Positions 1 through 32,000 are shown, counted from the first letter of the stretch. The stretch is DNA of 32,000 bases from Fibrobacter succinogenes subsp. succinogenes S85 (GCF_000146505.1 NC_017448.1:3090001-3122000); one strand, 5' to 3'. Notes: generated from the letters alone by a model not told the origin. Made by a program: numbers and translations.

Positions 1-177
1 CGTAACATTGCGGTTTCGGGGCTTTCTGGAAATCGACCGGTGCTCGTGATGGATATGCAGGGGCGCTTGGTGAAGTCCGTCCGTGCGCATGGCCCGTCGG
101 TGAATATTGCAGTCCCGAGGGCAGGGCGCTACATCGTCCGCAGTGGCTCGCAGGCAAGGGTTGTGACTGTAAGGTAG
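1..177 (+). CDS. 3' end of a secreted protein (partial, starts upstream of window); T9SS-type C-terminal sorting domain
   Basis: The frame is open from the window edge to TAG at 175-177. The tail ...PVLVMDMQGRLVKSVRAHGPSVNIAVPRAGRYIVRSGSQARVVTVR has the same strand pattern as the C-terminus of the 2204-4120 product (VQVFDLTGHLV...GNYLVRVES...ARIAVK). That pattern is typical of Por/T9SS type-A C-terminal domains. Confidence 0.55.
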   Translation, partial: RNIAVSGLSGNRPVLVMDMQGRLVKSVRAHGPSVNIAVPRAGRYIVRSGSQARVVTVR

Positions 178-255
178 TGCTGGATTGCTTAGATGGAGAT
201 GCCCGTTTGGTGGCGGGCATGACAAGAAGCATCCTACTAAAAATGTAAGCATCCA

Positions 256-290
256 CCCTTTGACGAATCAAAGGGGGATTTCTATTTTTT
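256..290 (+). terminator. Rho-independent terminator candidate
   Basis: Stem ccctttga (256-263), loop cgaa, stem tcaaaggg (268-275), followed by a T-rich tract ending tttttt at 290. Confidence 0.6.
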
Positions 291-392
291 ACATAGTTCT
301 AAAAAACAAAAAAACAACTACGTTTCGAATCCGGACTAGCTGAAAGGCAGCGACGATGACCCCGGTAAGAGGCGCTTCTATAGGATTGACCT

Positions 393-2102
393 ATGACTCT
401 TATGATTCTCAAGATGATCGGTTGCCTTGCTCTCCTCATGTTTGGCATGAAGACGATGAGTGAAGGCTTGCAAAAGCTTACTGGTGGACATCTCCGTACT
501 GTTCTTGGAACTATGACCAAGCATAGGCTTGGTGGACTTCTTACGGGTACTGCCGTTACTGCTGCTGTGCAGTCTTCGACTGCGACTACCGTCATGACTG
601 TTAGTTTTGTGAACGCTGGCTTGCTTACTCTTAGGCAGGCCATTCCTGTTATTATGGGCGCAAATATCGGTACGACGGCAACGGCTTGGCTCATGTCAAT
701 CTTCGGATTCCAGTTCAACATGAGTAGCGTGGTGTGGCCGTTCTTTGCGCTTGGCATTGTGCTTACCTACGTCCGTAAGAATAGCGTCAAGAGCTTTGGC
801 GAATTTGTGTTCGGATTCTCGTTTATGTTCCTCGGGCTCACGACGCTCCGTGAAAACGCGGTGGCGATGGACCTTTCGCATAACCAGACGATTATTGATT
901 TCTTTGCCTCGACGGGCGGCTACGGCATCTGGAGCACGCTTTTGTTCTTGCTCTTGGGCGGTATCCTTACGATGTGCGTGCAGTCTTCGGCGGCCATCAT
1001 GGCGATTACGCTTATCCTCTGCTCTAGTGGCGTGCTCCCGATTTACCAGGGCATTGCGCTTGTGATGGGCGAAAACATCGGTACGACGGTGACCTCGAAC
1101 CTGGCGGCGTTATCGGCAAGTACGCAGGCTAGGCGCGCGGCTTTGGCGCACATGCTCTTCAACGTGTTCGGTGTGGTGTGGGTGCTGATTTTGTTCCACC
1201 CGTTTGTGAACATGGTTTGCCATTTTGTTGGCTTTGACCCTAATTTTGTGCCGCAAACTCAAGAAGAAATCGCCCATGCAAGTGTGCGTGTGACGTATGC
1301 ACTTTCTGGATTCCACACGGCATTTAACCTGTGCAATGTGCTCTTGTTGATTTGGTTCATTAAGCCGATGGAAAATCTCATTTGCAAGATCATCAAGGAA
1401 AAGGACGACGGCGAAGATTTCCGTATCAAGTTTATCAGCGGTGGCCTCATGAGTACGGCAGAACTTTCGCTCTTTGAAGCCCGCAAGGAAATTAACGTTT
1501 TTGCAGAACGCACTCTCAAGATGTTCCGCTTCTTGCCGGACCTCCTCAAGATGAAAAATGAAGAGGACTTTGTAAAGCTGTTCGCCCGCATCGAAAAGTA
1601 CGAAGGTATCAGCGACAGATTTGAAATTGAAATTGGTGAATACTTGAACAAGGTCAGCGGCGGTCGCTTGAGTATCGAAAGTAAGACGATGTTGCAGTGC
1701 ATGCAGAAGGAAATTTCTGAAATCGAAAGTATCGGCGATGCTTGCTACAACATGGCTCGCGCCATCAACCGCAAGTTCCATCTTGAGGAAGATTTTACCG
1801 AGGAACAGTACAGCCGCATAGAAAACATGATGAAACTTTGCGACCAGGCGCTAGTGCAGATGGTGGATGTTATCGAGGACAAGCCGCATACGAAGGCTTC
1901 GAATACGATGACGCTTGAATTTGAAATCAACGATTACCGCAAGATGCTCAAGGACTTGAATATCGAAGATATCAATGCGCAGCGCTACAGCTACCAGATA
2001 GGCGTGCATTACATGGATGTGGTGAACGACTGCGAAAAGCTGGGGGACTACGTGGTGAATGTCGTCGAAGCGCATGTGAACCACAGATTGCTCGGAAAGT
2101 AA
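393..2102 (+). CDS. Na+/phosphate cotransporter family protein (NptA-like membrane domain plus C-terminal PhoU-like helical domain)
   Basis: 569-aa ORF. The N-terminal half is polytopic with duplicated GANIGTT / GENIGTTVT motifs, which are characteristic of Na/Pi cotransporter (PF02690) repeats. The soluble C-terminal half is helical and PhoU-like. Confidence 0.88.
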   Translation: MTLMILKMIGCLALLMFGMKTMSEGLQKLTGGHLRTVLGTMTKHRLGGLLTGTAVTAAVQSSTATTVMTVSFVNAGLLTLRQAIPVIMGANIGTTATAWLMSIFGFQFNMSSVVWPFFALGIVLTYVRKNSVKSFGEFVFGFSFMFLGLTTLRENAVAMDLSHNQTIIDFFASTGGYGIWSTLLFLLLGGILTMCVQSSAAIMAITLILCSSGVLPIYQGIALVMGENIGTTVTSNLAALSASTQARRAALAHMLFNVFGVVWVLILFHPFVNMVCHFVGFDPNFVPQTQEEIAHASVRVTYALSGFHTAFNLCNVLLLIWFIKPMENLICKIIKEKDDGEDFRIKFISGGLMSTAELSLFEARKEINVFAERTLKMFRFLPDLLKMKNEEDFVKLFARIEKYEGISDRFEIEIGEYLNKVSGGRLSIESKTMLQCMQKEISEIESIGDACYNMARAINRKFHLEEDFTEEQYSRIENMMKLCDQALVQMVDVIEDKPHTKASNTMTLEFEINDYRKMLKDLNIEDINAQRYSYQIGVHYMDVVNDCEKLGDYVVNVVEAHVNHRLLGK

Positions 2103-2110
2103 TCGGAATG

Positions 2111-2145
2111 GAGCCGCAGGGAATGCGGCTCTTTCAATATTTTTA
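2111..2145 (+). terminator. Rho-independent terminator candidate
   Basis: Stem gagccgca (2111-2118), loop gggaa, stem tgcggctc (2124-2131), then tttcaatattttta. Confidence 0.65.
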
Positions 2146-2203
2146 TATTTGCAATTTAGTAGGTGACCTTGGCCCTTTTTAGGGGCGAAAAATGGAGGGC
2201 TGT

Positions 2204-4120
2204 ATGAAAAAATTCATGGCGTTGGCTTTTGCCTTGTTCTTTGCGGTAGCAAATGCCGCTGAAACGTATGAGGCTTCGGAAAAAATCACGCAAGAAATTC
2301 TGGCGGGGGAAGGCAAATTTACTCAGACCGTGAATGCGGGTGATGAAATTGCTTCGATTAAGATTTGGTATCACGGTATGGATGAAAACAAACATCAATC
2401 GGGTAACATTTCTGAGATTGGCTTGACGGAAAAATGGACTGGCTCTGTTTGTGAAATTTCTGGGAAGATTGACAGGGATCTTATTACCCAAACGGTCAAG
2501 GCTTATATTTTAGTCCAAGACGACGAAGGCAAGTTCGCCAAGACAGAATTCGAGTTCACTGTGCTGGAAAAAGAAGAAACGTTGTCTTTAAAATGGAATG
2601 AAAGTAGCGGTGACGTGAATCAGGAAGTCACTGCGGGTAAGTCTATTACACCTATCGTTTTCGATTACGAGGGAATAACAAGTTATAGCGTGAGTGGACT
2701 CCCATCTGGACTTGTAAAGAATATTGATGAAAAAAAACATAAAATCATGATTGTCGGCTCTGTAAATAGCGATGTAATGTCTGGTGATTATGAATACAAA
2801 GTCACTGTTAAGAACGACCAAGGCGATGAAAAGAGCATGTCGGGAACGATTGTTGTGAAAAGTGGCAAGGCTCGCACATCAATAAAGCTTGTTAGTGAAA
2901 AAGCAAGACAGGAAGTCCTGGCGGGCAATGAGATTGAGCCTGTCGTGTTCGAGTTTGCAAATGTTCGTGACGATGAAAGTTTATCTTCATTTAAGTTCGA
3001 AGGATCGTTAAAAGGATTGTTTGCGTATAGTGTAGAAGGAAATAAGCTCACGTGCAGTGGAACTGTTGATGAGAATTTGAAGGGTGGATTATACACGATA
3101 AGAATTATTGCAATTGGTGAAAATAACAATGATACCGCTTTTGCAAACGTTGATGTGATTCATAAGTCTGTCGTGACGAGTGTATCTGTTGTTGAAAATG
3201 AAACGCAGACGGTGACCGCCGGCGATTCGATCGAACCGATTGTGTTCAAGTTCGAAAATGTCGTAAAAATTGAAAGCGTTACCGGCTTCCCGGGCGGCTT
3301 CAAGGCTGAGGTTGATAACGCTACTAAATCGGTGATTGTTTTTGGTTTGGTGAGCGAAGATTCTAAGGGCCCATATACGGTTAAGCTCTCTGTGAACGGT
3401 AGTGATAATGATGCCTCTGCCGAGGCTACGATCAATGTCACTCCTGTGAAACTGAAGTTCGAACTTGTCGAAGGTAGTGATGACCAAACGGTTGTTGCCG
3501 GTGAAGCGATTACCCCGATTGTCTATGCGTACGATCATGTGAAATTTATTAACGGTAAGGGATTCCCTGCTGATTTGAAGGTGGAGCAAGATAAAGAAAA
3601 CAAGCTGATCAAGATTTCTGGTACGGTGAACTCCAAAGCGGCTGCCAAGGAATACGTTTATACGTTTGAACTGACGGATGTCTATTCTGAAAAGACGACG
3701 GTATCGGGAAAGATCAATGTCGTTGCTGCTTCGTCCAGCTCTAGTGTTGTGACATCCTCGAGTTCTGTGGCATCGTCTTCGAGCCACGCAACGGAATCCA
3801 GCAGCAGTGTAGTGAAATCCTCTTCCAGCTCTAGCGAAAAGGCCGAATCCTCTTCGAGCGAAAAGACCATTAAGATTGTGACGGTGGCAATGAACGGCGT
3901 GAAGTTTGGCTATGCAAACAATGCGCTGACGGTTTCGTTGCCGGCATCTTCGATGGTGCGTGTGCAGGTGTTCGACTTGACCGGTCATCTGGTCGAAACG
4001 TTTGCGGAACCTGTGAATGGCACAAAGAGCATTAGCCTCGCTCATTTGAACCGAGGCAATTATCTGGTGCGAGTCGAAAGCAATAGCATGGTTCGTACCG
4101 CAAGAATTGCCGTGAAGTAA
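2204..4120 (+). CDS. Secreted cell-surface protein: about six Ig-like (He_PIG/dystroglycan-type) repeats, Ser-rich linker, T9SS C-terminal sorting domain
   Basis: The ORF opens at 2192, but the preferred start is ATG 2204 (MKKFMALAFALFFAVANA signal peptide, GGAGGG just upstream). It has repeated ~90-aa modules of the form Q.VTAG..I.PIVF...(SGLPSGL)...G.Y.Y.V. The linker is poly-Ser (SSSSSVVTSSSSVASSSS...). The C-terminus VRVQVFDLTGHLV...RGNYLVRVESNSMVRTARIAVK matches the Por_Secre_tail pattern. Confidence 0.85.
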   Translation: MKKFMALAFALFFAVANAAETYEASEKITQEILAGEGKFTQTVNAGDEIASIKIWYHGMDENKHQSGNISEIGLTEKWTGSVCEISGKIDRDLITQTVKAYILVQDDEGKFAKTEFEFTVLEKEETLSLKWNESSGDVNQEVTAGKSITPIVFDYEGITSYSVSGLPSGLVKNIDEKKHKIMIVGSVNSDVMSGDYEYKVTVKNDQGDEKSMSGTIVVKSGKARTSIKLVSEKARQEVLAGNEIEPVVFEFANVRDDESLSSFKFEGSLKGLFAYSVEGNKLTCSGTVDENLKGGLYTIRIIAIGENNNDTAFANVDVIHKSVVTSVSVVENETQTVTAGDSIEPIVFKFENVVKIESVTGFPGGFKAEVDNATKSVIVFGLVSEDSKGPYTVKLSVNGSDNDASAEATINVTPVKLKFELVEGSDDQTVVAGEAITPIVYAYDHVKFINGKGFPADLKVEQDKENKLIKISGTVNSKAAAKEYVYTFELTDVYSEKTTVSGKINVVAASSSSSVVTSSSSVASSSSHATESSSSVVKSSSSSSEKAESSSSEKTIKIVTVAMNGVKFGYANNALTVSLPASSMVRVQVFDLTGHLVETFAEPVNGTKSISLAHLNRGNYLVRVESNSMVRTARIAVK

Positions 4121-4216
4121 GGAAACGCCCAGTCACGTCGTGCTGACGGTCAAAGGGAGAAAATTCCAGTGACTTTTAAAATAGCCCGTGAGCAGGAGCG
4201 GCAGAATAACCCTAAT

Positions 4217-4247
4217 AATAGCCCATTTGGGCTATTTATTTTTTTTT
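4217..4247 (+). terminator. Rho-independent terminator
   Basis: Stem aatagccc (4217-4224), loop attt, stem gggctatt (4229-4236), then a long T run to 4247. Confidence 0.75.
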
Positions 4248-4299
4248 ACCTCTTTTTTAAATTTGACGCGAATTAACATAAAATGGGATGCTTTACCCT

Positions 4300-7200
4300 A
4301 TGAAAAACATCAAAATATTCGCATTTTTGGCAATTTTCCTCCTTTCTGCGTTCGTTTCGAGCGCGTGGGCAGTGGATGTCACCTTGACTTACAAAATTTC
4401 AGTGACAGGCACTATTCCACATGCCTATATTACCAACGCGGACGGTGAAACCGCTTGCGATTGGGCGAATGGCATAGGCGTCCTTTGGCCTGCGAACGAA
4501 GGGCACACCATGAACGATGGTTATGGCATCACTTTCACGCCCAATCAAGAATTGGACAAGACCAACAAAAACGAAAAAGGAAACAAAGTCTCGACTGCTT
4601 TCAGCACCGAAGAAAAAGAAACGGATTTCCAGGTGAAGGTGGGCAAAGAGGGCTTTTACTTAAAAAGCGTGACGTTCAAGGAAAATAATACTGTGAAAGC
4701 GTCTTCCCCCTCCAACATCGCCCCAAACTCAACCTCCATCGGAGTGAGGGTTCCGGCAAACAAGTTCTTCAACTACATCACCGTGGTGCTGACGGTCGAT
4801 GCCTATACCGTGAGTGTACCTGAAAATCTTACCATCAGCGACGCTTTTGCGACTATCAGCGGTGTCAATTACTACAAGTCCGGCGAAAAGTACACCCTGA
4901 CGCTCTCCACGACAAACGCAAACGAAATTATAGACGGAATTACCGGTGTCAAAGCAACGCTTGAAGCCGACAAAAAATCCGCCACTTTCAAGATGCCGAG
5001 CGAAGATGTTACCATCATGGCTACGACTGCCGAGGTGTATACTGTGAGTGTACCTGAAAATCTTACCATCAGCGACGCTTTTGCGACTATCAGCGGTGTC
5101 AATTACTACAAGTCTGGCGAAAAGTACACCCTGACGCTCTCCACGACAAACGCAAACGAAATTATAGACGGAATTACCGGTGTCGAAGCAACGCTTGAAG
5201 CCGACAAAAAATCCGCCACTTTCAAGATGCCGAGCGAAGATGTTACAATCACGGCGACTATCGCTTCTATTGTTAAAGAATGGGACAACGGTGACGGTAC
5301 CAAAGAAAGCCCCTATAAAATTACCTCCGTTGAGGACTTGAACACCCTTGCAGAACGTGTGAACGCTGGCAATGATTTCAAGGGCAAATATTTCAAGCTT
5401 ACCACCGATATCGAATACTCTCACAAAACCAAGTGGGAAAATGCATCCTCCAGTACCGAGCATAATTTCACCCCAATCGGCATCTACGATGATTATTCAG
5501 GTTACACATATACGTTCAATGGCATATTTGATGGTGATGGCAAAACCATCCGCGGAATCCGCATCAATTCTGATGAGTATTTTTCTCGTGTAGGTCTTTT
5601 TGGCTTTCTTGGCGGGGATGCAGAAGTCAAGAATCTAAGAGTAGCTGATGCAGTCATTTCTGCTTACGAAGAGGTCGGCACTATTGCGGGACATAATGAA
5701 GGCAAAATTCGTGACTGTATTGTAGACTCCGTTTTATTCAAAAATGTTCAGCGTATGTGTGGCGGCATAGCGGGTTATAATCAAGGAACACTCAGCGGTA
5801 ACTTAGTAATCCGCGTTACCATTTCCACCGGAAGTGGTTACGGTGCCGTTGCGGGCATTAACAGCAGTGGTCGCCTAAGTAATAATTTCTACACCGCCTG
5901 TACTTTTGCCGGAGTTGAGAATGCAACCAACGTCGGCACTGCTGATGAAAAAGCGTTCTATCAGCATCAACAAGTCTCCTACGACGTTACAGATGACAAC
6001 GGTGCCGTAAGTATTCACGCAGTCACCCTCGGCGAAGGCATATCTATCACAAGTCCTAAAAGCCCGATTTACACGGACAATGACAAAAACGCCTACTACA
6101 TGGCTGGCGAAATCTGCACCATCACCGTTGCAAACGAAGACGGCATCATTGAAAAAATTACCGGCGTAACGGCTTCCAACGAGAACGTAACAATGAACCT
6201 CGCTGCCGACAAAAAATCCGCAACATTCACGATGCCGAGCGAAAACGTTACAATCACCGCCGAATTCCCCTCGACTGTCGTTGGTTATACGGTGAGCGTG
6301 CCTGGAGATTTAACCATCAGCGACGCTTTTGCGACCATTGAAGGTGTCGATTACTACAAGGTTGGCGAGACATACACCCTGACAGCCAAGGAAAATGAAA
6401 TCATAAATACGATTACCGGCGTAACGGCTTCCAACGAGACCGTAACGATAAAACTCGCTGCCGACTTTAAAACCGCCACTTTCGAGATGCCGGGCGAAGA
6501 TGTTACCATCACGGCTACGACTGCCGAGGTGTATACCGTGAGTGTTCCTGAAAATCTTACCATCAGCGACGCTTTTGCGATCATTGAAGGTGTCAATTAC
6601 TACAAGGTTGGCGAGACATACACCCTGACAGCCAAGGAAAATGAAATCATAAATACGATTACCGGCGTAACGGCTTCCAACGAGACCGTAACGATAAACC
6701 TCGCTGCCGACAAAAAATCCGCAACATTCACGATGCCGAGCGAAAACGTTACCATCACGGCTACGACTGCCGAGGTGTATACCGTGAGTGTTCCTGAAAA
6801 TCTTACCATCAGCGACGCTTTTGCGATCATTGAAGGTGTCAATTACTACAAGGTTGGCGAGACATACACCCTGACGCTCTCCAATGCAAAAGTAAATGGA
6901 TTTATCGATGGAATTACCGGTGTAACAGCCACCATTGCTGCCGACCGAAAATCTGCCACCTTTACGATGCCGAGCGAAAATGTCGAAATGTCAGCCTCGA
7001 TTTCCAAAATATGGGGCGGGGATGACGGCAGGGATGGTTCCAAGGAACACCCCTACACTATCGCCTCTGTATCGGAGCTGAATGAGCTTGCATTGGTTGT
7101 CAATTCTGGCAATGATTTCAAGGACATGTACTTCGAAGTTGTCGAGGACATTGTTTACGATGTTACCCAAACAGACAACGGAAACAACTACACCGCAATC

Positions 7201-10200
7201 GGAGATAGTAAACATCCATTCAATGGCAAGTTCAATGGCAATGGCCATACTATCAGCGGCATCCGCATCTACAAACCCAATGGCTATAATCAAGGACTTT
7301 TCGGTTGGCTCGGCGAAGGTGCCGAAGTCGAGAATGTCAAACTCGCCGATGTAGAAATTACGGCAGAGCAAGTTTCTGGCGGTATTGCAGGGGCGAACGA
7401 CCGCGGCTCGATCCGCAACTGCACTGTAGAAAAATCTGTTAAAATCGTATTCACGGGCAATTCTTTCGGCGGCATAGTGGGTAATAATACCGGTACGGTA
7501 TCGGGCTGTACCAGTTCCGCTACGCTGATATCCCTGGGCGTTTCTCATGATATCGGCGGCATAGCGGGTGATAATGCAGCAGGCGGTGTTTTGAAAGACA
7601 ACCTAGTCATAGGGGCCTATGTTCTTACAACCTCATCCCGTCTCGGAACCATAGTTGGCAATAATGATGAAGGAACTCTGAATAACAACTTCTACATAGC
7701 CTGTACTGTGGCTGGCGTGGAGAACGCTACCAATGTCGGTACCGGTCACGGTGACGTTACGGAAAACAACGGTGCCGTAAGCATTCACGCCGTTACCCTC
7801 GGTGAAGGTTTTTCTATCGTAACTCCAGAAAAATCCATCTATACGGACAATGACCGGCACAATTACTACAAGGCTGGCGAAACGCTCACCCTCGAAATCA
7901 ATTTTGCTGGCGAAAAAAAGACCGCCACTTTCAATATGCCGAACAGGGATGTCGAAATCGCTGCAACGGCTTCTGAACTCCATACGGTGACTGTTCCTGA
8001 AGGTTTTGATATCAGTGAACCGTACCTCACTATTGGTGGAATCAAATACTACAGGCTTGGCGAAACATACACCCTGACGCTTACTACCGCAAAAATCGAT
8101 GAGGTCATAGGTGAAATTACCGGCGTAACGGCCTCTATTGCAAACGATGGAAAATCCGCCACCTTCACGATGCCGAGCGAAAATGTCGAAATCTCCGCTA
8201 CGATTTCCAAAATATTATGGGGCGGGGATGACGGCAGGGATGGTTCCAAGGAACACCCCTATACTATCGCTTCGGCAGCGGAACTGAGTGTGCTTGCTTT
8301 GGCAGTCAATTCCGGCAATGATTTCAAGGACACGTACTTCGAGGTTGTCGAGGACATTGTTTACGATGTTACCCAAACTGACAACGGAAACAACTACACC
8401 GCAATCGGAAATGAAAAGCTTCCATTCAATGGCAAGTTCAATGGCAATGGCCATACTATCAGCGGCATCCGCATCAACAAACCCAAAGACTATTATCAAG
8501 GACTTTTCGGTTATCTCGACGAAGGTGCCGAAGTCGAGAATGTCAAAGTCGCCGATGTAGAAATTACGGCAAACCATTATGCTGGCGGTATTGCGGGGGA
8601 AAGCAAGGGCTCGATCCGCAACTGCACTGTAGAAAAATCTGTTAAATTGGCTGCCACTGGCATGGATAGTAGATTTTTCGGCGGCATAGCGGGTGTTAAT
8701 GGCGGTACTGTATCGGGTTGTACCAGTTCCGCTACGCTGACTGCCACGGGCGTGGATAGTAGATTTTTCGGCGGCATCGTGGGTGATAACGGCGGTACGG
8801 TATCGGGTTGTACCAGTTCCGCTACGCTAACGGGCTCGGGTTATGATCGTGAATTCGGCGGCATCGTGGGTCAAAATGGCGGTACGGTATCGGGTAATAC
8901 CAGTTCCGCCACGCTGACTACCACGGGCGTGGATAGTAGATTTTTCGGCGGCATCGTGGGTCACAGTTGGAAGGGTTTTATCAGTAACAACATTGCAAAA
9001 AATGTCACGGTTTCTGCACCAGAATATTATGGCGCCGTGGTTGGAGAAACTGAAAACTCTAAACTTGAGAACAACTTCTACACCGCTTGCACCGTGAATG
9101 GCGTGGAAAATGCCACTAACGTTGGTGTTGACGGTAGCGACGTTACTGAAAACTACGGCGCTGTCGGCATTAGTTTCACCGAGCCTGCTGCTGTAAAGGA
9201 CCTTGTCTATAACAAGTTGTCGCATGAACTTGTAACGGCAGGCAAGACCAACTTCGGAATGTTGCTTTACAGCCTCGATGGTGAAAATTACGGCACCGAA
9301 ATCCCCACCGCCACCGATGCAAAAACTTATACCGTCTATTATAGGGTGGACAAAGACGGCGAAAATGTGATTTTGCCGCGAACAATCAAAGTGTCTATCG
9401 CCAAGATTCCGCTCACCGTCACCGCCAAGAACAAAATCATCGTCTACGGCGATGAACCTGCAAATGACGGCGTGGAATACAGCGGCTTTATCGGTGATGA
9501 AACCGCAAGTGTTCTGGGTGGTAAGCTCACGTATAGCTACAACTACAAAAAGCTCGACAAAGTCGGCGAATATACGATTACGCCAAGTGGATTGACCTCC
9601 GGCAACTACGAGATTACTTATGCCGCAGGCACGCTGACAGTCAAGAAGGCTGATGTCTCCGTGGAAGCTCTGGCAGCCAAGGAAAAGCTCGTTTACAACG
9701 GCAAAGCCCAGGAACTTGTAACGGCAGGCAAGACCAACTTCGGCACATTGCTTTACAGCCTCGATGGTAAGAAGTATTCTTCTGAAATCCCAGCCGCCAC
9801 GGACGCAAAGACCTATACCGTCTATTACAAGGTCGAAGGAAGTGACAACTGGAATGCGTACGAGGCGAAAAAGGTCGAAGTGAAAATCGCAAAGGCTGAT
9901 GTCTCCGTGGATGCTCCGGTTGCCAAGGAAAAGCTCGTTTACAGCGGTAAATCTCAGGAACTTGTAACGGCGGGCAAGACCAACTTCGGCACATTGCTTT
10001 ACAGCCTCGATGGTAAGAAGTATTCTTCTGAAATCCCAACTGCTACGGACGCAAAGACCTATACCGTCTATTACAAGGTCGAAGGAAGTGACAACTGGAA
10101 CGCATTCGAAGCGAAAAAGGTTGAAGTGGTAATTGCGAAATCTACAGCTATCGGGCACATGAACACGCGTGCGGCCAGGGTCATAAAAGTGGGCGCAGAT

Positions 10201-10272
10201 CGCACCTTTGACCTCAAGGGTCGCCCGGTCCGTGGCTCGTCGAATGCTCGAGGTGCTTACTACAAGAAGTAA
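4300..10272 (+). CDS. Giant secreted adhesin-like repeat protein (~1990 aa): ~80-aa beta-sandwich-like modules, three GLUG-motif beta-helix modules, one MBG domain, three ~80-aa C-terminal repeats, short basic tail
   Basis: The ORF runs 4288-10272. The preferred start is ATG 4300 (MKNIKIFAFLAIFLLSAFVSSAWA signal peptide). Modules of the form YTVSVPENLTISDAF..I.GVNYYK.GE.YTLT...ATF.MPSE.V.I.A recur at least 10 times. The GLUG-like segments read F.G.F.G.G.TI.GI.I....GLFG.L...A.V.N..V..... followed by many GGIAG/GGIVG turns. The MBG-type domain is LTVTAKNKIIVYGDEP...YSGFIGDETASVL.G.L...VGEYTITPSGLTSGNYEITYAAGTLTV. The protein ends ...FDLKGRPVRGSSNARGAYYKK. Confidence 0.9.
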   Translation: MKNIKIFAFLAIFLLSAFVSSAWAVDVTLTYKISVTGTIPHAYITNADGETACDWANGIGVLWPANEGHTMNDGYGITFTPNQELDKTNKNEKGNKVSTAFSTEEKETDFQVKVGKEGFYLKSVTFKENNTVKASSPSNIAPNSTSIGVRVPANKFFNYITVVLTVDAYTVSVPENLTISDAFATISGVNYYKSGEKYTLTLSTTNANEIIDGITGVKATLEADKKSATFKMPSEDVTIMATTAEVYTVSVPENLTISDAFATISGVNYYKSGEKYTLTLSTTNANEIIDGITGVEATLEADKKSATFKMPSEDVTITATIASIVKEWDNGDGTKESPYKITSVEDLNTLAERVNAGNDFKGKYFKLTTDIEYSHKTKWENASSSTEHNFTPIGIYDDYSGYTYTFNGIFDGDGKTIRGIRINSDEYFSRVGLFGFLGGDAEVKNLRVADAVISAYEEVGTIAGHNEGKIRDCIVDSVLFKNVQRMCGGIAGYNQGTLSGNLVIRVTISTGSGYGAVAGINSSGRLSNNFYTACTFAGVENATNVGTADEKAFYQHQQVSYDVTDDNGAVSIHAVTLGEGISITSPKSPIYTDNDKNAYYMAGEICTITVANEDGIIEKITGVTASNENVTMNLAADKKSATFTMPSENVTITAEFPSTVVGYTVSVPGDLTISDAFATIEGVDYYKVGETYTLTAKENEIINTITGVTASNETVTIKLAADFKTATFEMPGEDVTITATTAEVYTVSVPENLTISDAFAIIEGVNYYKVGETYTLTAKENEIINTITGVTASNETVTINLAADKKSATFTMPSENVTITATTAEVYTVSVPENLTISDAFAIIEGVNYYKVGETYTLTLSNAKVNGFIDGITGVTATIAADRKSATFTMPSENVEMSASISKIWGGDDGRDGSKEHPYTIASVSELNELALVVNSGNDFKDMYFEVVEDIVYDVTQTDNGNNYTAIGDSKHPFNGKFNGNGHTISGIRIYKPNGYNQGLFGWLGEGAEVENVKLADVEITAEQVSGGIAGANDRGSIRNCTVEKSVKIVFTGNSFGGIVGNNTGTVSGCTSSATLISLGVSHDIGGIAGDNAAGGVLKDNLVIGAYVLTTSSRLGTIVGNNDEGTLNNNFYIACTVAGVENATNVGTGHGDVTENNGAVSIHAVTLGEGFSIVTPEKSIYTDNDRHNYYKAGETLTLEINFAGEKKTATFNMPNRDVEIAATASELHTVTVPEGFDISEPYLTIGGIKYYRLGETYTLTLTTAKIDEVIGEITGVTASIANDGKSATFTMPSENVEISATISKILWGGDDGRDGSKEHPYTIASAAELSVLALAVNSGNDFKDTYFEVVEDIVYDVTQTDNGNNYTAIGNEKLPFNGKFNGNGHTISGIRINKPKDYYQGLFGYLDEGAEVENVKVADVEITANHYAGGIAGESKGSIRNCTVEKSVKLAATGMDSRFFGGIAGVNGGTVSGCTSSATLTATGVDSRFFGGIVGDNGGTVSGCTSSATLTGSGYDREFGGIVGQNGGTVSGNTSSATLTTTGVDSRFFGGIVGHSWKGFISNNIAKNVTVSAPEYYGAVVGETENSKLENNFYTACTVNGVENATNVGVDGSDVTENYGAVGISFTEPAAVKDLVYNKLSHELVTAGKTNFGMLLYSLDGENYGTEIPTATDAKTYTVYYRVDKDGENVILPRTIKVSIAKIPLTVTAKNKIIVYGDEPANDGVEYSGFIGDETASVLGGKLTYSYNYKKLDKVGEYTITPSGLTSGNYEITYAAGTLTVKKADVSVEALAAKEKLVYNGKAQELVTAGKTNFGTLLYSLDGKKYSSEIPAATDAKTYTVYYKVEGSDNWNAYEAKKVEVKIAKADVSVDAPVAKEKLVYSGKSQELVTAGKTNFGTLLYSLDGKKYSSEIPTATDAKTYTVYYKVEGSDNWNAFEAKKVEVVIAKSTAIGHMNTRAARVIKVGADRTFDLKGRPVRGSSNARGAYYKK
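4801..5268 (+). repeat. Intragenic tandem repeat, 2 x 234 nt (78 aa), near-identical
   Basis: tgagtgtacc occurs at 4811 and 5045. The two copies differ at only a handful of positions over ~210 nt and then diverge at the 3' end. Confidence 0.9.
6285..7010 (+). repeat. Intragenic tandem repeat, 3 x 246 nt (82 aa), mosaic identity
   Basis: gtataccgtg occurs at 6531 and 6777. Copies 2 and 3 are identical for about the first 100 nt and then diverge. The 3' half of copy 1 matches the 3' half of copy 2. Confidence 0.9.
6950..8647 (+). repeat. ~1.2-kb segmental duplication inside the giant gene (module end plus GLUG module; 6950-7444 vs 8155-8647 highly similar)
   Basis: atggggcggggatgacggcagggatggttccaaggaacacccct occurs at 7011 and again at 8217, an offset of 1206 nt. 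Similarity continues through ...ggctcgatccgcaactgcactgtagaaaaatctgttaaa in both copies. Confidence 0.85.
8655..8960 (+). repeat. Intragenic tandem repeat, ~3.4 x 90 nt (30 aa: G.DSRFFGGI.G.NGGTVSGCTSSATLT..)
   Basis: ggatagtagatttttcggcggcat occurs at 8664, 8754 and 8931. The spacings are 90 nt and 177 nt; the 177 nt spans two units, 90 + 87, the intervening unit carrying tatgatcgtgaattcggcggcat instead of this word. The repeat is present only in the second copy of the 1.2-kb duplication. Confidence 0.85.
9649..10140 (+). repeat. Intragenic tandem repeat, 2 x 246 nt, near-identical (KADVSV.A..AKEKLVY.GK.QELVTAGKTNFGTLLYSLDGKKYSSEIP...)
   Basis: gctgatgtctcc occurs at 9649 and 9895. A more diverged third copy lies at about 9170-9400. 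Confidence 0.88.
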
Positions 10273-10321
10273 CCTCGCTATCCTCGCTCTCCCCGCTTGA
10301 CGGGGAATGCTTGGAACAAAA

Positions 10322-10352
10322 CAAAAAAGCTCCGCGATGGCGGAGCTTTTTG
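10322..10352. terminator. Bidirectional rho-independent terminator between convergent genes
   Basis: An A run, stem agctccgc (10328-10335), loop gatg, stem gcggagct (10340-10347), then a T run. It lies between the stop of the giant gene (10272) and the stop of the helicase gene (10381). Confidence 0.8.
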
Positions 10353-10380
10353 CGTTTGCTAGACGACGCTTCTAACGAGA

Positions 10381-12156
10381 CTATGCTCTTGCGGCGAGTT
10401 CCTCGGGCGTCCTCATAAGAATGTCCCAGTCGCCGCGCTTGATGATTTTATAGGCATAGCCCTGTTCCGTGAGGAACAGCTGACGGTTCATCGCGAATTC
10501 CTGTTCCTTGGAGTCCTGCGTCACGATGCTGTAGAAGTGGGCGGCGCCGCCGTCGCTCTTCGGACGCAATACGCGGCCGAGGCGCTGGGCTTCTTCCTGG
10601 CGGCTACCGAACGTACCCGAAATCTGGATAAGCACGTTGGCGTCCGGCAAGTCGATAGCGAAGTTACCGACCTTCGAGACCATGAGGTTCTTCTGCGCGC
10701 CCGAACGGAAGGCTCCGTAAAGCTTTTCGCGTTCCTTGTTCGGCGTCTTGCCGGTAATCAGCGGAATCTGCAAGTCTTCGGAAAGTGCTTCAAGCTGGTC
10801 AATGTACTGGCCGATGATAAGCACGCGGTCATCGGGCTTGCTGAAGTACTTGAGTAAGCGTTCGACGATGTCCGTCTTTTCGGGGTTCGTGCTTGCGAGT
10901 GTAATCTTGTCGCGCACCGGAGCAAGGGCGTACTTCATCTTGAGTTCCGGATCCATCGGGATGCGGATTTCGTTACAGTCGGCGGTGGCAATCCAGCCCT
11001 GGGCTTCCAAGATGCGCCAAGGAATGTCGAACTTTTTCGGTCCGATCAAACTGAACACTTCGGTTTCCTTGTGGTCTTCACGGACGAGCGTTGCCGTAAG
11101 GCCCAGGCGGCGAGTGGCCTGCATTTCGGTACTCAAGCGGAACACCGGAGCCGGGAGCAAGTGGACTTCGTCGTAAATCATGAGGCCCCACTTTTCCTGG
11201 CTGAAAAGCGGGAAGTTTGCAAGTTCTTTCTTGACCTCTTCTTCGGTCATTTCTGGTTCCTTGCCTTCCTTGTTTTCGTCGCCCTTCTTGGCGCGCTTGC
11301 GCTGCGTCAAAATCTGGTACGTGGCAACGGTCACCGGACCGATTTCCTTCACTTCGCCGGAGTATTCCTTGACCTGGTCAAGCGTAAGGTTCGTCTTGTC
11401 GCAGATTTCGCGGATCCACTGACGAGAAGACGAAATGTTCGGCGTTAAAATCAAAGTCTTAGTTTGTACCAAAGCCATCGTGGCAAGGCCAATCACCGTC
11501 TTACCGGAACCGCAGGGGAGAACAATCACGCCGGAACCGCCCTTTTCGCTACCGCTGGCGTAGAATACCTGTGCGGCATCCTTCTGGTAATCGCGGAGCT
11601 TGAACGGCTTGCCGGAAACGGTTGTTTCGCGGAGCTGGATGGGGAGCGGGTCGCCAACGGTATAACCGGCCAAGTCTTCGACCGGGAAACCAGCGTTGGT
11701 GAGGACCATTTTCAAATGACCACGACGTTCCGGGTCAACGACGACGTGCGTATCGTCAATGTGCTCGATAATAAAAGGTTCAACGTCCTTGAGCTTGCAA
11801 ATTTCAAGGAACATTAATTTATCATCAGATTCCATCAACAAGCGGTCGTCTTCTTTTTTCAAACGAAGTAAACCGTAACGAGCCATGTAGTCTTCGATTT
11901 CCGTGACGACCGTCGGCGGAATGGGGTAGCGGCTCTGGCTCTCGAGTCTTTCGAGAACTTCGGGAGCGCGGAGGCCTGTTGCGGCAGCGTTCCACAAGCT
12001 CAAATGAGAAATCTTGTAAGTGTGCAGGTGCTCTGGGCTTTTGACAAGCTCTGTAAAAGGAGCGATTGCATCACGTGCGGTAGTGTAATTAGGATTATCG
12101 ACCTCGACCATAATTTCGAGGTTACTTTGTACAATTATTGCGCCATTCGGATTCAT
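10381..12156 (-). CDS. XPB/RAD25 (ERCC3)-type SF2 DNA helicase
   Basis: 591-aa ORF. Walker A is LPCGSGKTVIG, motif II is IYDEVHLLPA, and the XPB-specific RED motif is present in LTATLVREDHKE. The N-terminal damage-recognition-like domain and C-terminal helicase lobe give the overall XPB layout. Confidence 0.88.
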   Translation of the reverse strand: MNPNGAIIVQSNLEIMVEVDNPNYTTARDAIAPFTELVKSPEHLHTYKISHLSLWNAAATGLRAPEVLERLESQSRYPIPPTVVTEIEDYMARYGLLRLKKEDDRLLMESDDKLMFLEICKLKDVEPFIIEHIDDTHVVVDPERRGHLKMVLTNAGFPVEDLAGYTVGDPLPIQLRETTVSGKPFKLRDYQKDAAQVFYASGSEKGGSGVIVLPCGSGKTVIGLATMALVQTKTLILTPNISSSRQWIREICDKTNLTLDQVKEYSGEVKEIGPVTVATYQILTQRKRAKKGDENKEGKEPEMTEEEVKKELANFPLFSQEKWGLMIYDEVHLLPAPVFRLSTEMQATRRLGLTATLVREDHKETEVFSLIGPKKFDIPWRILEAQGWIATADCNEIRIPMDPELKMKYALAPVRDKITLASTNPEKTDIVERLLKYFSKPDDRVLIIGQYIDQLEALSEDLQIPLITGKTPNKEREKLYGAFRSGAQKNLMVSKVGNFAIDLPDANVLIQISGTFGSRQEEAQRLGRVLRPKSDGGAAHFYSIVTQDSKEQEFAMNRQLFLTEQGYAYKIIKRGDWDILMRTPEELAARA

Positions 12157-12240
12157 AGAGTGCCAAATTTAGTTATTTAGGGCGGGTTTCGCAAGACACG
12201 CATTTTTGCTGAAAATCTTACAAAAAGGCTCTTGAAACAT

Positions 12241-12274
12241 AAAAGAAAAACTCCCCGGACTTGTATCCGAGGAG
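12241..12274 (-). terminator. Rho-independent terminator downstream of tRNA-Thr
   Basis: On the minus strand: ACTCCTCGGA-tacaag-TCCGGGGAGT (one mismatch), followed by ttttcttt. Confidence 0.7.
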
Positions 12275-12280
12275 TCTTTC

Positions 12281-12353
12281 GAGCCGCCCAGCAGATTTGA
12301 ACTGCCGACCTGCTGATTACGAATCAGCTGCTCTACCAGCTGAGCTAGAGCGG
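12281..12353 (-). tRNA. tRNA-Thr (anticodon CGU)
   Basis: The reverse complement folds by hand into a cloverleaf: GCCGCTC TA GCTC AGCTGGTA GAGC A GCTGA TTCGTAA TCAGC AGGTC GGCAG TTCAAAT CTGCT GGGCGGC T. The 7-bp acceptor stem has one G-U pair. The anticodon loop is UU-CGU-AA. CCA is not encoded. Confidence 0.9.
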
Positions 12354-12466
12354 CGAACGGGGACAAATATAGTAAAACGATTATTTCTTGTCAAGATTTA
12401 CTGACAACCTTTATTTTTTTTTCTATGATTGGTCTACGAGAAAATTTTAAACATGGAAGCTTAATT

Positions 12467-13153
12467 ATGGCTAACGAATCTAATAATAACCAATCTGAAC
12501 TTAAAGCCTTCTTTGTCCAGCACGGTACGAAGATCGCTGTGGCGTTTGTTATCCTCTTCGCAATTATCGCTGGCATTGTCCAGTATAAGGAAGCTCGCAA
12601 GGTGGCTGCTGCTGAACAGAGCGAACTCATCGGTATGGGCCTTACTTACCTCTATGCAGGCGAAAAGGATAGCGCTCTCGTTGAATTCGAAAACAAGATT
12701 GCTTCTGGCAAGCTTGAAGGTCTTGCTCTCGCCAAGGCTTCGCTCCTCGCTGCAAACATCAAGTATGAAAAGCGCGACTATGATGGCGCTGCTCTCCTCT
12801 TCCAGAACTCTTTGGATAACGCTGGTTCCGTCGCTCTCGTGCGTTCGGCTGCCATGCACGGTCTTGCCGCTGTGAAGATGGAAAAGGGCGACTTCTCCGC
12901 CGCAGCAAACTTCCTCGAAAAGTACATTGCTGAATTCGGCAAGCGCACTGGTGACAAGGAAGACCGCTATCAGAAGGACGAACCGGCTGACGAGGTCCCG
13001 ATGGTTGCAGACGCCATGTGGAAGCTCACACTCGTGTACCAGCAGCTCGGTGCAAGCGACAAGGCTAAGGCTACGGCAGAACGCTTGCTCCATATCTATG
13101 GTGACAATCGCGCATTCGCAGACAAGGCTCGTAAGTTCCTCGCTGCTCTCTAA
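12467..13153 (+). CDS. Membrane-anchored tetratricopeptide-like protein (YfgM/TPR_21-like)
   Basis: The ORF opens at 12425, but the preferred start is ATG 12467 (MANESNN...). It has one N-terminal TM helix (IAVAFVILFAIIAGIV), followed by an all-helical Ala/Leu-rich TPR-like domain. Confidence 0.65.
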   Translation: MANESNNNQSELKAFFVQHGTKIAVAFVILFAIIAGIVQYKEARKVAAAEQSELIGMGLTYLYAGEKDSALVEFENKIASGKLEGLALAKASLLAANIKYEKRDYDGAALLFQNSLDNAGSVALVRSAAMHGLAAVKMEKGDFSAAANFLEKYIAEFGKRTGDKEDRYQKDEPADEVPMVADAMWKLTLVYQQLGASDKAKATAERLLHIYGDNRAFADKARKFLAAL

Positions 13154-13178
13154 TCGCTAATTTTCTGAAAAATTTAAG

Positions 13179-13208
13179 TCCGTCTCCTTATTGGGGACGG
13201 ATTTTTTT
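13179..13208 (+). terminator. Rho-independent terminator
   Basis: Stem tccgtctcc, loop ttatt, stem ggggacgga (one mismatch), followed by ttttttt. Confidence 0.7.
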
Positions 13209-13461
13209 ATGGAGGTGTTTGTAGAAAATTTCTTTTAGTTAAGGCGAGAATTATTCTTTAATAAGAGAAAAAAAGTAATCGTTTAGAGAATAAAGCGTCG
13301 GCCAAGGATGGGGAGGGTGCAGGGAGGGGCCCGTGCGGCCTTCGCAACTCCGAGCTGGGGCCCCGCCCGCATGAAGTTCTTCTTAAAAATCTATTTACAA
13401 TCAAAGACTTTTTAAAAAAGTATATTGATTTTATACACAACCTAAGATGGGAGGGTGCGCC

Positions 13462-13740
13462 ATGAAAAAATTTTTCTTGGTAATGACAGTGGTTTTGCCA
13501 TTTTCATTAACTGCATGCGGAGATTCCGTCGAAAAAATCACGGACGATATGGTGCGGGATGCCATAAAGTGCGAGACGAATGAATACGACAAGGCCAAGT
13601 GTGATCAGCTTACTGTCGTGTACAAGGAACGCAAGGGCAAGTTCACTGCGGAAGAGCAAAAAGAAGTTGAAAAAAGAGTCCTCACGAAGTTCTTTGAAGA
13701 GATGGCTCTTGTGAAAGAAAAGGCCAAGAAGAAAAAGTAG
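13462..13740 (+). CDS. Small lipoprotein, unknown function
   Basis: The ORF opens at 13447, but the preferred start is ATG 13462, preceded by GGGAGGG. The signal peptide MKKFFLVMTVVLPFSLTAC carries a lipobox (L-T-A-C). The mature part is Lys/Glu-rich. Confidence 0.6.
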   Translation: MKKFFLVMTVVLPFSLTACGDSVEKITDDMVRDAIKCETNEYDKAKCDQLTVVYKERKGKFTAEEQKEVEKRVLTKFFEEMALVKEKAKKKK

Positions 13741-13748
13741 TGGAGGGC

Positions 13749-14786
13749 TTAAAAGGCTAAGACCCAACCGATGATAAATAAGGCGTAGTAGGCGGCAATC
13801 CAAAGGATGTCGGCTGCGACTGTTGGCGCTCCCCAGCGGAGCGTCTTCTTTTTGGGGATGAATCCGCAAAGTAGGCCTGCGATGAAACCGTACAGGTGGC
13901 CGAGGATGTCGGCATTTTCACCGAGGCCGAGGAACACGGCGAGCGAGGCGGCGCCGCAGAGCGGCGCAAAGCGACGGAGCAGGCCGTGCGTTTCGCGCGG
14001 CATGAGACGGAACTCAATGACGGCGAGGCAACCGATGGTTGCAAAAACGAAGCCGGAAAAGCCGAGCGAGCGGAAGCTTGTCTGCACTGTGAGCGCAACG
14101 AAGAAGTTAGCGACTGCACTTGCGACCGCCAGGAACGGCACGAGCTTTGCAAGCGGAATGCGGTAATGTAGCAGGCTCAGCGCTAAGAATCCCGAGACGA
14201 GGTTGCTCGCTAGGTGGCGGCTATCGGCATGGAGCGTCATGGCGGTAATTGTGCGCCACCATTCTCCGCGCAAGATTTTTGATGCATCGGCAATGCCTGC
14301 GTTGTGCATCTGGATGGAAATGTCTGAAAAATCTAACAGCGTACAGGCGATGGGAATGGCAAGTACCCAGAGCGGGTGTAACGTGAATTTTAGTGGGAGC
14401 GGCGGGTTCTCGTCGCGCGGTGGATTTTCGCGGTGGTAGAGGCGGATCTGGAATTGCGCCATGCGGCGTTTTTCGGGCTCCACGAAAATTTGGAACGGGC
14501 CTTCTTCAGAGCGCTCGATGCGGTGCGAAATTCCCTGAGACAAAAGCACGAGACTCTCGTCGCGGATTTGCCTGAAACCGCCCTCGCTGATGCGGACATC
14601 GGGCGGAATCTGAGGCTGTTCTTCGAGTTGCTCGGAGCCTTGTTCTGTTGAAGGCTGCGCGGTCTGCGAAAAATCAATGTCTCGTGTAATCGGGGATGGC
14701 GCGAAATCTTGGGCTGCACGCGGGTCTGTGCCGAGTTTGTCTGCATCCGGTCGGCGGCGAATCATGGGCGACATAAAGCGGGGCAT
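13749..14786 (-). CDS. Rhomboid-family intramembrane serine protease with N-terminal cytoplasmic extension
   Basis: Catalytic GFSGFVFATIG (GxSG) and a downstream ILGHLYGFIAGLLCG His helix are present. The HADSRHLASNL motif (H..xH...N) is also present. The preferred start is ATG at 14786 (MPRFMSP...), with GGAGA 7 nt upstream, 14 nt after the stop of the preceding gene. The longer ORF (to 14855) would overlap that gene. Confidence 0.8.
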   Translation of the reverse strand: MPRFMSPMIRRRPDADKLGTDPRAAQDFAPSPITRDIDFSQTAQPSTEQGSEQLEEQPQIPPDVRISEGGFRQIRDESLVLLSQGISHRIERSEEGPFQIFVEPEKRRMAQFQIRLYHRENPPRDENPPLPLKFTLHPLWVLAIPIACTLLDFSDISIQMHNAGIADASKILRGEWWRTITAMTLHADSRHLASNLVSGFLALSLLHYRIPLAKLVPFLAVASAVANFFVALTVQTSFRSLGFSGFVFATIGCLAVIEFRLMPRETHGLLRRFAPLCGAASLAVFLGLGENADILGHLYGFIAGLLCGFIPKKKTLRWGAPTVAADILWIAAYYALFIIGWVLAF

Positions 14787-14800
14787 GATGATTCTCCGTG

Positions 14801-16456
14801 TTATTGAATACGTGCCGCCGACGTGAGCGCAAACTTGCCGGTTGCCGTTTCGCATTCGGCACGGACGTAGGCAAATCCAAGTGTCGCGACCGGAATGTCA
14901 GCGTGGTTGGGGGTGGCAACTTGGCTTCCGATCATCACTTCTTCTTCGGGGGCGAGCTTGCCGTTGCTCTGTATGCGGCGTCCGTAAATGCGGACGTAGC
15001 GGAATCCTCCGCCGGTTTCTTTGTTGCTGCGGGCATGGAACGTGATTCCGTTATCGTCGCGTTCCCACCAGAGGGCCGGACCGTCTGTGATGTAGCAGTT
15101 GTCTGCGGTGAATGCAGCGTTAATGTCTGCAAGCGAGAGCGCAGATTCTTGTTTCGCTTTACTTCCTACTTCCGACTTCCTACTTCCTACTTTAATCACC
15201 GTGCGGACATTCCCGAAGGTATGCGCTCGTGTATGCTTGAGCGAAATAAGTGGCAAGTCGACTGCGGTCATGCTGTTCAAGTCACCGTGGGCGTCGTTCC
15301 CGCCGATGGGGAGCAGGTAATTGCCTTTGCCTAACTCATTTATCCAAAATTCTCGGCCGAGCTTGAAACCTTCATCGCGGATGCCGTTCCAGAATTGCAA
15401 CCCGCGAATGGAATGCTTGTTTTTCAGCTGCAAATCTTCGGGCTTCCAGTAACCGCGGCGGAACACGAACTTTTCCAAGAGTCCCATTTGCTGGAACGGG
15501 TGCGCTGCGAAGCAGTGCGCCTCGGTCATGTTCAGGATTTGCTTGATGCTGCGCGTTGGTCTGTTCTCAAGCCAATAGCGGCCGCAGTCGCCGAGCCCCG
15601 GGAGGTAACCTTCGGGGGCGAGGACAGTCATGTGTACATTCTCGCCTTTGCTGTTCCCTGCAGATACTTCTTCGCCGGCGAGCATGAGCGGCATGTCGTT
15701 TCCGTTTTCATCTTTCACTGGGAGCGCTGCAATCTCTTCGCGCAACTTCTGGAATCTTGGAACGGGCGAGTCTGCTTCTTTGGTGTAGTCCTCTTGCGTG
15801 AATGCAAAATCGTAAGCGTGGTTCGTGCAGTTCACAAAATCAAGACCGACAGCCTTGGCGGCTAGCTGCAAGACTTCGGGCGTGGCGCCGTATTCCACAT
15901 GGTCTGCAGAATAATGCGTGTGGCAGTGCATTTCGCCTGCGGCGTAGCCGGGGGCGATGGGAGGCTTCTCGTTTAAGACCTTGAAGCAGAGCGGAACAGG
16001 TTTAAGTCTCGGCAAGTTCCAGCGCTCAAACGTTTGCGATTTGCCTTCGCGTTCAACGGTCAGCTTGCAATGCGCTTCGTACGAACCAACCGGAATTTTC
16101 CCGAGTGCAAGCGGAATAAATTTCATCTGCTCGCGGACTTCAATATTCAAGTCTTTGCAAATGACGATGTCCGGTTGCGGCGCATCTTGTTTTTGCTGCG
16201 CATCTTGTAATAGCAGTGCATCATGTTGCGCATTTTGCGTCCGCGATTTTAAAACGATTTCCGCATTTTTAATTGTTGTCGGGAAATGGTCGGCATCTCG
16301 CACGACAATCCAAAGGTATGGCTCAACGCCTGGCACAAACTGGAACGGTGCATCGAAAATGATTTCGGGCCACGGCTTGTAAAGGAGCGACCAGGGTAGC
16401 TTGAACTTAAAATGCGTTTCTGCATAACGCAATTTTTCCCCCGGCCAAAAACTCAT
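14801..16456 (-). CDS. PHP-domain (CehA/McbA-like) metal-dependent phosphoesterase with N- and C-terminal extra domains
   Basis: 551-aa ORF. It carries the HCHTHYSADH motif and a later GGNDAHG motif, which are typical first and last PHP metal-binding motifs. Its ATG overlaps the TGA of the upstream gene (TGATG at 16454-16458). Confidence 0.72.
   Translation of the reverse strand: MSFWPGEKLRYAETHFKFKLPWSLLYKPWPEIIFDAPFQFVPGVEPYLWIVVRDADHFPTTIKNAEIVLKSRTQNAQHDALLLQDAQQKQDAPQPDIVICKDLNIEVREQMKFIPLALGKIPVGSYEAHCKLTVEREGKSQTFERWNLPRLKPVPLCFKVLNEKPPIAPGYAAGEMHCHTHYSADHVEYGATPEVLQLAAKAVGLDFVNCTNHAYDFAFTQEDYTKEADSPVPRFQKLREEIAALPVKDENGNDMPLMLAGEEVSAGNSKGENVHMTVLAPEGYLPGLGDCGRYWLENRPTRSIKQILNMTEAHCFAAHPFQQMGLLEKFVFRRGYWKPEDLQLKNKHSIRGLQFWNGIRDEGFKLGREFWINELGKGNYLLPIGGNDAHGDLNSMTAVDLPLISLKHTRAHTFGNVRTVIKVGSRKSEVGSKAKQESALSLADINAAFTADNCYITDGPALWWERDDNGITFHARSNKETGGGFRYVRIYGRRIQSNGKLAPEEEVMIGSQVATPNHADIPVATLGFAYVRAECETATGKFALTSAARIQ
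15161..15188. repeat. Heptanucleotide tandem repeat (ACTTCCT/ACTTCCG) x4 inside the PHP-protein CDS
   Basis: The plus strand reads acttcct acttccg acttcct acttcct, then actttaa. On the coding (minus) strand it is translated as ...VGSRKSEVGSKAKQ... Confidence 0.85.
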
Positions 16457-17529
16457 CAGTCACCTTTTGATTTTACGTTTGCAGGATCCGCGCTCTTTTG
16501 GGGCGCGTCTTGAGGTGCGGGAGCATTTTTCGGTGCAGTCCCGGCTGAATCTTGCACTGCAGTCTTCAGTGAATCTGCGACTTTTGCGGAATCTTGCACA
16601 ACACTCGTGTCGATTTTCGCGGAATCCTGTGCGGCGACCTTCAAAGAATCGACCTTTACAGAATCTTTTTTCGTATCGTCGATAATCTTGACTTTGGGCT
16701 TCTTGCCTTCTCCGTCATCGTCATCATCGTCGTCGTCATCCTTGGGCTTTGGCTTGTTCCAGAAACCGAAAGATCCTCTAATCTGCAACTGGATCCCGCC
16801 CAGGTTCCACCTTGCTTTTTCTTCCGGACCGTTCGGGACGATGTCAGAGAACGCTTTATTGGACTTCACCGAAATAGAATTGAATCCGATATCGCCATAG
16901 AGCTTGAAGTTCTTCCAGCTCGCAAAAAGGTAGCCGAGGCTTACGCCAAAACCAGCACCCCAAAGCGGAGTTTCCGCTTCAAGTTTGCCCCAGGTCGTGT
17001 AGATTTCTGTACCCGGCAATGCCCAGTACCAGCGAACGGCGATGCTAAAGAGCCCACCCGTGCTGAGCGTGATAAAGTTCTTGGGGAGCGCCAGGCGGTA
17101 TTCAAGGAACAGCGGGACGCCCTGGAGCGTGTACTTGTAGCTGTGCGTGCTGCTCTTGCGGTCGGTCAACACCACGGATTCGTTATCGTAAATAAAGCCG
17201 ATGCCTGCACTTAGGAACTGGTCTTCCTGGAATTGCCACTGGATACCTGCGGTAATCGGGAAGCAAAAGTTCACCTTCTGGAAATCTTGCTTGGCCACAT
17301 TCAGTGATTCGGCGCTGTTTACGGCGGTTGCCTTGAATTCGTAGTAGATGGTGTCGATAGCATCCTGGAAGTATTCGCGCTCGGTAAAGCCGATGAACGA
17401 AATCGAGGGCTGTACAAAGACAGACAGGATGGAATTGTCGTGGTCCAGTTTTTCGTCACTTGCGGCAAGGGCGTTTGCCGACAGCAACGCCATGAGGAAT
17501 AAAACTGTATTTCTAGACCTGAACTTCAT
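16456..17529 (-). CDS. Outer-membrane beta-barrel-like protein with long charged low-complexity C-terminal tail
   Basis: The signal peptide is MKFRSRNTVLFLMALLSANALA. About 230 aa show an alternating hydrophobic pattern rich in G/Y/F/W, ending ...RGSFGFW. The tail then reads KPKPKDDDDDDDDDGEGKKPK... with reiterated QDSAK/DSLK motifs. No family is recognised by eye. Confidence 0.55.
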   Translation of the reverse strand: MKFRSRNTVLFLMALLSANALAASDEKLDHDNSILSVFVQPSISFIGFTEREYFQDAIDTIYYEFKATAVNSAESLNVAKQDFQKVNFCFPITAGIQWQFQEDQFLSAGIGFIYDNESVVLTDRKSSTHSYKYTLQGVPLFLEYRLALPKNFITLSTGGLFSIAVRWYWALPGTEIYTTWGKLEAETPLWGAGFGVSLGYLFASWKNFKLYGDIGFNSISVKSNKAFSDIVPNGPEEKARWNLGGIQLQIRGSFGFWNKPKPKDDDDDDDDDGEGKKPKVKIIDDTKKDSVKVDSLKVAAQDSAKIDTSVVQDSAKVADSLKTAVQDSAGTAPKNAPAPQDAPQKSADPANVKSKGD

Positions 17530-17537
17530 CCGGGTGC

Positions 17538-18389
17538 TTAGTTAGCCAAATTCTTTTCTTCTTTCTGGAGTCGCTTCTTTTCGGATTCCTTCTTCAGGCG
17601 CTTTTCATAGGCTTCTTCGGCCTTGACGATTTTTTCTTCGGCCTTTTGCACGCGCTTTAGCACTTCGACATTATCGCCTGCTTCGTTTTGGGCAGTGGCG
17701 AGGTATTGCCTTGCAGATTCAAACTGGTCAAGGTCGGTGTAGGCGTCCGAAATGAGGAACAGTGCTTCCTGGCGGCGCTGCGCCTTGGGGTAGGTTTCCA
17801 AGAATTCCTTGAAATAAATCACGGCAGCCTGCGGCTTTTCCATGCGCAAGTAGAGACGCCCGGTCTGGAATTCCTTTTCGGCCACGCGGTCAACGAGGAG
17901 GTTGTAGTAATAATTGACGGAGTCGCGGAGCGGGGTGTTCGGGTGGTTCGCGAGGTATCGCTCGAAGTCCTTCATGGCGGTCGTCGTGTTGGATTCGTCA
18001 CGGTCGATTCTGTAATCCATGTTGAACGAAGAAACGGCTTTGCGGAATTCAGCGGTTTCTGCAAACGGGGAACCCGGGAAGTTCACGATGAAGCTTCCGT
18101 ATTCGCCACGGGCTTCAATCCACTGCTCCAGGTTGAAGTGGCTTTCGGCGAGCAGGAACTGAGCCTGTTCCATGTAGCCCGACCCTGCACAGGTAGAAAG
18201 GATTTCTTCCAGTCTTTCGGTGGCTCGGCCATATTTTTTGGCCTTGAAGAGTTTCTCTGCTGCTTCGTAACGTGCTTTGCACCATTCCGTATGGGTCGTT
18301 TTCTTGGTAGAGGCTGTCGAACAACCCATCACAGTTGCCATATAAAGGAAAAAAGGAACGAACAGGGTACACTTGAAAAGATTTTTCAT
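17538..18389 (-). CDS. bamD: Outer membrane protein assembly factor BamD/YfiO-like TPR lipoprotein
   Basis: The ORF extends to 18419, but the preferred start is ATG at 18389 (MKNLFKCTLFVPFFLYMATVMGC, lipobox-like VMGC). The body is TPR-like and helical, with the typical BamD architecture. The C-terminal tail is Lys/Glu-rich. Confidence 0.7.
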   Translation of the reverse strand: MKNLFKCTLFVPFFLYMATVMGCSTASTKKTTHTEWCKARYEAAEKLFKAKKYGRATERLEEILSTCAGSGYMEQAQFLLAESHFNLEQWIEARGEYGSFIVNFPGSPFAETAEFRKAVSSFNMDYRIDRDESNTTTAMKDFERYLANHPNTPLRDSVNYYYNLLVDRVAEKEFQTGRLYLRMEKPQAAVIYFKEFLETYPKAQRRQEALFLISDAYTDLDQFESARQYLATAQNEAGDNVEVLKRVQKAEEKIVKAEEAYEKRLKKESEKKRLQKEEKNLAN

Positions 18390-18453
18390 TTTTTTTCTTT
18401 GGTTAATTCTAACTTTCATGCTGTAAAGTAGAAAAAAACGACTCTAGAGAAAA

Positions 18454-19890
18454 ATGATTTTAGTCCGCTATGTCTTGAAAGAGCTGATTGGGCCTTTTTT
18501 GGCTTCGCTCTTTGGCATTACCTTTTTGTTTGTAGTTGACTTTTTAGTCAAAATCTTGGACAATGTGTTGTCCAAGGGGCTGCCTACATCTACGGTTCTT
18601 GAAATTTTTGTGCTGAACTTGGCGTGGATGCTTTCGCTTTCGATTCCGATGGCGGTGCTTGTCGCAAGCCTTATGACGTTTGGCCGCATGTCGGGGGATC
18701 AGGAAATTACGGCTGTCAAGGCGGCGGGTATTTCGCCTTTGTCGCTCATGCGACCGGTGTTGCTTGTGGCGCTGCTTCTCTCCGTTTTGATGGTTGTGTT
18801 CAATAACTGGGTGCTCCCGGAAGCAAACCATAGGTCCGTGGAACTCATGAATGCGGTGTCTCGCAAGAAACCTCACGTGTTTATCGATGCCGGGCGACTC
18901 ATTACGCAGTTCCCGGGCGTTCAACTCTGGGTGAACCGCATCGATCCTGTGTCGGGTACGCTGTACGGTATTCAAATTTTTGAAATGGAAAAGAAGGGCG
19001 CTCCGCGTATTGTCTATGCCGATAGCGCCTCGATGGACTATGTGGACAATGGGGCTACTCTTATGCTCCGTCTCCGCAGTGGCGAAACGCATCTCGTCGA
19101 TCCGGACGATTCCGACAATTATTTCCGCATCCGCTTCTTCTCGCAGGATTTGGCTATGCAGAACGTGGATGACCGCCTGGAACGCCGCAGCAGGAGCTAC
19201 CGCAGTGACCGCGAAATGCCGGTCGAGATGATGTGGGATGTGGTGACGGATGCCCGTGAAAAATTTGATACCGCATCCGTGCAGGCCAAGACTCGCCGTT
19301 TGCCGACTCTGATGCGCATTCGTGATCTCGTCGTGGGCGATTCAATTCTCCCGGCAGAAGCAAGTGGCGTGCCGATGGCCGATTCTATGCAGTTTGTCCA
19401 GGGACTCCGCAAAATTCGCGTGCAGGAGGCGGCATCGCTTCGCGCGACGGAACGCGCCTGGGGCCGCATGGAAGGCGAACTCAAGCGAGCCGCGCAGTAC
19501 ATGGTTGAAATTCACAAGAAGTTCAGTACGGCGTTTGCGTGCTTCATTTTTGTCCTGATTGGAGCTCCGCTTGGAATCATGGCGCGCAAGGGCGGCATTG
19601 GCACGGGCATTCTCTACAGTCTCGCGTTCTTTGTCATTTACTGGATTTGCCTCATCGGTGGCGAAAACCTTGCGGACCGCCTGATTGTCTCTCCGGAACT
19701 TGCCATGTGGATTTCAAATATCATTATCGGTGCCGTTGGCATCCTCCTTACACGTGCGATGGTGCGCGACCGGTTCTCTGGCGATTCCAAAGTCAAGCGG
19801 TTCTTTAGGTCCTTGGGACGCTTTGTAGTCTTTAGGGCGATTGGCCGTTTCTTCGGTCGTATTTTCGGTAAAATCGCGGAGTTGTTCTGA
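18454..19890 (+). CDS. lptF: LptF/LptG (YjgP/YjgQ) family LPS export permease
   Basis: The N-terminus MILVRYVLKELIGPFLASLFGITFLF is characteristic of the family. It has three TM helices, a large periplasmic beta-jellyroll region, then three more TM helices. There is an additional basic amphipathic C-terminal tail (RFFRSLGRFVVFRAIGRFFGRIFGKI). Confidence 0.8.
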   Translation: MILVRYVLKELIGPFLASLFGITFLFVVDFLVKILDNVLSKGLPTSTVLEIFVLNLAWMLSLSIPMAVLVASLMTFGRMSGDQEITAVKAAGISPLSLMRPVLLVALLLSVLMVVFNNWVLPEANHRSVELMNAVSRKKPHVFIDAGRLITQFPGVQLWVNRIDPVSGTLYGIQIFEMEKKGAPRIVYADSASMDYVDNGATLMLRLRSGETHLVDPDDSDNYFRIRFFSQDLAMQNVDDRLERRSRSYRSDREMPVEMMWDVVTDAREKFDTASVQAKTRRLPTLMRIRDLVVGDSILPAEASGVPMADSMQFVQGLRKIRVQEAASLRATERAWGRMEGELKRAAQYMVEIHKKFSTAFACFIFVLIGAPLGIMARKGGIGTGILYSLAFFVIYWICLIGGENLADRLIVSPELAMWISNIIIGAVGILLTRAMVRDRFSGDSKVKRFFRSLGRFVVFRAIGRFFGRIFGKIAELF

Positions 19891-20990
19891 TGAAGTTCTC
19901 TCGTTATCTTATCTGGAACTTCCTGAAGATGTTCCTCATCGTGGTTTGCGGTGCTGTGCTTATTTTTGTGGTGATTGACTTTGTCGGTAATATCAAGACT
20001 TGGCTTTCCCGCGATATGAAGGCGGTGACCGATTACTACTTGAGTTACCTTCCGTATATTTTGTACTTGATTACCCCGGTAGCCTTGTTTATTGCAGTAC
20101 TTGCCTCGGTGGGCAATATGGCGCGCCATCTGGAAATGAGTGCGATGCAAAGCTCTGGACAGAGCCCATTCAAGACGCTTTTGCCGATATTCTTTTTGGG
20201 CGTCCTCATGTCGATTGGTTCGTACGAAATGAGCGAACACTGGCTCCCGGATGCAAACCACAAGCGCTTTGAAATCATGGAGACAAATGCGCAGAAACGC
20301 AAGAACCCGCGCATCAAGGAAAAACAGGACTTTACGTTTATCGATAGCGAAAAGAACAGCTGGTTCTTCAAACACTATTCGGGCAAGAACAAACTGGGCC
20401 GAGACGTTGTCCTGCTGGTGCGTGAGCGTGGGCGCCTGGTCGAACGTTACGATGTCCGTTCTATCCGCTGGATTGAAAAGGATTCGGTGACCAAAGATGG
20501 GTTCTGGCGCTTTGAAAACGGGTTCCACCGCGTATTCAAGAAGGATGGTTCTGTCGATGTATTCCCTGTCCGGCAAAAGAGCATGAAGGGCAAGGTAAAT
20601 ACGCATCCGAACGACTTGATTAACGAACGTCAGCTTCCTGACGAAATGGATTCCAAGATGGTCAAGGCGCGTATTGATGTGCTGCGCCGTTCGGGTGAAG
20701 ACACCCGTGCGATGGAGACCGCTTTACAGTTTAAGTATTCGGCACACTGGATGAACTTGATTGTCCTTTTGATCGGGGCGGCGCTTTGCCACAGGTATAG
20801 CCGTTCAGGGGGCCTTTCCCAGAAATTTGGTGTTGGCTTGTTGCTTGTATTTAGCTATTATATTCTAGAGAGAATTGGGCTTAAGATGGGTGAAAACGGG
20901 GCTCTGTCGCCGTTCTGGGCGGCGTGGAACAGTCACTTCATTTATGCCGGTCTCGCGTTTGTAATGTTATATCGATCATTCCGCTTGTAG
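19890..20990 (+). CDS. lptG: LptF/LptG (YjgP/YjgQ) family LPS export permease
   Basis: The N-terminus is MKFSRYLIWNFLKMFLIVVCGAVLIF and the topology is the same as the preceding gene. Its ATG overlaps the upstream TGA (cTGATGa at 19888-19892), which suggests translational coupling. Confidence 0.8.
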   Translation: MKFSRYLIWNFLKMFLIVVCGAVLIFVVIDFVGNIKTWLSRDMKAVTDYYLSYLPYILYLITPVALFIAVLASVGNMARHLEMSAMQSSGQSPFKTLLPIFFLGVLMSIGSYEMSEHWLPDANHKRFEIMETNAQKRKNPRIKEKQDFTFIDSEKNSWFFKHYSGKNKLGRDVVLLVRERGRLVERYDVRSIRWIEKDSVTKDGFWRFENGFHRVFKKDGSVDVFPVRQKSMKGKVNTHPNDLINERQLPDEMDSKMVKARIDVLRRSGEDTRAMETALQFKYSAHWMNLIVLLIGAALCHRYSRSGGLSQKFGVGLLLVFSYYILERIGLKMGENGALSPFWAAWNSHFIYAGLAFVMLYRSFRL

Positions 20991-20998
20991 AGGGTTGT

Positions 20999-22816
20999 AT
21001 GTCCGTATCCGAGATTTTATTTGTTGTCGCCGGAGCTTTGCTCGGTCTTGCTATTCAGGGGGGCATGTTCCTTTTCCTTATCCCCTTTGCTGTTGTCGCA
21101 TTTTCACTTGCCGTCTTGAATCGTCCAAGCCTCCCGACGGGTACGACTGTTATTCCTGTGATTAAGAGTAGCAAGCGCACGACCGCTATTACACCGGTTG
21201 TGTCTCCGGATATCCGCAACGAGTTTACGAACGACGTCAAGATGGATACGAACGAGCCGAATTCCTCGCTTCGCGTGAACCAGATCTGGTCCCGTGCAAA
21301 CTCGGATGTCGACAAGGCGTTTGGCGATATGCTGCGCTGTCTCAAGCTGCTCATGCCCGATGCAAATACGTTTATGATTTTTATGAGTGGCGGTAGCGCT
21401 AACGAGCTTCGCCTGAGAACGTTCCAGAGTGATATTCCGAACTGCATCGATACAGGCGCAAAGATTTCTGAAAACATGGGCGTTATGAGCCAGCTCTTGC
21501 GTCCGGGCGTGTCTCGCATTTTGGAAGGCGACGTGCTTGTGAGCAAGCGTCTCCCGTACTACATTGAAAACCGCAAGATCCGTTCCTTGGTGGGTGTTCC
21601 GCTCCTGGACCGTGATGATCGCCGCTTTGGTGCTATCTTGGTGGATTCCTTGCATCCGAACGCCTTTAAGGAAGTTGATGTTCAGGCCCTTACGTTCATG
21701 GCTCATGTGATGTACATGGTGAGCTTCAAGAGCTACGTTTCTGCACAGAACTACATTGAACAGCAACAGTTCAGCGTGCTTTACCGCTACCAGCGCAAGT
21801 TCTTCCAGACCATGACGGTGAAGGATATCTACAAGCAAATGTTTGAATATGTCAAGGAGAACATGCCGTTCGACCGCTTGACGATTTTGGCGTTGGACAA
21901 ACCGAAGGAATGCGCTGGCCGAGTCGTTTACTGCGTGGGTGTGGATTCCGAACAGTTTGTCGATAAACGCTTTACGTTGTCCGATAAGGGCATCTTTGTG
22001 CTTGCTCTCATGAGGAACCGTCCGGTGTTCCGTTCGTTTACTTCGGGCTATGCCGATTACGTGCCGCGCCTGAACGATTCTGAAAAGCGCAATATGGAAT
22101 TGCGTCAGTTGTTTGTAATGCCGGTGGCTTCTGAACCGGATGCAAAGACGGCTGAACTTGCCATCTGCCTTGAAAGCCGTTACACGAACCGCTACCAGGA
22201 TCACGAAAAGAAACTCCTCAAGGCTTTTGCCGGTGTCGCAGGTTTTGCTTATGCCCGTGCGCTCCAGGTTGAAAAGGACAAGGACCTTGCGACGCGCGAC
22301 GGTCTCACGGGACTCATGAACCACCGCTCTCTGCAAGAAGCGCTCCGCACTGAAAAGGTGCGTGCCGACCGCAAGAAGTATAACATCGGCGTCTTGATGA
22401 TGGACATTGACCACTTCAAGCGCGTGAACGATACGTATGGACACCCGGTTGGTGACGAAGTGATTAAGGGTATTGCAACGGCGATTAGCGGTGAAATCCG
22501 CAAGGAAATTGACGTCGTGGCTCGCTATGGCGGTGAAGAATTTGTGGTGGCTCTCGTCGATACGACTCCGGAAGGCATGATTGAAACGGCTGAACGCATC
22601 CGCAAGGCGGTGGGCAAGCTTGAATTCAACGTGCATTTGACGGACCCGCTGCGTGTGACGGTCAGCATTGGCGCCTTCCTTGTGGAACCGGAGTTCTCGG
22701 ACATGAAGAAGGCGGTGAACAATGCGGACCAGGCTCTCTACAAGGCAAAGGATGGCGGCCGCAACCAGGTCGTGCGTTTTGAAACCGTTGAAACTGAAGC
22801 GGTGGGAGCTGTTTAG
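20999..22816 (+). CDS. Membrane-anchored GAF-GAF-GGDEF diguanylate cyclase
   Basis: The preferred start is ATG 20999 (MSVSEILFVV...), 8 nt after the lptG stop. There are two N-terminal TM helices and two GAF-like regions. The GGDEF domain has DGLTGLMNHRSL, MMDIDHFKRVNDTYGH and the active-site motif RYGGEEF. The I-site position reads KEID rather than RxxD. Confidence 0.88.
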   Translation: MSVSEILFVVAGALLGLAIQGGMFLFLIPFAVVAFSLAVLNRPSLPTGTTVIPVIKSSKRTTAITPVVSPDIRNEFTNDVKMDTNEPNSSLRVNQIWSRANSDVDKAFGDMLRCLKLLMPDANTFMIFMSGGSANELRLRTFQSDIPNCIDTGAKISENMGVMSQLLRPGVSRILEGDVLVSKRLPYYIENRKIRSLVGVPLLDRDDRRFGAILVDSLHPNAFKEVDVQALTFMAHVMYMVSFKSYVSAQNYIEQQQFSVLYRYQRKFFQTMTVKDIYKQMFEYVKENMPFDRLTILALDKPKECAGRVVYCVGVDSEQFVDKRFTLSDKGIFVLALMRNRPVFRSFTSGYADYVPRLNDSEKRNMELRQLFVMPVASEPDAKTAELAICLESRYTNRYQDHEKKLLKAFAGVAGFAYARALQVEKDKDLATRDGLTGLMNHRSLQEALRTEKVRADRKKYNIGVLMMDIDHFKRVNDTYGHPVGDEVIKGIATAISGEIRKEIDVVARYGGEEFVVALVDTTPEGMIETAERIRKAVGKLEFNVHLTDPLRVTVSIGAFLVEPEFSDMKKAVNNADQALYKAKDGGRNQVVRFETVETEAVGAV

Positions 22817-22818
22817 AG

Positions 22819-22882
<64 letters not shown>

Positions 22883-22972
22883 ACTTCCTTCTCTCTAAAA
22901 AGAAAACACTAAGTTCTAAGAGCGAAGCGGGCTAAGTTCTGCCAACTAGATTTTTTAAACAGCGTCTCCCTA

Positions 22973-23021
22973 ACCACTAACCACCAGCCACTAACCACTT
23001 CCTACTTCTAACTTCCTACTA
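22973..23021. repeat. Degenerate heptad array (ACCACTA-like x7) forming the G-depleted leader of the symporter gene
   Basis: The units read accacta accacca gccacta accactt cctactt ctaactt cctacta, then acctATG. They are in 7-nt register with the perfect array upstream. Confidence 0.8.
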
Positions 23022-23025
23022 ACCT

Positions 23026-24525
23026 ATGTTCACTGCTCTTGATTGGATTGTCTTATTCGCTTACTTGCTCCTCTCGCTTGCGATTGGGCTCTGGGTTTCT
23101 CGTGGCAACAAGAACCTCAAGGAATACATGTTCGGTGGCGGCTCGATGCCGTGGGTGGCCGTGGGCATTAGCCTTATTGCAACTTCCGTGAGTGCGACGA
23201 CATTCTTGGGCGCTCCAGCCGATGTCTATGGCGACGACATGACATTTTTGATGTTCCAGATTGGTGCGCTATTGAGCATTTTTGTGGTGGGCTTTGTTTT
23301 TATCCCGCGTTTCCGCACGTCTGGTATTTCGAGCGCTTATGAACTTTTTGAAGTGCGTTTTGGGAGCCGCTCGGTGCGCCGTTTGGCTGCTGTCTTTTAC
23401 TGCTTGCATTTGCTTTTGCGCACGGGCATATTGCTTTACGCGCCCTCGCTTGTGCTTGCGCAGACTTTGCACATCGATTTGAAACTTGCAATTATCGTTT
23501 CTGCTGCGATTGCGATTTTCTACACGTGGTTTGGCGGCATTAAGGCGGTCATTTGGACCGACGTGATGCAATTCTGCGTGTTCTTTGGCGGTGGCGTGCT
23601 TGTGCTTTTGATTATCGCAAATCAAGTGGGTGGCTTTGGCGAAATGGCGACGCTCGCCAGCGAAGCGGGCAAGACTCGTTGGTGGAATCCATCGATGGAT
23701 GTTTCGAATGCGCGCACGCTCATCTCGGCGGGCTTTGCGTATGCAATTCTAGAAATTGCCATTCGTGGTTGCGACCAGCAGTTTGTGCAGCGCTACCTCA
23801 GCTGCAAGGACGTGAAGGCGGCAAACCGTTCAAGTGTGCTTTCGATGGTGCTCGGTTGCGCGGTCTCGATTCTCTTTTATTGGGTGGGGGCTGCACTCTT
23901 TGTGTTTTACAAGAAATCTCAGGTTGCTACGCTCCCTGAAGGTCTCGGACAGAATGACGTGTTCCCGTACTTTATTGTAAATGCGCTCCCGTCTGGCGTG
24001 ACGGGCTTGATTGTCGCTGCCATTTGTGCAGCGGCCATGAGCAGTCTTTCGGGCGCCATCAATTCGCTTAGCAATACGTCCGAGCGCGATTTCCTCGGCT
24101 GGGACGAATCTGCGGGAATGGGCGGGCTCAAGCGTGCTAAAATCTGGACGGTCGTCTGGGGCGTGCTCGGCGTGTTCTTTGCGCTCTTTGCCGCAACACA
24201 GCAGGGGAGCCTTCTTAAGAACGCCATCTTCTTTACAGGGCTTTTCACAGGGCCGCTTCTTGGCATGTTCCTCCTCGCGTTCTTTGCGGATAAGGTCTTT
24301 GGAACTGCTGAAAAGGCGTTACGCGCCTGGGTTGTGATTGTCGCAGTGCTTTGCGGTATGGCTAGCCTCGTCTTGTTCCAGGGAATCCCTGCGTTTGGCG
24401 TGAAAGCTGTCTTCGGCGGCATCTTTAGCTGGCCGTGGTTGCCCTTCATCAGCATGACTACCACTATCGTTGTGGCACTTGTTGTGAATTTTGTGGCGAA
24501 TGTTGTTTGCGCAAAACGCAAATAA
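23026..24525 (+). CDS. Sodium:solute symporter family (SSF) transporter
   Basis: 499-aa polytopic ORF with about 13 TM helices. The pattern is SSF-like (N-terminal ...GGGSMPWVAVGISLIATSVSATTFLGAPA..., mid-protein ...QRYLSCKD...). The substrate cannot be inferred. Confidence 0.82.
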   Translation: MFTALDWIVLFAYLLLSLAIGLWVSRGNKNLKEYMFGGGSMPWVAVGISLIATSVSATTFLGAPADVYGDDMTFLMFQIGALLSIFVVGFVFIPRFRTSGISSAYELFEVRFGSRSVRRLAAVFYCLHLLLRTGILLYAPSLVLAQTLHIDLKLAIIVSAAIAIFYTWFGGIKAVIWTDVMQFCVFFGGGVLVLLIIANQVGGFGEMATLASEAGKTRWWNPSMDVSNARTLISAGFAYAILEIAIRGCDQQFVQRYLSCKDVKAANRSSVLSMVLGCAVSILFYWVGAALFVFYKKSQVATLPEGLGQNDVFPYFIVNALPSGVTGLIVAAICAAAMSSLSGAINSLSNTSERDFLGWDESAGMGGLKRAKIWTVVWGVLGVFFALFAATQQGSLLKNAIFFTGLFTGPLLGMFLLAFFADKVFGTAEKALRAWVVIVAVLCGMASLVLFQGIPAFGVKAVFGGIFSWPWLPFISMTTTIVVALVVNFVANVVCAKRK

Positions 24526-24596
24526 GAATGACTGAAGTAAACTTAATTTTTCTGAATTACAAATAAGAAATTAAGTAGTTTATCGTTGAATGAATT

Positions 24597-24630
24597 CCGC
24601 AGGGATGATTCGCCTGCGGTTTTTGTTTTT
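24597..24630 (+). terminator. Rho-independent terminator
   Basis: Stem ccgcagg (24597-24603), loop gatgattcg, stem cctgcgg (24613-24619), then tttttgttttt. Confidence 0.8.
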
Positions 24631-24657
24631 GTGGATGTTTAAAAAAAGGAGAAATAT

Positions 24658-26094
24658 ATGCAGAACAAGATTTCGTACATCGTCATCATTGTGCTTGCGT
24701 TTGTATGCCTGATTCTTTCGATGAAACTCGGGCAGCAAAGCGATGTGGCGGAAATGCGAAAAAATTCGGCGGTATCGGGTTCTTCGGAGTTTGCCGAAGG
24801 AAATAAATCTTCGGTGCCGAAGGTTGCTGTTTTTGCTAGGGAGTCGAAAAAGTTTGCTGCTGACGAGTATGTTCTGTCGGTTGAACTTTCCATGGTTGGT
24901 ACCGATAAAAAAGTTCTTTATCGTAAGATGGGTGAAAAACGAAATCGCTTGTTTGAAATCCTGAAGTCTGTTGGCATTTCTGAATCGAATGTGGAACAAT
25001 CTAGTATTGAGCTTTCCAAGGAATGGGATTATGATTATCAGTATGCAAATCCGGGGAAGCGTTCGTTTCTTGGTTTTAGTTCAAGTCAAAAATTTAAGGT
25101 TCACGTAGGGACAAAGCAGTTGAAAAAAGATTTTATACAGCTTCTTTCGGCAGAGCCTGATTTTGAAATCAAAAGATCGGAACCTCAGTTAAAGGATATG
25201 GCCGCTTTGCAGGCTAAAGTCGTCAAGAATGTGTGTGACAAAGCGCTTGCGAAGGCTGAAAATTATGCACAAGGTGCTGGCGGCAAACTAGGAAAAATCT
25301 TGATGGCGAATGGAAATGTGGACCAGGATCGTTATTGGTGGTTCGAAAAAGCTGATTCCGTAGAGATTGAAGCTAGGTTGAGTCTTGAAATGGAGTTGCT
25401 TTCCAATGAAAAGGCCGAATCTTCTAATGAACCTGTAGTGCTTTTCGTTCACAATAATGAAGAACGCAAGTACGCCGCTGATGAATTTGAAGCAAATTTT
25501 ACTCTTGAAATAGTTGGTACAAATAAAAAAAGTTTGTATGAGTTGATGGAAAAACGTAGAGTCTCTATTCTTGAACGTTTGGATTCCTTAGATGTTCCGC
25601 GAACCGACGTTGATGATTTTGATATAAAACTCCAAAAGAATAGAACAAGACCGATGGCAAAAGTACGTTCATTGGGCGAATTTGGTGGGTACTCGGCTTC
25701 CAAATGCTTTAAGGTTTATGTAAAATCTATGGACGTTGCTAGTGCGCTAGTGAATGTGCTTGCTCAGGAACGAGATGTCGAGTTCTCTGGTGTTACGCCG
25801 AAACTCAAAAATAGGGATTCGTTGACTGCGGAAATTGAAATTTTGACAAGCCAAAAGGCGATGGAAAAAGCGGAAGCTTTTGCTGCTGGGCTTGGCATGA
25901 AAGTTGGCAAGATCGTTGATGTTGATGATGGAATGGTATCACGGGAATATTGGAATGAATATCGGGGAAAGTTAGCTCCAAAGTCTTATGGCGGGGGCAT
26001 TGTGCTTGGTAACGACATGCCTCCTCCATCTAGAGCAATCGCAGATTCCGTCACGGTCGGTGCTAGGATTAATTACGTCGTCGAACTCCAGTAA
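24658..26094 (+). CDS. Tandem-duplicated SIMPL/DUF541 domain protein (two SIMPL modules), N-terminal membrane anchor
   Basis: AAGGAG lies 6 nt upstream of the ATG. There are two internally homologous halves (...KKFAADEYVLSVELSMVGTDKK.LY... and ...RKYAADEFEANFTLEIVGTNKKSLY...). Each half ends with the SIMPL-like A.KA..kAeayA.G.G.KlGKI segment. Confidence 0.68.
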   Translation: MQNKISYIVIIVLAFVCLILSMKLGQQSDVAEMRKNSAVSGSSEFAEGNKSSVPKVAVFARESKKFAADEYVLSVELSMVGTDKKVLYRKMGEKRNRLFEILKSVGISESNVEQSSIELSKEWDYDYQYANPGKRSFLGFSSSQKFKVHVGTKQLKKDFIQLLSAEPDFEIKRSEPQLKDMAALQAKVVKNVCDKALAKAENYAQGAGGKLGKILMANGNVDQDRYWWFEKADSVEIEARLSLEMELLSNEKAESSNEPVVLFVHNNEERKYAADEFEANFTLEIVGTNKKSLYELMEKRRVSILERLDSLDVPRTDVDDFDIKLQKNRTRPMAKVRSLGEFGGYSASKCFKVYVKSMDVASALVNVLAQERDVEFSGVTPKLKNRDSLTAEIEILTSQKAMEKAEAFAAGLGMKVGKIVDVDDGMVSREYWNEYRGKLAPKSYGGGIVLGNDMPPPSRAIADSVTVGARINYVVELQ

Positions 26095-26156
26095 AGTGGT
26101 CTTTTGCTTGGAAAATGACTATTTTAAATTCAAAACATTAAAAAGAGGGCTTAACG

Positions 26157-26942
26157 ATGATCTCAAAATTGCTCAATATCATCTATCTCGTACTGCTAAT
26201 CGTCTGCGTGTGCGTTCTCATCCGCGTCGTGAAGGCGGAACCGGCTGCTGTTCCTGTGGCTGCATCTAACGGAGCGGTTGCATTCGAAGTCCCGCGCATC
26301 GAAGTTTCGGCTTCTGAAACCAAGAAATTTGCCGCCGACAAGTTCGAAATGGGTTTTAGCCTCGAAATCCGCGGCAAGGACAAGGAATCGGTTTCCAAGC
26401 GCTTGGCAGAACGTCGTTCCGTGATCTTCGAGAATGTGAAATCGCTTGAAATTCCGCAGTCCAACGTGGAACAGAACAGCGTTGAAATTCACAAGGAATG
26501 GTCTTATCGCAATAGCAAGCGTGAACTCGTCGGTTACGTGGCCACGCAGAGCTTTGTGATTACGGTGAACCGTAAGATTGATGCCGCCGCTCTCGTGCAG
26601 GCGCTTTCTTCGGAACCGGATGTCGAAATCCAGCGCACGTCCGCCCAGCTCAAGGATGTCGATGCGGTGCAGTCTACGGTCATCAAGGCGGCGGGTAAAA
26701 AGGCAACGGCCAAGGCTAATGACTATGCCGAAGGCGTTGGTGCAAAGCTCGGTCGCGTTCTTCAAATCAATGGCGAAGGCGGCGGAATCATCTACAACCA
26801 GTACAATCGTGTCTACCGTGCCAAGGGCGTCATGCTTGCGGCTAATGCCATGATGGACGGTGCCGCCGCTCCCGACGAAACCGCAATTGCCGACTCCGTC
26901 GAGGTAAGCGCTTCTGTCCGCGTCGTTTATGAACTAAAGTAG
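26157..26942 (+). CDS. SIMPL/DUF541 domain protein (single module), N-terminal membrane anchor
   Basis: It is a paralogue of the preceding gene (TKKFAADKFEMGFSLEIRGKDKESV...; AAGKKATAKANDYAEGVGAKLGRVLQI). Confidence 0.7.
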   Translation: MISKLLNIIYLVLLIVCVCVLIRVVKAEPAAVPVAASNGAVAFEVPRIEVSASETKKFAADKFEMGFSLEIRGKDKESVSKRLAERRSVIFENVKSLEIPQSNVEQNSVEIHKEWSYRNSKRELVGYVATQSFVITVNRKIDAAALVQALSSEPDVEIQRTSAQLKDVDAVQSTVIKAAGKKATAKANDYAEGVGAKLGRVLQINGEGGGIIYNQYNRVYRAKGVMLAANAMMDGAAAPDETAIADSVEVSASVRVVYELK

Positions 26943-27461
26943 TTCTAACAGACTTTCTTCATATTCCTTGGCCGCCTTTTCGAGGGCGGCTTTTGTCATA
27001 TCCGGGCTGCATCCGTAGAATCCAAGCGGCTTAAACCATTTCATGCCGGCGGCGTTCGCGGTCATTTCGAACGGGATGAGCATTTCTTCGGCGGTGTAGC
27101 GGTTGAGACCTTCGTGGGTGTAGTGTTCTGCGGCTGCGCCTGCTGTAAATACAACGCGTACGGGCATTCCCTTCAAGAAGTTGTCCGCGCTGTAGACAAT
27201 CGGGCTCATAATTTGGTCTTGCCAGTCGCGCAAGCTCGAGGGGGAGTTGTACCAATATATAGGGAACTGCCAAACGATCGCCTTGGACTCCCTCAACAAT
27301 TTTTTTTCGGCCTCCAGGTCGAAGTAGCCATTAACTCGGTTTTTGTCAAGGTGGTGAAACACAAAATTGGGATTTTTTCTGTTGATATCCACTAAGTGTT
27401 TGTTGAACATGGAGTTAGAAATGTTCGGATGCGATAGAAGAATTGTGATTTGATTGTTCAT
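26934..27461 (-). CDS. Flavodoxin-like fold NAD(P)H oxidoreductase (Flavodoxin_2 / general stress protein 14-like)
   Basis: 175-aa ORF with ITILLSHPN...S..NK and IVWQFPIYWYNSPSSLRDWQD, characteristic of the NQO/KefF/YwrO-type family. It is convergent with the preceding gene and overlaps its 3' end by 9 nt. Confidence 0.75.
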   Translation of the reverse strand: MNNQITILLSHPNISNSMFNKHLVDINRKNPNFVFHHLDKNRVNGYFDLEAEKKLLRESKAIVWQFPIYWYNSPSSLRDWQDQIMSPIVYSADNFLKGMPVRVVFTAGAAAEHYTHEGLNRYTAEEMLIPFEMTANAAGMKWFKPLGFYGCSPDMTKAALEKAAKEYEESLLELL

Positions 27462-27574
27462 TATTTTTTCTTGTTGATAAGTTGAGGAAATATTATAAAA
27501 AAATTACATCTTACGTGCAAAAAGTCTTCCAAATTGGACTAAGATTTATTATACTTGTAGTGATGTCGACCTAC

Positions 27575-27616
27575 ATCTTGTGGGTGTGGTTCGATCTTGA
27601 ACACAAGATATAGTAA
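27575..27616 (+). promoter_or_regulatory. Candidate operator upstream of nrdD: 8-bp inverted repeat plus an NrdR-box-like palindrome
   Basis: atcttgtg (27575-27582) and cacaagat (27602-27609) form an inverted repeat. acacaagatatagtaa (27601-27616) matches about 13/16 positions of the published NrdR box consensus acaCwAtATaTwGtgt as I recall it. No convincing second box lies at the canonical spacing. Confidence 0.3.
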
Positions 27617-27670
27617 AATCGGAGAAATTTGACTATATTTGAGGAAACGGGAATTGAAGGTTTTTTTTAG

Positions 27671-30002
27671 ATGATTTTTACTGTCAAAAAGCGCGACGGC
27701 CGCGAGATGCCGTTCAACATCGAAAAGATTGCTGATGCCGTAATCAAGGCTTTTAGAGCCTCTGGCGAACTGGATGAACAGATCAAGGCTTCCCAAGCCC
27801 AGATGAATTTGCTTGGAAGTGATGACCTTTTGACGAACGTCGCTCTCAAGGTTGCTGCCGAAGCTGTAGGCCACTTGGAAGCCGAAAATAAGACCAAGCC
27901 GGACATCGAAGAAATTCAGGATGCTGTTGAAAAGGCTTTGACCGAAGGTGGTTACGCCGATACCGCCAAGAGCTATATCTTGTATCGTGCCGAACGTACT
28001 CGCGTACGTGAAGTCAACACCCGCCTCATGCAGACGCTTCATGACATTACGTTCAGCTCTGCCAAGGAATCCGACCTCAAGCGCGAAAATGCCAATATCG
28101 ATGGCGATACGGCCATGGGTACCATGCTCAAGTACGGTTCCGAATCCGCTAAGCACTTCTATACGATGATGATGCTCAAGCCGGAACACAGCCGCGCTCA
28201 CATGGATGGTGACATTCACATCCATGACCTCGATTTCTATTCTCTTACGATGACCTGCTGCCAGATTGACCTCATTAAGTTGTTCAAGAATGGCTTCAAC
28301 ACAGGTCACGGTCACTTGCGTGAACCGAAGGATATCCGCAGCTACGCCGCTTTGGCCGCTATCGCCATTCAGAGTAACCAGAACGACCAGCACGGTGGAC
28401 AGTCCGTGCCGAACTTCGATTACGCCATGGCAAACGGTGTGCGCATCACGTACCGCAAGGCTTACCTTTCGAACATGGTCAAGGCTCTCATGCTTTTGAC
28501 GGGCAAGACCGAAGAAGAAATTCAGCCGGTGGTGAAAAAGCTCCACAGCGAAATGGCTGAAATGGGCATGGTGGCAACGCTCGTGCCGAATGAAAAGTTC
28601 CAGACAACTGAAGCCCACGAACTTTCCAAAACTTATGACGCCGAAACGGTAAAGAACGCCCAGAAGTTTGCCGAAAAGATGGCTTACGAAGAAACTGACA
28701 AGGCAACGTTCCAGGCCATGGAAGCTTTTGTCCACAACTTGAACTCCATGCACAGCCGCGCTGGTGCCCAGACTCCGTTCTCTAGCATCAACTATGGTAT
28801 GTGCACGGAACCGGAAGCCCGCATGGTCATGAAGAACTTGCTCCTCACGACCGAAGAAGGCCTCGGCGGTGGTGAAACGGCTATCTTCCCGATCCAGATT
28901 TTCCGCGTCAAGGACGGCATCAACCTCAATCCGGGCGAACCGAACTACGACTTGTTCAAGCTCGCCTGCCGCGTGAGTGCCAAGCGCCTGTTCCCGAACT
29001 TTAGCTTCCAGGACGCTCCGTACAACCTGCAGTACTACAAGCCGGGTCATCCGGAAACCGAAATTTCGTACATGGGCTGCCGTACCCGCGTGATTGGCAA
29101 CCATTACGACCCGAGCCGCGAAATCTCTTACGGCCGTGGCAACTTGAGCTTTACCTCGATTAACCTCCCGCGTATTGCCATCAAGATGAAGTCCGTGGAC
29201 TTGTTCTTCAAGGAACTCGACCGCATGCTTCAGCTCGTGAGCGACCAGCTCATGGAACGCTTTGCCGTGCAGAGCCGCCGCAAGGTCAAGAACTTCCCGT
29301 TCCTCATGGGACAGGGTGTGTGGATTGATTCCGACAAGCTCGGCTGGGAAGATACCGGTGGGTGAAGTCATCAAGCATGGAACACTTTCGATTGGCTTTA
29401 TCGGCCTTGCCGAAACCTTGGTGATGCTTACGGGCAAGCATCACGGCGAATCCGAAGCTTCTCAGGAACTCGGCCTCAAGATTATCGGTCACATGCGCGA
29501 ATTCTGCGACAAGGAATCCGAACGCCTTGGCCTCAACTTCAGCTTGCTTGCAACGCCGGCTGAAGGCCTCTCTGGCCGCTTTGTGCGCATGGACAAGAAG
29601 AAATTTGGCATTATCCCGGGCGTTACCGACCGCGATTACTACACCAACTCTTTCCACGTGCCGGTTTACTACAAGATTTCGGCTTTCAAGAAGCTCTCGC
29701 TGGAAGCCCCGTACCATGCGCTTACTAACGCTGGCCACATCAGCTACATCGAACTTGATGGCGACCCGACGCAGAACTTGGACGCTTTCGAAAAGATTGT
29801 GAAGCACATGGCAAAGGTGGGTATTGGTTACGGAAGCATCAACCATCCGGTGGACCGCGACCCGGTTTGCGGATTCGTGGGCGTGATTGGCGATGTTTGC
29901 CCGCGCTGCGGACGTAGCGAAGGCCATGCCATCTCTTGCGAAAAGCTCGAAGAACTTAGAAAGAAATTCCCTGGAATGCCCGCATTTAGAGGGATTAGGT
30001 AA
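27671..30002 (+). CDS. nrdD: Anaerobic (class III) ribonucleoside-triphosphate reductase NrdD body. The reading frame is interrupted by a +1 frameshift at 29360-29365, and the protein lacks the glycyl-radical C-terminus.
   Basis: ORF 27671-29365 has an N-terminal ATP-cone (MIFTVKKRDGREMPFNIEKIADAV...) and the barrel N-half. NrdD homology continues in the +1 frame from about 29362 (...EVIKHGTLSIGFIGLAETL...YYTNSFHVPV...NAGHISYIELD...INHPVDRDPVCGFVGVIGDVCPRCG), ending at TAA 30000-30002. Confidence 0.9.
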
Positions 30003-30063
30003 GTAGAACTTAGAACTTAGAGCTTAGAACTTAGACTAAGTTCTGCCAACTAAGTTCTGCCAA
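30003..30063. repeat. Composite repeat element: (TTAGAAC-like) x5 plus (CTAAGTTCTGCCAA) x2, in the gap between the nrdD body and the radical-loop minigene
   Basis: The units read gtagaac ttagaac ttagagc ttagaac ttaga, then ctaagttctgccaa twice (30036-30049 and 30050-30063). There is an 8-bp hairpin, agaactta-gac-taagttct (30026-30044), then a tgcggc-gaa-gccgca hairpin (30065-30079). The same two sequence words occur at 22819-22945. Confidence 0.9.
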
Positions 30064-30082
30064 CTGCGGCGAAGCCGCAAAC

Positions 30083-30088
30083 AAGGAG
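30083..30088 (+). promoter_or_regulatory. Shine-Dalgarno (AAGGAG) for the glycyl-radical minigene
   Basis: AAGGAG lies 8 nt upstream of ATG 30097. Confidence 0.6.
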
Positions 30089-30096
30089 TGCAAAAA

Positions 30097-30243
30097 ATGT
30101 CAGAAAAAGAACTCTCTCAGTATGGTGAAGGTGTTGGATTCGAACGTATCCGCCGCATTACGGGTTACCTCGTCGGTACAGTTGACCGTTTCAACAATGC
30201 CAAGCGCGCTGAAGTCAACGATCGCGTAAAGCACGGCGTATAA
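30097..30243 (+). CDS. 48-aa stand-alone NrdD glycyl-radical loop peptide (C-terminal NrdD domain encoded separately)
   Basis: This ORF is not in the supplied track because it is under 60 aa. It translates as MSEKELSQYGEGVGFERIRRITGYLVGTVDRFNNAKRAEVNDRVKHGV. That matches the extreme C-terminus of NrdD proteins (E. coli, from memory: RRVCGYLGSPDARPFNAGKQEEVKRRVKH), including the radical Gly in the GYL motif. Its TAA (30241-30243) is 1 nt from the nrdG ATG. Confidence 0.75.
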   Translation: MSEKELSQYGEGVGFERIRRITGYLVGTVDRFNNAKRAEVNDRVKHGV

Positions 30244-30244
30244 G

Positions 30245-30805
30245 ATGGATGAATATCCTCCACTGCGGATTGCAGGGATTGAGCCCGAATCATTCGTGGA
30301 CGGTCCCGGAATCCGCTTGACTGTGTTTACTCAGGGCTGTCACCACAACTGCCCGGGTTGCCAGAATCCGCAGACTCATGATTTTGAGGGCGGACACTTT
30401 ATCGAGCGCGAAGCGATCATCACAATGATCAAGGAAAATCCGCTGCTCGATGGCGTGACGTTTAGCGGAGGCGATCCGATGGACCAGGCGGCGGCACTTA
30501 TTCCGCTTGCCCGCGAAATCAAGGAACGCGGTCTCAATCTCGTGATTTTTACGGGATACACGTACGAACAGCTGATGAAGCTTACGCCCGAAAAGCCGGA
30601 GCTTTTTGAACTGCTCACGTTTGCGGACATCCTCATCGACGGTCCGTTTGTCATGGCGAAGAAGTCCCTGGACATTAAGTTCAGAGGTTCCTGGAACCAG
30701 CGCATTATCGATGTGCAAAAGAGCCTTGTCGAAGGCCATGTGGTCATCCACCAGATTCAACTGGACGAGATGGCGGAACACCCCGACAGGGAATACAATA
30801 CGTAA
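30245..30805 (+). CDS. nrdG: Anaerobic ribonucleotide reductase activating protein (radical SAM)
   Basis: 186-aa ORF with VDGPGIRLTVFTQGCHHNCPGCQNPQTH (the CxxxCxxC radical-SAM cluster in the NrdG context) and GVTFSGGDP. Confidence 0.9.
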   Translation: MDEYPPLRIAGIEPESFVDGPGIRLTVFTQGCHHNCPGCQNPQTHDFEGGHFIEREAIITMIKENPLLDGVTFSGGDPMDQAAALIPLAREIKERGLNLVIFTGYTYEQLMKLTPEKPELFELLTFADILIDGPFVMAKKSLDIKFRGSWNQRIIDVQKSLVEGHVVIHQIQLDEMAEHPDREYNT

Positions 30806-30839
30806 GTGCGGTAAATGCCCGCGCGAATCGTGAATGCCC

Positions 30840-30866
30840 AAAGGACGAGATTGAACTCGTCCTTTT
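30840..30866. terminator. Bidirectional terminator hairpin between convergent genes
   Basis: Stem aaaggacgag, loop attgaa, stem ctcgtccttt, flanked by A/T residues. It lies between the nrdG stop (30805) and the stop of the minus-strand 74-aa gene (30870). Confidence 0.7.
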
Positions 30867-30869
30867 GTG

Positions 30870-31094
30870 TTATGGGATAATTTGGTCTTTGGTCAGATTG
30901 AATCTGAGGATTAGTGTTTCCAAAGGGACCCCATCTTTGAAAAGGGCCCTAGCTGTTTCTAGCTTTTCGGCTTCGGCCTTGTTGAGCTCGTCACGTACCT
31001 TTTGTGTTTCTGCATGGGCATCGGCAAGTCTTTTACGGAATACATCGCCGGCACTCACAAAACCATATTTCTGTCCAATGCTAACGAATGCCAT
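30870..31094 (-). CDS. Hypothetical small protein (74 aa), helical, unknown function
   Basis: A strong RBS (AAGGAG, 6 nt spacer) precedes the ATG at 31094. The product MAFVSIGQKYGFVSAGDVFRKRLADAHAETQKVRDELNKAEAEKLETARALFKDGVPLETLILRFNLTKDQIIP has a coiled-coil-like middle and an HTH-like tail. No family is recognised. Confidence 0.5.
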   Translation of the reverse strand: MAFVSIGQKYGFVSAGDVFRKRLADAHAETQKVRDELNKAEAEKLETARALFKDGVPLETLILRFNLTKDQIIP

Positions 31095-31313
31095 TTCTAA
31101 CTCCTTGAGTTGTTCTTCTGTGAGGTACTTTAAAGCTACATTCGTTATGGAAAATAATCAAGTAGGCCTATTGTTGGGCTTGGGGAGGGCTGATGATTAG
31201 GAAAAAACGATGGAATTTGTGTCTTTGATACAATGTCGAAGGATTTTTCCGGAACAGACCTTTATATCGAGGATGAGGAATAATCTATATTACAAGTAAT
31301 AAAGGAGCCCGTT

Positions 31314-32000
31314 ATGACATATACATTTTTGAAGCTTGCTGAAGAAGTTCTTGAAGAAGCCAAAAAGCGCGAGAACATCCAAGCACTTTCCCATGTGGAA
31401 ATATGGGAAAAGGCTGAAAAATATGGAATTCAAAACAAGTGTAGTTCCTCTGGTAAAACGCCTTGGCAATCCATCTGCGCTCAAATATATGTGGATATGA
31501 AGGATAACGCTAAAACTATTTTTGCAAAAATTGGTACGCGGCCTGTGCGTTTTGCTCTTAAGAAATATGTTGAAAATGGTGTAAAGATTACTGACATAGA
31601 ACAAAAAATAAAACAGCCTAAGACAATATTTTCGGAACGGGATTTACATCCGCTTTTGACGAAGTTTGTTTATTCGAATTCGCATTTTCATTGTTATGCA
31701 AAGACTATTTATCATGAGACTTCAGCCAAACATAAGATTGGGCGAAATCATTGGTTACATCCGGATTTGATGGCCGTCTATTTCCCGTTTGATTCGTATC
31801 AAACAGGAACACTGGATATAATTAAGTCTTTTTATGAGTCAAAAATGAAATTGTTCTCATTTGAGATGAAAAAAGAAATCACTAGCTCGACTCTTCGTGA
31901 GTATTATTTCCAAGCAGTTTCTAATTCTAGTTGGGCTAACGAAGGCTATTTGGTCGCTTTGAAATTTGATCAAGATGATGATTTTCGTGAAGAAATGCAA
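31314..32000 (+). CDS. HARE-HTH domain protein with C-terminal PD-(D/E)xK-like domain (COG2958-like), partial (continues past window end)
   Basis: This ORF is not in the supplied track because it has no stop within the window. AAAGGAG lies 6 nt upstream of ATG 31314. The N-terminus is MTYTFLKLAEEVLEEAKK..LSHVEIWEKAEKYGI....SGKTPWQSICAQIYVDMKDN..IFAKIG.RPVRFALK, which matches the HARE-HTH pattern. The C-terminal part has ERDLHPLL, W.HPDLMAV, FSFEMKK (PD...ExK) and FQAVSNSSWANEGYLVA. Confidence 0.7.
   Translation, partial: MTYTFLKLAEEVLEEAKKRENIQALSHVEIWEKAEKYGIQNKCSSSGKTPWQSICAQIYVDMKDNAKTIFAKIGTRPVRFALKKYVENGVKITDIEQKIKQPKTIFSERDLHPLLTKFVYSNSHFHCYAKTIYHETSAKHKIGRNHWLHPDLMAVYFPFDSYQTGTLDIIKSFYESKMKLFSFEMKKEITSSTLREYYFQAVSNSSWANEGYLVALKFDQDDDFREEMQ

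Follow-up and report, generated by a model that had tools for sequence, protein, structure and literature searches.

How can a class III ribonucleotide reductase (RNR) act when the polypeptide that forms its barrel ends before the radical glycine? This question is raised by the nrdD-nrdG locus of Fibrobacter succinogenes subsp. succinogenes S85, which was analysed within a stretch of 32,000 nucleotides (NC_017448.1:3090001-3122000, hereafter the window), and in which the loop that bears the radical is encoded by a minigene of its own. Oxygen destroys glycyl radical enzymes by cleaving their backbone at the radical glycine, and to our knowledge the only remedy for this cleavage is the YfiD/GrcA spare part of pyruvate formate-lyase (PFL). 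The reading that we favour, to which a probability of roughly 0.8 is given when all its parts are taken jointly, is that of a class III RNR made of two polypeptides and served by the activase NrdG, in which a separate peptide would be activated and would dock into the barrel; the second gene would have arisen from a copy of the loop, the 3' end of nrdD would be mobile, and the peptide would be an exchangeable module.

The nrdD body and the glycyl-radical minigene

The features of the locus are collected in Table 1. The nrdD body ends in ...CPRCGRSEGHAISCEKLEELRKKFPGMPAFRGIR, with a TAA stop at 30000-30002, just past the Zn-ribbon, whose CPRCG motif occupies 29898-29912 of the plus strand. In a profile search the body covers positions 1-711 of the 746 of the NrdD equivalog model NF005497 and then stops; the radical loop is not on it, and no copy of the radical glycine is left on the split body. 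The finger loop is present as YMGCRTRV, with M468, G469, C470 and R471 invariant across 57 aligned homologues, and contains the MGCR motif described for the catalytic cysteine (PMC9669993).

Table 1. Features of the nrdD-nrdG locus of F. succinogenes S85, in coordinates of the window
Feature	Position	Strand	Content and basis
nrdD body, 5' part	27671..29356	+	ATP-cone and first two thirds of the barrel; Pfam ATP-cone and NRDD; NF005497 positions 1-523
1-nt insertion	29357..29358	+	GG against a single G in all relatives; alignment to 11 loci
nrdD body, 3' part	29358..30002	+	remaining barrel and Zn-ribbon; NF005497 positions 524-711; 8P23 residues 518-704
29-aa body tail, RSEGHAISCEKLEELRKKFPGMPAFRGIR	29913..29999	+	degenerate paralogue of the loop; Lys in place of the radical Gly
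Intercistronic spacer, 94 nt	30003..30096	+	repeat hairpin, GCGGCGAAGCCGC hairpin, Shine-Dalgarno sequence
48-aa glycyl-radical peptide minigene	30097..30243	+	PF13597 positions 533-562; NF005497 positions 711-744
nrdG, radical-SAM activase	30245..30805	+	TIGR02491, 141.7 bits against a cut-off of 126.1
Terminator-like hairpin and T-rich tail 3' of nrdG	30840..30875	+	consensus scan only

The minigene begins, in a frame other than that of the body, with an ATG at 30097, preceded at a distance of 8 nt by the Shine-Dalgarno sequence (SD) AAGGAG at 30083-30088, and its stop lies 1 nt before the ATG of nrdG at 30245; the body stop, the 94-nt spacer, the SD and the 48-codon reading frame had all been placed correctly in the original prediction. 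The radical Gly is residue 23 of the peptide (codon 30163-30165), within the motif RRITGYL. Since the body covers NF005497 positions 1-711 and the peptide positions 711-744, the peptide is exactly the absent glycyl-radical end of NrdD, as had been claimed, and in the profile search the two products tile the model without overlap or loss. The peptide also matches residues 707-738 of the fused NrdD of Prevotella copri, whose structure is solved (8P23) and in which the Zn knuckle and the radical loop lie only ~3 residues apart, and fused relatives carry the contiguous motif CPxCGxKESEGxxFERIRRITGY, one of them (P0351) spanning NF005497 positions 1-744. No match to the PFL-type Gly_radical domain (PF01228 / IPR011140) was found in the peptide, which was recognised only by NRDD (PF13597) and the NCBIfam models of NrdD, and its PHROGs matches were confined to the C-terminus of full-length NrdD families. 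Annotation pipelines give body and peptide the same enzyme name.

The body had been described as one open reading frame. This holds for the F. succinogenes S85 sequence CP001792.1, whose nrdD is intact with 776 codons, and fails in the window, where an extra G at 29357/29358 divides the gene into 27671-29365, closed by a premature TGA at 29363-29365, and 29358-30002. The extra G is the sole difference between the two sequences in 5757 nt, and among the loci compared the frameshift occurs in this record alone. On NF005497, with its cut-off of 764 bits, the unbroken S85 body reaches 1120 bits and the two pieces in the window reach 754.6 and 343.1 bits. Since it is absent from CP001792.1, the frameshift is not a sign of decay, and this record carries one probable single-base error, at 29357. 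The presence of a frameshift besides the split would nevertheless suit a pseudogene, that is, an nrdD decaying by frameshift and loop loss in a cell that uses another RNR. We regard this as very improbable: apart from the otherwise identical CP001792.1, a body of ~776 aa is unbroken in nearly all relatives, dN/dS values lie at 0.02-0.12, and the codon changes unique to the window at this locus are 20 synonymous against 2 non-synonymous, with no non-synonymous excess. The view that the locus is not an ordinary pseudogene was thus borne out. If F. succinogenes has a second RNR, on which the literature searched offered nothing useful, some strains could do without nrdD, and this frameshift could then be genuine.

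Conservation of the split and nature of the spacer

Of 80 related genome loci, from Fibrobacter and Oscillospiraceae, 77 have the split arrangement of body and minigene, and therefore the two-gene arrangement is not due to chance; as judged from these sequences, the split is conserved across one genus and into another phylum. It had been proposed to look for orthologues that are split and keep their own ribosome-binding site and ATG, and all 77 split loci have a minigene ATG with GGAG 5-10 nt upstream. All three frames of the minigene relative to the body are used (29, 26 and 22 loci), and between one and eight in-frame stops separate body and peptide in each split locus. The gene nrdG lies downstream of the minigene in every one of the 77, at a gap of 0-209 nt; the coupling of these two genes, as first suggested, has its 1-nt gap in the window, but this gap is not conserved. 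In a widespread lineage of Fibrobacteraceae the body is followed directly by nrdG, the peptide gene being absent within 10 kb on either side.

Body and peptide are both under purifying selection: dN/dS is 0.12 in the body tail and 0.056 in the minigene, falling to 0.018 within the loop part of the latter. Stand-alone homologues of the peptide make up more than 120 clusters and hundreds of sequences; among the best 150 representatives at 50% identity, 141 are stand-alone proteins of 100 aa or less, and the N-terminus varies freely across the family. An artefact of assembly or sequencing at 30000-30097, in a record that does have one probable single-base error (at 29357), is the least probable of all the explanations weighed here: the split is shared by two S85-level assemblies and by dozens of independent metagenome-assembled genomes (MAGs), isolates and metagenomes, which contradicts a misassembly at the junction.

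It could also be thought that both genes yield a fused product after all, through stop read-through, ribosomal bypassing, RNA splicing or protein trans-splicing. The stop in S85 is directly followed by a structured hairpin, as at some recoding sites. This long hairpin, at ~30003-30062, is built of (GAACTTA)n repeats and their inverted copies, a second hairpin, GCGGCGAAGCCGC, lies at 30066-30078, and the spacer folds with -36.1 kcal/mol (z = -3.3). However, the element that forms the hairpin is dispersed among intergenic regions and recurs at 22816-22950, and the spacers of other species, 12-200 nt long, have no sequence kinship, about half of the loci being free of hairpins. The three relative frames, the in-frame stops, up to eight in number, and the SD and ATG that are always kept also argue against a single product, and an Rfam scan of 27000-31000 gave no match and no intron. 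Intein domains are absent from tail and peptide, and the segments at the junction, the tail with 29 aa and the N-extension of the peptide with 13 aa, are too short for a split intein. Taken together, a fused product is extremely improbable, and the prediction of barrel and loop as two polypeptides finds support in the comparison of loci (conserved split, selection, SD and ATG, three frames). Scanning the spacer for promoter and terminator consensus sequences was uninformative.

Body tail, mosaic 3' end and phage copies

The 29-aa tail is kept in all split bodies, and its homology to the radical loop was tested because MAFFT repeatedly placed the loops of fused proteins on it. A profile-profile comparison with hhalign, from which the shared prefix had been removed, gave a local score of 27.3 and a probability of 92.6 over the 24-column alignment on which this homology rests, and none of 200 column shuffles reached that score (mean 7.6, maximum 12.8). 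On these profiles, the radical loop has a degenerate paralogue in the body tail, from which the glycine is missing.

The similarity of the S85 gene is mosaic. Over the barrel it shares 83-91% identity with fused Fibrobacterota-like proteins and only 56-78% with split Clostridia, and its nearest homologues by barrel sequence are fused NrdD; its Zn-ribbon differs from that of split Clostridia at 1 of 21 positions and from that of fused relatives at 6 of 21. Taking into account the barrel tree, a crude neighbour-joining tree without support values, and the sliding-window identities, recombination is suggested, and the split 3' end looks to have been moved horizontally between nrdD lineages. Neither the window nor the 77 cellular loci (spacers of up to 200 nt) have an endonuclease gene at the junction. 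In the viral loci L107 and L109 a NUMOD4/HNH_3 endonuclease gene lies between body and peptide, other ORFs are inserted at the same junction in L108 and L111, and the barrel gene of L107 contains, in addition, a LAGLIDADG intein.

The HNH endonuclease exactly at the junction, the other ORFs inserted there and the mosaic 3' end all suit a neutral fission, in which a selfish element would have entered between Zn-ribbon and loop, and the resulting fragments would reassemble without any useful exchange, in a state hard to reverse. Precedents are available in the split NrdJ and in the nrdA of phage Aeh1, which was split by the mobE homing endonuclease (PMC3653736). We consider this explanation possible, if on the doubtful side. 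It leaves unexplained the frequent lone peptide genes of phages, the lineage with body and nrdG and no linked peptide gene, and the selection on the glycine-less tail, three points that are suggestive and not decisive.

The lone genes are found on hundreds of phage contigs. When viral loci were sorted by HMM for barrel genes nearby, 73 of the best 80 loci in IMG/VR had the peptide gene without a barrel or activase gene within 6 kb on either side. These orphan peptides are of two kinds, one of 44-70 aa and the other of 100-150 aa with an extra N-terminal domain. To judge from these gene neighbourhoods, the peptide gene forms a unit of its own. A further idea, that phage orphans replace the end of a gene at an integration site, found no support in five viral loci, a small sample in which the adjoining genes encode endolysin, RtcB and DUFs, with no integrase.

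Proposed two-polypeptide enzyme and its relation to known systems

Under the favoured reading of two polypeptides, the 776-aa body, which has no radical glycine, would supply the ATP-cone, the barrel with the MGCR finger loop and the Zn-ribbon, and the 48-aa peptide, made from its own SD and ATG, would supply the RRITGYL loop. NrdG would put the radical on Gly23 of the peptide, which would dock non-covalently into the barrel, and the radical would then reach the finger-loop cysteine as in fused NrdD. Because it holds the sole copy of the radical site, the peptide would be obligatory in Fibrobacter, and not a back-up; this had been anticipated, together with the location of its gene beside that of the activase, and agrees with a body devoid of radical glycine and with nrdG following in 77 of 77 split loci. 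When body and peptide were modelled as one chain with AlphaFold2, residues 767-824 had a pLDDT below 50 in two runs, and for this reason the predicted structures lend docking no support. In the alignment of the first run MAFFT had put the fused radical loops on the body tail, and the C-terminus stayed below 50; the second, with a shallow alignment, gave a mean pLDDT of 64.7 and values below 50 for residues 716-824.

As for its origin, it is proposed that the radical loop was duplicated, or that a second copy was acquired. The copy attached to the body would have lost its glycine and been shortened by a stop, persisting as the conserved 29-aa tail, and the downstream copy would have become a gene in its own right. 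Zn-ribbon, tail and minigene, which form the split 3' end, would have spread among nrdD lineages through recombination, probably aided by phages and by a homing endonuclease such as that seen at the junction. The part of the enzyme that is consumed and sensitive to oxygen would thereby be a small exchangeable module, which many phages encode alone; that any benefit derives from the exchangeability of the peptide, such as the low-cost repair of an oxygen-damaged enzyme that was suggested at first, is speculation, and a neutral fission by a selfish element would account for the same observations.

A more far-reaching reading, which can be offered only tentatively and which we think somewhat less likely to be right than wrong, would make the loop a free-standing, exchangeable glycyl-radical cofactor. 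Once activated by NrdG, the peptide would move into and out of a barrel of long lifetime; it would be obligatory in split hosts, and it would displace the glycine-less tail, which would serve as a placeholder. The orphan peptides of phages could then sustain or raise dNTP synthesis in the infected host, and homing endonucleases would carry the split 3' cassette from one nrdD lineage to another.

Two reviews, one of them from 2026, restrict the known spare parts to those of formate lyases (PMC13450708, PMC8683613), and the question whether other glycyl radical enzymes have them has been posed explicitly (PMC8683613; PMC13450708). In the literature searched, no earlier description of a split NrdD with a separate radical peptide was found, which fits the novelty ascribed to it at the outset, and the peptide looks like the first spare-part-type radical module outside PFL. 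Phylogenomic surveys that drop sequences of less than 400 aa (PMC9531940) would overlook the peptide and class the bodies among ordinary NrdD. An essential anaerobic RNR with its radical site on a separate 5-kDa peptide would be a conserved and widespread natural system, present both in the cultivable and sequenced F. succinogenes S85 and in abundant gut Clostridia. It opens the questions of whether the activase acts on a free peptide, how the loop is delivered into the barrel, and whether phages control host dNTP with a gene of 50 residues.

The fused NrdD and NrdG of E. coli, phage T4 and P. copri (8P23) have the same ATP-cone, barrel, MGCR motif, Zn-ribbon, RRxTGY loop and neighbouring activase, but in S85 the loop (model positions 712-746) belongs to a 48-aa peptide that would be translated on its own, and the body ends in a glycine-less copy of it. 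The spare parts of PFL, GrcA/YfiD in E. coli and Y06I in phage T4, are likewise small stand-alone glycyl-radical proteins with phage versions and, by analogy with GrcA/YfiD, the peptide is presumably an activase substrate that inserts into a large barrel. In contrast to GrcA/YfiD, the Fibrobacter peptide is homologous to NrdD (PF13597) and not of the PFL-type Gly_radical family, it has 48 aa instead of ~127 aa, and it is no back-up but the only radical site, the body being without a radical glycine of its own. In the split RNRs of Pseudomonas aeruginosa (NrdJa/NrdJb) and Aeromonas phage Aeh1 (NrdA-a/NrdA-b), the catalytic subunit also comes from two adjacent genes whose products reassemble, and, as with mobE in Aeh1, a free-standing homing endonuclease is found at the junction in phage relatives of the split nrdD. 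However, those enzymes belong to other RNR classes and are split at other points, whereas here the small fragment is the radical loop alone, the body keeps a degenerate duplicate of the loop, and the small gene also circulates by itself in phages. Finally, nrdD is a frequent target of mobile elements, and in T4, Clostridium phage c-st and Lactococcus phage 949 it is interrupted by group I introns or inteins, but those elements restore one continuous protein, whereas in the split nrdD there is no splicing element and the products would stay separate.

The nrdD, minigene and nrdG locus

The original prediction described a truncated nrdD, followed by a 48-codon open reading frame with its own Shine-Dalgarno (SD) sequence and, 1 nt away, by nrdG; all these features match the window sequence, and the observation is confirmed. 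In profile searches, the three reading frames follow one another along the NrdD equivalog NF005497 (746 positions), and the window NrdG, the radical-SAM activase, is above the TIGR02491 cut-off. The body (ATP-cone, barrel, and Zn-ribbon) can be aligned to the P. copri NrdD (8P23) as far as CPKCG, at residue 703-704, and the minigene-encoded peptide to residues 707-738. Whereas this fused enzyme has about 3 residues at the junction, the S85 locus has there a tail of 29 aa and a stop, then a spacer and an N-extension of 13 aa.

Features of the S85 locus and related elements (window coordinates)
Feature	Position	Strand	Description
Second copy of spacer element	22816-22950		After another gene
Inverted pair	27575-27615		CTACATCTTGTG ... 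CACAAGATATAG, upstream of nrdD
5' nrdD frame	27671-29365		NF005497 positions 1-523
Extra G	29357/29358		GATACCGGTGGGTGAAG, versus GATACCGTGGGYGAAG in eleven relatives
3' nrdD frame, end	TAA 30000-30002	+	...CPRCGRSEGHAISCEKLEELRKKFPGMPAFRGIR; NF005497 positions 524-711
Body tail	29913-29999		29 aa after the Zn-ribbon
Spacer	94 nt after body stop	+	AAGGAG 30083-30088, 8 nt 5' of ATG at 30097
Spacer element	30003-30062		Tandem (GAACTTA)n, then inverted CTAAGTTCT(GCCAA) copies; directly after the stop codon
Minigene	30097-30243	+	48 codons, frame other than that of the body; product MSEKELSQYGEGVGFERIRRITGYLVGTVDRFNNAKRAEVNDRVKHGV; NF005497 positions 711-744
nrdG	start 30245	+	1 nt past the minigene stop

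The extra G breaks the window's nrdD body, a frameshift that the original prediction had missed. Between 26244 and 32000 (5757 nt), the window shows no mismatches and one gap, the extra G, with respect to CP001792.1, the other S85 assembly, which was reached via a look-up of the exact window NrdG. In that assembly, an uninterrupted gene of 776 codons encodes the body, and the 48-codon minigene has been called as a gene too. Once the G is removed, the codon changes unique to the window body, compared with its ten closest relatives, are synonymous in 20 cases and non-synonymous in 2, a pattern that each of these relatives also shows. Progressive decay of nrdD was rejected because the G is absent from an otherwise matching assembly and the 20:2 codon pattern, with few non-synonymous changes, is unremarkable; the frameshift is either a sequencing discrepancy or a clonal change of very recent date.

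A one-genome-per-species scan yielded 80 related loci from Fibrobacter MAGs and isolates, Fibrobacteraceae, and Oscillospiraceae (Lawsonibacter, Pygmaiobacter, Allofournierella). When split and continuous arrangements were compared among these orthologues, as had been proposed, the order body, minigene, nrdG was found in 77/80, and in 77/77 split loci the minigene has its own SD and ATG, with GGAG 5-10 nt upstream of the latter. Body and minigene are separated by 12-200 nt and by 1-8 in-frame stops, and their relative frame is 0, 1, or 2 in 29, 26, and 22 loci, respectively. Read-through, bypassing, and any fixed-frame fusion are therefore ruled out. By the Nei-Gojobori method, dN/dS is 0.056 for 57 Fibrobacter minigenes (loop 0.018, N-extension 0.12) and 0.12 for 75 body tails, values that indicate purifying selection on both. 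Conserved order, SD and ATG, the three frames, and purifying selection support the claim that barrel and radical loop are two polypeptides.

In S85, (GAACTTA)n repeats and copies of them in inverted orientation fold the spacer into one long hairpin with -36.1 kcal/mol (z = -3.3), and a GCGGCGAAGCCGC hairpin follows. Given its second copy in the window, the element is intergenic and dispersed. In roughly half of the Fibrobacter loci the spacer is minimal, 20-36 nt long; the remaining loci have, at the same spot, unrelated inserts of 60-200 nt with long hairpins (L003-L043), all built of short tandem repeats with their inverted copies, which frequently surround a GCGGCGAAGCCGC-type hairpin (folding energy -20 to -67 kcal/mol). 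The S85 spacer hairpin plays no part in the split mechanism, and it might tune relative expression. Separately, the inverted pair upstream of nrdD presumably resembles NrdR-box-like operators.

Origin and proposed movement of the 3' end

Among the nearest body homologues, 88 are split, ending in GR(S/H/R)(E/D)G(H/E)xIxxE(K/R)LxELRKx(F/Y)P...F.G.. plus a stop, and 32 are fused (768-803 aa; one from a 'Fibrobacteres bacterium'), reading CPxCGxKESEGxxFERIRRITGYLVG.... Since MAFFT alignments repeatedly set the radical loops of fused proteins against the tails of split ones, a 62-sequence tail profile was directly aligned by hhalign with a 31-sequence fused-loop profile, after removing the common GRxEG prefix. 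The local score was 27.3 (probability 92.6), against a mean of 7.6 (sd 1.7, maximum 12.8) in 200 column shuffles of the tail profile. Tail and loop have in common the hydrophobic pattern E-R-[LI]-x-x-[LI]-x-x-x-[FYL]-x-G-x-[ML]-x-x-F, with Lys in the tail at the radical-Gly position. From this score and pattern, the most plausible view of the tail is that of a radical-loop copy which has degenerated and lost its glycine; the split would have arisen via a second loop copy, gained by duplication or acquisition, and not by a simple cut. A fused relative (P0376, 779 aa, single NCBI contig) reads RRITSYLVG, with Ser instead of the radical Gly; this may be due to a sequencing error, or the protein may be a non-glycyl variant.

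In a neighbour-joining barrel tree built with the tail left out, which is crude and without support values, the Fibrobacter split bodies adjoin fused Fibrobacterota-like proteins, and split Clostridial and viral bodies fall in at least two other places. Sliding-window identities agree with this tree: identity with S85 at residues ~120-600 is 83-91% in the fused group and 56-78% in split Clostridia, whereas in the last window the order is reversed, S85 being closer to the latter. Its Zn-ribbon, DRDPVCGFVGVIGDVCPRCGR, differs at 1/21 positions from split Clostridia and at 6/21 from fused relatives. This is most simply explained if recombination carried a 3' cassette of Zn-ribbon, tail, and minigene from one nrdD lineage to another. 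The Lawsonibacter split body L066 is 83-88% identical to S85 at residues ~540-690 and 53-65% upstream, a step that hints at additional mosaic recombination across phyla.

In viral loci L107 (5180-5665) and L109, the body and peptide genes flank a free-standing NUMOD4/HNH_3 homing endonuclease gene, and other small genes occupy this junction in viral L108 and L111; the split body of L107 also holds a LAGLIDADG intein at the catalytic cysteine. A homing endonuclease is a candidate driver of cassette movement. As to why the split exists, neutral fission by a selfish element is the main rival to the idea that the exchangeability of the peptide is put to use, phages included, which we propose tentatively. 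The cultured Eggerthella phage EL753P1 (L173, OP172808.1) likewise has a split nrdD, arranged as body, a 102-aa ORF, and peptide, the pieces being annotated as hypothetical proteins. In this record (6920-7128), 5 inserted nucleotides (TGACC) throw the peptide out of frame right at its radical site, RRI|TGY.

The peptide gene on its own

With the peptide as query, 5.8 billion proteins yielded 6744 matches, the best 120 clusters all being of 41-68 aa, and 1.84 billion 50%-identity representatives gave 2091 at E <= 0.001, counts that gauge diversity and not abundance, as clustering inflates the numbers of short variable proteins. Of the best 150 of these 2091 representatives, 141 are of <=100 aa, with a Met start and no upstream Zn knuckle. 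These 141 stand-alone homologues keep the core GEGVGFERIRRITGYLVGTxDRFNNAKRAExxDRVKH, with variable N-termini and C-tails.

In a widespread Fibrobacteraceae lineage (MAGs and metagenome scaffolds L063-L065, L174-L176), the truncated, tail-bearing body is directly followed by nrdG with a TAATG overlap. No peptide-coding sequence was detected within 10 kb on either side (tblastn, E <= 10), and the gene is therefore elsewhere or absent. On L085 (1-1072), a Fibrobacter-type contig, a phage-like peptide variant (MERKKRRLVGEGVKFERIRR...) lies directly 5' of a Fibrobacter nrdG; the peptide gene is preceded by an ORF other than nrdD, for which Pfam gives no match.

At least 552 IMG/VR stretches code for peptide relatives. 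In 73 of the best 80 loci (L087-L166) the peptide ORF is an orphan, with no NrdD-barrel or NrdG-like ORF within 6 kb on either side (HMM search), and the other 7 have a split body; L081/L086 are also counted as orphans. The surroundings are phage-like (endolysin, RNA ligase, thymidylate synthase, RtcB, phage DUFs). Viral peptides occur in two forms, of 44-70 aa, or of 100-150 aa with an added N-terminal domain (...LDGDxVELxY....VxFxRIRRITGY). PHROGs contains no dedicated peptide family, matches being only to C-termini of full-length NrdD families.

Proposed mechanism and known systems

In NrdD, as in pyruvate formate-lyase (PFL) and its spare part YfiD, the activase strips the loop glycine of a hydrogen, and within the barrel the loop must be positioned next to the finger-loop cysteine. 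Gly23 of the peptide would be activated by NrdG, with the peptide free or docked, its binding to the body would be non-covalent, and oxygen cleavage would require replacement of 48 residues only. At the sequence level, what has been shown is two predicted, separately translated and selected products which jointly make up a complete NrdD sequence beside the activase gene. The two-polypeptide interpretation is supported, and we assign a probability of about 0.8 to a functional two-polypeptide NrdD.

The claimed novelty is consistent with the full-text literature open to searching without subscription, in which no split NrdD of the S85 type and nothing on Fibrobacter RNR was found. Both pieces are called in public annotations, each named just 'anaerobic ribonucleoside-triphosphate reductase', and a large RNR phylogeny dropped sequences <400 aa (PMC9531940). 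Spare-part proteins have been validated for PFL only, and whether other glycyl radical enzymes have them is unknown according to Andorfer et al. 2021 and a June 2026 review (PMC8683613, PMC13450708). Split phage nrdD genes were listed by Dwivedi et al. 2013 (PMC3653736), but as intron, intein, or unexplained fragmentation, unlike the split NrdD described here. This is a known enzyme system in a new form; beyond the original prediction, it has a tail paralogous to the loop, an apparently mobile cassette, and orphan relatives of the peptide gene in phages.
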